Shown piece after piece: positions 1 to 64,000 of a DNA stretch of 64,000 nucleotides. The position numbers and the translations under genes are program-made. Location of the stretch: positions 352,001-416,000 of the forward strand of contig CAWCAG010000005.1 of NCBI GenBank assembly GCA_963793425.1, given 5' to 3'. The notes below the pieces were generated by a model. It saw only the letters and a list, made by a program, of their open reading frames with translations, was not told the DNA's origin and made no database searches. This stretch comes from an uncultured cyanobacterium (GTDB lineage: Bacteria > Cyanobacteriota > Cyanobacteriia > Cyanobacteriales > CAWCAG01). The first letter of the stretch is position 1, and each line of letters starts with the position of its first letter.

Positions 1-1
1 A

Positions 2-757
2 GGTTGTGTTGCCCCTTTATCCAAAACCGATAAAGGTAAAGTTAGTTCCATCGCTGTCGGCAACTATGCCAACGATCATCACTATCCTGGTAGAGATTTT
101 TCCCTTCAACCAAAATCCTTAATCTGGGGGGGAAGATGGACTGGCACACCTTTCACAATCCCTTACCATGCCCTCATACCTGCTTCTACAGAAGGTTTAT
201 TGGTGTGTGAAAAGAATATCTCCGTTTCTCATATTGCCAACGGTTGTACTCGCTTACAACCTCTAGTTATGAATATAGGACAAGCCGCAGGTATGGCAGC
301 AGCTTTATGTCTCAAATCAAAATGTCAACCTTGGCAGTTATCTATCAGCAAATTGCAAGAAGCCTTATTAACTGATACCATCGCCCCAGCCGCTATTATT
401 CCTCTGTTTAACCTATCCCCAAAACACCCAGAATGGTTACAATGGCAGTGTCACTACTTAGAACATCCCGAAACTTATCCTCAAGATGGTAACTGTCCTC
501 GTGGAGAAAGCAAAACTATATTTAACTCAGACAGAGAAATAGTTTCCGGAATTTTCCAGAAACAAAATCAAGGAGAGTATAGTCTAGAATTTAACAAGCA
601 TCAGGTGATACTCAAGCAAAAGTTAAGGATAGTTACCCTACATCCAGAAGTTCACCAACAACTATCAAACTATCCTCACCATAAATCTATTTCTCTTTCA
701 GGGCAGTACAACCCCAGTGGCAACTGGTTCGCAGCCGAGCAACTAATTTTAGATTAG
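2..757 (+). CDS. FAD-dependent oxidoreductase, 5'-partial (begins before window)
   Basis: Frame is open from nt 2 (SIAVGNYANDHHYP...WGGRWTGTPFTIPY...EKNISVSHIANGCTRLQP), typical of the cyanobacterial FAD oxidoreductase often found next to patX. Confidence 0.75.
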   Translation, partial: GCVAPLSKTDKGKVSSIAVGNYANDHHYPGRDFSLQPKSLIWGGRWTGTPFTIPYHALIPASTEGLLVCEKNISVSHIANGCTRLQPLVMNIGQAAGMAAALCLKSKCQPWQLSISKLQEALLTDTIAPAAIIPLFNLSPKHPEWLQWQCHYLEHPETYPQDGNCPRGESKTIFNSDREIVSGIFQKQNQGEYSLEFNKHQVILKQKLRIVTLHPEVHQQLSNYPHHKSISLSGQYNPSGNWFAAEQLILD

Positions 758-839
758 GGGGTAAATCTACTCAACAGTTGGGTTTTCCGCATTAGAAATA
801 TCTAATTAGCCCTACCTATTTTGCTCTGACAAAAGCTTA

Positions 840-865
840 TCCGGACATAAGAGATTGCCTCCGTA
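840..865 (+). promoter_or_regulatory. DIF1-type promoter (TCCGGA -35 element, 17 nt spacer, GTA)
   Basis: TCCGGA at 840-845 and GTA at 863-865, just upstream of the RGSGR-peptide ORF. Confidence 0.6.
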
Positions 866-900
866 TCAGGAATATAGAAACCCTGATATGGAGCTATGTC

Positions 901-1116
901 ATGAAAAGAATTATTGCGGTTGTGTTGTTGAGTATACTATCTCTTCCCCTATCTTTCCAGTTAGGAGCAATTGAAAGTGACTCTGCGATGCCTACGGCGA
1001 GCTTTGCCCACGCTAATATCACTGAAGTTCAATCTTCTCACTTCAATTTAGAAGGTGCTACTATCCTAGCTGAAAGAGGAAGCGGTCGTTTTGATACCGG
1101 CCCTTTTCAAGGCTAA
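901..1116 (+). CDS. patX: PatX-family HetR-inhibitor peptide precursor
   Basis: 71 aa, N-terminal signal-peptide-like hydrophobic stretch, ERGSGR at residues 58-63, directly upstream of hetR. Confidence 0.85.
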   Translation: MKRIIAVVLLSILSLPLSFQLGAIESDSAMPTASFAHANITEVQSSHFNLEGATILAERGSGRFDTGPFQG

Positions 1117-1163
1117 ATTGCTTGGGAAGAAATTATTTTCCCAGCAATAATCTTATATCAAGT

Positions 1164-1189
1164 CTCTGCCCAAAACGGCAGAGCTTTTT
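1164..1189 (+). terminator. Rho-independent terminator after patX
   Basis: CTCTGCC-caaaac-GGCAGAG hairpin followed by a T run. Confidence 0.65.
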
Positions 1190-1351
1190 CTTTTCTTGAA
1201 GAATTTCCCAAATCAAGGGATTATGAAATATAATGGTATATATTTTTTCATCGGGGTGCTTGGAGTTATGGGAGTTGGTTCAAGCATCTTGGATCAACCA
1301 TTGGTAAAGCAAAGCAATTTACTACTACACTAGTTGTCCCGCCGAAAGTAA

Positions 1352-2263
<912 letters not shown>

Positions 2264-2308
2264 ATCATTGATCATTGACCATTGACCATTGACCATTAAT
2301 CATTGACC
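2264..2308. repeat. Heptamer tandem repeat (AYCATTG)x6
   Basis: atcattg atcattg accattg accattg accatta atcattg acc, directly after the hetR stop. Confidence 0.9.
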
Positions 2309-2376
2309 GAAAAATTTTGGTTTCAATCCTTTTGCTTCAGCTAGAGGTACTGATAACTGTTTACTGAAATGAACAG

Positions 2377-3030
2377 TTAGGGTAATTCTTCTTGTAACAT
2401 TTTCTGATAAATCCCTGGTAAATGGCGGCTCATGGAATTAGTTTCAATGCCGTATCCTAAACTTGTCCAAGTTCCAGAGAGCAGACGCAAAACTTGTTCT
2501 ATCTTGCCCTGACGTAACAATTGAGCGATATCGACTCCCCAAGCCTGGGGATCGCTCAACCAATCGTGGACAACCTGATCTTGATACATAGGTTCAAAAC
2601 TGTAAGTTTGTCCCCACAACAAACCATTGGTCTTAGAATTGTAGCGTTCTGCTTGTTTTCGCCAAGTAGTGTTGAGAAATTGATATCTCCCTGCTGCGGT
2701 GGAACAGTTGCCTCTATTGGGCCCTACTCGAATGGTGATACAAGTATCAGGGTGTTTGCTTAAATCCTTCGCACGACTACCACCATAAATAAGGGAGTAA
2801 GGACGAGGATCATTAGCTTCGCTGGCTGTAATTGTACGCATTAAAGCACGAATATAAGGATCTCCGCCTTTCATCACTAAAGGCTGAGTACCATAAAATC
2901 CTCTTGGTAAGGTGGGATCAGTCTGCTGTTGGCGGAGAAACTGTTCGACATTGGCTAACAAGAAAATTAGTGCAATTACCACAGCAACATTAACAAAAAT
3001 ACTTCTTTTTTGGGTATTTTCTTGGCTCAT
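2377..3030 (-). CDS. Lysozyme-like muramidase (lambda-endolysin-like) with N-terminal TM anchor
   Basis: RALMRTITASEA, STAAGRYQFLNTTW, F.P..QD, WTSL motifs. Confidence 0.8.
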   Translation of the reverse strand: MSQENTQKRSIFVNVAVVIALIFLLANVEQFLRQQQTDPTLPRGFYGTQPLVMKGGDPYIRALMRTITASEANDPRPYSLIYGGSRAKDLSKHPDTCITIRVGPNRGNCSTAAGRYQFLNTTWRKQAERYNSKTNGLLWGQTYSFEPMYQDQVVHDWLSDPQAWGVDIAQLLRQGKIEQVLRLLSGTWTSLGYGIETNSMSRHLPGIYQKMLQEELP

Positions 3031-3057
3031 TGGTGACTAATAAAATTTTCAGTCTAA

Positions 3058-3714
3058 TTAAACCGTAGCAAATAACTCTCCTAAATCACGTTGTGGCGCT
3101 TCTGCTTTCGCAACAATTTCCACAATTTTATTTTTAGCTTCCGGCTGGAAAAGCGCTTCTACACAAACTTCAGCTACTTTAGTCCGGGGAATACTGCCAT
3201 CAAAGAGAGTATCTGCTGATGACATAACAATAGAGTCTGAGTTATCTTCGTTCTTTAAGCCACCAGGTCGGACGATAGTATAGGTTAAGCCACTTTTGGC
3301 AATATATTCCTCAGCTTGTTTTTTCCAAACTAAAATTAACCAAAATAGGTTAAGGGGATGAAGGAATTTAGATACACATAGAGATGATACTAAGACAAAA
3401 TGCTCAATGTCCTTATCTTGAGAAGTTGTGACAAGGTTTTTTGTTCCTTGATAATCTACTTGATAAGGACCGGTAGGATTGAAGCTAGGAGCCGCACCAG
3501 TAGCACAAATTACTACTGTACTATCACCCATGGCTTCTGCAAGACTTTCTAGCTTCAGCACGTCTCCTACAACCAATTCTACTGCTGCGGGAAGTAGCTC
3601 TTGACCTTTTTCTAAATTTCTCACCAAAGCCCGGACAGGAATATTGCGCTCAATTAACTCTTGAACAATACGTCTTCCGGTTTGTCCTGTAGCCCCGGCT
3701 ACAAATACTTTCAT
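3058..3714 (-). CDS. Atypical SDR NAD(P)-binding oxidoreductase (Tic62-like)
   Basis: VAGATGQTG Rossmann motif, VDYQGTKNL, YTIVRPGGL. Confidence 0.85.
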   Translation of the reverse strand: MKVFVAGATGQTGRRIVQELIERNIPVRALVRNLEKGQELLPAAVELVVGDVLKLESLAEAMGDSTVVICATGAAPSFNPTGPYQVDYQGTKNLVTTSQDKDIEHFVLVSSLCVSKFLHPLNLFWLILVWKKQAEEYIAKSGLTYTIVRPGGLKNEDNSDSIVMSSADTLFDGSIPRTKVAEVCVEALFQPEAKNKIVEIVAKAEAPQRDLGELFATV

Positions 3715-4097
3715 AATAATCTCCTTGAATAGGTTTAGATAAACAACAAAATTTGCTTTTGTGACCGTAAAATCTTATTTATTTATTGTAGATAAGGATT
3801 TGTCAGTTTCCCGCTCTTGATGATTCGGCTTTCTACCCCAGACCAATAAAATCTTCAAAGCTGGTATTTAGTACTTACGTTTAGATAATTAAGGAAATTT
3901 TCAGGGAATAATTGAATTATGTTGAGTAACTTAAGGTATGGGCATAAACATTAATCTCTAAGCTAAGCTGGAAAGAGTTAAACTCTCAGCCTCTTACTTT
4001 TGTGCTAAATTAGCTGCTCTTTTCTACCAACGACAAACAATCAAAGGCGTTTTATGCCGTTACCAGTTGTTAATAACGATAGGATGGATTTTCTGAA

Positions 4098-4808
4098 TTG
4101 CTTTCTAATACTAAATTTCCAATCTTAAAAAACAATTCTCAACTTCAAGAGCAGCAAGAAACAGTTGAAAAAGAACCAATTAACTTTTCTAGTTATTTTC
4201 AAGGTTCTATGGAAATGTATAGTGATCCTCAAACTGTTGCTTCTTATCTAGATGCTCATGAAGACTGGTTTAGCCATTGCGCTCAACCAATGACAGTAGA
4301 GCCTTTAGGAGAAAATAGTTATATTTTGATTGTCGGACGTTTTGGTTCTTTTGGCTATGAGGTGGAACCAAAAATTGCTGTGGAGTTACTTCCTCCAGAA
4401 AAAGGGATTTATCAGATGAAGAGAGTCCCTGTGCCGGACTATAGTTGTCCAGAATATGACGTAGACTATAATGCAGCGATGCAACTCCAAGCAATTGATA
4501 GCAAAGATGTAGAAGAAGATTTCTCCTCGGTAGACTCAAGTGAAAATTTCCAACTACCCAAAATAGTCACTCGCATCAACTGGAATCTTAGTTTAGGAGT
4601 TGCTATTAAGTTTCCTCAGTTTATCTACAAGTTACCCCAATCTCTAATTCAAAAAACAGGGGATCGCGTTTTAACCGAAATTGTTCGCCAGGTATCCCGC
4701 CGCTTAACTTACAAAGTACAACAAGATTTCCATTCTCGCTTCAAGCTACCAATGCCAGGAAATCAATCCAGGAAGCTAGAGCAACAATTGTTTAATGAGC
4801 AAAAATAA
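4098..4808 (+). CDS. DUF1997-family protein
   Basis: YLDAH.DWF..CAQPM, GRFGSFGYEVEPK, IVRQVSRRLT.KVQ.DFH. Confidence 0.75.
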   Translation: MLSNTKFPILKNNSQLQEQQETVEKEPINFSSYFQGSMEMYSDPQTVASYLDAHEDWFSHCAQPMTVEPLGENSYILIVGRFGSFGYEVEPKIAVELLPPEKGIYQMKRVPVPDYSCPEYDVDYNAAMQLQAIDSKDVEEDFSSVDSSENFQLPKIVTRINWNLSLGVAIKFPQFIYKLPQSLIQKTGDRVLTEIVRQVSRRLTYKVQQDFHSRFKLPMPGNQSRKLEQQLFNEQK

Positions 4809-4813
4809 ATTGG

Positions 4814-4836
4814 GGGCGGGCAAAGTTAGCCCGCCC
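4814..4836. terminator. Bidirectional terminator-like hairpin
   Basis: GGGCGGGC-aaagtta-GCCCGCCC between convergent genes. Confidence 0.6.
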
Positions 4837-4859
4837 AGAGGATAAGTAAATAGTTTTAT

Positions 4860-5330
4860 TTACATCTTACTGATAATCTTTTGGACAATTTGCATTCCTG
4901 TTACGGCTTGCCAACCAAATAATCCTAACAGGGTAACATTAATAGCAATATGGCTGCTTCTGGCTATAGTATTTCCTTTTTGCATTAAAGGCACTAAAGA
5001 TGCTGCCACAGCCATTAAGCCCGTCATGGTTAAACCCACAAGTAAATGTGGTCCGACGAAAAGCTTACCGTTATTAATATAGGTGATTGCCATACCACCA
5101 AGATTACCTAAAACCAGAAAAGCTAAAAGGGCTGAGCCAATTAAATGATGTTTGTCTCGGAAATTCTTTTTAACTAATTCTTTTCTCTCCTCTTTATCCG
5201 CATTGCGAGTACGGATGATCTGAATACCAAGATACAAAGCATAAATTGTCGCTCCAAAGATCGTCCACATTAATACCGGATGAAAAAACTGTGACCAAAA
5301 TTTGAGGGTTTCTATTGTCTCTGGACTCAT
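4860..5330 (-). CDS. DUF4079-family membrane protein
   Basis: HPVLMW, TYINNGKLFVGPHLL.GL, WQAVTGMQIV; four TM segments. Confidence 0.8.
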   Translation of the reverse strand: MSPETIETLKFWSQFFHPVLMWTIFGATIYALYLGIQIIRTRNADKEERKELVKKNFRDKHHLIGSALLAFLVLGNLGGMAITYINNGKLFVGPHLLVGLTMTGLMAVAASLVPLMQKGNTIARSSHIAINVTLLGLFGWQAVTGMQIVQKIISKM

Positions 5331-5536
5331 TATGTTCTCCTTATCTCCCTAGAAAGTTTATGAAAATTAACTTAACACAACTAAATATATATCTGAAGAG
5401 AGTGGGGAGTAAGCGAGTAGGTAGCAGGGAAAAGAAAAGCTGATTACTTAAGTTTAAACAATTCCTAACTGGTAAGAAATAAAGGAGGCTTTTCCCCTAG
5501 TCTGAAAACAGAAAGATTTTTGTTGGTGGGTAAATT

Positions 5537-6991
5537 GTGATTTCTAAACAGGATTCTTCCTTAATTCTCGCTGCCCGTGGGGGCAATCTTAAGGAAGTAA
5601 AAATATTACTAAATCATAATGTTGATGTTGATGAGGAAGATAGAGACGGGACAACAGCTTTAATGTTCGCTTCCGGGCAAGGCTATACAGAAATAGTTTT
5701 GTTATTAATTCAAGAGGGGGCCAAAGTTAATCAACCTCGAAGACGCTATGGCTTAACAGCCTTGATGTTGGCAGCAGCAGCTAACCAGAAGGATGTGGTA
5801 GAGGTTTTACTGGGGGCTGGTGCAGAAGTTAACCAGGTTAATGATGATGGTACTCCTGCTTTGATGGTAGCGGCATACAAAGGTAATTTGGCTATTGTTC
5901 AAAAGCTATTGGCAGCAGGGGCAGAGGTTAATGTTAAAGATAAAGATGGAGATACTGCCCTTAATTTAGCTATTGTTCAAGGGAATGTCGGTATTGTCCA
6001 GGCTTTGTTAGCGAAAGGGGCTGAGCCTCAATTGGGGGGTAATGCTTTGAGTTTAGCAGTGGCAAGAGGTCACTTGGAGGTAGTTGAGGCTTTGTTGGAG
6101 TTCGGTATAGAAGCTACTCCTGGGGATCTACAAAAAGCTATTAGTATTAGTAACTCATCTTTAGCCCAACTACTAATTAATCACTGTGACGAGGTTAATT
6201 TTGTTAACGACGAAGGGGAAACTTTGTTGATGACAGCAGCTAACCAAGGTAGGGTGGCTGTAGTGCAGAATTTACTCCAATTTGGGGCAGAAGTCAACAC
6301 GAGAACTCCTGAAGGGGAGACGGCTTTAATGGCAGGGGCAGCAGCAGGGGCAGCAGAGGCGATCGCAGCTTTATTAGCAGCAGGGGCAGAAGTTAATTGT
6401 CAAGATGATGACGGCGAAACAGCCCTACATTTTGGGGCAGTAGAAGGTTATCAAGCAGTATTAGCTACTCTAATTAAAGCTGGTGCAAATGTCAGTTTGA
6501 GAAATAATTTAGGAGATACAGCTTTAATGTTAGCTGCCTTACAAGGACATTCTCCGGCTGTAGAAACTTTAATAGCAGGGGGGGCAGATATTAATGGCAG
6601 TAACCAAAAAGAAACGCCTTTATCTTTAGCCGTATCTCAAGGCTGTACAAAGGTAGTAGATATCTTACTTAAAGCGGGGGTTGATGCTAATACCCGAATG
6701 CCAGATGGTAAAACAGTTTTGATGTTTGCCGCAGATCAAGGAGATATAGCAACAATGGAAAAGTTGCTTCAAGCTGATGCAAAGATAAATTTACGGGACA
6801 CAGCAGGGGCTACGGCTTTAATGTGGGCAGCCCATCGCGGTAATATTCAAGCTGTTGAGATGTTGCTGAAGGTAGAAACAATAGAATTAAACTGTGAAAA
6901 CCAGGGTGGCTATACCGCAACTATGCTTGCTCAGTTTAATGGTTATGAGGATGTGGTAGAGTTACTGAAAAAAGCTGGAACAAAGGAATAG
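5537..6991 (+). CDS. Ankyrin repeat protein
   Basis: Many G.TALM.AA..G....V..LL..GA.VN repeats. Confidence 0.95.
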   Translation: MISKQDSSLILAARGGNLKEVKILLNHNVDVDEEDRDGTTALMFASGQGYTEIVLLLIQEGAKVNQPRRRYGLTALMLAAAANQKDVVEVLLGAGAEVNQVNDDGTPALMVAAYKGNLAIVQKLLAAGAEVNVKDKDGDTALNLAIVQGNVGIVQALLAKGAEPQLGGNALSLAVARGHLEVVEALLEFGIEATPGDLQKAISISNSSLAQLLINHCDEVNFVNDEGETLLMTAANQGRVAVVQNLLQFGAEVNTRTPEGETALMAGAAAGAAEAIAALLAAGAEVNCQDDDGETALHFGAVEGYQAVLATLIKAGANVSLRNNLGDTALMLAALQGHSPAVETLIAGGADINGSNQKETPLSLAVSQGCTKVVDILLKAGVDANTRMPDGKTVLMFAADQGDIATMEKLLQADAKINLRDTAGATALMWAAHRGNIQAVEMLLKVETIELNCENQGGYTATMLAQFNGYEDVVELLKKAGTKE

Positions 6992-7112
6992 TATAGTTGT
7001 TCTAAATAAGAATGAGACACTTTAAGCTGCATTAGAAACCTGTATTAATTGATTCGCGTGTCAGTGTGAGAGATAAGCTTCATGCCCATCTCTTTTTTTA
7101 AGGCAATTTTTA

Positions 7113-7133
7113 GTATAATGATTATCATTATCA
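7113..7133 (+). promoter_or_regulatory. Zur/Fur-type operator overlapping TATAAT
   Basis: gTATAATGATTATCATTATCA resembles the TGATAATNATTATCA 7-1-7 box. Confidence 0.7.
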
Positions 7134-7145
7134 GAAAACCTGCTT

Positions 7146-7898
7146 ATGATTATTGCTGTCGCCAGTCCCCCAGGTGAGGGTAAAACCCACTGGATTCATC
7201 AACAAATAGCCCAAGTCAATGAACCTGTAGGCTATTTCAGCCCTCAAACCGATTCGCTACCCATCGATGTAGTATATTTGCAAAGTGAATATCCCCAACT
7301 CAAGCTTTATCAGACAGGGGAAGAGGCAGCATTAAATAACACCATCACTTATGTTGAAATTCCTTGGTATCTAGATTTAGCGGGAATTGAACCTTTACTG
7401 CAAACTTTTAACTCCCATCGAGTAGCCATAATTCCAGAAGATAACGATAGTACAGAATTAGAGACTTGGGCGGATGAAGTTATTCCAGGAAATAACATCA
7501 CTAAGCCAACTATAGCTTTGCAGATTCATCGGGGGGTTTTGACCGGGGAAATTTTAGATTTCGACAGTCTGGCTACTTTTTGGTTGGAACTTACCCAAGG
7601 TGCTTACGGTGAGGTAGTTCGGGCCAAGGGAATTTTCGATTTAGTGGACGGACAAATTTATTATGGTGACTTTAGATCGGGGAAATCGGAATTAGCATTT
7701 AAACCCTTAAATTTACCCCGTTGGTTAAATGGTAAACCAGATCGCAAGAGTGGTTTTGAAATAGTGGGTAGTAACTTAGATAAGGCTGAAATTGCCCAAA
7801 CCATCCGAGATTGCTGTGTTCCCGAATCGGCAATTAATTATTACCAACAACAAGTAAAAGAGTCTTTAGAAAGTGAACCAGAGGTAGAATTGGTATGA
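7146..7898 (+). CDS. Degenerate COG0523/CobW-like protein with CobW_C-type domain
   Basis: SPPGEGKT Walker-A-like motif; GAYGEVVRAKGIF typical of the CobW C-terminus; operator upstream. Confidence 0.7.
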   Translation: MIIAVASPPGEGKTHWIHQQIAQVNEPVGYFSPQTDSLPIDVVYLQSEYPQLKLYQTGEEAALNNTITYVEIPWYLDLAGIEPLLQTFNSHRVAIIPEDNDSTELETWADEVIPGNNITKPTIALQIHRGVLTGEILDFDSLATFWLELTQGAYGEVVRAKGIFDLVDGQIYYGDFRSGKSELAFKPLNLPRWLNGKPDRKSGFEIVGSNLDKAEIAQTIRDCCVPESAINYYQQQVKESLESEPEVELV

Positions 7899-8710
7899 AA
7901 ATAGCAGTAATGTCTTGTATACATGGTAATTACGCAGCTTTAGATGCTGTTTTACTAGATATTGACCAACAAAAAGCTGAAAAGATTTATTGTCTGGGGG
8001 ATTTAGTGGGTTATGGTCCTTATCCCAATGCGGTAGTCGAACAAATTCGTTCTTTAGATATCCCCACTGTACAGGGTTGTTGGGATGAAGATGTTGTCGA
8101 AGGACTAAATGCCTGTGAATGTAGTTATCCTTCCCTGTTAGCGGAAAAAAGAGGTAAGATCGCCCACGAATGGACAAATAAGCAGGTCAATCCCGAAGTT
8201 AGGGAATATTTGGCACAACTACCCCATACCTATAAAGAAGATAATCTCTGTTTTGCACATGGTAGTCCGAGTAGCAACCACGAATATTTATTACCCGAAA
8301 TGGATGCTTTTACTGCTTTAGAAAGAGTCCTCTCCAGTGATGCAGATATATTATTTTGCGGACATACCCACGTTCCCTATGTTCGTACCCTAGATTCTGG
8401 ACAATTACAGGTAAGCGTTCATCAACCTAACCAAAACGAACAACCTACTGTTAGTTTTAATACTCCCCTGAAGCGAATTATCAATGTGGGTTCGGTAGGC
8501 GAACCCCGTCATGGTCGTCCTAATGCTACCTATGTGATATATGATACGGAGACAGAAGCAGTAAACTTGCGAGAAGTAGAGTATGACTATCAAGCAACCT
8601 GCGCTGCGATATTAGATGCTGGTTTACCGTCGATTTTCGCTTGGCGTTTGGCTAGGGGTTTGGAATTTGCTGAAAAAGCGGACGATCCGACTCATGTTTG
8701 TGAGAGGTAA
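7895..8710 (+). CDS. Metallophosphoesterase family protein
   Basis: SCIHGN, CLGDLVGYGP, AHGSP, CGHTHVP, NVGSVGEPR; ATGA overlap with upstream gene. Confidence 0.9.
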   Translation: MKIAVMSCIHGNYAALDAVLLDIDQQKAEKIYCLGDLVGYGPYPNAVVEQIRSLDIPTVQGCWDEDVVEGLNACECSYPSLLAEKRGKIAHEWTNKQVNPEVREYLAQLPHTYKEDNLCFAHGSPSSNHEYLLPEMDAFTALERVLSSDADILFCGHTHVPYVRTLDSGQLQVSVHQPNQNEQPTVSFNTPLKRIINVGSVGEPRHGRPNATYVIYDTETEAVNLREVEYDYQATCAAILDAGLPSIFAWRLARGLEFAEKADDPTHVCER

Positions 8711-8811
8711 ATAGTTGTGTTTTTGTATCTGGCGATCGCTATTAAGTTTTAGTTTGAGTGATTTTAATAGGAACACTAGCAATAGTTAGTCCAATATTGC
8801 TTTTTTGTTAG

Positions 8812-9675
8812 ATGGTAGACCAAAATAATCAACTATTGTTTGTTCAATTTCTACATCCTGGTAGCGAACATACTCCCGATAGCAACAACCAGAATCATAT
8901 TAGCTGGAATCAAAATGGTCATAAACGCAAGTTTATGAAAAACCCCGGAATATATTTAAAAAACAATCGCAAAATAACTTCCTATCTAGTTTTTTGGGGA
9001 GAATGGGAACCTCAATCAGATGTCGTTCAAAAATTGAAAGCAAAGAAAAAAGGAGAGCCACAATATCTTTACCAACCATACTTTTCTCTTCCACAACATA
9101 GTCGGTTTTTACAAAATACAGATCCTTTTGTTTTTGGGGATAACTTTTACTATGTTTGTTGTCAGCAAGCGACCAAACGAGGTTTTACTCAGCTTAAATT
9201 TTTAGAATCTGGTTCGGTTATTTTATTTGGTTCTTGTTTGAATAAAAAATTTGTCTTAGATACAGTGTTTGTTATTGATCGCTATTATGAAATTGAATCT
9301 TTAACGCAAATATCTCAGTATGTGTCTGATACTTATGTTGATATAACTCTAAGACATATTTTAAACTATACGCCTCCAAGTCCTAGTAAGTGTAATACTA
9401 ATCAAAACTTTCGTCTATATGTAGGTGCAACTTTTGATAATCCTATAAACGGAATGTTCAGTTTCTTTCCTTGTTTACCTTATAGCGATGGAATTAACAA
9501 AGGTTTTTCTCGTCCAATAATTGAAATTTCCAGTGTAATTTCAGGTTTAAAAAATCAGGGTTATAAATTAACGCGAAATTGCAATTCAAAGCAACTTTGG
9601 CAAGAAACAAAAAGTCAAGTTGAACAAGCTGGCTTAGAAATAGGAATTCATTCGGAATTACCGCCCAAAAAATGA
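8812..9675 (+). CDS. Hypothetical protein (AT-rich, inserted)
   Basis: 287-aa ORF with motif-like segments FLHPGSEH, HKRKF, FWGEWEP, NTDPFVFG..FYY.CCQQ, GSVILFGS. Confidence 0.7.
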   Translation: MVDQNNQLLFVQFLHPGSEHTPDSNNQNHISWNQNGHKRKFMKNPGIYLKNNRKITSYLVFWGEWEPQSDVVQKLKAKKKGEPQYLYQPYFSLPQHSRFLQNTDPFVFGDNFYYVCCQQATKRGFTQLKFLESGSVILFGSCLNKKFVLDTVFVIDRYYEIESLTQISQYVSDTYVDITLRHILNYTPPSPSKCNTNQNFRLYVGATFDNPINGMFSFFPCLPYSDGINKGFSRPIIEISSVISGLKNQGYKLTRNCNSKQLWQETKSQVEQAGLEIGIHSELPPKK

Positions 9676-9810
9676 ATAGTTTAAAATTTGTATGACTTTT
9701 TATATTTGTAAGAGGTAAATAAATTTGGTAATTCTAAATTAAAGTTAATACTCTAAACATAGACAATCGCTCCTAACCTAGAAACTACACAGGTGATCGC
9801 AAATCAATAA

Positions 9811-10140
9811 CTAATCTTCATCTCCAAGATCATCTTCAGTAAGTAAAGATTGAGAAGTATGACGAACAAAAAGAATAAATACAATATCTTCGCGAATTGT
9901 AAATAAAATTCTATATCTATTTCTCGATTTACCATAAAGCAGTTGTCGCACTTCTTCAGAAAACACCTCACTTTCTGTAGCTAAAGAACAACGTTGGGGT
10001 TTTTCTTGTAAAGAAGCAATCGCATTCATCAATCCTTTAAACCATTCATCTGCATAAGTAGGATTGCGTTTTTTCAGCCAGAGATAAACAGTTTCGATTT
10101 GTAATTCTGCTGCTTTAGTCGTTCTAACTTGAAATGTCAT
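9811..10140 (-). CDS. RelE/ParE-family type II toxin
   Basis: 109 aa; YRILFTI...VFILFVRH C-terminus; overlaps antitoxin. Confidence 0.85.
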   Translation of the reverse strand: MTFQVRTTKAAELQIETVYLWLKKRNPTYADEWFKGLMNAIASLQEKPQRCSLATESEVFSEEVRQLLYGKSRNRYRILFTIREDIVFILFVRHTSQSLLTEDDLGDED

Positions 10141-10414
10141 GTTTGTACTGCATTTCTTGCATAAATTCAGCTAAAGGACGAGTTTCTCCTGATTCTACAT
10201 CTGTTAATCCTTGTTTAATACCTGCGATCGCTTCTAGCCTTTCAATTTTTTCTAAAAGCTGTTGATAAGATTTGGCATCTTGTACCACTACTTCAGCTTT
10301 GCCATTCACCGTTAAAACTATGGGTTCTCCCGTTTGTTTCATTTGGGCGATCACATTAGAGGTATTGCGTTTGAAGTTGGAAAGAGATTGAATATCTCTA
10401 CTAATATCGAGCAT
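10124..10414 (-). CDS. Phd/YefM-family antitoxin
   Basis: SLSNFKRN...TGEPIVLTVNGKAEVVV; ATTAAAT-N9-ATTTAAT palindrome upstream at 10418-10440. Confidence 0.88.
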   Translation of the reverse strand: MLDISRDIQSLSNFKRNTSNVIAQMKQTGEPIVLTVNGKAEVVVQDAKSYQQLLEKIERLEAIAGIKQGLTDVESGETRPLAEFMQEMQYKHDISS

Positions 10415-10508
10415 AAAATTAAATCAGCACTAAATTTAATGTCAATTTAATCTTATTCTATCTGGCAATCGTGGCAAAAATATTACTAAACTCTTCTGTA
10501 ATTTATAG

Positions 10509-10528
10509 ATATAATGATTATCATTCTT
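10509..10528 (+). promoter_or_regulatory. Zur/Fur-type operator overlapping TATAAT
   Basis: aTATAATGATTATCATTCTT, same core as at 7113. Confidence 0.7.
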
Positions 10529-10544
10529 AAAAACACACAAATTA

Positions 10545-11312
10545 ATGTGGGCAATATTAAGCGGAATTGAAGGAAATATCCTAGCTTACGAAGCAGTGTT
10601 GGCAGATATCAACCGCCAGCGCGTCCCAGTAGAAGCATTGTATATTTTGGGCGATATCGTAGCAGCTAACCCAGATAGCGAAAAAGTAATCAAACGAATT
10701 CAGAATCCTTTACCGGTCGAATTAGAACCCCAAGTATGCGTTGGCTGGTGGGAAGAACAATGTTTTGCCTTATACGCTGTAGGTTTAACAGCAGAGCCTA
10801 CAGAATTAATAGAACGCTTTGGCAAAGAAACCGCTAAACTTCTTTGGGATTCGGTATCTCGTGAAACCGTACAGTGGCTACGCAACTGTCAACACCTCGA
10901 TTGGATATGCCGAGGAAACCTCGGCATCCCTCTCGGTCATTTTGGCTTCTTTGAACTGGATTGTTTATTAATTCACGGTAGCAGTATTAGCGTCAGCGAT
11001 GAGTTAACCCCTGAAACCCCACCCTGGCAGATGCTAGACCGCTTGCAGAGAGTACAAGCAAATCATCTCTTTTGTGGCCGTTCGGGTCAAGTATTTGAAT
11101 ATCAGCTACAAGGGGGTTCGGTCAACAGTTCTTTAACGACTTTAGATCAACCGCATCCTGTGCAAACTATTACTGCACCTAAAAGAAGAGTTGTCGGGGT
11201 AGGCAATGTAGGCAGGGAACCAGGAGAGGCGACTTATACCCTTTATAGTCCGTACAGCGATATTCTGGAATTTAAAACAGTATACTATGGCAGCAAAAAG
11301 GGGTTTGGGTAA
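10545..11312 (+). CDS. Metallophosphoesterase-fold protein with degenerate metal ligands
   Basis: SGIEGN, LGD, GWWE, IHGS, CGRSG, GVGNVG in place of canonical MPE motifs. Confidence 0.8.
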   Translation: MWAILSGIEGNILAYEAVLADINRQRVPVEALYILGDIVAANPDSEKVIKRIQNPLPVELEPQVCVGWWEEQCFALYAVGLTAEPTELIERFGKETAKLLWDSVSRETVQWLRNCQHLDWICRGNLGIPLGHFGFFELDCLLIHGSSISVSDELTPETPPWQMLDRLQRVQANHLFCGRSGQVFEYQLQGGSVNSSLTTLDQPHPVQTITAPKRRVVGVGNVGREPGEATYTLYSPYSDILEFKTVYYGSKKGFG

Positions 11313-12233
11313 TTAAATAACATCTTTATGAGTAATTTCTATCATCATATCTTTACTAAGATTTTCAATTTTTGCTAATCTAATAGCTTGTCTTTCAAGA
11401 GTTTTTTCAAATATATTTCTCACTAATCGACCATTACCAAAACTAGAGTTCCGATTATTATAAAGTTGTTTAAATTTATCTAGTAATTGGTTCTCTGCTT
11501 GAGATGTTGTTTGATAGTGATTGTGTTCGCACAATTTTAAAAAGATATCTAATAACTCTTCTGGTAGATAATCTGTAAATTGAAGATATCGAGTAAATCT
11601 AGACTGTAACCCAGGATTCGATGTAATAAATCTATTCATTTCATCTGGATATCCAGCTACTATTACTACTAAGCGATCGCGATAATCTTCCATTCTTTTT
11701 AGTAGGGTGTCGATTGCTTCTTGACCAAAATCTTTAGGTGAATCTAGTGGCTTTAGGGTATAAGCTTCATCAATAAAAAGCACTCCATCCAAGGCTGATT
11801 CAACTATTTTTTCTACTTTAGGTGCAGTGTGTCCTATATATTCAGCAACCATACCTGATCGATCTGTTTCGATGCAATGACCTTTTTTTAGAATACCTAA
11901 TTCTTTGTATATTTTACCGATTAATCTTGCTACAGTGGTTTTACCCGTTCCAGGCGATCCACAAAAAACTAAATGTAAAGTTAACGGTGACTTTGGCAAA
12001 CCATGTTCTTCTCTTTTCTTTTGAATATTTAAAAAAGCTACCAAATTATTAATTTCTTCTTTTAGTTGTTTCAATCCTATTAATTGATTTAATTCTTTTA
12101 AAATGTGTTTTAAATTACATTGATCGATGATGTTTTCTTGATTGGGTAAAGAATTTATGTTTTTCTTTAATGCTTCTAATTCTGCTTCAATTTCAAGATT
12201 GTCCCATTTGAGGTCGTTAAAACGATAGCTCAT
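11313..12233 (-). CDS. AAA+ ATPase, SpoVK/CbbX-like
   Basis: [43 protein letters not shown] at 12233 preferred as start. Confidence 0.88.
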
Positions 12234-12393
12234 AGTCAACTTTTGATAATACTTTATTATATGGTTATCATAATAGCGTAAATTGATCGTAAAGTTTGAT
12301 TGAAGATTTTTCTCTTCCAATGGCAATTCCGCGCATCTGGCGTAGGGCATTAATTGATTTAATACAGTCACAGCCAAATAAGTACTGTTAATG

Positions 12394-13422
12394 TCACACC
12401 ATTCGCCACCTCATCTCTTGACCTGCCCATAAGGGAACAAGTCCAGATTCAGGAAAGGGAACTTCATCGGGAATACGCCAGGTTTTTTTGGTCAAAGTAA
12501 TCTGTTCAGTATTGCGGGGGAGTTGATAAAAATCCGCTCCATAGAAACTGGCAAAAGCTTCAAGTTTATCGAGGGAATTAGCACTCTCAAAAACTTCTGC
12601 GTATAGCTCCATAGCGTGGAGAGCGGAATAGCAACCCGCACAGCCACAGGAACTTTCTTTGCTATTGCGGGGATGAGGGGCGCTATCAGTACCTAGAAAA
12701 AACTTAGGATTGCCAGATGTTGCTGCTTGCAAAAGTGCCAGGCGATGCTTCTCTCGTTTCAAAATTGGTAAACAATAAAAATGGGGGCGAATACCACCTT
12801 GGAAGATAATATTACGACTAAACAATAGGTGTTGTGGTGTAATGGTTGCAGCGATCTTGTTGGTTGCTAAGACAAACTGCACGGCATCGGCGGTGGTAAT
12901 GTGTTCGAGTACCACCCGCAGGTTGGGAAATCGCTTCTTGAGGGGAATCAAATGTTTCTCGATAAATACCTTCTCGCGGTCGAATATATCAACATCTCTA
13001 TCGGTTACTTCCCCATGTAGTAATAAGGGTATATCTACTTGCTGCATCACTTCAAAGACGCGATCGCACTTCCGAATGTCCGTCACACCGAAATCTGAAT
13101 TGGTGGTTGCACCCGCAGGATAGTACTTTACTGCTTTAACAAACTGGGATGCTTTAGCTGCGACAATTTCTTCGGGGCTAGTATTGTCAGTGAGGTAGAG
13201 GGTCATCAGTGGCTCAAACTGTTTGCCAGTAGGAATTGCTGCGGTGATGCGATCGCGATAGGCAGCAGCATCAGCTACCGAGCGCACTGGAGGCTTTAAA
13301 TTCGGCATGATGATAGCGCGGGAAAACTGACGTACTGTATGGGGCAAAACTGCTTTGAGTGCTTCGCCGTCCCGTAGATGCAGATGCCAGTCGTCGGGTC
13401 TGGTGAGAGTAAGATTTTGCAT
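12394..13422 (-). CDS. pyrC: Dihydroorotase
   Basis: [36 protein letters not shown]. Confidence 0.97.
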
Positions 13423-13520
13423 TTTTCTATAGCTTGATGATTGTTTGGTCGATTTAGTAATTAACAATAAATCTAGTTTGCCTAACTTACCTTGGTAATT
13501 GTCATGGATTTATCTGCTCG

Positions 13521-13557
13521 AATGATAATCGTTGCTATATAATGAGAATGATTATCG
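13521..13557. promoter_or_regulatory. Paired Zur/Fur-type operators in the pyrC / flavoprotein divergon
   Basis: AATGATAATCGTT (13521-33) and TGAGAATGATTATCG (13543-57) around TATAAT. Confidence 0.65.
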
Positions 13558-13576
13558 TTCTTTTTGTTGAACCACA

Positions 13577-14788
13577 GTGAAATTACCTGGCTATATAGAC
13601 CTAGCAATTGTTGGTGCAGGAGTTCAGGCTCTAACTTTAACCACCCACCTCTTGCAAAAAAGTGCGAAGCATTATTCTAAAGTCCTGGTTTTCGATCCTA
13701 CTCAAACTTGGCTGAGTCAATGGCAACAACAATTTGCAGCACAACAGATTCCTTACTTACGATCACCTGCGGTTCATCATCCCGATCCCGACTCCTATCA
13801 ATTGAGGGCTTTTGCCGAACATAGGCGTAACGAATTTTTTCCTCCCTATGATAGACCAGGAACAAAGCTATTTAATGATTTCTGTCATGAAGTAATTCAT
13901 CGCTGGAAATTGGCAGATAAGGTTTATCCTGCCCAAGTAATCCAGATTCTACCGATTGAACTTGCTTCTCGTTCTCGATTTCAATTGGTTTTAAATACGG
14001 GAGAAACGATTATTGCCCGTAGAGTGGTACTAGCTACTGGAAGTGGCAAAGTGCAGTTTCCTAATTGGGTAGAAAGCATTACCTCAGATTATCCGTTAGA
14101 TAAATTGTGTCATTCTCAACAGGTAAACTTAAACCAACTTAACCTAACAGGAGAAAGGATTTTAATCGTTGGTGGTGGTTTAACTAGCGGGCATTTAACC
14201 AAAGGTGCGATAAATTTGGGTGCTACTGTTACCTTGATGACCAGAAAACAGTTACAATCAAAAATCTTCGATGCCGACCCTGGTTGGTTAGGGCCAAAAT
14301 ATCTCAAAGACTTTCACGCCGAAACCGATTGGCATGAGCGTTACCAGCAAATACAGCAAGCCCGTAATGGGGGTTCGATAACTCCCGAAATGATGCTGCA
14401 ATTAAGAAAAGCATCTCGTGAAGGTAAGGTGAGGATCGATGAATGCTGTCAAGTCAGCGAAGCACATTGGCAAAATGATCTTTGGCAAGTTTGTTGTCAC
14501 GATGGTAGCAAGCATCAGTTTAACCGTATTTGGTTAGCTACTGGTACGAGATTCAATGTCACAGAGCATCCGTTATTACAAAACGTACTAAATGCTTATC
14601 CAACAGAAATAGTCAACGGCTTACCCGTACTAGATGAACATTTACGTCTGCCCAAGTCCAACTTTTTCATTATGGGTGGTTTAGCCGCTTTGCAAATTGG
14701 TCCTGTTGCCAGAAATATTGGCGGTGGGAAAATGGCTTGTCAACGCATTGTGCCAGCGATTGTTAAACCTAGTTTGGCGATCGCTTGA
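13577..14788 (+). CDS. FAD/NAD(P)-binding oxidoreductase (N-hydroxylase/monooxygenase-like)
   Basis: IVGAGVQ, LRSP, LATG, IVGGGLTSG, second LATG motifs. Confidence 0.8.
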   Translation: MKLPGYIDLAIVGAGVQALTLTTHLLQKSAKHYSKVLVFDPTQTWLSQWQQQFAAQQIPYLRSPAVHHPDPDSYQLRAFAEHRRNEFFPPYDRPGTKLFNDFCHEVIHRWKLADKVYPAQVIQILPIELASRSRFQLVLNTGETIIARRVVLATGSGKVQFPNWVESITSDYPLDKLCHSQQVNLNQLNLTGERILIVGGGLTSGHLTKGAINLGATVTLMTRKQLQSKIFDADPGWLGPKYLKDFHAETDWHERYQQIQQARNGGSITPEMMLQLRKASREGKVRIDECCQVSEAHWQNDLWQVCCHDGSKHQFNRIWLATGTRFNVTEHPLLQNVLNAYPTEIVNGLPVLDEHLRLPKSNFFIMGGLAALQIGPVARNIGGGKMACQRIVPAIVKPSLAIA

Positions 14789-14895
14789 TGTTTTTGTTAG
14801 AGAAGCGATCGCGCTTTCTAACCTACTTGACACCAACTAGCACCACAATAACTATTTTGTTAGTAGGCAAAAGTCTAGTTAATAAGAAGAAATAT

Positions 14896-15375
14896 TCAAT
14901 GGGTAATCTCTACTATTTTCTCTTGCCCATCTATAGAGAAAATTGCTATGCTATCCCAACCCGACCGTACATCAGCCAAACAACAAATACTAGCAACTTT
15001 TAAGCTTCCTAATTCTACTACTCCAACTCGACCTAAATAATGGCAATTTTTTACCAGTTTACCTCCTTGGGATATTTGTTCTAAGAATCCGTAAGGTTCA
15101 TGGTTGCCACCAATAAACCATATAGGCCAGGGAAAGCTAACTTGTTCGTGAAAGAAATCTGGAAAATTGCCTAGCTTCCGGTACTTTGAGGGTGCAGCCA
15201 TAGTAGACAAATCTGCTTCGTGACGATGAGGCTCAAAGTCACCAACTTGTAAAATAAATTCCAAATTTCTCCCTGTTTTTGCTTCCCAAGAGTGCAATAA
15301 GTTGACCATTTTGTAGAAATGTCCATGAACATCCCCAACGGCGGCAAAGAAGCGTTTTGATTCTTTTGTAGCCAT
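14896..15375 (-). pseudogene. Dbr1-like metallophosphoesterase, internally deleted
   Basis: GDVHG, [39 protein letters not shown]; later His motifs of the fold absent. Confidence 0.65.
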
Positions 15376-15476
15376 TTTATTTAAAATTATTCAAGCAAAA
15401 AGGAGATTAAAGAGGTTTTAGTCTTAATTTAAGTGTAAATTTTATTTATACAGAGTTTAAATCTATTTTTGCCAGT

Positions 15477-15873
15477 ATGGATAAACTAAACATGGCTGCC
15501 CAGGCACGGGACTTTATGAAGCAAAGCCCCTATGGAGTGTCCCATTTCCATGATAAGGAAGTAATGCTTTTGCCAACGGTTTTTCCTCCAGATACTAATA
15601 CGCCTTTGTTGGCTGAGATAATTTCAGGGCTAGCTGAAAAAATGCTAGCAACTAAGGATACCTGTCGTGTTTATGAGATGGGGGCAGGTAGTGGGGCAGC
15701 TATAGTGTACGTGGCACAAAATCCCCAAGTCCAAGCTTTTGCTTCTGATATTTCACCTATGGCGGCGTTGAATATCAAGGTGAATGCTCTTTGGTGGGGG
15801 GGTAGATTGTCAAGTTTACGAAGGAAGTGTTTACGAAAATACCCCAAAAGGAGAAGAGTATGACCTCATTTAG
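15477..15873 (+). pseudogene. Class I SAM-dependent methyltransferase (HemK-like), frameshifted and truncated
   Basis: VFPP, EMGAGSG, SDIS; G7 run at 15796-15802; alternative frame continues VDCQVYEGSVYEN...YDLI then stops. Confidence 0.7.
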
Positions 15874-16037
15874 ATGTTGGTCAATTGCGATTTTTTACTG
15901 TTAGAAAGAAATTAAACAAAAGGCTAACGTTAATGAATGATTGACTTAAACTTGCCTAGAGTGCGAATTTTTTTAGCTAATTTTACTCAACTAAGGAAAC
16001 CGCAAGGTAAATTGTATGGGTTGTTACTGAATAATTT

Positions 16038-17504
16038 ATGTCAGCTAAACTAGTTGCAATTGGTGATAGCCTTACTCAAGGTTTCCTGAGTGGAAGTGTT
16101 CACAAAACCGAGTTTTCTTTCCCGGCTATGGTCGCTGAGAGCCTTTCAGCCGAAGAGTTTCGGCTTCCAAATTTTAGTGGTGAGGGGGGCTTACCTATCA
16201 ATCTTGAGAAACTGCTGAGGTTATTGGTAGAAAGATATGGTTCTAAGGTAAATTGGACAGATGTTGTTCCTGCTGCTTTAAGCGCTCGGAGTTTGTTAGA
16301 CAGAGTTGAGGATTATTGGGAAAGGGGAGCAGGAAGTCGTGCTTCAGCTACAGGGCCTTTGCACCACAACCTGGCTACATTTAGCCTATTGTTAGGAGAC
16401 TGCGACAAACTTACAGAAGCTATTTGTCGTCGCGCTTTGCCCGAACCGAAAGATGATTTTATTAATCAAATTCCTGAATCAGCAATGTATCGTGCGGCGA
16501 GGAGGACGTTGAATCCTAGCTTCGCCCCAGAATATGCTCATTTATCTCCCTTAGAAGCAGCAAAGGCGATCGCACGACAGGAAGGCGGAATTGATAACCT
16601 GATTTTTTGGTTAGGGGCAAATAATTGTCTTAGTACCGTAACTAATTTAGAAATTTATTGGTCTACTTCAGAAGAGTTAAATCTTTTACCTCACCAAAGA
16701 CAAGAACAAAAACTTAAAACTAATTTATGGCGACCAGAACATTTTCAAAAAGCGTTAGAGGGTATTGCTCCTAAAATTACAGCCATAGGAGCTAAAAACG
16801 TCTTTATTGCTACTATTCCCCACATTACAATTCCCCCCATAAGTCGCGGGGTAACACCCGGTAAAAAAGGTGAGGCAGCCCTTAGCAGCGATGGTTACTA
16901 CGAGTGTTATACTCATTTTTGGATTTGGGATGATGATTTTTCTCGCGCACCAGAGCGCTATCCTTATTTAACCCGCGAAGATGCTCGTACTATCGACTCT
17001 ACTATTGATGAATACAACCAACTACTACGGCAAGAGGCTCAAAAGCAAGGTTGGCAGATTGTTGATATTTGTACCATGTTGGATAACTTAGCTTTCCGTC
17101 GTCAGGGAGGAGATGTTTTATATCAGTTTCCTCCCGAATTAGTTGAAGCGATTCGTACCAATCCTCAAACTCAAAATCGCCTAAGCCCCCAAGGACAACC
17201 TTTAATTGATACCCGCTTTATTCATATAGATCCTAATGCTTCTGAGACAACGGCAAGATTTGAAGGAGGACTGTTTAGCCTGGATGGTTTTCATCCTACT
17301 ACCATCGGTTATGGCTTAGTCGCTTACGAATTCTGGCAAGTCATGTCAAAAGTAATTCCCACCAAACCCTTGAATTGGCAAAGGATTGTTGCTGCTGATA
17401 CCCTCTTAACTCAGCCCCCAGCAAATTTAGAGAACCTACAAAGTACTCTTGGTTTCCTTTACCACCGTACGCCATTGCGTCAGTTAATTGAAAGGTTAGG
17501 TTAA
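16038..17504 (+). CDS. SGNH/GDSL-type hydrolase
   Basis: AIGDSLTQG, LGANN, FSLDGFHPT blocks. Confidence 0.75.
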   Translation: MSAKLVAIGDSLTQGFLSGSVHKTEFSFPAMVAESLSAEEFRLPNFSGEGGLPINLEKLLRLLVERYGSKVNWTDVVPAALSARSLLDRVEDYWERGAGSRASATGPLHHNLATFSLLLGDCDKLTEAICRRALPEPKDDFINQIPESAMYRAARRTLNPSFAPEYAHLSPLEAAKAIARQEGGIDNLIFWLGANNCLSTVTNLEIYWSTSEELNLLPHQRQEQKLKTNLWRPEHFQKALEGIAPKITAIGAKNVFIATIPHITIPPISRGVTPGKKGEAALSSDGYYECYTHFWIWDDDFSRAPERYPYLTREDARTIDSTIDEYNQLLRQEAQKQGWQIVDICTMLDNLAFRRQGGDVLYQFPPELVEAIRTNPQTQNRLSPQGQPLIDTRFIHIDPNASETTARFEGGLFSLDGFHPTTIGYGLVAYEFWQVMSKVIPTKPLNWQRIVAADTLLTQPPANLENLQSTLGFLYHRTPLRQLIERLG

Positions 17505-17520
17505 GATTATTGAGCATTGC

Positions 17521-18408
17521 TTAAGCTACTTTTTCTAATTGCCAAAGAATTTGGTTTCCTTCCCGCCTGACTCGTGAAACGAGCCAATTTCGCCAAGGCC
17601 AATTATCTCCCCTGCTAGTAACGGCACTGGCATTTACGTCCATTAAATCAGCTAGTTCAGCACTGCTGATTAAATAACCTTTAGTTGATATTTCTTCAGC
17701 AATACGTAAGGTTTCGATTAAGTTTTGTAGGTTAGTAACTCTGACCTCACGGGGAAGTTGAAATTCTTCTGTTGTACCAGCAGATGATTCCATCATGTTT
17801 ATATCTGAATTAGATGAGTTAGTTTGCTTATCCCTGTAAAGTATCTTTGCTCTACCCTTTGAGTCTGATAACCCTGTTACCGAGAGGGGATCAAATTGAG
17901 CAAAATTTTCTGCATTTTCTGCCAGCAAAGGAGAATATTTTTGTTGGAGAGATACAGAACTGCCTTGGGCAAAACCACGGGCGATCGCATCGCAACGTTC
18001 ATTACCTTCATTACCACTATGACCCTTAACGTGTTTCCAGATCACTTGCTCAGAGTTTAACTGATCTAGTTTTTCCCAAAGGTCTTGATTTTGTACAGGT
18101 TTGCCTTGAGAATTTTGCCAACCCTTTTTTTTCCAGCCTTTAATCCACTGAGTTATACCTTTGCGGACATACTCACTATCTGTGTAGATGGTAGCGGTTT
18201 CAGTTTGCTCACAAGCTCGTAAAATTTTTAAAGCTGAAACCGCAGCTTCCATTTCCATACGATTATTAGTGGTTTGAGCCGCGCTACCACCCATTTCAAA
18301 TACTGAATTATCTGTAAAATAGACTACAACTCCCCAACCTCCTGGGCCAGGATTACCTGTACAAGCTCCATCAGTATAAAGACTTTCGATTATTCGAGAA
18401 GATTCCAT
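17521..18408 (-). CDS. rnhA: Ribonuclease HI with cyanobacterial C-terminal extension
   Basis: YTDGACTGNPGPGG, TNNRME, TDSEYV, VKGHSG..GNERCD. Confidence 0.93.
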   Translation of the reverse strand: MESSRIIESLYTDGACTGNPGPGGWGVVVYFTDNSVFEMGGSAAQTTNNRMEMEAAVSALKILRACEQTETATIYTDSEYVRKGITQWIKGWKKKGWQNSQGKPVQNQDLWEKLDQLNSEQVIWKHVKGHSGNEGNERCDAIARGFAQGSSVSLQQKYSPLLAENAENFAQFDPLSVTGLSDSKGRAKILYRDKQTNSSNSDINMMESSAGTTEEFQLPREVRVTNLQNLIETLRIAEEISTKGYLISSAELADLMDVNASAVTSRGDNWPWRNWLVSRVRREGNQILWQLEKVA

Positions 18409-18679
18409 TACTTTGCACCATAATGAATGACAAAAGGTTTTTGGTGATTAGCCGTTTATTGTTTACCAATTAATAATTTGAGTCTGTGATAAAGATTGAG
18501 TGTTTCAGTTGATTTACTCTGTATTGTATAGCTGTTCTTAATTTATTTGTAAACAAGACTATGAAGCATATAAAACATTAATTAGCAACCACCATTTTGT
18601 ATATCCAGAAGTTTTGCTCCTGGTGTAAGGGGTATACTTAATAAGTATTATTCATTCGTTAAAAAAATCAATTACTTAA

Positions 18680-20014
18680 ATGACTATTCCTCGCACAATC
18701 TGCTTAGGTTTTTTGACAGTTATTGCTATCGGTACAATTTTATTAATGATGCCGTTTTCTACTAGTACAGGTGATTGGAATGATCCTATTAAGGCGTTAT
18801 TTACAGCTACCTCTGCTGTTTGCGTAACAGGTCTGATTGTAGTGGATACAGGTAGCTATTTTTCTTTTTGGGGACAGTTATTTATTCTCTGCCTGATTCA
18901 AATTGGTGGACTTGGCTACATGATGATTACTACTTTTCTTGCTTTGTTGATTAAACGCAAGTTTGATTTTAGGCAAAAATTTGCTATTCAGCAGTCTTTC
19001 GATAGGCCGTTTCTACAAGGTAGCCAGAATTTAGTCCGTTCTGTACTGGCAACCACACTTATTTTTGAACTGATAGGCATTTTCTTACTGCTCACAGTTT
19101 TCTCTCAAGATCATAATTTTGCTTCTAGCCTTTGGTTGGCTATTTTTCATAGTATTAGCGCCTGGAATAATGCTGGGTTTAGCTTGTTTTCTGATAGCTT
19201 GGTAGGCTATCGTTCTTCAGTTGTTCTTAACTTAGCTATTTCTCTTTTAATTATTTTTGGTGGTATTGGCTATCAGGTGATTATTGAAATGTATCTGTGG
19301 TTTCTTAGTAAAATTAAAGGTAATCAAAAAAAATATTGTTTTTCCCTTAACTTTAAAGTAGTTACTACTACCACTTGTGTTCTTCTCGGCTTGGGTGCAG
19401 TAGCTTTTTTGGCCACAGAATTTCATAATACAGAAACATTAAACTCTTTACCTTTATCAGGAAAACTCATAGGGGCATGGTTTCAGTCTGTTACTACTAG
19501 AACAGCAGGTTTCAATAGCATAGATATTGGTGCTATGACCGGAGCAGGTTTATTTCTTACTGTAGGGTTAATGTTTATTGGTGCTAGTCCTAGTGGTACT
19601 GGAGGAGGGATAAAAACCACTACACTAGGAATCATCATTGGCTGTACAAACTCTATGCTCCGAGGGAACGATCAAGTACGGATGTTTAAACGTACAGTAC
19701 CTACGCCTTTGATTCTCAAAGCAGTGGCAGTGGTTTTTGGCTCTGGTATTACTATTGCGATCGCAACTATTTTACTTTCTTTAACTGATGCTAATTTACA
19801 ATTACTGAGGATTGCTTTTGAGGTAGTCTCAGCTTTTGCTACAGTAGGACTTTCTACTGGCATTACTGATAGTATTTCTTCTTTCGGACAGATAGTCTTA
19901 GTATTTACGATGTACATCGGTAGAGTAGGAGTGTTGCTCTTTATGTCAGCTATTTTAGGTGACCCTGAACCTAGTAGAATTGAATATCCTAAAGAAAATT
20001 TATTAGTAGGATAA
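18680..20014 (+). CDS. ktrB: Ktr/Trk K+ uptake membrane subunit
   Basis: SAVCVTGL, SAWNNAGF, TTRTAGF, SAFATVGL pore loops. Confidence 0.9.
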   Translation: MTIPRTICLGFLTVIAIGTILLMMPFSTSTGDWNDPIKALFTATSAVCVTGLIVVDTGSYFSFWGQLFILCLIQIGGLGYMMITTFLALLIKRKFDFRQKFAIQQSFDRPFLQGSQNLVRSVLATTLIFELIGIFLLLTVFSQDHNFASSLWLAIFHSISAWNNAGFSLFSDSLVGYRSSVVLNLAISLLIIFGGIGYQVIIEMYLWFLSKIKGNQKKYCFSLNFKVVTTTTCVLLGLGAVAFLATEFHNTETLNSLPLSGKLIGAWFQSVTTRTAGFNSIDIGAMTGAGLFLTVGLMFIGASPSGTGGGIKTTTLGIIIGCTNSMLRGNDQVRMFKRTVPTPLILKAVAVVFGSGITIAIATILLSLTDANLQLLRIAFEVVSAFATVGLSTGITDSISSFGQIVLVFTMYIGRVGVLLFMSAILGDPEPSRIEYPKENLLVG

Positions 20015-20067
20015 ACTAGATAAATGATTAATGGTAAATATTTAATGAGCAAGGATAAGAGGTAGAA

Positions 20068-20763
20068 GTGAATCTACGTTCCCTAAGTATTATAAATAGT
20101 TTCCATCAAGACAATCACCAATTTGCGGTGATTGGTTTAGGACGTTTTGGCAGAGCGGTTTGTCATGGACTAAAAGAATTAGGCTATGAAGTTTTGGGTA
20201 CGGATTTAGATGATAAACTTGTTCATCAGGTTATCTTAGAAAAAGCTGTTTCTCACGCAATTAAATTAGATTCAACTGACCCTGTAGCTTTAAAAGAAGC
20301 AGGTATTTTTGAATTTGACATAGTAATTATTGCTATTGGTAACTATGTAGAAGAAAGTATTATTACAACTTTAAATGTTAAAGAAGGAGGAGTTAAGCAC
20401 GTAATCGCTAAAGCTTCTTCTGAGATACACCGCACTTTATTAGAAAAGGTAGGAGCAACCCAAGTGGTTTTTCCTGAAAAAGAAGCAGGTTTAGAACTAG
20501 CGCAAAAGTTAACTAAACCTGCTATTTTAGATCGCTTTGAACTTGATCCAGAACATAGTATTGTTGAAGTTCTTATCCCTGAAGAATTCCACGGTAAAAC
20601 CATTGCTCAACTACAGCTACGCAACTGCTATGGCTTGAATTTATTAGCAGTTGGTCAAGGAGAACATTTTGAAATAAATCCTCAACCAACTCAAGTACTT
20701 TCTCAAGGTTTAGCAATGGTGGTGATTGGTTCTAATAAAGATATTAAACGTTTGCCAATTTAG
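20068..20763 (+). CDS. ktrA: Ktr/Trk RCK regulatory subunit
   Basis: VIGLGRFG motif and TrkA_C domain; follows ktrB. Confidence 0.9.
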   Translation: MNLRSLSIINSFHQDNHQFAVIGLGRFGRAVCHGLKELGYEVLGTDLDDKLVHQVILEKAVSHAIKLDSTDPVALKEAGIFEFDIVIIAIGNYVEESIITTLNVKEGGVKHVIAKASSEIHRTLLEKVGATQVVFPEKEAGLELAQKLTKPAILDRFELDPEHSIVEVLIPEEFHGKTIAQLQLRNCYGLNLLAVGQGEHFEINPQPTQVLSQGLAMVVIGSNKDIKRLPI

Positions 20764-21094
20764 TTTTTGTTGCTCATAGTCAAGGAGAAAACGTCGAAAA
20801 TTTTGAGGTGATCGCAACTAATAAATACAATATCCTCACCAAGTCTAAGATTTTAGCAATTAGCAATTAGCCACTAGCTGATCGCTTTTGGCTAAATCTT
20901 TCTTGAGTAAAAAATGCTGCTTTGTCTTCTTAATTATTTAGGCTAGACTCGAAAAGACTTTCTTTCCAGGTGCAACCAGAATCTTACCTAAAATTCTTTG
21001 CCTGTTTGTCACAAATTACTGACAGGGAGACAAAGTGATGGCATGAAAAAATATAACTAGAATACAGACTAATCACTATTTACTTACCACGAAG

Positions 21095-21946
21095 ATGAAA
21101 TACAACGCAATATTAACAGTCGTTTTAGGGTTGAGTTTAGGAACTTTATTAAGCTGTACCCAAAAAATAGAACCACAAGCAGTTGTTTCTCAAGAAAAGC
21201 AAGAAATTAAACTTACGGGTGCGGGTTCTCCTTATCCCGCTTTAGAAGCTTTAGCGAAGGCTTATGAAATTAAAGAAGACGATGTTAAAATCAGCTTCTT
21301 GTCACCAAGTCAAAGCCCAGGGGGTATTGCTGGTGCTAAAGAGGGTTTGGTAGATATAGGCTCAGTTACGAGAAAACCTAAACCAGAAGAAGATGATGGT
21401 TCCCTAGAATATCAAGAATTAGCCCAAGATGGTTTAGTGGTGGCAACTCATCCTAGCGTTGAGGGGGTGACGAATTTAGAGACAGAGCAGCTTAAAGCTA
21501 TTTATAGCGGAGAAATAACCAATTGGCAAGAAGTTGGTGGCCCTGATGCAACTATTGTCTTGCTAGATTGACCGGAAGATGAGTCGGCGAAGAAACTATT
21601 ACGGGAATACTATTTAGGAGCAGACTTAAAAACCTCTCCAGAAGCAGTGATTTTGCGCCAGGAAGGTGATTTGATTGAAACAATACAGACTACTGAATAC
21701 AGTATCGGTGCATTTTCCCTCGCCTATGCCATGGTTAATGACTTGCCTGTTAACCGCCTTAGTCTTGCTCAGGTGAAACCTACGGCTGAGAATGTTAAAG
21801 CGGGGAAGTATGAGATGACGCGCAAACTCGGCATTGTCTTGAAAAAAGAAGGTATTTCTGAAGAAACTCGCCAATTTGTTGATTTTGCTTTTAGTGAAGA
21901 AGGGGCTAAAGCACTACAGCAAGCTGGTTTTGTCCCTTCGTTTTAA
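21095..21946 (+). pseudogene. PstS-like substrate-binding lipoprotein with in-frame TGA
   Basis: Lipobox LLSC; TGA at 21569-21571 where the paralog has AGA (LLD-R-P); same frame continues to 21946. Confidence 0.8.
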
Positions 21947-22043
21947 TTTGAAGCTCTTGTTTTTTAAGCTAGACTCGAAAAAATTCTCTTTCCGGGGGCA
22001 ATACCAACCTTCGAGTTTAATTTACCTTGGGAAAATAGTCTAA

Positions 22044-22901
22044 ATGAAGTGCAACGCATTATTGATAGTGGTTTTGGGATTAAGTTGGGGAACATTGGTA
22101 AGCTGTATCTCAGAAAAAGAATCGCCAGTTGTTGTCTCCCAACCACAGCAAGAGATTAAAATTGCTGGGGATGGGATTATTTATATCCCTTTGCAAGCTT
22201 TAGCTGAGGCTTATGAAAATAAAACAGACAATATTAAAATCAGCTTTTTGCCCCCCAATCGAAGCTTAGAGGGTATTGCTGGGGTAGAAAATAGCTTGGT
22301 GGATTTAGGTGCAGTTACCAGGAAACTGGAGCCAGAAGAGAATGATGATGCCTTAGAGTATCGGGAATTAGCCCAGGATGCTTTGGTTGTCGCAACTCAT
22401 CCTAGCGTTGAGGGTGTGACGAATTTACAGACAGAGCAGCTTAAGGCTATTTATAGCGGTGAAGTGACTAATTGGCAAGAGGTTGGTGGCCCCAATGCAC
22501 CTATTATCCTGCTAGATAGACCTAAATATGAATCAGGGAGAAAATTATTACAGGAATATTATTTAGGTGAAGAATTAGCAACCTCTCCAGAATCTGTCAT
22601 CTTAAGCAAAGAAAGTGAGCTAATTGAAACTTTAAGAAGTACTGAATATAGCATTGGTGCTTTTTCTCTTGCCTACGCTATAGTCAATGATTTGCCCCTT
22701 AATCGCCTCAGCCTTAATCAGGTGAAACCTACAGCAGCAAATGTTCAGGCGGGGAAGTATGAGATGACACGCAAACTCGGCATTGTTTACAACAAAGAAG
22801 ATACTTCTGAAGCAACTCGTCAATTTATTGATTTTGTTTTTGGTGAAGAAGGGGCTGAGGTATTGTTGCAAGCTGGTTTTGTGCCATCTCGCCAAAAATA
22901 G
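22044..22901 (+). CDS. PstS-like (PBP2) substrate-binding lipoprotein
   Basis: Lipobox LVSC; LKAIYSGEVTNWQEVGGP; tandem paralog of 21095. Confidence 0.85.
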   Translation: MKCNALLIVVLGLSWGTLVSCISEKESPVVVSQPQQEIKIAGDGIIYIPLQALAEAYENKTDNIKISFLPPNRSLEGIAGVENSLVDLGAVTRKLEPEENDDALEYRELAQDALVVATHPSVEGVTNLQTEQLKAIYSGEVTNWQEVGGPNAPIILLDRPKYESGRKLLQEYYLGEELATSPESVILSKESELIETLRSTEYSIGAFSLAYAIVNDLPLNRLSLNQVKPTAANVQAGKYEMTRKLGIVYNKEDTSEATRQFIDFVFGEEGAEVLLQAGFVPSRQK

Positions 22902-22913
22902 GACAAAAAAGAA

Positions 22914-25454
22914 ATGCTCCGTGATACTTACTCGAAATTCTCTTTAAGATTAAAAATACTCTTGCCTTTGCTTTCTCTGTTTCTATTAATGTGGGGTTTA
23001 GGCGCTCTTACTATGGGCTATTTCTTTACTAAACGCTTAGAAAAACATAGCCAGCAAGACGCAGAAGAAATTGCTTCTGTAGTGCAGCAAAACTTTGAAA
23101 GAAAGAAAGAGTTGCTCTTTTTGCAGGCAAGATGGGTAGCTGATAGTCCAGATATTGCTGAGTTAGTAGCGGCGGGTGACAAAAGCAAATTGCAACAAAT
23201 TTTGTTACCTTTACGTACTACTCTTGGACTTGATTTTATTGAAGTTATTGATAAGCAGGAAAACATATTAGTAGAAGTTAAGGGAACAGAAATAGCTGAA
23301 TCTGAATTGCAAGATAAATCTATTAATAAAGCAGCTAGTGTGGGCATGGATTTGTTTGATCTTGTACTAGCTGAAGGGGACAATTCTTCGATTTTGGTCG
23401 GTTTGACTTCAATTAAATCTTCAGAAGAAATTTTAGGTGGAGCTATTGTTGGTATTGCTATCAATGAGGAGTTGCTTAGGGAAATTCGCGCTCAATCTGA
23501 ATTACATTTAGTGGCTTTGTTCGACTCTCAAGTTACAGCTTCTACTTTACCCCAGGCTAAAAATACTTCCTGGCAAGCATCTCTTTTACAATCTTCTTCC
23601 TCTGCAAGAGTTACTATTGACAAGCAAGATTACTTTGCCCACACTTTAGAATTAGCTGGAATCAATAGTACAGATGGTAAGTTAGTTGTTCTCCGTTCTA
23701 CTCAAGATTTAGTTGAGGCAGAACGACAACTTTGGCTAGGTATTAGTATTTTTTGTTTATTAGGTTCAGGGGTTACTACTGCTATTGGTATTCGGGTAAC
23801 AAAGTTACTTACTAAGAGATTAGAACAAGTGACTGACGTTGCTAAGCAAGTAACTGAAGAAGCTGATTTTTCACTTCAGGCTCCCGTTACAGACAAAGAT
23901 GAAGTGACAGTTTTAGCAACTTCTTTGAATCAATTAATAGGGCAAGTTGGGCAGTTATTAACAGAAAAAGAAACAGAAGTAAAAGGTCAACAACTGCTTA
24001 GCCAAGAGTTACAAGTAGCCAAAGAATCTGCCGAGATTGCTAACCGCTCCAAAAGTGAATTTTTGGCTAATATGAGCCATGAATTAAGGACTCCCCTCAA
24101 TGGTATTCTCGGCTATACTCAGATTCTGCAAAATTCTTTAAACATGACCTCTTCTGAGTTGAGAGGGATTGATATTATTCATCAATGTGGTAACCATTTA
24201 CTCACTTTAATTAATGATATTTTAGACCTTTCTAAAATTGAAGCAGGGAAAATGGAACTTTATCAAACAGAGTTTCATCTTATTCCTTTTTTAGAAGGTA
24301 TTGCTGATATCTGTCAAATTAGAGCCAAGAAACATCATATTTCTTTTCTTTGTCAGCTTAGCCCAGAACTTCCTCAAGGAGTTTTAGCTGATGATAAACG
24401 CTTACGCCAAATATTAATTAATATTTTAGGTAATGCGATTAAGTTTACTCAATCAGGAGGAGTAACTTTAAGGGTTGATGTTCTTGAAAGAAGCTTAGAA
24501 AACAACCAAGAAACAAAGACTAAGATTCGCTTTCAAGTAGAGGATACTGGAGTTGGCATGGCTCCTGAGCAGTTAGAAAAAATCTTTTTGCCCTTTGAGC
24601 AAGTAGGAGAAGCTACTCATAAAGCAGAAGGCACTGGTTTAGGGCTAGCTATTACTAAAAAGATTCTTGCTTTGATGAACTCTAAGTTAGAAGTGAGCAG
24701 CAAGTTAGGGGAAGGGAGCGTATTTTGGTTTGATATTTATCTCCAGGAAGCTATTAACTTAGGGACTATTAAATCTTCTCCAAAAAAGACTCAAAATGTC
24801 ATTGGTTTTAACGGAGAGAAAAACAAAATTTTAATAGTAGATGACCAGTGGTCTAATCGTTTAGTTGCTGTTAATATGCTTGCTCGTTTAGGTTTTCAAA
24901 TTGCTGAAGCAACTAATGGCAAAGAAAGTTTGCAGCAAGTTGAAGAGTTTAAACCTGATTTAGTGATTATGGATTTGGTTATGCCGACAATGGATGGTTT
25001 TGAAGCAATTTACGAACTACGCCAATCTCCTCAATGGCAATCATTAAAGGTTATCGCTTCTTCAGCAAGTGTCTTTGATAACGATAAACAAAAAAGTGTC
25101 CAGGTAGGAGCAGATGCTTTTCTGCCAAAACCAATTGATAAAAGCAAGTTACTAGAAATATTGCAGAAGCATTTGCAACTGGAGTGGATTTATCAACAAC
25201 AAGAACAGGAAAAATTGCAGAGTAAAGAGCAAGAGCAAAAACAAGAGTCAGTAATATGTTTGCCTATAAGTGAAGAGTTGCAGAAACTTTATGATTTAGC
25301 CAGGGCTGGGTTGATTAATGATATTTTAGTTCAACTTGATCAACTAGAAGAAGGCAATTCTAATTTAAAGGAGTTTTGCCAGCAAATTCGCCAATGGATT
25401 AAGAATTTTCAACTGAAAACAATTAAAAATTTTCTTAAAGAAAGTCTTAATTAA
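22914..25454 (+). CDS. Hybrid histidine kinase (TM-Cache-like-TM-HAMP-HisKA-HATPase-REC)
   Basis: [46 protein letters not shown]. Confidence 0.95.
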
Positions 25455-25568
25455 ACTAAGCTGTTACGCATTTAAAAGACATATTATTGAGTTAACTAGG
25501 ATAAGCTGTATTTCTGACCTATTACCTATTACCTCCCCTCGTAACCCAACTCAAAAGCATAGCAGCTT

Positions 25569-26924
25569 ATGAACTTTCCCCCCTTCTCAATAAGCAATAG
25601 TAAAACTTGGTTTAGTAATTGGCTAGATAACATTAAATTTAGCCATAGAATCCTTTATGGATATGCTTTTGCTGTTAGTGTGGCTGTTCTGGGTACAACT
25701 TCAGGATTAATTATTGGCAACTCTTACCAACAGTATGCTTATGGATTGAGGGAAGATTTTTTAGAAGAAATAGAATCAATTATTAAATTACAAAATAGTT
25801 TACTGCATCTACAAAAACATCAGCAACAGTTTTTTGGTCTATTAGAAAAACCAGAACTTTTTCGAGAAGAATATCAACTTTTCAAACAACATCAAGAACA
25901 AACTTATCAACTTTGGTCTGATTTTAAGATTTCTCACCAAGGAATAAGACCAGGAGATGATGAAGAAGAGTTAGCAATGGTTGAGGATATTATCGAAAAG
26001 TATGATGGAACAGAAGTAAATTATACAAGACAATTAGATGCGGTTTTAAAGGTGATGGATTGCAACAATCCTTCTCCAGAAGAACAAGCAAGATTGCAAC
26101 GTTTGCTTATAGCTTTTGCCAAGAATCCTCTCTCTCTACAACTAAGGGAATTTGTTATTGATTTAGAAAAATTAAGCGAGTTAGGAGAAGGTAGTACATT
26201 TTGGTTTGATTTACTTGTTTGGGAAGTTGATACTCAACAAAATGCTGAGGCATTTAGCCCAAAAACTATTATTGGTTTTAGAGAAGATAAAAAGAAAATT
26301 TTGGTAGTAGACGATTGCTGGTCAAATAGGTTAATTATTATTAGTATGTTATCCCCTTTAGGATTTCAAATTACTGAGGCAATTGACGGAGAAGAAGCTT
26401 TGCAAAAAATAGAATTATTGCAGCCTGATTTAGTGATTATGGATTTAGCTATGCCGAAAATAGATGGTTTTGAAGTGATCCAAAGATTGCGCCAATCTTC
26501 CCAATGGCAATCACTAAAAATTATTGCTTCTTCTGCCAGAGTTTTTAACCGAGATCAGCAAAAAAGCGCTGAAGTGGGGGCAGATAGTTTTTTACCCAAA
26601 CCGATTGATAAAGTTAAGCTAATGGAAATGTTGCAAAAGCATTTGCAATTAGAGTGGATTTATCAACAACAAACTGAAGAAACATTCCCCCCAGAAAAAC
26701 CTTCTGAAACCCAAGCCTTAGTTTTACCGCCAATAGAGGTGATTAAAGAGCTTTACAACTTGGCAAGAGCAGGATTAGTTAGTGACATCTTAGACCAAAT
26801 TAATCACTTAGAAAAAACTAATTCTAACTTAGTTCCTTTTGGTAACAAAATCCGTCAATGGGCCAAAGCCTTCCAAGTCAAAGAAATTCAAACCTATCTA
26901 GAGTCACTCCTCAACAAACGCTAA
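25569..26924 (+). pseudogene. Hybrid kinase derivative: sensor fused in frame to REC, HisKA/HATPase deleted
   Basis: Sensor region joins directly to SELGEGSTFWF (last HATPase strand) near 26175; no H, N or G boxes. Confidence 0.7.
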
Positions 26925-26961
26925 TCTCTTAACTTATTACTTATTACTTATTACTTAAAAA

Positions 26962-28394
26962 ATGCTCTCCCCTTCATTATTACAATTTATTCCCCATGGA
27001 CATTGCTATCTTTGGCAAACTGGGCTGGTTAATCTACACGTTATCTCCGATGCAACTATTGCCATTGCCTACTTTTCCATTCCCTTAACTTTGTTGTATT
27101 TAGTCCATAAAAGAAGGGTATTGATATTATTTACCGCTCTGGTAATCATCTCCTCACCCTCATCAACGACATTTTGGAAAGATCCAAAATTGAGGCGGGG
27201 AAAATGGAATTGCACCAAACTACCTTTAATCTTGCTGGCTTCTTACAAAATATCGCAGATATCTGTCGCATTCGAGTAGAAAAAAAGCACATTGCTTTTG
27301 TCTACCAACCTAATCCTCAACTGCCTGAATTTGTTAGGGGAGATGAAAAACGTTTGCGACAGGTATTAATTAATCTTTTAGGCAATGCAATTAAATTTAC
27401 TCAAACTGGAAAAGTGACATTTTCTATTGACGTTATCGAGCAAGATAAGCAGCAAACAATTAATAAAGTTCGCTTTCAAATTGAAGATACTGGTGTTGGT
27501 ATTTCCCCAAAAGAATTAGAGAAAATCTTTCTCCCTTTTGAGCAAGTAGATAATATTTCTCGGCAAGTAGAAGGGACAGGCTTAGGGCTGACAATCACTA
27601 AAAAAATTCTGGTCATGATGGATGTCGAATTAGAGGTAAAAAGCCAGTTAGGAGAAGGGAGCAAATTTTGGTTTGACTTAATATTGCCAAAATCTAATAG
27701 TAAATCTGCTTTAAACAGAGATGTTAGTCCTGATATAGTAGGCTTTAAAGGCAAAAAGAATAAAATTTTAGTGGTAGATGATCAGTGGTTAAATCGCTCA
27801 GTAATTAGAAAACTTCTTACTCCTTTGGGCTTCAAAGTTGCTGAAGCAAGTAATGGAGAAGAGGGCTTACAAAAAGTAGCACATTTCAAACCAGATTTAA
27901 TTATTTCTGATTTTGTCATGCCCCAAATGGATGGCTTTGAGATGTTGCGACGCTTACGAAGTTCAGACTTAGTAGATTCTACTATTTTAATCGCTTCCTC
28001 TGCTAGTGTTTTTGATACTGATAAGCAAAAGAGTTTAGAAGCTGGGTTTAATGATTTTCTTCCTAAACCAGTAAACCAAGATGAATTACTAGAAAAATTA
28101 GAGAAACATTTACCGATCGAATGGGTTTATCAACCGCAAAATAAAGCACAACTAGTTAGAAATCACCCAGAAAAAGAAGGAATATCAGAGCATAACTCAG
28201 TTGTTTTTCCTCCCTCAGAAAAAGTGTCTGAACTATATAATTTGGCTAAGGCAGGTTTGATTAGCGATATTTTAGAAGAAGCGGAGAAGCTCGAAAAACT
28301 AGACCCCAAGTATGTAGTTTTCGCCACAAAGTTACGTCAATTGGGGGAAGGTTTTCGAGTTAAGCAATTGCAAGAGTTCCTTAAGCAAGATTGA
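26962..28394 (+). pseudogene. Hybrid kinase with PHGHC membrane sensor; out-of-frame deletion removes the H box
   Basis: FIPHGHCYLWQ N-terminus; at about 27116 another frame resumes as [20 protein letters not shown], then intact HATPase and REC. Confidence 0.8.
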
Positions 28395-28521
28395 ATTTGT
28401 TGATTTTTAGCCAACAAATGTAACAGTTTATTAAAAACCAGCAGCTAATTTTCCCAAATTTCTCTGTTTTGCCTGAGAGATAAATAGCACAACAGTTTTC
28501 TGTAGCTATGGGATTAAGCGA

Positions 28522-31378
28522 ATGAAGTATCAGAAAAACCCAATTCAAAATCAAGTTAAAGACAAAACACCTCTTTCTTTGGGCAAAAGATTAGTTTACA
28601 CCTTTTATGAAGCAATCTTTTCCTTGTGGAATCTGGTTTTCCTCGCCATTGTTTATGCAGGAATGTTGCCTCTACTGGCAGGAGATATGATAGAAGCCCT
28701 ATCAAGTGGGGCGATGAGATTAGAAATTTTCCTCACCTTAATAGGTGCGATCGCAGTTCCCACCGTCTTCACTGTGATCGGGGTTTTAGCTTTCATCAAA
28801 AAACCGGTCAAACTTATCCACCTTTTTTATGGTGTAGAAGCGCCTTTATTTTTACTCTGTTTAATTCGTCTTTTTATCATCAGAGAACTTACTCCCGCTA
28901 GCCATTTAGTTATGGCAACCTTCTTTATTTGTATAATGGGATTCTTCCTGGAATTAATGGGGGATTATGCCCAACATAATCGCTTCTTAGCTTCGTTACA
29001 ACTAGCCATTCATAGCCTTTTATTAGTAGTAGGAACAGCCATAGCTGCCCTAATCGGTTTTTATGTTGTACCGATAGCAATTTTTCTCTGGCGGGGATTT
29101 TGGTCTTTTGGTTGGGTACAAGGTTTGTGGTGGATGCTAAGTGATCCTTGGCGCTGGGGAAATATCTATGAATGGGTTATTTTCGGCCCTTTATATTTAC
29201 TATTTATTAGTATTAGCGCCACTGTATTTGTCTTAATGCCTTTGTTCTTAATTAATATCTATATTCGTTCAGGACATCGCATCTTACAACAATTTAGTTG
29301 GCAATATGGAAAAACTCGAACTATTCAAGGAGTTGTTGCCGTATTAGGTGTTTGGTTCATTGCCTTCTTTGTTTTAAGTCAACAACCTCAAGTCAAAGCA
29401 TTTGAACTATTAGCTAAACCAGCCCAAACCGATACCCAAAAAACTGCTTTACTAGATAAATCAAAAGAAATTCGTCGCGGTTTAACCAATGCTTATTTAT
29501 CTGGCTACCGCTACCTATCTCCCGTAGAAAAGAGTAACTCTATTGCCCGTTTTTATCAGGACTTAGATTTCTCTTCTGCAACAGCGCAATTAGTACAAAA
29601 CAGTTACAACAATTTAATCTCACCTTTCCTTTATCAAGGTTCCAACTCTGATCGCCAAAAAGCCGAGAAACTCTATGAAAAATTCTTTGATCTACCCATT
29701 CAAAAAGGAGAAAAAGAAGCCATTAGGAAGGCTCTAAAATCTACAGTCATGGTAGATGAAGCCAAAGCCGGAGTCCTGAACATTGATGAAAAAAGAGTTT
29801 GGTTGCGATCACAAGATATCAATCTCACTCCTCACAAAAATTGGGCAGATGTAGAAATTCATGAGGTTTATGAAAATCAAACCACTGATGTCGAAGAAAT
29901 TCTCTACTATTTTTCCTTGCCAGAAAGTGCTGTAATCACAGGAGTTTGGTTAGGAGACACTGCTAATCGAGATGCCCGTTTCACATTCCAAGTTTCTCCT
30001 CGTGGAGCAGCACAAAAAGTTTATAATTCCCAAGTTAAGAGAATCAATCCTGTAGATCCAGCATTATTAGAACAAGTTGGCCCCCGCAACTATCGCTATA
30101 AGGGCTTTTCCTGTTCCTCCCCGTAACAACTTCTCCCAACCAGCCGATGCCCCCATAGAAATGCACTTGTGGTTAACCTATAAAGTGATGCGACAAAAAG
30201 AAGGCTGGGCTTTACCTAAATTAAGGGAAAAGCGTAACATTTACTGGAACGAAGATAGCCAAAGACTTCGCCAAGGTAAAAAAGTTAAAGAAGATAAAGA
30301 TAACTGGTTGCCAGAATTCCTCCCCGCCAAAAGGAAATATCGCCCTCAAATTCAGGAAGTTAACTTCGCTGAAGGCTACCGCATCTCTTTCCATCCCTTA
30401 AAATCTAGCGATTATGTCTTACCTAAAGGAAAACGTTTTGCCATCATCTTAGATAGTTCCCGCAGTATGGATGAACATAGCCAGGAAGTGGAAGAAACTT
30501 TTAATTGGCTAGAAAAACAAGGCTTTGCTGATAACAGCTTCAGCAACAACGATGCTGACCTTTATCTTACTGCCTCCGATGCTGCACCTCAACGCCTTGA
30601 TGATTTACGCAACTATAAAGCCAAAAAGCAAGTCTTTTACGGCAAGCCGCAATTAAAGGAAATGTTGGCACAATTTGTTAAGTTACAAAAGGACACTCCT
30701 TACGACGGCATCATCATTCTCACAGATGCTAGCAACTACGAATTGTCTGATAATAGCAAAGATGTAACCCCAGTCAACGCACCTTTATGGGTAGTTAATT
30801 TAGGGGGCTTATCTCCTGCCTATAGCGATGGTATCCTCAAACTTATTCAGGATTCCCAAGGAGGCGTAGCAACTCAATTACCAGAGGTGTTACAAAGAAT
30901 CGCTACTCAATCTCAATTAGGGGCTGAAGTTGTTAGCGTCAGCGATGGCTATGCTTGGTTTCGGGAACCAGGAACAGAGAAAATAACTTCTAACCCCGAT
31001 TTAGCCCCCTTAGCGGCAAGGCAGTTAACCCGAAGTTTGAGTAGGGAATTGGATAGCAACTCTGCATCCGGACTTGACACTATCCACGCCATTGCTAAAA
31101 AGTATCAAATCGTCACTCCCTACTCTTCTATGATTGTTTTAGTCAACGACGAACAACGGGCAGCATTGAAAAAAGCAGAGTTAGAAAAAGATCGTTTTGA
31201 TAGGAAAGTAGAAAATGGCAAAGAAGACTTAAATCAACCAAATAATCCTTTAAGTACAGCCACAACCATACCAGAACCAAGGGCGATTATTGGTATCTTA
31301 CCCGTAGCAATTTATTTATTTACACGGCGTAAATCAAACGCTTCACGGAAGTTATTGAGGAAGGCTTCTCGCAATTAG
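28522..31378 (+). pseudogene. PEP-CTERM integral membrane protein (VIT/vWA-like domains), frameshifted
   Basis: Multi-TM N-terminus, DPALLEQVGP, extra base near 30097-30100, ILDSSRSM, C-terminal IPEP-TM-RRK sorting signal. Confidence 0.8.
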
Positions 31379-31435
31379 TAAACAGTAGACATCTCCGGAA
31401 AAGAGGGTTGGCGCACTTCCTTGCCGTAGGCTACG

Positions 31436-31464
31436 GGGAACAGGGAACAGGGAACAGGGAACAG
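31436..31464. repeat. Heptamer tandem repeat (GGGAACA)x4
   Basis: Direct reading of sequence. Confidence 0.9.
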
Positions 31465-31554
31465 CGGCAAGATACGTAGCTTTACTACTCCCCATTCCCC
31501 GCTCCCTAGTCCCTACCTCCCAAGTAATCTGTGCTACCAAACACCGATTTAATA

Positions 31555-32187
31555 TTACTGCCAATAAGCCACCTTTGTTCTTGGGGTTTTCGAGACAATA
31601 AACTTGCAAGGGATAACATGAACAGTCCCTTTTCCAGCTTTTTCTCCTGGTCCAGATACTTGAATACTTAAGTTTAGGGTGAACTCGCCGCCTTCTTCAG
31701 GAAGACTTTTCAATTCTTCAGAACTAAATAAGGGTTTAGTTAATTCTAAAGAACCATTTGCGCCAGGTTTTAGGGTCGTTTCTGTGGTAATTTTAGCAGC
31801 AACATTTTGACTTGGCCCCACCGTAGTAAAAGTTTGAGGTTGGGAAAGATCAATCTTCATTCCTGGTACTTCTCTGATTACCCGTTGTGATTTTCCTTTG
31901 AGATTAGATAGAGTACTTTGCTGCCAGTTTATGGCCAAAGAACGAGTAGGAGATTTGTTTTCAATAACAATACCAATGTCTCGAAAATTCTCCATTTCGC
32001 GCATATTAGGAAGGGCAAACTTAAGATCAAGTATGTCTCCTAACTTCTTTTTGGCAATAGCTTGATTGATGTCCTCTTGATCTGCTCTTGCGCCGACGTA
32101 TTTATCTAAAGATTGAGCAACTTGATAAAAGACATAAATAATACAAATTAGATAAATAACTACAATAAGTAAATTTCTGTCATTCAT
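31555..32187 (-). CDS. Hypothetical membrane-anchored protein
   Basis: 210-aa ORF with N-terminal TM helix. Confidence 0.7.
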   Translation of the reverse strand: MNDRNLLIVVIYLICIIYVFYQVAQSLDKYVGARADQEDINQAIAKKKLGDILDLKFALPNMREMENFRDIGIVIENKSPTRSLAINWQQSTLSNLKGKSQRVIREVPGMKIDLSQPQTFTTVGPSQNVAAKITTETTLKPGANGSLELTKPLFSSEELKSLPEEGGEFTLNLSIQVSGPGEKAGKGTVHVIPCKFIVSKTPRTKVAYWQ

Positions 32188-32246
32188 TACTTTAGTGAGA
32201 AACTATAGCATTTCTATTGGGGACATAGACTAGGGAGTACTGATTA

Positions 32247-33389
32247 TTAATCATCTTCTACCTTATAAAAGTTTTCAAACCAACCTTGTCGCCAAAACAA
32301 AGAAACTAAGGTAGTAGAAATAACCACGATAACGCCCCAGAAAATGAAATAACTCCATTTATAACTCAATTCTGGCATATAGCTAAAGTTCATTCCGTAA
32401 ACTCCTGCCAAAAAGGAAAGGGGGATAAAAATAGTCGAAATCACTGTCAATACCTTCATCACCTCATTCATTTTATTACTAACTGAAGACATATAAACAT
32501 CCATTAAACCAGAAGATAACTCTCGATAGGTTTCGACAATATCTAATAATTGAATAATATGGTCATAGCAATCTCGAAAATAAATTTGTACCTCTGAACT
32601 AATAAGCTGATTTCTATCCCGAATCAAAGAATTAATCGCATTGCGTTGAGGCCAAATTGCGCGACGCAATGCTAATAACTCTCGTCGTACATCATAGATT
32701 TTTTCCAAGGTACGACGACTAGGATTAAGGACTACCTCATCTTCTAAGGCTTCAATCCTCTCGCCATAGTCTTCTAACACAGGAAAAAAACCATCAATAA
32801 TTGAATCTAATAGGGCATAAGCAAGATAATCAGCACCTAACTGGCGGACTTTACCTTTACCAGAACGCAGGCGATCCCGTACATAACTAAAACAGTCGCG
32901 GGCTGGTTCTTCTTGAAAAGTGAGTAGATAATGTTTACCCAAAATAAAACTAACCTGTTCACTATCAAAACCTTCTTCATCAGATTTCGGTAAGACCATT
33001 TGAGCAATAATAATCAACTGTTCATTGTAGTCTTCAACCTTGGGTCGTTGAGGAACATTGACTACATCTTCTAGGAGCAAAGGATGCAATTCAAAAATTT
33101 CTCCAAGCTGTTTCAAAACCTCTTCGCTACCCAAACCTTGAACATCAACCCAAGAGACTGAGGTTGCATCTCGATAGTTTAGACATTCTTGGGGGGAAAG
33201 ATTAACTTTACGAATAGCTTGATTAATGTTGTAGTCGATCAACACAATTAAAGAAGGTTTAGCATCAGGATCAATATGGAGAGTTCCTGGTTCGCTTCCT
33301 GGTTCATCAAAGAAATATTCGAAGTAATCTTCTTCTTCTGGAGTAAAATTAGCGAGAGATTTTTGTTGAGAAGCTTGGGGATTTGACAT
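32247..33389 (-). CDS. corA: Magnesium/cobalt transporter CorA
   Basis: QRPKVEDY, MNEVMKVLT, YGMNF..MPEL. Confidence 0.95.
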   Translation of the reverse strand: MSNPQASQQKSLANFTPEEEDYFEYFFDEPGSEPGTLHIDPDAKPSLIVLIDYNINQAIRKVNLSPQECLNYRDATSVSWVDVQGLGSEEVLKQLGEIFELHPLLLEDVVNVPQRPKVEDYNEQLIIIAQMVLPKSDEEGFDSEQVSFILGKHYLLTFQEEPARDCFSYVRDRLRSGKGKVRQLGADYLAYALLDSIIDGFFPVLEDYGERIEALEDEVVLNPSRRTLEKIYDVRRELLALRRAIWPQRNAINSLIRDRNQLISSEVQIYFRDCYDHIIQLLDIVETYRELSSGLMDVYMSSVSNKMNEVMKVLTVISTIFIPLSFLAGVYGMNFSYMPELSYKWSYFIFWGVIVVISTTLVSLFWRQGWFENFYKVEDD

Positions 33390-33482
33390 AATTACTCTTC
33401 CATCGCGATCACACTCCTAGCCGATTCTAAGCTCTTTTGGCAATAAAGCCACAAAACCAAGATGTTTAATGTTTGATGTTTA

Positions 33483-34394
33483 ATGTTTAACGCTCAATGT
33501 TTAACTCTTCCCCCTCCTCTCAAACCAGGAGACTTATTGCGAGTAGTCTCCCCCTGTGGTGCTTTAAAAGAATTAGAAGCTTTTAACCAAGGAGTAGAAA
33601 TTTGGCGATCGCGGGGTTATCGGGTGGAGTTTGGCAAATATTGGAATTCTCGCTACGGTTATTTAGCTGGAACGGACTTGCAACGTCGCCAAAGTTTAAG
33701 GGAAGCTTGGCAGGAAGAACAATGTCAGGGAATCCTCTGCGCCAGGGGAGGATACGGTAGTACAAGGTTGTTAGAAGATTGGCAGTGGTGGCAGGAAAAT
33801 AATCTTACTGCCCCTAAATGGTTAGTCGGTTTTTCTGATGTGACTGGCTTGTTGTGGAGTTTAGCTACGGTCGGGGTTGCCTCGATTCATGGCCCGGTTT
33901 TAACAACCTTAGCCCAAGAACCAAAATGGTCTAGACAGCGCCTCTTTGATGCCGTAGAAGGTCGCCCTTTAGCACCCTTATCAGGGGAAGGTTGGGTAGG
34001 TGGTAAGGCGACAGGAATCCTCTTACCAGCTAATCTCGCTGTAGCTACTAACATTTTGGGAACTCCTCTCCAACCCCCTTTAACAGGTACAATCCTCGCC
34101 TTTGAAGACGTGGGAGAAGCTCCCTATCGCTTAGATAGGATGCTGACTCAATGGCGAATGATGGGAGCATTTCAAGGAGTTAAAGCCATTGCTTTAGGGC
34201 GTTTTAGTGATTGCGAAGGCTCAAAAAGTGGTTGGACAGTAGCAGAAATGTTGCGCGATCGCTTAACGGACTTAAATATTCCTATGGTAGCTAATCTCCC
34301 TTTTGGCCATGATGGAGCTAACGCTGCTTTACCCGTAGGGCAATTAGTAGAGTTAGATGGGGAGCAAGGAATTTTGCAAGTTAGCAGCCCGTAG
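33483..34394 (+). CDS. ldcA: LD-carboxypeptidase (peptidase S66)
   Basis: ARGGYG, GFSDVT, FEDVGE, PFGH. Confidence 0.9.
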   Translation: MFNAQCLTLPPPLKPGDLLRVVSPCGALKELEAFNQGVEIWRSRGYRVEFGKYWNSRYGYLAGTDLQRRQSLREAWQEEQCQGILCARGGYGSTRLLEDWQWWQENNLTAPKWLVGFSDVTGLLWSLATVGVASIHGPVLTTLAQEPKWSRQRLFDAVEGRPLAPLSGEGWVGGKATGILLPANLAVATNILGTPLQPPLTGTILAFEDVGEAPYRLDRMLTQWRMMGAFQGVKAIALGRFSDCEGSKSGWTVAEMLRDRLTDLNIPMVANLPFGHDGANAALPVGQLVELDGEQGILQVSSP

Positions 34395-34659
34395 TTGACC
34401 AATCGAACACCTCCACCTCTGCATAGGTTTCTATCCACAACCTGGCTCCGCTCTGATTTACAAAAGCATTCTGTTTGAAAATACGGCAATATAGTTATAA
34501 GAATCAGCCATTAGCAACTAGCCATTAGCAACTAGCGATTAGCAATAAGCAAAAATGTAAAGTTGTGTTGCTCAACTTCCCCTAATAACCAACAACAACA
34601 GTCGAATGATAAGCTAACAAATACAATAAAAATATTTTGTATAGTAAGGTGGAGTTTAG

Positions 34660-35724
34660 ATGGCGGTTTCAACGGAAATTCCTTATCTTTTAAGAGCGGC
34701 TCGTGGTGAAAAATTAGACCGCCCTCCTGTTTGGATGATGCGTCAGGCAGGGCGTTACATGAAAGTTTATCGTGACTTAAGAGAAAAGTATCCTAGTTTT
34801 CGCGAACGTTCAGAAAACCCGGAATTAGCAATTGAAATTTCCTTACAACCTTGGCGAGCATTTAGACCCGACGGAGTAATTATGTTCTCCGATATTCTCA
34901 CTCCTTTGCCGGGACTAGGCATTCCCTTTGAAATAGTTGAAAGTAAAGGACCCATTATTCCTGATCCGATTCGGACTCAAGAACAAATTGATAACCTCCA
35001 TTCCTTAGAACCAGCAGAATCATTACCTTTCATCAAAACAATTTTACAAACCCTACGCTCAGAAGTGGGTAACGAAGCGGCGGTTTTAGGTTTTGTGGGC
35101 GCTCCTTGGACTTTAGCAGCTTATGCCATTGAAGGAAAAAGCTCTAAAAATTATGCTGTGATTAAAAACATGGCCTTCGCTCAACCAGCAATGCTGCACT
35201 CCTTCTTAAATAAAATAGCTGAGGCGATCGCCGACTATGTTTGTTACCAGATTGATTGTGGGGCCGAGGTTGTACAGATGTTTGACTCTTGGGCAGGGCA
35301 ATTAAGCCCCCAAGATTATGACAACTTCGCTTTGCCCTATCATCAACAGGTAATTAGGAAAGTGAAAGCCACTCACCCTGACACTCCTTTCATCATGTAC
35401 ATCAGTGGTAGTGCAGGAATCTTAGAACGTATGGGACAATCTGGAGCTGATATAGTTAGCGTCGATTGGACAGTAGACATGGCCGATGCGAGAAAGCGCC
35501 TTGGTAAAGACATGAAAGTTCAAGGTAACATTGATCCTGGAGTACTATTTGGTTCCAAGGAATTTATCCGCGATCGCATCATTGATACCATCCGCAAAGC
35601 AGGACCCACAGGTCACATCCTCAACTTAGGTCACGGCATCTTACCAGGGACTCCTGAAGAAAATGCCGCATTCTTCTTTGAAACAGCTAAACAAGCAGAT
35701 CAGCTTTTAGCGGTTCATGCTTAG
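34660..35724 (+). CDS. hemE: Uroporphyrinogen decarboxylase
   Basis: [22 protein letters not shown]. Confidence 0.98.
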
Positions 35725-35865
35725 GAAAAATGGGAAATAGAGATAATGAGGTGATTATAAGGGAGAAAACGATAATACTCCTTAACTAATCACCTATTTT
35801 CTACTTCCCCCTCCCCGCCCCGAAGTAGTTTAAAATCTACATAAAATCGCACAATTAAAGATCCC

Positions 35866-36858
35866 ATGAATCCCAAGCGGATTTTGCTAACTGGCGCTAG
35901 TGGCTGCATTGGTCACTACATCGCCGAAACTTTAATCCAAGACACAGAACACGAACTACTTCTTTTTGTCAGAAACCCAGATAAGCTAGGCTTTGACTGG
36001 GAAGCACGTGCTGGAGTGAGAGTTATCCAGGGAGACTTGCGGGATATTGAGAGTTTTGCTCAATTACTCAAAACAGTCAATGTTGCCATCCTCACAGCCG
36101 CAGCTTGGGGAGGAGCCGCAGAATCTTTTGATATTAATGTAGCTAAAACCACCCGTTTAATGACCCTGCTCGATCCTCAAACTTGTGAGCAGGTTATTTA
36201 TTTTTCTACCGCTAGTATTCTAGATCGTAGTAACAACTTACTCCCTCAAGCAGGGCAGTTGGGAACAGATTATATTCGTACCAAGTACGATTGTTTCCGC
36301 CAGTTAAATAAACTAGCTATTTATCCCAAAATTACTACTCTCTTCCCTACTTTGGTGTTAGGAGGAGATGAAAATAAACCCACATCCCATGTTTCTTCTG
36401 GCTTACCAGAAGTAGCTAAATGGGCTAGTTTGGTGCGTTGGTTTAAAGCCGATGGTAGTTTCCACTTTATCCATGCCCAAGACATCGCCAAAGTCGTCTC
36501 TTATTTAGTGGAAAATCCCCCAGAAGCAGAAGTAAAAGAAGGCATAGCTGGACAACAATTAGTTTTAGGTAATGAATGTATTACTGTTAATCAAGCAGTG
36601 GAACAATTTTGTGCTTATGTAGGCAAGAAGATTTATTTCCGCATTCCCTTATCTATGTGGCTAGCTAATATTCTTATTAAAGTATTCAACATTCAAATGG
36701 CTGCTTGGGATCGCTTCAGTTTACAATATCGTCACTTCAGCTATCAAAATCCTGTCAATCCTTCTACTTTTGGTTTACCCACTTATTGCCCCACTTTTAG
36801 GGATGTTCTTAAAGTTAGTGGTGTGCAAAGAAAGGTAATAACTGATAGTGATAAGTAA
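35866..36858 (+). CDS. NAD-dependent epimerase/dehydratase family protein
   Basis: TGASGCIG, Y.RTK, FHFIHAQD. Confidence 0.85.
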   Translation: MNPKRILLTGASGCIGHYIAETLIQDTEHELLLFVRNPDKLGFDWEARAGVRVIQGDLRDIESFAQLLKTVNVAILTAAAWGGAAESFDINVAKTTRLMTLLDPQTCEQVIYFSTASILDRSNNLLPQAGQLGTDYIRTKYDCFRQLNKLAIYPKITTLFPTLVLGGDENKPTSHVSSGLPEVAKWASLVRWFKADGSFHFIHAQDIAKVVSYLVENPPEAEVKEGIAGQQLVLGNECITVNQAVEQFCAYVGKKIYFRIPLSMWLANILIKVFNIQMAAWDRFSLQYRHFSYQNPVNPSTFGLPTYCPTFRDVLKVSGVQRKVITDSDK

Positions 36859-36912
36859 TCAGTTAATTTCTTGTTTTCTTTCATTCCCCAAACTGGTTAG
36901 AAAGGGGTAGCT

Positions 36913-36962
36913 TGTGGAAAAGTCAAGGAAATCTGTGGAAAATCAGAGATTTCTGTGGAAAA
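36913..36962. repeat. Three DnaA-box-like TGTGGAAAA (TTTTCCACA) motifs
   Basis: Exact 9-mers at 36913, 36934 and 36954. Confidence 0.6.
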
Positions 36963-37032
36963 CCAGCTAATTTTCAAATCTTATTCAGACTTAGTAATAA
37001 AGTTAAATTAGTTCTGTCTAAGTACCAACAAC

Positions 37033-37962
37033 TTAAACTTGTACAAGTTCAGAAGTTTTGTCTAAAGAAAACTTTTTGCTCTCTTGTAATAAATACTCTA
37101 AAAATGTTTCTGCTACCACAGAAAGCTTTTTACCTGCTAAATAAGTAACATACCAACGATGTTGGAGAGGGAAATGCTCTACATCCAAAATGACTAATTC
37201 TCCTGTGGAAATTTCCGTAACTAGGCTGTGTTGAGAAAGAACAGAGATACCTAAACCACCCACCACTGCTTGTTTAATCGCTTCATTACTACCTAATTCC
37301 AAACGAACTCTAACCGTAATTTTATGTTTCGTAAATAGTTGTTGAACTGCTTGGCGAGTACCTGAACCAGGTTCCCTCATAATAAAGGATTCGTTGTTAA
37401 GAGATTTAAGGGGAATGCTCGTTTCTTTAGCCAAAGGATGATCTGCTGAAGCCAAAACTACCAAAGGATTAGCCAAAAATGGTTGGGCATAGAGATCCAC
37501 TTCTTGGGGAGGTTGACTCATAATATAAAGGTCGTCTTTATTTTCCAACATACGCTCTTGAATTTGTTGGTGATTGATAACCTGAAGAGAGACATCAATG
37601 CCCGGATGTTGTCGACAAAAAGAACCCAGAATGCGCGGGACAAAATATTTAGCGGTGGTTACTACTGTTAAGTTTAAACGCCCCTGTTTAGTCCCTTTCA
37701 AATCAGCAACTTTCATTTCAAAGTTTTCTAACTTATTAAAAACCTGTTGACAGGTAGCTAATAATTCTTTTCCTGCTTCAGTAAGATAAAGTTGTTTACC
37801 GATTTGTTCATATAATGGCAAGCCAACAGCTTTAGAGAGTTGCTTAACTTGGCTCGAAACAGTGGGCTGAGTTATCAACAACTCTTCTGCTGCCCTAGTG
37901 AAGCTACCATGACGAGCAACTGCTTCAAAAACTTCTAGTTGATGTAGTGTGGACTGAATCAA
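37033..37962 (-). CDS. ndhR: CbbR-family LysR regulator, NdhR/CcmR-like
   Basis: TLHQLEVFEAVARHGSFTRAAEEL.ITQPTVSSQ, MREPGSGTR, SNEAIKQAV. Confidence 0.75.
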   Translation of the reverse strand: MIQSTLHQLEVFEAVARHGSFTRAAEELLITQPTVSSQVKQLSKAVGLPLYEQIGKQLYLTEAGKELLATCQQVFNKLENFEMKVADLKGTKQGRLNLTVVTTAKYFVPRILGSFCRQHPGIDVSLQVINHQQIQERMLENKDDLYIMSQPPQEVDLYAQPFLANPLVVLASADHPLAKETSIPLKSLNNESFIMREPGSGTRQAVQQLFTKHKITVRVRLELGSNEAIKQAVVGGLGISVLSQHSLVTEISTGELVILDVEHFPLQHRWYVTYLAGKKLSVVAETFLEYLLQESKKFSLDKTSELVQV

Positions 37963-38142
37963 AGATTGTTCTCCCTCTCTAAGCTAGAGATATGTTAGCC
38001 TCGCAACAGTTATTCTGGCAGTCAACTGCTGACAGCATAGATTGATATCAATACTATAACAATAACTATAGATTATTAGTTATCAACAAGAGAGACTGGT
38101 CGTCCGGCTATTGCCATAAATCTAAACAAGAAAAAAGGCACT

Positions 38143-38175
38143 GCGTTCGCGAAGTGTCTCACTCTTGAGAATCGC
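38143..38175. mobile_element. Small dispersed repeat inserted into HIP1 (GCG^ATCGC)
   Basis: GCG + ttcgcgaagtgtctcactcttgaga + ATCGC, inside an AAGGCAC/GTGCCTT stem. Confidence 0.55.
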
Positions 38176-38251
38176 GCCTGTGCCTTCAACCACACAAATA
38201 CACAAACTAATAGTAACCGATACTACTTGCTAAATCTAGCTTGAGCAAAAG

Positions 38252-38902
38252 TTACTGACTTAGGTTCTCTCCTAACTTTGGTTCTGTACCTGCAAAGAGA
38301 CGTTGAATGTTGCTTTGATGTCTCCAAATAATGTAAATCCCGGCGATGGTAGCGAAAATTATGTAGGGTAGAGGTTGATTTAAGGCTAGCATCAATAAAT
38401 TAACGGCGATCGCACCACAAATAGAACCAAGAGAAACAATACGCCAAATAGCAAATACTAAAGCAAAGACAACTATAGTTCCTAAAGCGACAAAAGGACT
38501 CATAACCAACAAAACCCCTAGACTAGTAGCAACGGATTTCCCGCCAGTAAAGTTAAGCCAAATCGATTTACTATGGCCAATAACTGCTGCGATCGCTGCT
38601 AAAGTAACGAACCAGGGTTCCCAGGATAAAGGAAGGAAAGATTGAGCCACAAAAGCGAAAAATCCTTTCACCGCCCCAACAGCAATAACTCCTTTAAGTA
38701 AATCAGCCATTAATACAATAATACCCGCTGTTTTACCCAAAGTTCTGAAGACATTAGTTGCCCCAGTAGAGCCAGAACCATATTCACGAATATCAATTCC
38801 TTGTAAATAGCGTCCTAGCAAATAGCCATTCGGAAGAGAACCTAACAAGTAAGCAAAGATGACGAATATTAAACTTATTAATAAAGATAGACTACTGACC
38901 AT
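38252..38902 (-). CDS. plsY: Glycerol-3-phosphate acyltransferase PlsY
   Basis: DIREYGSGSTGATN, GHS, FTGGKSVAT, RHQSNI. Confidence 0.95.
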   Translation of the reverse strand: MVSSLSLLISLIFVIFAYLLGSLPNGYLLGRYLQGIDIREYGSGSTGATNVFRTLGKTAGIIVLMADLLKGVIAVGAVKGFFAFVAQSFLPLSWEPWFVTLAAIAAVIGHSKSIWLNFTGGKSVATSLGVLLVMSPFVALGTIVVFALVFAIWRIVSLGSICGAIAVNLLMLALNQPLPYIIFATIAGIYIIWRHQSNIQRLFAGTEPKLGENLSQ

Positions 38903-38971
38903 ATCACAAACCTGTTTGATAACTAAATAAGTAAGATAAGATTACTCCAGTAACCGGATTTAATAGAACTA

Positions 38972-39066
38972 CCCTGCTCCTTTCCTTACTCCTTACTCCC
39001 TACTCCCTTCCCTGCTCCCTGCTCCCTGCTCCCTGCTCCCTGCTCCCTGCTCCCTACTCCCTTCCC
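38972..39066. repeat. Heptamer tandem repeats (CCCTGCT/CCCTACT)
   Basis: Run of ccctgct units with variant flanking units. Confidence 0.9.
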
Positions 39067-40229
39067 TAATACATATAACTCGAATTCTGCTGTGGTTCTG
39101 GGGCAAAAGCCAACCAAAGAGGGAACTGAAGCAAAGATAAATCGATTTGCTCCTCTGTTTCATCAATAATAATTAAAGGTAGCGCTTTATTATCTAAAAG
39201 TCGCTCAGCTTTCATCACTAGAGCATCAGGAGACTCAAAAAGAGTAACTCCGCGCTCAGGACCAAAATCGCTACGGGAAATACCTAAACAGTCTTGTAAG
39301 CTGCGTCGCCATTCTCCTAAGCGTTCTGGAGTATTAGCTAGAACCAAGGTTCGCAAACGGTTACCATATAATTTCTTCAAAACAGACATTACTGCTGAGG
39401 TAATTAAAATATTCTGTAAGCGGCTGCCCATAGATTTAATTGCGCCTCTACCTCCTTGGGTAAAAAACCAACCGCGAACTCTTTCAGCATGAATCGGTTC
39501 AAAAGTACGGCGAAGTTGCCAAGGGGGACCATAATAATCGGGAACAGTACGGTATTGATCAAGAATCTCACGAATTTGCCTCACTCGCTCCTGAAAAGTT
39601 TGTTCAGTAAACTGAGTCTCTATCTGAGAATCTTTAGCTCGTGTAACTTCAGGTTTTGGAGAAGTTTCCCACTCATCGTACCCCGACAGTTCTAGTTGTT
39701 CTGCTGCTACTGCTAAATCTTGCAAACTGCCTACGAGGTAATCTTTAAAACCCTGTACTCTAACGGCTAAATCTTGAGAAACCCCAGCAAAAGTTGTCCG
39801 CATTTCTTCTCTAATGCGATCGCGGCGACGTTCTAGCTGTTCTACACTAACTTCCAGGGCTTGTTGACGCTTTTGCAATTCCCTTAAACCATCTTTGACA
39901 ATCTGCTCTAAATTCGCTTTTACTTCTGCTGTTTGCTCTGCAAGCAACTGATTTCTTTGCTCTTGAAGGTTACTAACTTCCTTTTCTAAGGACTGTTTTT
40001 GTTGTTGTAATTCTGCGACTACTTGGCTCAGTTCATCTACATCTACTTCTGAATTTTCTGAATTAACTGTTTCAGTAGCTTGAGAATCTTGCTGAGAATT
40101 ACTCTCCTCTATTTCTCCTTTCGCCCCTAGCTCTTCTAATTTAGGTTCTATTAAAAGTGCCTCTAAGTTATCAGAGCTTTGAGGAGCATCTTTTTCTGAT
40201 TCTGGGAGTTGAGATTCTTCTGAATTCAT
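39066..40229 (-). CDS. DUF3086-family coiled-coil protein
   Basis: PDYYGPPWQLRRTFE, QGGRGA, PERLGEWRR.LQDCLG. Confidence 0.8.
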   Translation of the reverse strand: MNSEESQLPESEKDAPQSSDNLEALLIEPKLEELGAKGEIEESNSQQDSQATETVNSENSEVDVDELSQVVAELQQQKQSLEKEVSNLQEQRNQLLAEQTAEVKANLEQIVKDGLRELQKRQQALEVSVEQLERRRDRIREEMRTTFAGVSQDLAVRVQGFKDYLVGSLQDLAVAAEQLELSGYDEWETSPKPEVTRAKDSQIETQFTEQTFQERVRQIREILDQYRTVPDYYGPPWQLRRTFEPIHAERVRGWFFTQGGRGAIKSMGSRLQNILITSAVMSVLKKLYGNRLRTLVLANTPERLGEWRRSLQDCLGISRSDFGPERGVTLFESPDALVMKAERLLDNKALPLIIIDETEEQIDLSLLQFPLWLAFAPEPQQNSSYMY

Positions 40230-40266
40230 TTAGTTAAAAATAGTTAGATGTGAAGATTAACTTTTC

Positions 40267-40656
40267 CTAATTTCTCGGACAGCGCTCTTCAAGGCCAGTT
40301 TTTAGAGTCTTAGGATCAAAGATGATCGGCAAAAAATGAATACTTTTAACTTCTTTAAAATAAAACAAAATCGGGATTTGAGGCCAGAAAATACGCCAAT
40401 TTTGCCATTCTGAGTAGGGAAAAGAGCGAATGACCTTTTCAGAACGATATACTTCTAAGGCTGTGGCAGTAAATTGTAAACTAATGGTTACTGTTTGAAA
40501 AAGCAGAAAAAGTCCAAATAAAGAAATTACCCCTGCTGCCCAAGGTTGGACTAATAGCAAAGGAATTGAACCTAATGTCAGTACCAAAGGCAAGACATAG
40601 CTAGGTTTTAGTTTAATAGTTTGTTTTTTGACAGCAGAAAATTCAGCAGTGGTCAC
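40267..40656 (-). CDS. DUF3119-family membrane protein
   Basis: WRIFW...PILFYFKEVKSIHFLPI. Confidence 0.8.
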   Translation of the reverse strand: MTTAEFSAVKKQTIKLKPSYVLPLVLTLGSIPLLLVQPWAAGVISLFGLFLLFQTVTISLQFTATALEVYRSEKVIRSFPYSEWQNWRIFWPQIPILFYFKEVKSIHFLPIIFDPKTLKTGLEERCPRN

Positions 40657-40816
40657 GGTTTAGTAATTTTCAGTTTAACTAATGCAGTTTGATACTGCCC
40701 TTCATTCTAATGGGGAGCGGTAATGCTGCGCTACAATCCCTAGGAAAATTTCCCTTCTCAATAAGTCTTACAAGTACTTAAATTACCCTAGTTAATACTA
40801 AGTAACCACTGAAAAA

Positions 40817-42586
40817 CTATTCTGGAGTTCCGGCTAATTCCTCAACTATTTGGCGCAAATCACCAACAGCTTGCAGTTGATACTCTCCGGTTTGTTGAAA
40901 TTGAGTAACCAACTCAGAAATACCTGCTAATTTTTCTTTAGTAAGGTCAAGGTTATCTTGAAGAGGTTGTAAAGCTTCTTCATAAAGATTAACTTTACCC
41001 CAAAGCTGTGCCAAAGCTATTTGTTCTTCAGTAAGAACAGATTCTAACTCTTGTAAGCTTGCTTGTTTAGCTTCTTGCTCTTCTGCTACTTGCTTAACTT
41101 CTTCTCCTACTTGCTCAACCCCTGTTCTCACAAGCTGTGTCTCTTCTTCAAGAGCTTGTAGTTCTTGTTGCTGCTCCTGTTTTTGCCCTTCAAGCTTACT
41201 TAAAACAGGTTGCAAGTCAATATTTCGCTCTCCAGCCTCATTATCCACAATTCCTTGGCGACGGCGTAGAACCTTGATGTGTTTATTTAAAATAGATTCT
41301 TGCTCGTTGAGATTACGCAGTGTACCGACAAAACTCTCATCCAGCATTTTTTTAGCTTCTTGAGCGTCCGCTAGTTCTTCTTCTATAGCTGCTTTATCAA
41401 GGGCATTAGCCCCTTCAAGTTTTTCCTCTAATTCCTCTACATCCTGGCGCTGTAATTTCAGCTCTTCTTCTTGATCTTTAACCCCTCTTTCCCGGCGATC
41501 AAAATCTTGTTGTAGCTCATCTACGACTTTCTGTAGCTCTTCCATGGACATATTTTCTAGGGCTTCAGTATCAATTGCTTGATCCCCATCTGTGCTGGTT
41601 TCTCCTTGTGCCAACTTAGAAAGTTGATTATAAAGTTCTTCTTCTTTCTCCAGTTGACTTTTGAGCCTTGCCGCTGACTCTTCTTTCCTCTCCAGAATTT
41701 TTTGCTGAGCCAGCAAATCCTGTTTCTTTTCCTCTAATTTAACCAGTATTTCCTGAAGTTCCTGTTGTTTGTCGCTGATTTCTGCTTGCTTATTACCTAC
41801 TTCCCCTTGTTTTGCCTGAGCTTGTTCTCTTTGCTCCTCTAACTGTTGCCAGCGGTTACCAAAATTATTTTGTTGCTCGTTGGCGATTTCTAAGACTTGG
41901 TTTAAATCCTCCTGCAAGGAATCTATGGGGATTACCGTAGAAGAGAGGTATTCTACCAATTCCTTCATTCTCCCTGCCTGTTCTTCAGCCAAGCCAACTT
42001 CCGCTGGTTGAACTTCACCTTGCAAATCTTCTAACTTGCGCTGCTCTCCCCGTAGGTGTTCCCAAGCACCTTCAAGCTCTTGGCTCTTACGCTCAAACTC
42101 TTCTCTAAGTTGATCGGCTTCTTCCTTGTATTTTTGGGATTCCTGCCTAACTTTTTCAACTTCCTCTTTTTGCGCTTCTAAGCGTTCTAAATCCTCTTTG
42201 GCCTCATCAATTTGATCTAACTGGACATACATTTCCTCTTCTTTTTGTTGAATAGCCTCCATTTGGGCTTGTAAGGATTCTCGCCACTCCTCGATTTCTT
42301 TTTCTTGATCTGAAGATTTTTCAAGAAGACGACCAAACTGCTGCATTAAGGAAATAATCCTTGGTCCGGCTGGTTCAATATTGCCCTGAATCTGTTTGTT
42401 GTTTCCCAATTCAATGACAATTAAAGCGCCTTCGTTGAAGTCACCAGCTTCTTCGGCTGGAACCACTTCTTCACCTGCTACAGCACTCCAACTATCTTTG
42501 CGCTGACAAGCTAAGAGTTTAAGTTCAGTTTTGGCTCCCCCCATGAACCCGCCTTTTTGCTTTTTTACTTCTGCAAGATACAGCAC
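40817..42586 (-). CDS. hmpF: Pilus motility/taxis coiled-coil protein HmpF
   Basis: MLYLAEVKKQ...KTELKLLACQR N-terminus; divergent from the taxis operon. Confidence 0.85.
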   Translation of the reverse strand: MLYLAEVKKQKGGFMGGAKTELKLLACQRKDSWSAVAGEEVVPAEEAGDFNEGALIVIELGNNKQIQGNIEPAGPRIISLMQQFGRLLEKSSDQEKEIEEWRESLQAQMEAIQQKEEEMYVQLDQIDEAKEDLERLEAQKEEVEKVRQESQKYKEEADQLREEFERKSQELEGAWEHLRGEQRKLEDLQGEVQPAEVGLAEEQAGRMKELVEYLSSTVIPIDSLQEDLNQVLEIANEQQNNFGNRWQQLEEQREQAQAKQGEVGNKQAEISDKQQELQEILVKLEEKKQDLLAQQKILERKEESAARLKSQLEKEEELYNQLSKLAQGETSTDGDQAIDTEALENMSMEELQKVVDELQQDFDRRERGVKDQEEELKLQRQDVEELEEKLEGANALDKAAIEEELADAQEAKKMLDESFVGTLRNLNEQESILNKHIKVLRRRQGIVDNEAGERNIDLQPVLSKLEGQKQEQQQELQALEEETQLVRTGVEQVGEEVKQVAEEQEAKQASLQELESVLTEEQIALAQLWGKVNLYEEALQPLQDNLDLTKEKLAGISELVTQFQQTGEYQLQAVGDLRQIVEELAGTPE

Positions 42587-42955
42587 GCTGATGTTCCTCT
42601 CGATACTTGTTGTGCTTAGATTACTTGAAAGGAAAACTGTCCTTTGATAATTTATTTAGTTTAATTCAACTGTCAAATTTTCGTTATGACCCTAGCCAGA
42701 AATAGACAAATTTTACAAAAAGTTACTTTGTTTTAGAGGTCATTGTCGACTTTCCTTTCTGTTCTGGTATTTTAAGACCTTAGACTAAACTGAATAACAT
42801 ATAGTAAGCAAAAATAGTGTTAGTATTCAACATTTTCTGATCAGTAATTGGTTAATCCCAAAAACTTGACTAAAAATAGCTTCATTTATTTTGATTTATG
42901 GATGGCATAGTAAATCTAGCACTTTTTCACTCTTCAAGGAGCATACTCTTCCTAC

Positions 42956-44212
42956 ATGCAGGGAACTTTAAGTGAAATTGATATTCGTAGCATACTGCAA
43001 CTGATCGAACTAGGTCAGCGGACAGGGGAGCTATTTGTGGAAGCTTACCACTCTTCCCACTCTTCCCACTCTTCTCCTTCTCCTTGTCCTCGAACTGCTG
43101 ATGATGCTGACCCTTTACTGTTAAGTAAATTAAGATTAGCCCGTCCCTTCTGGTTTGTTTTTTTCTTAAATGGACAAATCACCTATGCTGCCGACAGCAG
43201 TAGTGGCGGCTTATTGCGTTTGCGAGACTATCTACATCGTTACAAGGTTGAAGAGACTTTCCCTTTGCAAGAATATAGTCAATCTATAGCTTCAACTAAT
43301 GCCCCGGAGTATGCCTACCTTTGGCTACTTTTAGAGAACCATGTTCTCTCTCCTGCCCAGGGGCGTAGTATTATTGGCCACATTGCCCAAGAAACCCTTT
43401 TTGACCTTTTAAGTCTTCATCAAGGTTCTTTTGTTTTTGAAACAGGCCCTGCCTTAGCACCTCAACTAACCACCCTAGAAACTGCTCCTTTAATCAAAAC
43501 GGTTATGAAACAAGTACAGCAGTGGAAACAGTTTCATCCCCATATCCAATCTCCTGACCAATGCCCAATTATCACCGCCAAACCCTCCCTCAGAGAAGCT
43601 CTCCCTCAAGCCACCTACCAAAACTTGGGTCACTTGGCCGATGGGAAAACCACCCTACGCAAAATTTCTCGCTACCTCAACAGAGATATTTTAACCATTG
43701 CTAAGGCAATTTACCCCTATGTTAAAAAAGGCTGGGTACAACTAAATAGTTTGGCTGGTTCTGAGCCTAGTCCACCAGTCACTCACTCTAACAACTCTTG
43801 TGGAGTTCCTCATATTCTTTGTATTGACGATGACTTGACTGTAGGCAAAGCTATTGAGCAAATTTTAAAAGCTCAAAGTATACAATCAACTATCACTAAT
43901 AATCCTATTCAAGCTCTTAGTATTGCTTTTCAAGTTGAACCTGACTTAATTTTTTGCGATATCGCCATGCCACAATTAGATGGTTATGAAATTTGTGCAA
44001 TGTTGCGTAAATCTACTGTTTTCAGACAAACACCTATTATTATGTTGACAGGAAAAGAAGGTTTTATTGACCGAGTTAGAGCGCGGATGGTAGGGTCAAC
44101 GGATTACTTAACTAAACCTTTTGGCAAAAGTGAGTTACTAACTTTGTTGGAGAAATATATCGGTTTTGGCCTGCTCAAGGACACTTCAGCAAAACCCGAA
44201 CAAACCAATTAA
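42956..44212 (+). CDS. pilG: PatA-family response regulator (PATAN + REC)
   Basis: MQGTLSEIDIRSILQLIELGQRTGEL; C-terminal REC domain. Confidence 0.8.
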   Translation: MQGTLSEIDIRSILQLIELGQRTGELFVEAYHSSHSSHSSPSPCPRTADDADPLLLSKLRLARPFWFVFFLNGQITYAADSSSGGLLRLRDYLHRYKVEETFPLQEYSQSIASTNAPEYAYLWLLLENHVLSPAQGRSIIGHIAQETLFDLLSLHQGSFVFETGPALAPQLTTLETAPLIKTVMKQVQQWKQFHPHIQSPDQCPIITAKPSLREALPQATYQNLGHLADGKTTLRKISRYLNRDILTIAKAIYPYVKKGWVQLNSLAGSEPSPPVTHSNNSCGVPHILCIDDDLTVGKAIEQILKAQSIQSTITNNPIQALSIAFQVEPDLIFCDIAMPQLDGYEICAMLRKSTVFRQTPIIMLTGKEGFIDRVRARMVGSTDYLTKPFGKSELLTLLEKYIGFGLLKDTSAKPEQTN

Positions 44213-44373
44213 GTAGCAAGAGATAATAATATTATAAGGAGACACCAAGATTTAATCCAGGTAGCTCCTAACATAGACATACATATTACAAAAATCATCA
44301 TAAATTTAAGTGCGAGTAATAAAATGTGGGTTCCATTTACATCAACGCTAACCGACAAATCGGGTAGGGAGTT

Positions 44374-44739
44374 ATGAGTAAAGTTTTGGTTGTAGAAGAC
44401 AGCCTTGCCCAACGACAAATGATCTCAGACCTCCTCAAAGGCAGTGGTTTAAACGTCACTGTGGCCAGTGATGGTGTGGAAGCCTTAGAGCAGATTCAAC
44501 ACATTAGTCCTGATCTGGTAGTGTTGGATATCGTTATGCCTCGGATGAATGGTTACGAGGTCTGTCGAAGACTCAAAGCCGACCCCAAAACCCAGGATGT
44601 ACCAGTAGTAATGTGTTCTTCCAAAGGTGAAGAATTTGACCGCTATTGGGGCATGAAGCAAGGAGCTGATGCTTATATAGCCAAGCCTTTTCAGCCAACG
44701 GAGTTAATTGGTACCGTCAAACAACTGCTCAGGGGATAA
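44374..44739 (+). CDS. pilH: CheY-like response regulator
   Basis: Single REC domain, DRYWGMKQGADAYIAKPF. Confidence 0.85.
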   Translation: MSKVLVVEDSLAQRQMISDLLKGSGLNVTVASDGVEALEQIQHISPDLVVLDIVMPRMNGYEVCRRLKADPKTQDVPVVMCSSKGEEFDRYWGMKQGADAYIAKPFQPTELIGTVKQLLRG

Positions 44740-44760
44740 ATAGGAAAAAGGAAGGAAAAT

Positions 44761-45294
44761 ATGGTCGGCAATCCAGACTTTTTGACCGATAGTGGGCAAC
44801 AAGATCTTACCCAAGATATTCAGGAACTAGAAACCCCTGAAGGAGAACTGCACCTGAGATTTTATATCGCTTCTGGTCAAGAATTTGCCTTACCGGCTAT
44901 GGGAATCAAAGAAGTAATTGCCCAACCCCTTGATTGGGTTACTCCTATTCCCAACATTTCTCCTCTGTTGCTGGGAACAGTAAATTTGAGGGGGCAAGTA
45001 ATTTGGGTTGCTGATCTTGGTCAATTTTTAGGGGATACAACAGCTCTCAACACTGAGCGACCAGAAATAATGGTTATTGCTATCGAAGACCAAGAAAGTA
45101 TTCTCGGATTAGCGATTGATGAAATTAACTGTATGGATTGGCTAGATATTGAGCAAACCCAAATGCCCACAAATGTTCCTGATAGTATGCTGCCCTTTGT
45201 ACCTAGAGAATGGGTTTTAAATGAAAATTCTCAACATACTTTAGGGTTGCTAAACCAGATAGCTATCTTACGCTCTGCAAGGTGGGCCGCGTGA
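44761..45294 (+). CDS. pilI: CheW-like adaptor
   Basis: TPIP...LLGTVNLRGQVIWVADL. Confidence 0.85.
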   Translation: MVGNPDFLTDSGQQDLTQDIQELETPEGELHLRFYIASGQEFALPAMGIKEVIAQPLDWVTPIPNISPLLLGTVNLRGQVIWVADLGQFLGDTTALNTERPEIMVIAIEDQESILGLAIDEINCMDWLDIEQTQMPTNVPDSMLPFVPREWVLNENSQHTLGLLNQIAILRSARWAA

Positions 45295-45474
45295 AACAGA
45301 GCAGATTGATATTGATCAGCATCTTGATATTTAAAATAAACTTATTTTATGTGCTTCTAGGATTTTGTCTGTAGCCAGTCATGATTAGGTCAGTGGCAAA
45401 AGCCCTAGAATAGACGGAATAACAAAACTGACAACTGGTAACAGATGAAGGCTCAGCGGATGAGGATAAGGTAA

Positions 45475-48402
45475 ATGCGCTCAAGTACTGACTACGAACA
45501 TGAATACGGGCAAGCCGCAAAAGCATACGCTCAAGGCAAATATGAAGAAGCTGCGCAAATGATTGACCTTTTAGCAGCAGATTTTCCAGAAGAAGCGAGC
45601 GCCGCTTTACTGCGAGGTCATACCTACTATGCTTTACAACAGTATGATGTAGCAAAAGAACAATATGAATTAGTTCTTCAACTCAGTGAAGAACAAGAAT
45701 ATCTAGAATATGCTAGTAATGGCTTAGAGTCTATAGGCGAAATTCAAGCTCAAGGAGAAGAAGACTTTCCTAATAACAACGGTATGGCAGCAGATACGGC
45801 GGCTATGCCAGAATCTGATACTCCTGAGATTGAAAATGACTACTCTTTAGAAGAAGAGAACTTAGAAGACTATCAAGATTTGCCAGCAGAAGGAGAGGAA
45901 CAACTTCTTAGTGCTGAGGATAACTTTGATCTTGGTAGCTTTGATTTCAGTGAAGATGATTTTAGTGCCGATTCTTTAGCTGATTTACCCTCAGAATCAG
46001 AACAGGCTTCGAGTCCTTTTGGCGATGCTGAGGCTAATAATTTTAGCCCCTCTGGGGATGACTATGAGAATTTAGAAGATACAAGTAACCCTTTTGCTTC
46101 TGAAGAGGCGCTGAATGAAACTTGGCAACAAGACGGAGAAGAAGCACCTTTTGATAATGGTTTCTCCCTGGATGAAAGTTTTAGCGATAGCACCCTACAG
46201 GAAGAAGAGAACATTTTTGATGAGCTTCCTGAAGATAATTCAAGTGCCACCTTTGTTATTCCCCCCAACGGTAGTTTTGAGCAAAACCCTGGCTTAGAAG
46301 ATTTTCCCCCAGAGTTTGATGCTCAAGCAGAAGAAACCTTTGAGGAGATTGCTGCTGAACCAACTCCTTCTGGAAACTCTCAGCCTCAAAATTTCCAAGA
46401 AACCCTCCTCATGTCTTCTGGAGAATTGCAAGATACATTTGAGCAAGAAGGGGAAAATTTAGGTCATTTCAATGAGCAAGAATTAGATCAAGCAGAACAA
46501 TTTTTAGAAGACTCCTACCATAATTCAGAAGGAAATGGCTCTAGCTCCCAAGAGGACTTTGACAGTTTTCAAGACTTTGATAGCGCTTTTGGGGATGATT
46601 CTTTCTCTGTAGAGCAAGAAAATGGTTTTGTTTCAGGAGATAGTCCTGATGAGCAGAGTGAAGCTGGAGGTTTTCTAGAAGAATTTGATGTCTTCAATGA
46701 TGATCTTGGTAGTGTTCCCTTTGATATGCCAGAAGTTGATAGTGCCAGTATGGGCAGTAGTGGTGATCTGGCTGATTCAAGTTTTGATTTTGATAGCCAA
46801 CCGAGTCTAGCTTCTTCAGGAGTTCATGCTGCTCAAGAAAATACTGCGAGTGGTGAAGGCTTTGGTATTACTGATACTCCAGCTAATGTAGCCACTAATT
46901 TTACTAGCCCCACAGAACTTGAGGTAGAACCGAGTATTCAAGGAGAACAAGGATTACTGGGGTTCTATGAAAACGCTCCTTTAGAAAAGAAGAATTTGCT
47001 CCAGGCTTTAATTGCCGGGGGAGTTTCTATGATTGCTGTGGCCACAGTTAGTTTTGGGGCTGCTAATCTTGCTCCTGAAGATAGTAAAGCTACGGTAATT
47101 CCTTACTTAAGAGGAGCTGGGTTGGTAACTACTCTCATTGCTGGGGTAGCTGGTTTTGGTACAACTTGGTTTTTAGGTCAAAAAACAGCTAAGCAAATCA
47201 AAAGAGCTACCAATGATTTACAAGGACAATTTGACTCAGTGTGTCAGGGTAATCTTAATGCCAAGGCAACAGTTTACACTGAAGATGAGTTTGGACGCTT
47301 AGCAGCAGGCTTTAACCAAATGGCTAGGGTGATTTTGACCACCACTAGCGAAGCTCAGCGTAAAGCAGATGAACAAGAGCAACAAAAGGAAGATTTACAA
47401 CGGCAAGTTATTCGCTTACTTGATGATGTAGAAGGTGCAGCTAGAGGAGATTTGACTGTCCAAGCAGAGGTTACAGCAGACGTATTAGGAGCGGTAGCTG
47501 ATGCTTTTAACTTAACAATTCAAAACCTCAGAGAAATTGTCCAACAGGTTAAACAAGCAGCAAGGCAAGTTAACAAAAACTCTACAGATAGTGAATCTTT
47601 TGCCCGTGGTTTATCTAGTGATGCCCTGCGCCAAGCAGAAGAGTTAGCTGTCACCCTAAATTCGGTGCAAATGATGACTGACTCAATTCAACGGGTGGCA
47701 GAAAATGCCCGTGAAGCTGAGGATGTGGCTCGTTCCGCCTCTTCTACTGCCCTTAAGGGTGGGGAAGCGGTGGAACATACAGTTGCTGGGATTTTACAAA
47801 TTAGGGAAACTGTAGCAGAAACCACCCGTAAAGTTAAGCGCTTAGGAGAGTCATCCCAGAAAATTGGTCAAATTGTCCAGGTAATTGCTCAAATTGCTGC
47901 TAGGACTAACTTACTTGCTCTTAATGCTTCCATCGAAGCAGCTAGGGCAGGGGAAGCGGGTAAAGGTTTTGCGATTGTGGCAGATGAAGTACGTCAGTTA
48001 GCTGATAGATCCGCTAAAGCCTTAAAAGAAATTGAACAAATTGTGCTGCAAATTCAGGGGGAAACTAGCTCTGTAATGACAGCAATGGAAGAAGGTACAC
48101 AACAAGTTATTGATGGTACAAAACGGGCAGAACAAGCTAAGCGCTCCTTAGAAGATATCGTACAAGTATCTAATCGTATTGATGCTTTAGTCCGCTCCAT
48201 TGCCGCAGATACCGTAGAACAAACGGAAACCTCCAAAGCTGTTGCTCAGGTTATGCAATCTGTAGAACTAACAGCCCAAGAAACTTCTCAAGAATCTCAA
48301 CGAGTTTCTTCTGCTTTACAAAACTTAGTTACCATTGCTAGAGACTTATTATCAGGGGTAGAACGCTTCCGGGTAGAAGCTACTGATAATAAAAAGAACT
48401 AA
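45475..48402 (+). CDS. pilJ: Methyl-accepting chemotaxis protein with N-terminal TPR and acidic linker
   Basis: [35 protein letters not shown] domains. Confidence 0.9.
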
Positions 48403-48441
48403 TAGTCACTAGCTAGCACTCTGGTTTTGGCGCTTTAGCCA

Positions 48442-49296
48442 ATGGCTAATGGAGATAAACATAAATTACGCTATGAAGTTAAAACCAAAGGAGTAGAAAA
48501 GTTGGCGGTTAGGAAACGACAAACAGGTATAGGAATTTGGCTAGATCGCTTATTTGCAGCAGCCCTTCTAGGAGGGCAAGTTATAGTTCATTTACTGAAG
48601 AGCAAAATTCACCGCCGTAATACCATGGAACAAATGGCAGCAGTGGGGCCAGAATCTTTAACTATTGCTCTGATTACTGCTGGTTTTGTCGGTATGGTAT
48701 TTACTATTCAAGTAGCTAGAGAGTTTATTTATCTTGGGGCAGGAACTGCTGTGGGAGGGGTTCTTTCTTTGGCTTTATCGCGGGAATTAGCTCCTGTATT
48801 AACTGCTGTTGTCTTAGCTGGGAGAGTTGGCTCAGCTTTTGCTGCTGAAATAGGTACGATGCGAGTAACAGAGCAAATCGATGCTTTGTTGATGCTGAAA
48901 ACTGATCCCATTGACTATTTGGTTATACCAAGAGTTGTTGCTTGTTGTTTAATGTTGCCTTTGTTAACGATTCTTTCATTGATTACTGGTATGGCTGGAG
49001 GTTTAGTAATTTCCACTAATTTATATGATATTGCTCCCAAAGTTTTTTTAGATTCAGCTAATAGTTTCCTGGGAGTTTGGGATTTATTTAGTGCTGCTAT
49101 TAAAGGGATGGTTTTTGGTGGACTAATTGCTGTAATCGGTTGTAGTTGGGGCTTGACAACTACTGGAGGAGCCAAAGGAGTCGGACAATCTACCACAACG
49201 GCTGTGGTGACAGCTTTGTTAGGAATCTTTATCACCAATTTCTTTCTATCTTATTTGATGTTCCAAGGTACAGGAAGTGGTGGTGTTGTTGGTTAA
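48442..49296 (+). CDS. mlaE: MlaE/Ycf63 lipid ABC permease
   Basis: RELAPVLTA, AGRVGSAFAAEIGTMRVTEQIDAL, GAKGVG.STT.AVV; true start may be slightly downstream. Confidence 0.9.
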   Translation: MANGDKHKLRYEVKTKGVEKLAVRKRQTGIGIWLDRLFAAALLGGQVIVHLLKSKIHRRNTMEQMAAVGPESLTIALITAGFVGMVFTIQVAREFIYLGAGTAVGGVLSLALSRELAPVLTAVVLAGRVGSAFAAEIGTMRVTEQIDALLMLKTDPIDYLVIPRVVACCLMLPLLTILSLITGMAGGLVISTNLYDIAPKVFLDSANSFLGVWDLFSAAIKGMVFGGLIAVIGCSWGLTTTGGAKGVGQSTTTAVVTALLGIFITNFFLSYLMFQGTGSGGVVG

Positions 49297-49346
49297 TTGC
49301 TAGTTGCTAGTCGGAAACCTTATTTTACCCCTTATCCTTTCTTCTC

Positions 49347-49393
49347 ACTTATTACTTATTACTTATTACTTATTACTTATTACTTATTACTTA
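49347..49393. repeat. Heptamer tandem repeat (ACTTATT)x6+; shorter copy at 26932-26957
   Basis: Direct reading of sequence. Confidence 0.9.
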
Positions 49394-49396
49394 ATT

Positions 49397-50167
49397 ATGG
49401 ATTGGCAAGAAATTTATGGTAGCTGGGTATTAATTCCTCGTCAGCCGATTGGTATTATACACTTCCTCGGAGGTGCTTTTGTGGCTAGCGCCCCTCATGT
49501 GACTTATCGCTGGTTATTAGAACAATTAGGAAAGCAGGGTTATGTGATAGTTGCCACACCTTTTTTGAATACATCATTAGATCATGGTGGAATCGCCAGA
49601 AGTGTACTTAATCGCTTTGAGACAATTACTCAACGCCTAGAAAATCAAGGGATTCTCAGCAAAGGCTACTTACCGATTTATGGTATTGGTCATAGTATGG
49701 GTTGCAAACTTCACTTATTAATTGGCAGTTTATACGCCGTAAAAAGAGCGGGAAATATCCTTATTTCTTATAACAATTATCCGGTACGTCGTGCTATCCC
49801 TTTTATGGATCAGTTTGCTATACCCCAAACTTTTAATGTAGAATTCACTCCATCTCCCGATGAAACTACCGCTATTATTGCTAAAAATTATTGTGTCCGA
49901 CGCAATCTGTTAATTAAGTTTACCCAAGATAATATAGACCAGACTGTAAGCCTAACTCCTGTGTTGCAAAACCTTTTTCCTAATTTAGTTGCTGCCCAAA
50001 CTCTTCCGGGCAATCATTTAACACCTTTAGGGCAAGAAATTAACTGGCAAACAGGAACAGATTTTACCCCTTTAGATGCTATTGGACAGTGGGTTAAGCA
50101 AGGAGCGTTGCGAGATGTTAAACGTCTTAATCAAGAAGTTTCTCGTTGGTTAAATCCTTTGGGTTAA
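49397..50167 (+). CDS. DUF1350-family alpha/beta hydrolase-like protein
   Basis: HFLGGAF, GIGHSMGCKLHLL, GNHLTP; ATG at 49397 (the upstream extension is a translated repeat). Confidence 0.8.
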   Translation: MDWQEIYGSWVLIPRQPIGIIHFLGGAFVASAPHVTYRWLLEQLGKQGYVIVATPFLNTSLDHGGIARSVLNRFETITQRLENQGILSKGYLPIYGIGHSMGCKLHLLIGSLYAVKRAGNILISYNNYPVRRAIPFMDQFAIPQTFNVEFTPSPDETTAIIAKNYCVRRNLLIKFTQDNIDQTVSLTPVLQNLFPNLVAAQTLPGNHLTPLGQEINWQTGTDFTPLDAIGQWVKQGALRDVKRLNQEVSRWLNPLG

Positions 50168-50324
50168 TTGTTATTTCAAAGAAAGAAAAGCTATCAACGG
50201 GAAATGTGTCAAAGAGTTCAAGCTATGGGCGACAACCTCTATGACACACAATCAACAGTAGTGGACAGACTTCATGCAATAAAATCAAACTATCGTTGTC
50301 ATAAAGTTTGCCTACCAATATTAA

Positions 50325-50391
50325 GTAAAGGTGGGCAAAACAATTTTCTTATTAGTTAAAACTAAAGATTATTATTTTTTGCCCACCCTAC
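50325..50391. repeat. REP-like inverted repeat
   Basis: gtaaaGGTGGGCAAAA ... TTTTGCCCACCctac. Confidence 0.65.
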
Positions 50392-50476
50392 AAATCTTCA
50401 TCAATTCGTCAATATCTTGTCAATTTTCATAAAAGATGATTTATCAGTAGTTAAACAACAAAGAGATGAAGTAGAC

Positions 50477-50700
50477 GTTGTTTAAGCAAGATACGAAACG
50501 ATAGGGAACAAAAACATTCCTGAATCGGAGATAGTGAGGGTAACATCTTAGATTCACTATGTAGGTTTCGTAGGGCTTCTATCGCCAGCAAGTGAGGGCA
50601 TAATAGCCAATGGCTACCTGAAGTGCTAAATTTAAAGCGACAATGGGGAAAACCCGAACACAAATGAGGTGGTAATCCCGGATAGAAAGTAACGAGACAA
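50477..50700 (+). ncRNA. Structured non-coding element, possibly a 5' (domain I) remnant of a group II intron
   Basis: Nested stems TACGAAAC/GTTTCGTA and ATAGTGA/TCACTAT, further small hairpins, no credible ORF; family assignment is inference. Confidence 0.4.
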
Positions 50701-50757
50701 TTGTTCAAAATTATATTTAGCAATTATTCATTTAGTTAGGTGAGGGAAAAGAAAGTC

Positions 50758-52743
50758 ATGACCGTATTGGAAAAAGGGAATATTAGTATTCATACAGAGA
50801 ATATTTTTCCCATCATTAAGAAATCTCTGTACACAGACCATGAAATTTTCTTACGAGAGTTAGTGTCTAATAGCGTAGATGCCATCAAAAAGTTGAAGAT
50901 GGTTTCTTTTGCTGGGGAAGTAGATGGAGAATTGCCTGAGCCGGAAATTACCATTACCCTTGATCCGGAAAAGAAAACTCTGGCTATTGCTGATAATGGT
51001 ATTGGGATGACGGCGGAGGAGGTTAAGAAGTATATCAACCAGGTGGCTTTCTCCAGTGCTGAAGATTTTGTGCAACAATATCAAAAAGATGCGGATCAGC
51101 AACTTATTGGTCATTTTGGTTTAGGTTTCTATTCTTCCTTTATGGTGGCTAAACAGGTAGAAATAGATACCCTTTCCCATCGTCCTGGTTCGGAAGCGAT
51201 TCATTGGTCTTGTGATGGTTCCCCTGCTTTTGAAATCTCAGAATCTTCTCGAACTGAACCAGGTACAACAGTTACTCTTACTCTCCACGACGAAGAAGGT
51301 GAGTACGCAGAAGAAGCCCGCATTCGGAATTTAGTTAAGACTTATTGTGACTTTATGCCAGTACCCATTAAGTTGGGGGATGAAGTTATTAATAAACAAA
51401 AGTCTATTTGGCAAGAATCTCCCCAAAACCTTACCAAGGAAGATTATCTAGAATTTTATCGCTATCTTTATCCTTTCCAAGAAGATCCTCTTCTTTGGGT
51501 ACATCTTAAGACTGATTATCCTTTTAACTTAACTGGTATTCTTTACTTCCCTAAGTTAAAAGCCGATGTTGATGTTAATAAGGGGCAGATCAAGCTATTT
51601 TGTAATCAGGTTTTTGTCAGTGATAATTGTGAAGCAATTATTCCAGAGTTTTTACTACCTTTACGGGGGGTAATTGATAGCCCTGATATTCCCCTTAATG
51701 TTTCTCGCAGTGCCTTAACCAACGATCGCACAGTTAGACGCATTACTAATTTCATCTCCAAGAAAATCGGCGATCGCCTCAAATCTCTTTACGATGAAGA
51801 TTACAAAGAGTATCTGCGTTGCTGGCAGGATGTCGGTACTTTTGTGAAGTTTGGGGCTATGCGGGATGAGAAATTTAAAAAGCAAGTGGAAGATATTATC
51901 ATTTTCCCCACCACTTACCAACCAGATACTGTTACGGAAGAGAAGCCCAAGGTAGAGGTAGAAGTACAATCTCAAGAAGGAGATGCTTGGGAAGATGTTT
52001 CTAAGGAGGGGGATGGGGATTCACCTCAAGATCCTTATACAACTTTGCAAGATTATGTAGAAAGGAACAAAGAAAGTCACGAAAATCGCCTTTACTACTG
52101 TAGTGATCCTGTGTCTCAAGCAACCTATGTAGATTTGTATAAAAATCAGGGTTTAGAAGTCCTATTTATGGACTCTTTTATCGACAATAATTACTTCATT
52201 CCTTTTCTGGAAAAAGAATATCCTGAGCTAAAATTCTCTCGCGTTGATTCAGAATTAGAAGATGTTTTAGTTGATAAGGATCAAGCTAATGAAATTGTTG
52301 ATCCTAATACTCAAAAAACCCGCAGCGAGACGATTAAGGAGTTATTTGAAAAGGCATTAAATAATTCTCAAGTAACCATTCGTACCGAATCTCTTAAATC
52401 AGAAGATCCCCAAGGCACTCCTCCGGCGATGGTGATTTTACCCGAAGCTATGCGGCGTTTACAGGAGATGACAGCTTTGATGCAGCAACAGGAAATCGCT
52501 TTCCCCATGCAACATACTTTAGTGGTTAATACTGCCCATCCTTTGATTCAAAATCTGGTCAGCATGAATCAAGGGGCAATTATTCAAGAAGGAGGACAAT
52601 CACCTTCAGGAGAGTTAGCAAATATGATGTGTCAGCACATTTACGACTTAGCTTTAATGGCACAAAAAGGCTTCGATGCAAATGGTATGAAGTCTTTTGT
52701 TGAAAGGTCAAATCAGGTATTGACAAAGTTGACGAATAAGTAA
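50758..52743 (+). CDS. htpG: Chaperone HtpG (Hsp90)
   Basis: IFLRELVSN, DNGIGM, IGHFGLGFYS, PLNVSRS. Confidence 0.97.
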   Translation: MTVLEKGNISIHTENIFPIIKKSLYTDHEIFLRELVSNSVDAIKKLKMVSFAGEVDGELPEPEITITLDPEKKTLAIADNGIGMTAEEVKKYINQVAFSSAEDFVQQYQKDADQQLIGHFGLGFYSSFMVAKQVEIDTLSHRPGSEAIHWSCDGSPAFEISESSRTEPGTTVTLTLHDEEGEYAEEARIRNLVKTYCDFMPVPIKLGDEVINKQKSIWQESPQNLTKEDYLEFYRYLYPFQEDPLLWVHLKTDYPFNLTGILYFPKLKADVDVNKGQIKLFCNQVFVSDNCEAIIPEFLLPLRGVIDSPDIPLNVSRSALTNDRTVRRITNFISKKIGDRLKSLYDEDYKEYLRCWQDVGTFVKFGAMRDEKFKKQVEDIIIFPTTYQPDTVTEEKPKVEVEVQSQEGDAWEDVSKEGDGDSPQDPYTTLQDYVERNKESHENRLYYCSDPVSQATYVDLYKNQGLEVLFMDSFIDNNYFIPFLEKEYPELKFSRVDSELEDVLVDKDQANEIVDPNTQKTRSETIKELFEKALNNSQVTIRTESLKSEDPQGTPPAMVILPEAMRRLQEMTALMQQQEIAFPMQHTLVVNTAHPLIQNLVSMNQGAIIQEGGQSPSGELANMMCQHIYDLALMAQKGFDANGMKSFVERSNQVLTKLTNK

Positions 52744-52753
52744 CAGAAATTAT

Positions 52754-52777
52754 GTAGGGGCGAATGGCCATTCGCCC
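52754..52777. repeat. GTAG-type REP palindrome / terminator
   Basis: gtagGGGCGAATGGCCATTCGCCC. Confidence 0.65.
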
Positions 52778-52812
52778 TTTATTTCGTTCTTTATTTCGTT
52801 CCCTCAATCACT

Positions 52813-54428
52813 GTGCGATCGCTACTTAAACATAAATATTTTCCCATCATCATCGCCTTATTAGGGGGCATCATGATGGGGTTAACTCCTGCCCCCATAG
52901 AAGCCTATGGCTTAGCTTGGGTAGCCTTAATTCCCCTCTGGTTAGTAATAACAACTCCCCAACCCCCCAGCTCCCTAGCTCCCCACTCCCCATAGCAATA
53001 GCCTGGGGCTTCGGCTACCACGGCTTAGCTTTATTTTGGATCACGGGAGTACATCCCATGACTTGGCTGGGTGTACCTTGGTTAGCTAGTTTAGGAATCG
53101 CCATTTTTTGTTGGTTATTTATCACCATGTGGGGGGCTGTTCATGTGGCAACTTGGGCGGTAAGTCTAAGTTTTTTAACTCGCTTTCTCAATAAAGCAAA
53201 TCCCTTACTCTTTAGTATTATCAGGGTAATTCTTGCTGCTGCTTTATGGTGTAGCTTAGAAACTTTGTGGAGTTGGACACCTTTATGGTGGACTTCCCTA
53301 TCCTATACCCAAAGTCCTCACAACTTAGCTATTCTGCAACTAAGTCAATTATCTGGTCCGGCAACAATAACGGCTGCTATCGTAATAGTCAATGGTTTAA
53401 TCGCCGAAAGTTTACTTAATATTCTCCCCATCTCTCCATCTCCCCATCTCCCCATCTCCCCATCTCCCCACAAGAAACTGATTGCCACAGCTATAGTCTT
53501 ATTAACAACCCTGCATCTAATCGGTTGGCAAATGTACCAACGCCCTATTGCCCAGCCAGAAAATGCCGCTATTGAAGTGGGGATTATTCAGGGCAATATA
53601 CCTAATGAAATTAAACTCAATCCCGAAGGTTTACGCAAAGCATTTCAAGGTTATACCAAAGGTTACAAAAACCTTGCTAAACAAGGGGTAGATGTGGTTT
53701 TAACACCGGAAGGGGCTATGCCTTTTAACTGGAATCTCCCTCCCCAAAGAATGCGCCCCCTACAAAAGGAGTTTTACCAAGCCATCCTTTCAGAAGGTAT
53801 TCCCGTTTGGTTAGGGGGATTCCGCTACCAAGGTAAGAGTTACACCAACACCCTATTTACCTTCACAGGAGATGGTGAAATTTATAGCTATTACGATAAA
53901 GTTAACCTTGTACCTTTGGGTGAATATGTTCCTTTTGAGTCCATAATTGGTGGGCTGATACAAAGACTTTCTCCTTTAGATGAACATCAAATTCATGGGC
54001 AACCAAAGCAAATATTTAATACCCCTTTTGGGCAGGCTATTGTGGGAATTTGCTACGATTCTACCTTTGCTAGACATTTTAGGTGGCAAACTGCCCAAGG
54101 GGGAGAATTTGCCCTCACCGCTTCTAACAACGCCCACTATAGCCCAACTATGCCTGCCCAACACCATGCTCAAGATGTGATGCGGGCGATTGAAAGCGAT
54201 CGCTGGATGGCAAGGGCAACAAATACAGGTTATTCCGGTATTGTCGATCCTAGAGGTAATACCCTGTGGTTATCAGGAATTAACACCTATGAGTTACACA
54301 AAGGAAACATTTACAAAAGGCAAACCAAAACCCCATATGTACGATGGGGTGATTGGTTAACCCTTGTTTTGTTATTAATTAGTAGCGTTTTATTGGTGAC
54401 TAAATTAACTAACAACCAAAACTTATGA
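52813..54428 (+). CDS. lnt: Apolipoprotein N-acyltransferase, frameshifted near 52950-52995 as given
   Basis: IQGNI, PEGA, KVNLVPLGEYVP, ICYDS, RAIE..R...RATNTGYS; N-terminal TM segment lies in a different frame. Confidence 0.85.
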
Positions 54429-54639
54429 TATCTTTCGGACTTAAGATTTTCGTTAGGTTAAGAAGTTATCACAATGAATAGATGGCAAGATTTTGATTGC
54501 AATTATCATAGGTAGTGGAAAACAAAGTAGGTGGTTTGCATCTTCAGCAGCCAAAAAAGTAGCGTTGAGGGCGATATTGTAAATCCAACGCTCCAGTAAC
54601 AGTTGAATTGTCCTAGCTTTTGCCAATCTAAACCCTTTG

Positions 54640-54909
<270 letters not shown>

Positions 54910-55013
54910 CTAGGGAGTTGGAGGCAATTGGCAAAGCGTCAACAAGGCTGAAGTGATATGAGTTTTGAATAGCTTTACGAGATTGGTGGCGAAAACAAAA
55001 ATGGCTTAACCGC

Positions 55014-55433
55014 ATGCTGCATAAACATACTATTGAAGAATTGTTGGAGGAAGTAGAAACTCAAGATTGCAAAGTGGCTGAGGAGGTTTTGAGTTCCCTA
55101 ACTAATTTAACTTCCCTTGACTTGATGTTCAACCAAATAGAGGATGTGACTCCCTTAGCTTCCCTGAATAATTTGACTGAGCTTAGGTTGGGCTGGAATA
55201 GAATAGAGGATGTGACTCCCTTAGCTTCATTAACTAGTTTGGATTACCTTAACTTATGGGCAAATGAAATAGAGAATGTTGCTTCATTAGACACCCTGAG
55301 TAATTTGACTCGCCTTGGATTAGGAGGAAATGAAATAAAAAATGTAACTCCACTGTCTCGTTTAACAAATTTAACTTACCTTGGGCTACATGGAAACGAA
55401 ATAGAGAATATTCATCTTACTAGAAAACTATAA
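55014..55433 (+). pseudogene. Internalin-like leucine-rich repeat protein, truncated
   Basis: Five LTNLT.L.L..NQIEDVTPLAS-type repeats; abrupt end. Confidence 0.7.
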
Positions 55434-55564
55434 AGTTCTAGAGCTAAACCTCCTACTCCCCAAGCTAGACAGGTTGCTGCTAAGACAGGCTTCTTTTCTC
55501 TTCCTTGACAAATCTTAAGAATAACTTGGGTTACCAAACAGACCCAATAACTAACTATTTGTTC
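55412..55564 (-). pseudogene. Fragment paralogous to the 55567 membrane protein
   Basis: IVSYWVCL...QGREKKPVLAATCLAWGVGGLA.....FLV aligns to IVTSLLCL...QWREKRFIIAAICLGWAAVNLA.....FLV. Confidence 0.6.
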
Positions 55565-55566
55565 TG

Positions 55567-55923
55567 TTAAACCCCCAACGACTTCAAAACCAGATTTACG
55601 GGTGGAATCAATGTTCTAACTAGGATGACTTTTACCGCTTCTGGTAGGCTTTTAGTTACTCCTACTAGAAAATCATCCATTTTTGGAGCTAAGTTTACCG
55701 CCGCCCAACCTAAACAAATTGCCGCTATGATAAACCTTTTTTCTCTCCACTGAGGATTCCTAAAGACGATTATTACAATAATTAAACACAATAGAGAAGT
55801 TACTATTCCTACAGACAAGTTACCAATGAATTTAAAATCTAGTACTCTGTTGACAGATTGTCGCAACTCTAGTACCGCCATACATATTCTCATTATTGGA
55901 ATAAGTAATAACTTCTGCTCCAA
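55567..55923 (-). CDS. Hypothetical small membrane protein
   Basis: Two hydrophobic segments; adjacent paralogous fragment supports coding status. Confidence 0.5.
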   Translation of the reverse strand: MEQKLLLIPIMRICMAVLELRQSVNRVLDFKFIGNLSVGIVTSLLCLIIVIIVFRNPQWREKRFIIAAICLGWAAVNLAPKMDDFLVGVTKSLPEAVKVILVRTLIPPVNLVLKSLGV

Positions 55924-56926
55924 AAGAAAAGAATCTCAAATTAATTTAAAACTGACTTACTAATGGGAATGATGTGGAAGAAAGAAACACTTCGTCTGCA
56001 CTTCGTTGACATGGTGAAGACTTAACTTGGCAAAAGCGAACGAAATAAAAGACATATTGCTCCTTTCACAGGATGCCGTGTAGTTATGAGAACACACGCA
56101 GCAGTAGCTAGTCCTACACCCCAGGCAACTAAATTCCCCCACTTCTGCGCTCTCTTCTTTAAGCACTCTAGAAACGCTTCAACTTGCTCTTTTGTAGCTA
56201 TGAAATAAAAGATTTCTCCCTTAGCTTTCATTCTTTAACCAATCAAGTACCTTTGGCTATCACTCAGGAGTTCGACATTTTTGTTTCGCCAAAGACTTTT
56301 TTCCTCTATGTTTTCTGTCAAATCTTGTTTGTTATCTTGCTCACAATTAGTACATTTTACATGTGCTGAATCCCCGATTGTTTCAGATTTAATAGGAAGA
56401 TTCGCATTCTTTATTCTTCTTGTGTCTTACTCTTAACGATCTCGCCTTGTGGGAAATGAGATAGAAGGCTTGTAATCCTCACCCATTTTCCTTTACAAAG
56501 TTTCTAGTGTCCTTGGTAAACCACTCTTTCCTCCCGATGACATAATTTGGGGACTTTCTTCCCATCTGATGTAGGAGAAGGTTTTTTTGCTTTATCCTGG
56601 AAAAATCAAAGTAGATGCTGTTTTTTTTTCTTTAGGAGCATGCATGATTTTTAAGACTGTAAAAAGCTCTGTTGGAGAGAAGCAATAGAAGCTAGTTGAG
56701 AAACTTAAGTCTTGCGCTTTTCTTTTACGAAAAAATCTTAAAGAAATTTGTAACTTCGATAGCATGATATGTCTGAAATGCTAATCAAACCGGGAGAAAT
56801 ATCCTCCGTAATTCCACCAGAAAATCATGAATTCCTCCCACTCAGCTTCTTGTTACCTCATCCAAACAAATAACTGCAAGGAAAAGCTTTTTTCTCTCCG
56901 TTAAGAGTTTGTTATTATTGCGTAGG

Positions 56927-57065
56927 CAAAGCCCACCGTGGTATCACTATGCCTGCCCAACATCATGCCCAAGATATCTTCGGGCAATTGAAAGCGATCG
57001 CCATATAGCGATCGCAATAAATACAGGTTATTCCGCGATTGTTGCTCCTAGAGGTAATACCCTGT
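56927..57065 (+). pseudogene. Degenerate duplicate of the lnt 3' region (54128-54267)
   Basis: actatgcctgcccaaca...attgaaagcgatcgc...aaatacaggttattcc...cctagaggtaataccctgt shared with lnt. Confidence 0.85.
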
Positions 57066-57084
57066 AGTATCTTATTGGTTATTA

Positions 57085-57177
57085 CTAAATTAATTTAATG
57101 GCACGGAAGGTGAGATAAGATCCCATTGCTACGGCGGTTAGGGCGATCATAATACCGAAGAAAGTAACTATTGCCAT
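57085..57177 (-). CDS. petL: Cytochrome b6f subunit VI (not in ORF track)
   Basis: 30 aa MAIVTFFGIMIALTAVAMGSYLTFRAIKLI, single TM with R.IKLI end; AGGA RBS upstream. Confidence 0.8.
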   Translation of the reverse strand: MAIVTFFGIMIALTAVAMGSYLTFRAIKLI

Positions 57178-57558
57178 TGATTTTTATCCTTTAGATTCTA
57201 TAAAGATTAAAAATATTTTACTATGAAAAGCATTTTGGCACTTCTAGGATCTTTAAATTGCCTCATTTTCGATTCTGGCAGTTGTCTATGAGCCAACCAA
57301 AGAGCGAGCTTATAAAAAAGGGAGCGATCGCGCGATGGCAAGGGTGGCAAATAATTATTGCCATTGATTTTTATCCTTTAAATTCTGCAAAGTTTGAGAA
57401 GTATTTTGCTCTGTCTAAATGATGATGGCTTCTTTGCAATAATTTAGCAATTAGCAACTACCAAATTCACAATCATTCGCAATAAAAGCTCATAGTTGCA
57501 AATATATCTACTTCAAGACTATTATTGTCAATAAGTAGAGTTTTGATGAGAAAACATT

Positions 57559-58083
57559 ATGCCTCCATATACAGCTTCCTCTCTCAAAGCAGAATTAAAT
57601 TCTCGCGGTTGGCGGATGACACCGCAACGGGAAAAAATACTGCACTTATTCCAAAATCTCCCTAGAGGCAATCACTTAAGCGCTGAAGAAGTTTTCGATC
57701 TTCTCGACCAAAAAGGTGAACCAATCAGCCTCTCAACTATTTATCGCAGCGTTAAATTAATGGCTCGTATGGGTATTTTACGAGAATTAGAATTAGCCGA
57801 AGGACATAAACATTATGAATTAAATCAACCCTATCCTCACCATCACCATCATATGGTTTGCATCCAATGCAACAAAACTACAGAATTCAAGAACGATTCT
57901 ATCCTGAAGCAAAGTCTTAAACAGTCACAAAGAGATGGCTTACAGCTAATTGATTGTCAATTAACAGTAATGACTATTTGTCCAGAAGCTTTGCGTATGG
58001 GCTGGCCTTCTGGATTGCCTAGTAGCTGGTCTTGTTCCCGTGCTATTTCTGAAAGCGCCCCTCCAGATTCTGAAGCTGAATAA
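57559..58083 (+). CDS. fur: Ferric uptake regulator
   Basis: SLKAELN.RGWR.TPQR, HLSAEE, HHHHH.VC.QC, Synechocystis-type RMGWPS.LPS.W.C tail. Confidence 0.92.
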   Translation: MPPYTASSLKAELNSRGWRMTPQREKILHLFQNLPRGNHLSAEEVFDLLDQKGEPISLSTIYRSVKLMARMGILRELELAEGHKHYELNQPYPHHHHHMVCIQCNKTTEFKNDSILKQSLKQSQRDGLQLIDCQLTVMTICPEALRMGWPSGLPSSWSCSRAISESAPPDSEAE

Positions 58084-58098
58084 GGGCAACTGTAAAAG

Positions 58099-58548
58099 CT
58101 ACTGAGGCTTGGCAGATATGGCTAACTGGTAACCCAAGGCTTTTTTTTGCATGGTGCGGAAGATGTTGTAAAAACCATTGGCACGAGAAGGAGTCAGACT
58201 TACCTTTAAGCCTGTTTCTTCAATGAAATCTGGAGTAACTTTGACAATTTCTTCAGGGGGTAAGCCGTTTAGTCCTTGGATTAATAAAGCAACTAAACCT
58301 TTGACTAACTGAGCATCAGAATCTCCTTGATACAAGACTCTACCATCTTCTAAGTTGGCGGTAATATAAACTTGGGAGACGCAGCCTGAGACTTTATTTT
58401 CAGGAGTTTTATCCTCTTGAGGCATCTCTTCGAGCTTTTTAGCATACCAGAGAAGTTGTTCGTAACGTTGTTTAGGGTTAGCCCGTTTTTTGAAACGTTG
58501 TACAATACGGTCTAAGTTTGCGGGTAAAGATGTTTGAGGCGATGACAT
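58099..58548 (-). CDS. sufE: Fe-S assembly sulfur acceptor SufE
   Basis: VSGCVSQV, DSDAQLVKGL, LTPSRANG. Confidence 0.92.
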   Translation of the reverse strand: MSSPQTSLPANLDRIVQRFKKRANPKQRYEQLLWYAKKLEEMPQEDKTPENKVSGCVSQVYITANLEDGRVLYQGDSDAQLVKGLVALLIQGLNGLPPEEIVKVTPDFIEETGLKVSLTPSRANGFYNIFRTMQKKALGYQLAISAKPQ

Positions 58549-58746
58549 AGTTTTACAAATTTACATTAAGAATAATCAATTTAGATCCTAACAAGAGTTG
58601 TTCAAGCTTGACAGTTAATTTGGGAAGGCAAAAGGTCTATCTCGCTTGGTTTGAGGAAAAAATAACAGTTAATAGCAACTCTTATCAATAACTTATCAAA
58701 ATATAGAACAGCAAAGTATGTAACTAACTGATGGATGTTCAATAAT

Positions 58747-59814
58747 TCAATCATCCATCTGCCAGGGTTCTGTAATAATGTTCTCATCAATAATCCTTTT
58801 CGGTCGCAAAACCAAGACTACTTGCCCCAAAATGTTTGAATCAGGAGCAGTTTCCGACCATTGCAATTTAACCTGCCCTTCTTTTTCTAAAGCAAAATAA
58901 CTATTAATATCCCATTGGGTATTTTCCCGATCTACCACCACTAAAACTTGTTCGGGTTTGTTGGGTAGCGATTGTGGTAAATCATCGCTATTACAGAAAA
59001 ACCCTATAGGATCAGCAGCTTTCAAAACTACCTGCCAACCAGGAATAGGAACCAAAGTACTTTTACCAGCAGGTTGTACTACTCGGAAAGGTTCAGTTTG
59101 TTTTAGTTGGGGGACAGCTTGTAAATCTTCTACAGTTATGGGCATCACTCCTACTACAGGAATAATGCGAGGTAACTCTTCTTCCGACTCTAAACGATAA
59201 ATGGGCAATACAGGAGCAGAACGAGTAGGAACAACGGTAAAATCGCTTAATAACCTTTCAATTTGCTCCCTTGCACCTTGGGTATGGGCAAACTTCAAAC
59301 CTTGAGCAATTAAGCGAGAACGATCTTGAAGATCCCTTTTTTGTCTGGCTCGTTTCCAACATTGATAGGCGACTGCATCTCCGGGATGACGAGAAAAGCC
59401 TTCTGGTAGTTGGAATCGGAGGGAAAATTCTTTAACAGCTTTAGCGGCATATCTCGCTTCATCAAAATCCAACCTCTTATCCCTAGCTAATTCCGCCACG
59501 GCGCTACGTTGTTCTTGGTTAAGGATGCGTAACTCATAAAGGATATCGCTGTGAGGCCCCTTCAGATATGACTTCAACTCTTCTGAAGCTCCCCCTGCCA
59601 CGACGCTATCATAAACTTGAGCAGCTACGATAATCGTATTCTGCTGACTGCCTTGGAAACCTGTCTCTTCAAAAATATTTTGGGAATTATAACCTCCTTG
59701 CTGTAACTTCTGACAGGCTTTTCCCCAATCAACCCAATTACCTTCTTTTTGCAATAGCGATCGCATTAATTGTTGAGCTTCTTGTTCAGAAAGTTGAGAA
59801 TGAGGTTGGTTCAT
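58747..59814 (-). CDS. raf1: RuBisCO accumulation factor 1
   Basis: KEGNWVDWG..C, IFEETGF, HPGDA.AY, LVLRP, WQMDD tail. Confidence 0.9.
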   Translation of the reverse strand: MNQPHSQLSEQEAQQLMRSLLQKEGNWVDWGKACQKLQQGGYNSQNIFEETGFQGSQQNTIIVAAQVYDSVVAGGASEELKSYLKGPHSDILYELRILNQEQRSAVAELARDKRLDFDEARYAAKAVKEFSLRFQLPEGFSRHPGDAVAYQCWKRARQKRDLQDRSRLIAQGLKFAHTQGAREQIERLLSDFTVVPTRSAPVLPIYRLESEEELPRIIPVVGVMPITVEDLQAVPQLKQTEPFRVVQPAGKSTLVPIPGWQVVLKAADPIGFFCNSDDLPQSLPNKPEQVLVVVDRENTQWDINSYFALEKEGQVKLQWSETAPDSNILGQVVLVLRPKRIIDENIITEPWQMDD

Positions 59815-59946
59815 AAAAGTCAAATATCAAAAGTAACAATAACGGCTAAAAGCATCCTTCCTCAAGATTCGAGATACACTAGAAGAAGTGTCAGAGAGCA
59901 AGATATTGGCATAAATCCTCTCTATAATAAATTAAGGTTATCCTAA

Positions 59947-60795
59947 ATGGTCAGTGCAGGAATACAGAAATTAGCGAAAAGACCAATGCCTAAAGAACAG
60001 ATGAGGCAGAAACGAAAAGTGCAAGATGGCGCACTAGGTCTGGTATCGACTCGAAGTTTTCCTGCCATTGTGGGTACGGCTGATATGATGCTTAAATCAG
60101 CAGAAGTTTCCTTAGTGGGTTATGAGAAAATTGGTAGCGGTTATTGTACTGCTATTGTGCGTGGCAAAACTGCTGATGTGCGCTTAGCTGTAGAAGAAGG
60201 GGCGAAAACAGCAGCAAAGTTTGGGCAGTTGATTTCGCAAATCGTCATACCAAGACCGATGCCTAATTTAGAAGTCATTTTTCCGATCCATTCCTATTTA
60301 CTAGAAATTGCCCGACAGCAAGGTCATAGTAAATTGAGTAACCAAGCCCTAGGTTTGCTGGAAACAAGAGGCTTCCCTGCCCTGGTGGGTGCTGCTGACG
60401 CGATGCTAAAGGCCGCAGATGTCCAGCTAGCAGCTTATGAAACCATCGGTGATGGCTTGTGTACAGCGATTATTAGGGGTTCTGTTTCTAATGTGGCGAT
60501 CGCAGTGGATGCAGGAATGTCTGAAGCAGAACGCATCGGCGAACTTAGTTCTGTTATGGTTATCCCCAGACCCTTAGAAGAATTGGAACATACCCTACCT
60601 GTAGCCAGTTGTTGGCTAGAGAAAGAAGATCCTTTACCTTCTTTGTTACATAGGGTTAAAGAAGAAGAGAAAGAGTTAGTTGAACTTCCTGCTTTAGAAG
60701 AGTTATCTATTGCTGAGAAAATTGCTATTCCTAGGGAAGCTGAGGAAGAAACAATTGCTATTCCTAGGGAAAGAGAAATGGATCAAGGGGAATAG
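59947..60795 (+). CDS. ccmO: Tandem-BMC carboxysome shell protein
   Basis: Two BMC domains (STRSFPAIVGTADMMLKSA; ETRGFPALVGAADAMLKAA). Confidence 0.88.
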   Translation: MVSAGIQKLAKRPMPKEQMRQKRKVQDGALGLVSTRSFPAIVGTADMMLKSAEVSLVGYEKIGSGYCTAIVRGKTADVRLAVEEGAKTAAKFGQLISQIVIPRPMPNLEVIFPIHSYLLEIARQQGHSKLSNQALGLLETRGFPALVGAADAMLKAADVQLAAYETIGDGLCTAIIRGSVSNVAIAVDAGMSEAERIGELSSVMVIPRPLEELEHTLPVASCWLEKEDPLPSLLHRVKEEEKELVELPALEELSIAEKIAIPREAEEETIAIPREREMDQGE

Positions 60796-60922
60796 AAGTC
60801 CATAAATAAACAGCTAATCGTTGCATCTAGTTGTCAACATCTCTGCTTCCAATTTTCACATTCAAGTTGTTCAGTAGCAACTCTATAAGCTACCCGATCT
60901 GCAAGTTTGGTATTACTTGGTA

Positions 60923-62794
60923 TTACTTCATCTTCTCATTGGCAACATCCCACTCCGGCCCGTTTATAGTTTGCTGTAACTGCCACTTTGGGTAGCCAGG
61001 AATAGTGAGAGAAAGAATGCCGCTTTTTAATTGTTCTTGTACATAAGGACTATCTAAAACGGGTAAATTTTCTAGGACTCGTTCCTTGCCATTAATTTTC
61101 CCTTTACCAATCCCCCCTTCTTGGTTATAAATCAAAGATAGGCGATCGCTTTGAAGACTGGTATAAGTTAGCTTACCTAAATCATCCCAAGTACTATCCT
61201 CGATTTTGGTTTTATCCAAAGCTTTTTTTAAATCAGAGATATCACGATAATCAGCTACCCTAGCCACTTCAGTAATCCAAGCTGTCTGATTTCCTTCGGC
61301 TACTAGGGCTTGATAATCTTGGTACTTTTCTCCTAAGTTAGTGAGAGAAAAAACTGTTTCTCCCCAAGGGCGGGCGCAAAGCCAAGTATTTTCTATCTTC
61401 CAAATATACCAATCTCCGTAGCGTTGAGCCTTGCCGTAACGAAGGGGTAAAACTAATTGAGAGCGGTTAGGGACTCCTGCGGCTTTATCCTGGGGATTTA
61501 ACCACAATTGGTAGATAGTACTTCCTTTCTCCTGTAAGTATTGATCTCCGGGGCTACTGCCTTTTGCTAAGGGGCTAAAATAGGTTCCCCCCAAACTAAC
61601 CACAGCATTATCTATCCCATCAGGATCACGGATAACTAATTTGTAGGTGGCATACTGGGCATTAATTGTACCTTCTTTCCCATAAGAACGTTGAGGGTTG
61701 AGTAAAGTACCTAAACTATAATCCTGGGTGAGATAAAAGGTTTCTTGAAAAAAGTTGTCTTCGTGGTAACTATAATAACTCGGATGGCTAGCTGTTAAAG
61801 AAAATGGTAACGGGACTTCTTTACGGGCTAATTTGCTTAATTGTAAGGGAGGGCGATAATCGCTTAAAGCCGCAAAAAGAGCAACTCTAGCATATTTATC
61901 CTTCATGCTCTGAGCAACTTCTACCTCATTCCCCCACCAAACCCAAGCTAAAGCACTTAACTCGCTTTCATCCCAAGTTCCCCGATCAAAACCTCGACTT
62001 TCTGCCCCCCCTGCGGTTCCCCAACTGAGGCGCAAAGCGGTATTGGTGGCATACCAATCTAAAGTTGCTTTAGCTAGTTGTTTAAGTTCAGGAGTTTTCG
62101 CAAAATCATAGAGGTTAAGCAAACCACCAATGGAGTAACCATAATAGGTAGAAGAATGAAACTCTCCTTGCCCAATAGTGAGAAATTTATTCAACTCCGC
62201 CCGTAACCAAGCTTCATTGGTAACAGCTACGGCTGGATGTTGGTTAGTCCAACCGCTACCATCCATTAAAGCTAAACCAGAAATCCTTTGCATAAACATA
62301 TGATTTTCCGTTCCCTGTTCATTCCACTCTTTGATGCGAGGAGGGGATAACATACTTTGGTAAGCAGCTTTGATAGCTTCAGGCATGGTATCTCGAAACA
62401 AAAAGAAGATCCGAATATCGTAGGGACTACGAAAATGATATAAGTCTGGTTGTCCTTCTTCTAATTGCCGAAGAATCGGCCAAATTTCTTCGGGGTTATA
62501 CTTTTTCTCTAAACTGAGGCGGGCTAATATTACCGGAAGCAAGTATTTATGGGGTTCTTTTATATCTCTAGTTTGCCACCATTCATTTAATTCTTGTAAA
62601 TCCTCTGCGGCTACTTGTTCAATTACAGCTAAACTACGTTGTTGTATACCTGTTTCTTGTCCTTTTTTTGTAGATTCTATTTGCTGCTTGATAGGAGTAG
62701 TGACAGGATTATTTTGAGGCGTTTTTTCTTTAGCAGCACAACTTACTAGAGACAAAAAAGTAATGCAGAAAATGATTAAGGATTTATGCTTCAT
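60923..62794 (-). CDS. Hypothetical lipoprotein
   Basis: Lipobox LVSC; GTENH and GEFHSSTYY motifs. Confidence 0.75.
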   Translation of the reverse strand: MKHKSLIIFCITFLSLVSCAAKEKTPQNNPVTTPIKQQIESTKKGQETGIQQRSLAVIEQVAAEDLQELNEWWQTRDIKEPHKYLLPVILARLSLEKKYNPEEIWPILRQLEEGQPDLYHFRSPYDIRIFFLFRDTMPEAIKAAYQSMLSPPRIKEWNEQGTENHMFMQRISGLALMDGSGWTNQHPAVAVTNEAWLRAELNKFLTIGQGEFHSSTYYGYSIGGLLNLYDFAKTPELKQLAKATLDWYATNTALRLSWGTAGGAESRGFDRGTWDESELSALAWVWWGNEVEVAQSMKDKYARVALFAALSDYRPPLQLSKLARKEVPLPFSLTASHPSYYSYHEDNFFQETFYLTQDYSLGTLLNPQRSYGKEGTINAQYATYKLVIRDPDGIDNAVVSLGGTYFSPLAKGSSPGDQYLQEKGSTIYQLWLNPQDKAAGVPNRSQLVLPLRYGKAQRYGDWYIWKIENTWLCARPWGETVFSLTNLGEKYQDYQALVAEGNQTAWITEVARVADYRDISDLKKALDKTKIEDSTWDDLGKLTYTSLQSDRLSLIYNQEGGIGKGKINGKERVLENLPVLDSPYVQEQLKSGILSLTIPGYPKWQLQQTINGPEWDVANEKMK

Positions 62795-63198
62795 CAGTTT
62801 GTTTATCTCCTCTCTTAAACCACCAAAGTTAGCAGTATTAAACTTTGTAGTAGAAGGTTAGAGTTAGTAACCTTCTACAAGTTTATGAAAACAAGAAGGT
62901 ATTAACCACTCTCAAGAAGAATTTTCCTTTTTGCATAGAACTCCTGGGGAGTCACAATTAAGTTGCAAGAGCCATAAAGTAGGATAATTTTTCTCTCTCT
63001 TTCTTCTAGCGAACGTTGTTTTTTTTTTGGCATAATTTATTTAGCTCAAACGAGTTTTACCCGTGCAGTTAAGGTTGGAAGCCCTGCACGGGTTTTGTTT
63101 TTCGAGCATAACACAAAATAGTACTGTACCCAACAGTATCAAAAAAGATGATACAGAACTAGCTTATATTTACAGTATGTTTAGTTATATAGGCTGCC

Positions 63199-63399
63199 GT
63201 GGCACAGAAAAGAGAAGGGCAAGAAATAGTAGTCTTCTATGCTCCTGAAGGATTAAAGGAGAAGTACAAGAGAGTATGTTCAATCAAGGGAACTTCTATG
63301 ACTGGAGATTTAGTAGCTTATATGGAAAAACAGATTGAGCAAAATGAAGAGCTAGTGGATATAGTTGAGAGAAGATTAAATGAAGATAAGAACTCTTAG
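63199..63399 (+). CDS. Small ribbon-helix-helix (CopG/ParG-like) DNA-binding protein
   Basis: VVFYAPEGLKEKYKRVC...GTSMTG.L..YM strand-helix-helix pattern. Confidence 0.55.
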   Translation: MAQKREGQEIVVFYAPEGLKEKYKRVCSIKGTSMTGDLVAYMEKQIEQNEELVDIVERRLNEDKNS

Positions 63400-63446
63400 A
63401 AGCTAGACAAATTGGCAGAATGAGCTTTTCACAAAAAGGGCTTAAT

Positions 63447-63818
63447 TCAATAATAAATCGCAAGTTCTACTTCAAATTCAGTTTGAGAAAATGATTCAAT
63501 AACGTAACCCTCAGAATCACGTCGAACAATAGGTTTACTTTCAGTAATTGATTGTCTTGGTTTACCAATTACGATAAGATCTGATCTGGCAATCATCTCC
63601 TCCAAATCTTCTGGTAGAATAGCATCTCCTAGTGTTCTTCTAACTTCCAAGCCCTCGATAATTTCAATACCGGCAACTGGTTCTTCGGAAATTTCAGTAC
63701 TAGCAACTGATTTTTCAGGACTCTGTGCTGTAGAATTATTTGTATTGTTGACAATGACTAGACCCGCAACAGATACCGCGATCACTGCAATAGTTGTTAA
63801 ATAAATTCTCTTTTTCAT
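63447..63818 (-). CDS. Secreted hypothetical protein, possibly truncated
   Basis: MKKRIYL.. signal peptide; LEEMIARSDLIVIG; TGATG coupling to upstream protease gene. Confidence 0.6.
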   Translation of the reverse strand: MKKRIYLTTIAVIAVSVAGLVIVNNTNNSTAQSPEKSVASTEISEEPVAGIEIIEGLEVRRTLGDAILPEDLEEMIARSDLIVIGKPRQSITESKPIVRRDSEGYVIESFSQTEFEVELAIYY

Positions 63819-64000
63819 CAGTTCCCCCATTTGGCTTGCAAATTCGCTCTATCGTATGCCTGTACACCAAAATTAGATCGCCCTTGCCTCATGACCGCCG
63901 CAGCAGAGCCACCAATAACATGAGCAAGGGACAAACTATGTCCAAACTCATGTATGAATGTTTTTATACGTTGAGTACTAGTGTAATTATATGATGCCAT
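63818..64000 (-). CDS. Metzincin/matrixin-like metalloprotease, C-terminal part (starts beyond window)
   Basis: HEFGHSLSLAH zinc motif followed by AVM Met-turn. Confidence 0.75.
   Translation of the reverse strand: MASYNYTSTQRIKTFIHEFGHSLSLAHVIGGSAAAVMRQGRSNFGVQAYDRANLQAKWGN

Follow-up and report, generated by a model that had tools for sequence, protein, structure and literature searches.

Bacteria form 2'-5' branches in the lariats of group II introns and in the msDNA of retrons. An open reading frame (ORF) of an uncultured cyanobacterium raises the question whether Bacteria also possess a relative of Dbr1, the RNA lariat debranching enzyme, and whether the copy at this particular locus could act as an enzyme at all. 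The frame lies in a stretch of 64,000 nucleotides, in the following called the window, which covers positions 352,001 to 416,000 of contig CAWCAG010000005.1 (assembly GCA_963793425.1). It had been pointed out by a model on the basis of the letters alone, as a bacterial Dbr1 homolog with an internal deletion (the original prediction).

In the accessible parts of two papers Dbr1 is treated as eukaryotic and described as the one enzyme for which hydrolysis of 2'-5' branch bonds is known (PMC9202583, PMC10470207). In the open-access and bioRxiv literature, taken without supplements, no paper on a dedicated bacterial debranching enzyme or on bacterial Dbr1 homologs was found, and an earlier mention is possible; the accessible parts of PMC4524724, PMC8266578 and PMC12238851 do not mention bacterial homologs either. 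As outlined below, the window ORF represents, with a probability of roughly 0.85, an allele that was truncated recently and very probably no longer functions; the gene concerned encodes a stand-alone enzyme of about 275-277 amino acids, a member of the Dbr1 branch among the binuclear metallophosphoesterases.

The open reading frame and its resemblance to Dbr1

The window ORF starts with ATG and encodes 159 amino acids, and both peptides quoted in the original prediction are found in this minus-strand frame. It is composed of the following parts:

14896..15375, minus strand: whole ORF, in-frame-deleted allele of a Dbr1-like metallophosphoesterase gene (159 codons and a TGA stop)
14995..15375, minus strand: codons 1-127, encoding the N-terminal half of the metallophosphoesterase domain, protein sequence equal to that of the intact P0121
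15322-15336, minus strand: motif I GDVHG, codons 14-18 (ORF translation)
15238-15240, minus strand: Asp46 of motif II GD (ORF translation)
15097-15108, minus strand: motif III GNHE, codons 90-93 (ORF translation)
14992..14994, minus strand: hybrid junction codon GCT, Ala128 (from the sequence, the loose contig ends and P0121)
14899..14991, minus strand: codons 129-159, SICCLADVRSGWDSIAIFSIDGQEKIVEITH, last beta-strands of the family domain, corresponding to residues 245-275 of P0049

In a phmmer search of all PDB chains the best match of the window protein is Dbr1 of Entamoeba histolytica (E 4.9e-21), with window residues 2-131 aligned to chain residues 4-132. Since the only other rows are those of CWF19L1 (E 0.23-0.27), the resemblance to Dbr1 is regarded as real and specific, and on sequence grounds it lies far above chance. 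The Pfam family Metallophos (PF00149) covers the window protein at profile positions 3-78 of 191 (E 2.5e-6), and a search of NCBIfam with the same protein gave no match. Motif I reads G-D-V-H-G, which places an Asp at the position of the Dbr1 Cys and agrees with the first metal ligand originally proposed. His17 and Tyr65 are also present according to the translation and the PDB alignment. Only a single copy of the Dbr1-like gene exists in the genome to which the window belongs (5.28 Mb, 9 contigs).

An in-frame deletion of 116 codons

The extent of the deletion can be read from two related proteins. P0121, a partial protein of 244 amino acids from a metagenome-assembled genome named 'Spirulinaceae cyanobacterium', shares residues 1-127 with the window protein without a difference and continues with VGLSGIYKES... 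through the segment which is missing in the window copy. P0049 is full-length with 275 amino acids and 79% identical to the window protein; its C-terminus, NICCLANVQSGWDSVGIFSVDCQGTIAEIKH, aligns with the last 31 residues of the window protein, SICCLADVRSGWDSIAIFSIDGQEKIVEITH. P0121 and the window tail joined together give 275 residues, and the window form is therefore short by 116 codons (348 nt), residues 128-244 of the intact form being replaced by one Ala. With the breakpoint between 14994 and 14993, the junction codon GCT combines the G of the codon that once specified Val128 with the CT of the one that specified Thr244. Two collinear segments were also obtained by BLASTP with the 277-aa homolog of locus L002, namely 1-130 matching 1-130 (62% identity) and 120-151 matching 237-271 (E 4e-4). 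The predicted in-frame deletion with loss of the late His motifs is thereby confirmed behind 'SLKV', as shown by the BLASTP segments, P0121, P0049 and the contigs described below. Neither microhomology at the breakpoint nor a repeat at the junction able to cause an assembly collapse was seen in the sequence.

Calcineurin-like metallophosphoesterases (PF00149) are characterised by a set of five motifs with the metal and catalytic ligands (D-x-H, G-D, G-N-H-[ED], H and G-H-x-H), all of which are present in the intact relatives; motifs I-III alone are found in the window copy. According to the family alignment (A2) the lost segment contains the family-invariant residues S131, G132, H180, G208, N209, H228 and H230 (P0001 numbering). 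It comprises the equivalent of the Dbr1 lariat recognition loop, which follows the strand 'LKIVGxSG' and is kept in the intact relatives, as well as the motif IV His (H180) and both His of motif V (H228, H230). Of the seven metal and catalytic ligands three are consequently missing, and with them about half of the beta-sandwich core.

Intact and deleted alleles in sediment metagenomes

The stretch was found in four sediment-metagenome runs of one study, which may include the window's own source sample, and the contigs were compared with the window over positions 14500-15800. The junction of the deleted form is bridged without a gap by two contigs in two runs, record 16 of run X2 (6702 nt, one differing letter) and record 5 of run X1. 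Two further contigs break off at the junction. One from run X4 matches the window from 14994 upward and then diverges over 93 letters, the coding strand of which starts with ...V-G-L-S-G-I-Y-K-E-S; another from run X1 matches up to 14993 and is followed by 68 diverging letters reading ...C-L-S-W-Q-T-G-Q-T-(T). Each of these loose ends is a minority path represented by one contig. Together they correspond to both edges of the P0121 segment that is missing from the window copy, and intact and deleted alleles therefore coexist. As both are contained in contigs of one study, the deletion is polymorphic and looks recent.

A joint skipping 14911-15374, which is nearly the entire ORF, occurs in X1 (depth 2) and X3 (depth 12.9); with 29 letters on its shorter side it falls into a class counted as unreliable and gives a mere hint of a third allele without the whole ORF. 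Within its population the window copy is one among several alleles in decay, a situation not foreseen in the original prediction. Data sets of RNA carrying the stretch are not listed.

Surroundings of the gene and closest genomes

The genes flanking the window ORF are ordinary and unrelated ones:

13577-14788: FAD/NAD(P) oxidoreductase
15477-15863: divergent methyltransferase-like ORF with a SAM-motif start (weak Pfam matches, E 0.05-0.17)
16038-17504: GDSL hydrolase
17521-18408: RNase H
further on: TrkH and TrkA

The ORF at 15477-15863 looks broken too, because its frame shifts at a G run near 15797 and a stop follows soon after. In the closest genomes sampled, G001 of the same genus and G002 of the same family, a Dbr1-like match was not detected. 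G001 retains the genes for the GDSL hydrolase and RNase H (83% and 93% protein identity) with different upstream genes, and G002 retains the FAD-oxidoreductase gene alone among different neighbours. With this partial synteny, the absence of the gene and the broken neighbour, the Dbr1-like gene sits where synteny breaks off, surrounded by genes in decay. The two alleles, the absence from the closest sampled genomes and the broken neighbour show that the stretch is variable and decaying and the gene dispensable.

Is the window copy a real and functional gene?

Two other explanations of the short frame have to be considered. An assembly artefact, which would mean that the gene of the organism is intact, could be suspected because ends of the intact allele occur in the same study and because the metagenome runs, which maybe include the window's source sample, are not independent. 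However, the junction is bridged gap-free in two contigs of two runs, a collapse-prone repeat is lacking, and the junction loose ends are the minority with one contig each, so that an artefact is very improbable. Somewhat less remote, but still improbable, is a functional short form of 159 amino acids with a regulatory, metal-binding or dominant-negative role. The ORF keeps its original ATG and its original stop with an open frame between them, the deletion being exactly in frame, and the deleted allele is found on long contigs (6702 nt) at a depth similar to that of the flanks. On the other hand, the fold has lost about half of its extent together with three His ligands that are otherwise invariant, an intact allele coexists, the weak joint suggests an allele without the ORF, and the closest genomes have no such gene. 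An open frame with original start and stop is also what speaks against the reading as a dead remnant. As the first 127 residues are identical to those of the intact P0121, the deletion is too recent to show selection. The deleted allele is accordingly considered inactive, a dead remnant, with high though not complete confidence.

The intact family in comparison with Dbr1 and CWF19L1

A family profile built from 31 full-length homologs matches Entamoeba Dbr1 in the PDB with an E value of 7.5e-49 over profile positions 5-235 of 276. CWF19L1 (5.9e-5 and 6.8e-4) provides the only other rows at E<=0.01, and all seven distinct PDB sequences matched by the profile are Dbr1 or CWF19L1. The same order was obtained with an AlphaFold2 model of P0001 (pLDDT 93.3, pTM 0.92). 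In Foldseek ranks 1-9 are occupied by Entamoeba Dbr1 (TM 0.82-0.84, 30-31% identity), followed by CWF19L1 (TM 0.63-0.69) and by LpxH, Rv0805 and others with TM<=0.54. Being closest in sequence and in fold, and separated by a clear gap from other metallophosphoesterases, the family belongs to the branch formed by Dbr1 and CWF19L1. Among the known relatives of Dbr1 in prokaryotes it is the closest. The proposed homology beyond generic metallophosphoesterase motifs is borne out by the phmmer match of the window protein, the profile match and the TM score of up to 0.84; a clustering with other metallophosphoesterases, which would have spoken against it, was not observed, as the profile matches Dbr1 and CWF19L1 alone in the PDB at E<=0.01.

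According to the accessible parts of a structural study of Entamoeba Dbr1, three features are unique to the enzyme: Cys14, a lariat recognition loop (residues 130-158) and a C-terminal domain (PMC4176325). The loop, with Arg158 at its centre, touches the 3' arm via Ile132, Lys134, Phe136, Phe155 and His156, and His16 and Tyr64 enclose the adenine of the branchpoint between them. The Cys is called invariant in the same portions of this source, C14A and C14S do not complement, and loss of the C-terminal domain abolishes complementation, which makes the domain necessary in vivo (PMC4176325).

Profile positions from <=15 to >=230 are covered by 289 of 326 proteins, and 230 of these full-domain proteins are of an Asp type with a tail of less than 70 residues. 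Dbr1 positions were mapped onto these 230 proteins through P0278, the Entamoeba construct, and redundancy was kept in all following counts. Motif I has an Asp in 230/230 Asp-type short proteins, whereas all 38 canonical proteins have a Cys. The equivalent of His16 is a His without exception (230/230), and that of Tyr64 is a Tyr in 189/230. At the beginning of the loop Ser130 (214/230), Gly131 (219/230) and Ile132 (203/230) are conserved; the Phe136 equivalent is F in 174 and Y in 31, and the Arg158 equivalent K in 190 and R in 15 of the 230 proteins. The positions of Phe155 and His156 are not conserved among them. The insertion forming the recognition loop, in canonical Dbr1 about 28 amino acids long and placed behind a strand ending in ...V-G-V-S-G-I-Y, has a median length of 26 residues in Asp-type as well as in Cys-type proteins.

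The Asp-type proteins come to an end a few residues past the domain, and Metallophos is the sole Pfam family recognised in them. PF05011, the DBR1 C-terminal domain, which together with Metallophos makes up Dbr1, was found in the Cys-type proteins P0284 and P0260 and weakly in P0296, whereas P0001 and the longer relatives P0177-P0186 gave no Pfam match to it. Of the three Dbr1-specific features the family therefore has one, the loop, along with the stacking pair, and lacks the Cys and the C-terminal domain. In an unrooted FastTree phylogeny of 154 sequences (drawn from the 289 full-domain proteins, Asp-type short sequences thinned at 60% identity, others at 90%) all 38 Cys-type proteins group with P0278 in a single clan, from which the Asp-type proteins are separated with a support of 0.991.

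Compared with known systems, Dbr1 (Entamoeba histolytica 4PEH, 5K77 and others) is the best match of the family in sequence and structure. Both have in common the GNHE motif, all metal ligands but the first, the loop insertion with its S-G-I-Y..F start, a K or R at Arg158 and the equivalents of His16 and Tyr64. They differ in size, with about 277 amino acids in the bacterial family and 350-600 in Dbr1, and in PF05011; the window copy additionally lacks the loop and motifs IV and V. The N-terminal metallophosphoesterase-like domain of CWF19L1/Drn1 (8RO2_L1, 8RO1_L1) is the second-closest solved relative but far more distant than Dbr1 (17-18% identity), and it is part of a larger eukaryotic spliceosome-associated protein. 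CWF19L1/Drn1 is introduced as a Dbr1 paralog that modulates debranching in the accessible part of PMC4105757. Generic bacterial metallophosphoesterases such as LpxH, Rv0805, GpdQ and Mre11-type proteins share the calcineurin-like fold, motifs I-V and PF00149; however, they reach no more than TM 0.54 at 10-16% identity, and none appears at E<=0.01 in the PDB search with the profile.

Size and distribution of the intact family

Intact members are stand-alone proteins of about 275-277 amino acids, with full-length relatives of 277 (L002, named Oscillatoria salina via P0001) and 279 amino acids (L004). One search yielded 506 proteins at E<=1e-5 among 1172 candidates. Representative clusters number 2711, 1197 and 504 at E<=1e-3, 1e-10 and 1e-30, counts which include eukaryotic Dbr1. 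A pattern scan of species genomes gave 201 matches, 139 of which were confirmed as relatives, and 80 loci were retained from it. These are distributed over Cyanobacteria, Myxococcota, Acidobacteriota and Abditibacteriota, with a few in Bacteroidota, Gammaproteobacteria, Geobacter and Planctomycetota. In Cyanobacteria the gene is rare (2/401 sampled genomes, including that of the window), and among relatives it occurs in 4/41 genomes. A Dbr1-like match is present in 38 of 121 sampled Myxococcales genomes; an ortholog with a high score (about 400-418 bits) was found in 12 of these, and a weaker paralog (about 129-180 bits) in most of the 38.

The proteins are named 'metallophosphoesterase' at NCBI. 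JGI uses 'lariat debranching enzyme' for many relatives and 'Icc-related predicted phosphoesterase' for some. Three proteins fused to a methyltransferase (P0178-P0180) form one close group with 66-70% identity. A general link to methyltransferases, to which these fusions and the ORF beside the window gene might point, was rejected, as the methyltransferases of L045, L057, the fusions and the window share a generic SAM motif alone (E 0.002 to 0.5).

Gene neighbourhood

Immediate neighbours of the family genes were scanned with Pfam in 142 of 146 cases, all but the four largest. Crude clustering and Pfam revealed no neighbour family common to more than close kin among these 142 proteins, and a conserved operon partner was rejected, since the neighbours are heterogeneous and lineage-restricted. 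A DEAD/DbpA RNA helicase is encoded directly downstream in six loci of Myxococcus or Pyxidicoccus. Further lineage-restricted neighbours are UvrC (3), Cu-oxidase_4 (4, Abditibacteria), DUF2378 (3, Corallococcus) and a methyltransferase (2). RNA ligase, group II reverse transcriptase (RT), ThsB-TIR, Macro and HipA are found at one locus each; the RNA ligase gene lies directly upstream in L064, and the group II intron RT is an immediate neighbour in L019. A CBASS-type protein is not among the 142 flanking proteins.

The wider surroundings were searched by tblastn with eight RTs (group II, retron, RT-Cas1 and Drt8) against 82 loci with 858,901 bases in total. An RT was present within about 6 kb in 1/82 loci, again L019. 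Over the 82 loci and the 142 immediate neighbours the adjacency to RT or defence genes is not conserved.

Group II introns and retrons in gene-bearing genomes

On the level of whole genomes a group II signal (GIIM and RF00029) was detected in 3/5 genomes with an intact gene. The complete genomes of Corallococcus exercitus and Abditibacteriota IAD-21, both with an intact gene, showed neither GIIM nor RF00029 and carry retron-type RTs (PADLOC RT_other, E 6.5e-167, and RT_XIII, E 1.6e-149). The retron model matched G005 and Sorangium and gave no match in the gene-bearing genomes G020, G025 and Aliterella. Some RT is present in all eight intact-gene genomes examined, which is uninformative because RTs are common in Cyanobacteria (82/121 sampled genomes).

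Among 121 Myxococcales genomes, 30 have both a Dbr1-like match and a retron-type RT, eight the Dbr1-like match only, seven the RT only and 76 neither; all 12 genomes with a high-scoring ortholog have a retron-type RT. This association is strong and at the same time confounded by kinship, since almost every double positive has a genome of 8.5-10.8 Mb, and these genomes probably make up one clade. The retron model furthermore matches the controls B. thetaiotaomicron and M. acetivorans, and as both match the group II maturase model too, cross-matching to other RTs is possible. Of the co-occurrences that the original prediction proposed to check, that with retrons is strong in Myxococcales with the confounding just named, a group II signal is present in 3/5 genomes with an intact gene, and CBASS was not seen in the 142 neighbours.

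Possible function of the intact enzymes

Do the intact members act on branched nucleic acids? The role as a 2'-5' phosphodiesterase for group II lariats, retron msDNA or signalling nucleotides, put forward in the original prediction, is a plausible proposal. At somewhat below even odds, the intact members may, like Dbr1, hydrolyse a phosphodiester where a nucleotide is branched or 2'-5' linked. By analogy with the eukaryotic enzyme, a two-metal site formed by Asp15, His17, Asp46, Asn91, His180, His228 and His230 would activate the water, the branch base would be sandwiched by His17 and Tyr65, and the 3' arm would be held by the conserved S-G-I-Y-x-x-x-F...K loop. Lariats of group II introns or retron msDNA are candidate substrates. 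According to the accessible part of one report, retron RT-DNA is cut at its 2'-5' link by eukaryotic DBR1 in vitro (PMC8989520), and msDNA is therefore a chemically plausible substrate. The conserved loop and stacking residues, the neighbouring DEAD/DbpA or RNA ligase genes and the retron co-occurrence in Myxococcales plausibly favour debranching. Plausible points against it are the Asp of motif I (230/230), the missing C-terminal domain, the lack of a shared neighbour and the RT in 1/82 loci, and also the rarity in Cyanobacteria (2/401) though RTs are common there (82/121). The same side is taken by the two complete gene-bearing genomes with no group II signal, by G020 and G025 with no match to the retron model, and by the window's genome, in which the gene is broken.

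The main rival to debranching is a generic phosphodiesterase. The family could consist of ordinary phosphodiesterases or phosphatases for cyclic nucleotides, nucleotides or other phosphoesters, which have ancestry and loop in common with Dbr1 and do not act on branched nucleic acids; this is a serious, though likewise tentative, alternative. It fits the absence of two of the three features unique to Dbr1, Asp being present in 230/230 and the C-terminal domain lacking, the absence of a conserved link to RTs, introns or defence genes, the patchy distribution (2/401 cyanobacterial genomes) and the names 'metallophosphoesterase' (NCBI) and 'Icc-related predicted phosphoesterase' (some at JGI). It is less easily reconciled with a likeness which is specific to Dbr1 and CWF19L1 and leaves a wide gap to other solved metallophosphoesterases, or with a loop that kept its length together with the equivalents of Ile132, Phe136, Arg158 (K/R) and His16/Tyr64. 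The broader proposal, that the Asp-type proteins are the missing bacterial debranching enzymes for lariats, msDNA or both, with the loop-and-stacking recognition of Dbr1, and at the same time the stock of eukaryotic Dbr1, is rather unlikely. Dbr1 would then have arisen from prokaryotic Asp-type proteins by a change of Asp to Cys and the gain of a C-terminal domain.

Independent of the substrate, which the genomic context does not narrow down to any particular one, a sizeable family keeping the substrate recognition loop of Dbr1 makes the question of bacterial debranching answerable with one purified protein. The significance is limited by the fact that the window copy is broken and that relatives are already named 'lariat debranching enzyme' at JGI. 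If debranching by the bacterial enzymes should prove true, the window would show how such an enzyme disappears from a natural population in which a retron and a group II intron are still present. A retron type XIII RT is encoded on contig C5 of the window's genome (1157880-1158521), and RF00029 (group II domain V/VI) has one match in this genome, which yet tolerates a broken Dbr1-like gene.

Algal and metagenomic relatives of the Asp-type family

Beside the bacterial Asp-type Dbr1-like proteins of the window's family there is a set of long Asp-type proteins with insertions (482-555 aa; P0245/P0328, P0181, P0185, P0182, P0186 and P0250), and its named members are algal. P0245/P0328 derive from transcripts of Crypthecodinium cohnii, P0181 comes from EukProt and P0185 is annotated as 'Lariat debranching enzyme' of Seminavis robusta. 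In the tree, from which P0185 is absent, these long proteins are nested within the bacterial Asp-type part, which suggests either that the gene passed between bacteria and algae or that algae possess a second Dbr1-like lineage. The Dbr1 C-terminal domain (PF05011) was not matched in P0185 and P0245.

A metagenomic Asp-type group of 415-457 aa (P0240, P0241, P0243, P0246 and P0253) has a tail of about 150-165 aa at the C-terminus, and PF05011 likewise found no match in these proteins at E<=0.01. This group adjoins the clan of the canonical Cys-type Dbr1 in the tree and may be nearer to eukaryotic Dbr1 than the window's family.

Fusions and extensions of the Dbr1-like domain exist as well. In P0178-P0180 (about 500-516 aa), one close group with a mutual identity of 66-70%, it is fused to a C-terminal SAM-methyltransferase domain; P0177 (757 aa) carries an N-terminal extension of 480 aa free of Pfam matches.

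Myxobacterial paralogs and their gene neighbours

Large myxobacterial genomes of the Myxococcales sample contain two Dbr1-like paralogs, in genome G422 for example at:

G422:C1:3348705-3349517, Dbr1-like paralog
G422:C1:3599376-3600128, Dbr1-like paralog

The high-scoring paralog (about 400-418 bits), present in 12 of the 121 genomes, is the ortholog of the window's family, and the weaker one (about 129-180 bits) makes up the majority of the 38 positives. In Myxococcus and Pyxidicoccus the gene 3' of the Dbr1-like gene, on the same strand, encodes a DEAD-box RNA helicase of the DeaD type that carries a DbpA RNA-binding domain:

L029, L030, L035, L036, L046 and L080, about 6850-8700 in each, helicase-adjoining loci

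The two genes are separated by roughly 50-210 bases in five of these six loci, most of which also have a gene for a 918-aa PLD-like protein preceding the Dbr1-like gene.

Reverse transcriptases in the same genome

Outside the window, its own genome (G000) encodes a retron type XIII reverse transcriptase (RT) (PADLOC RT_XIII, E 7.6e-192), three RT-Cas1 fusions, an RT of the Drt8 type and one more RT. The RT loci are:

C5:1157880-1158521
C6:51946-52566
C2:3927-4547
C8:30399-31019
C9:373253-373879
C6:9489-10130

A group II intron domain V/VI was matched once in this genome (C6:11652-11729), and no GIIM maturase to go with it was found there.

Neighbours of the remnant within the window

7895-8710, +, Metallophos_2 metallophosphoesterase (E 1.1e-21)
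15477-15863, on to about 15870 in another frame, +, SAM-methyltransferase-like ORF with weak Pfam matches
17521-18408, -, RNase H gene (295 aa)

The SAM-methyltransferase-like ORF, divergent to the Dbr1-like gene, is probably a second pseudogene in the window. It changes frame at a G run near 15797, past which the next frame reads ...VDCQVYEGSVYENTPKGEEYDLI before a stop codon; its C-terminal half is missing, and only weak Pfam matches were obtained (E 0.05-0.17). The metallophosphoesterase, the second in the window, is unrelated to the Dbr1-like remnant and 6 kb off, and the RNase H gene is 2 kb from it; the closeness of both genes to the remnant is taken as coincidental.
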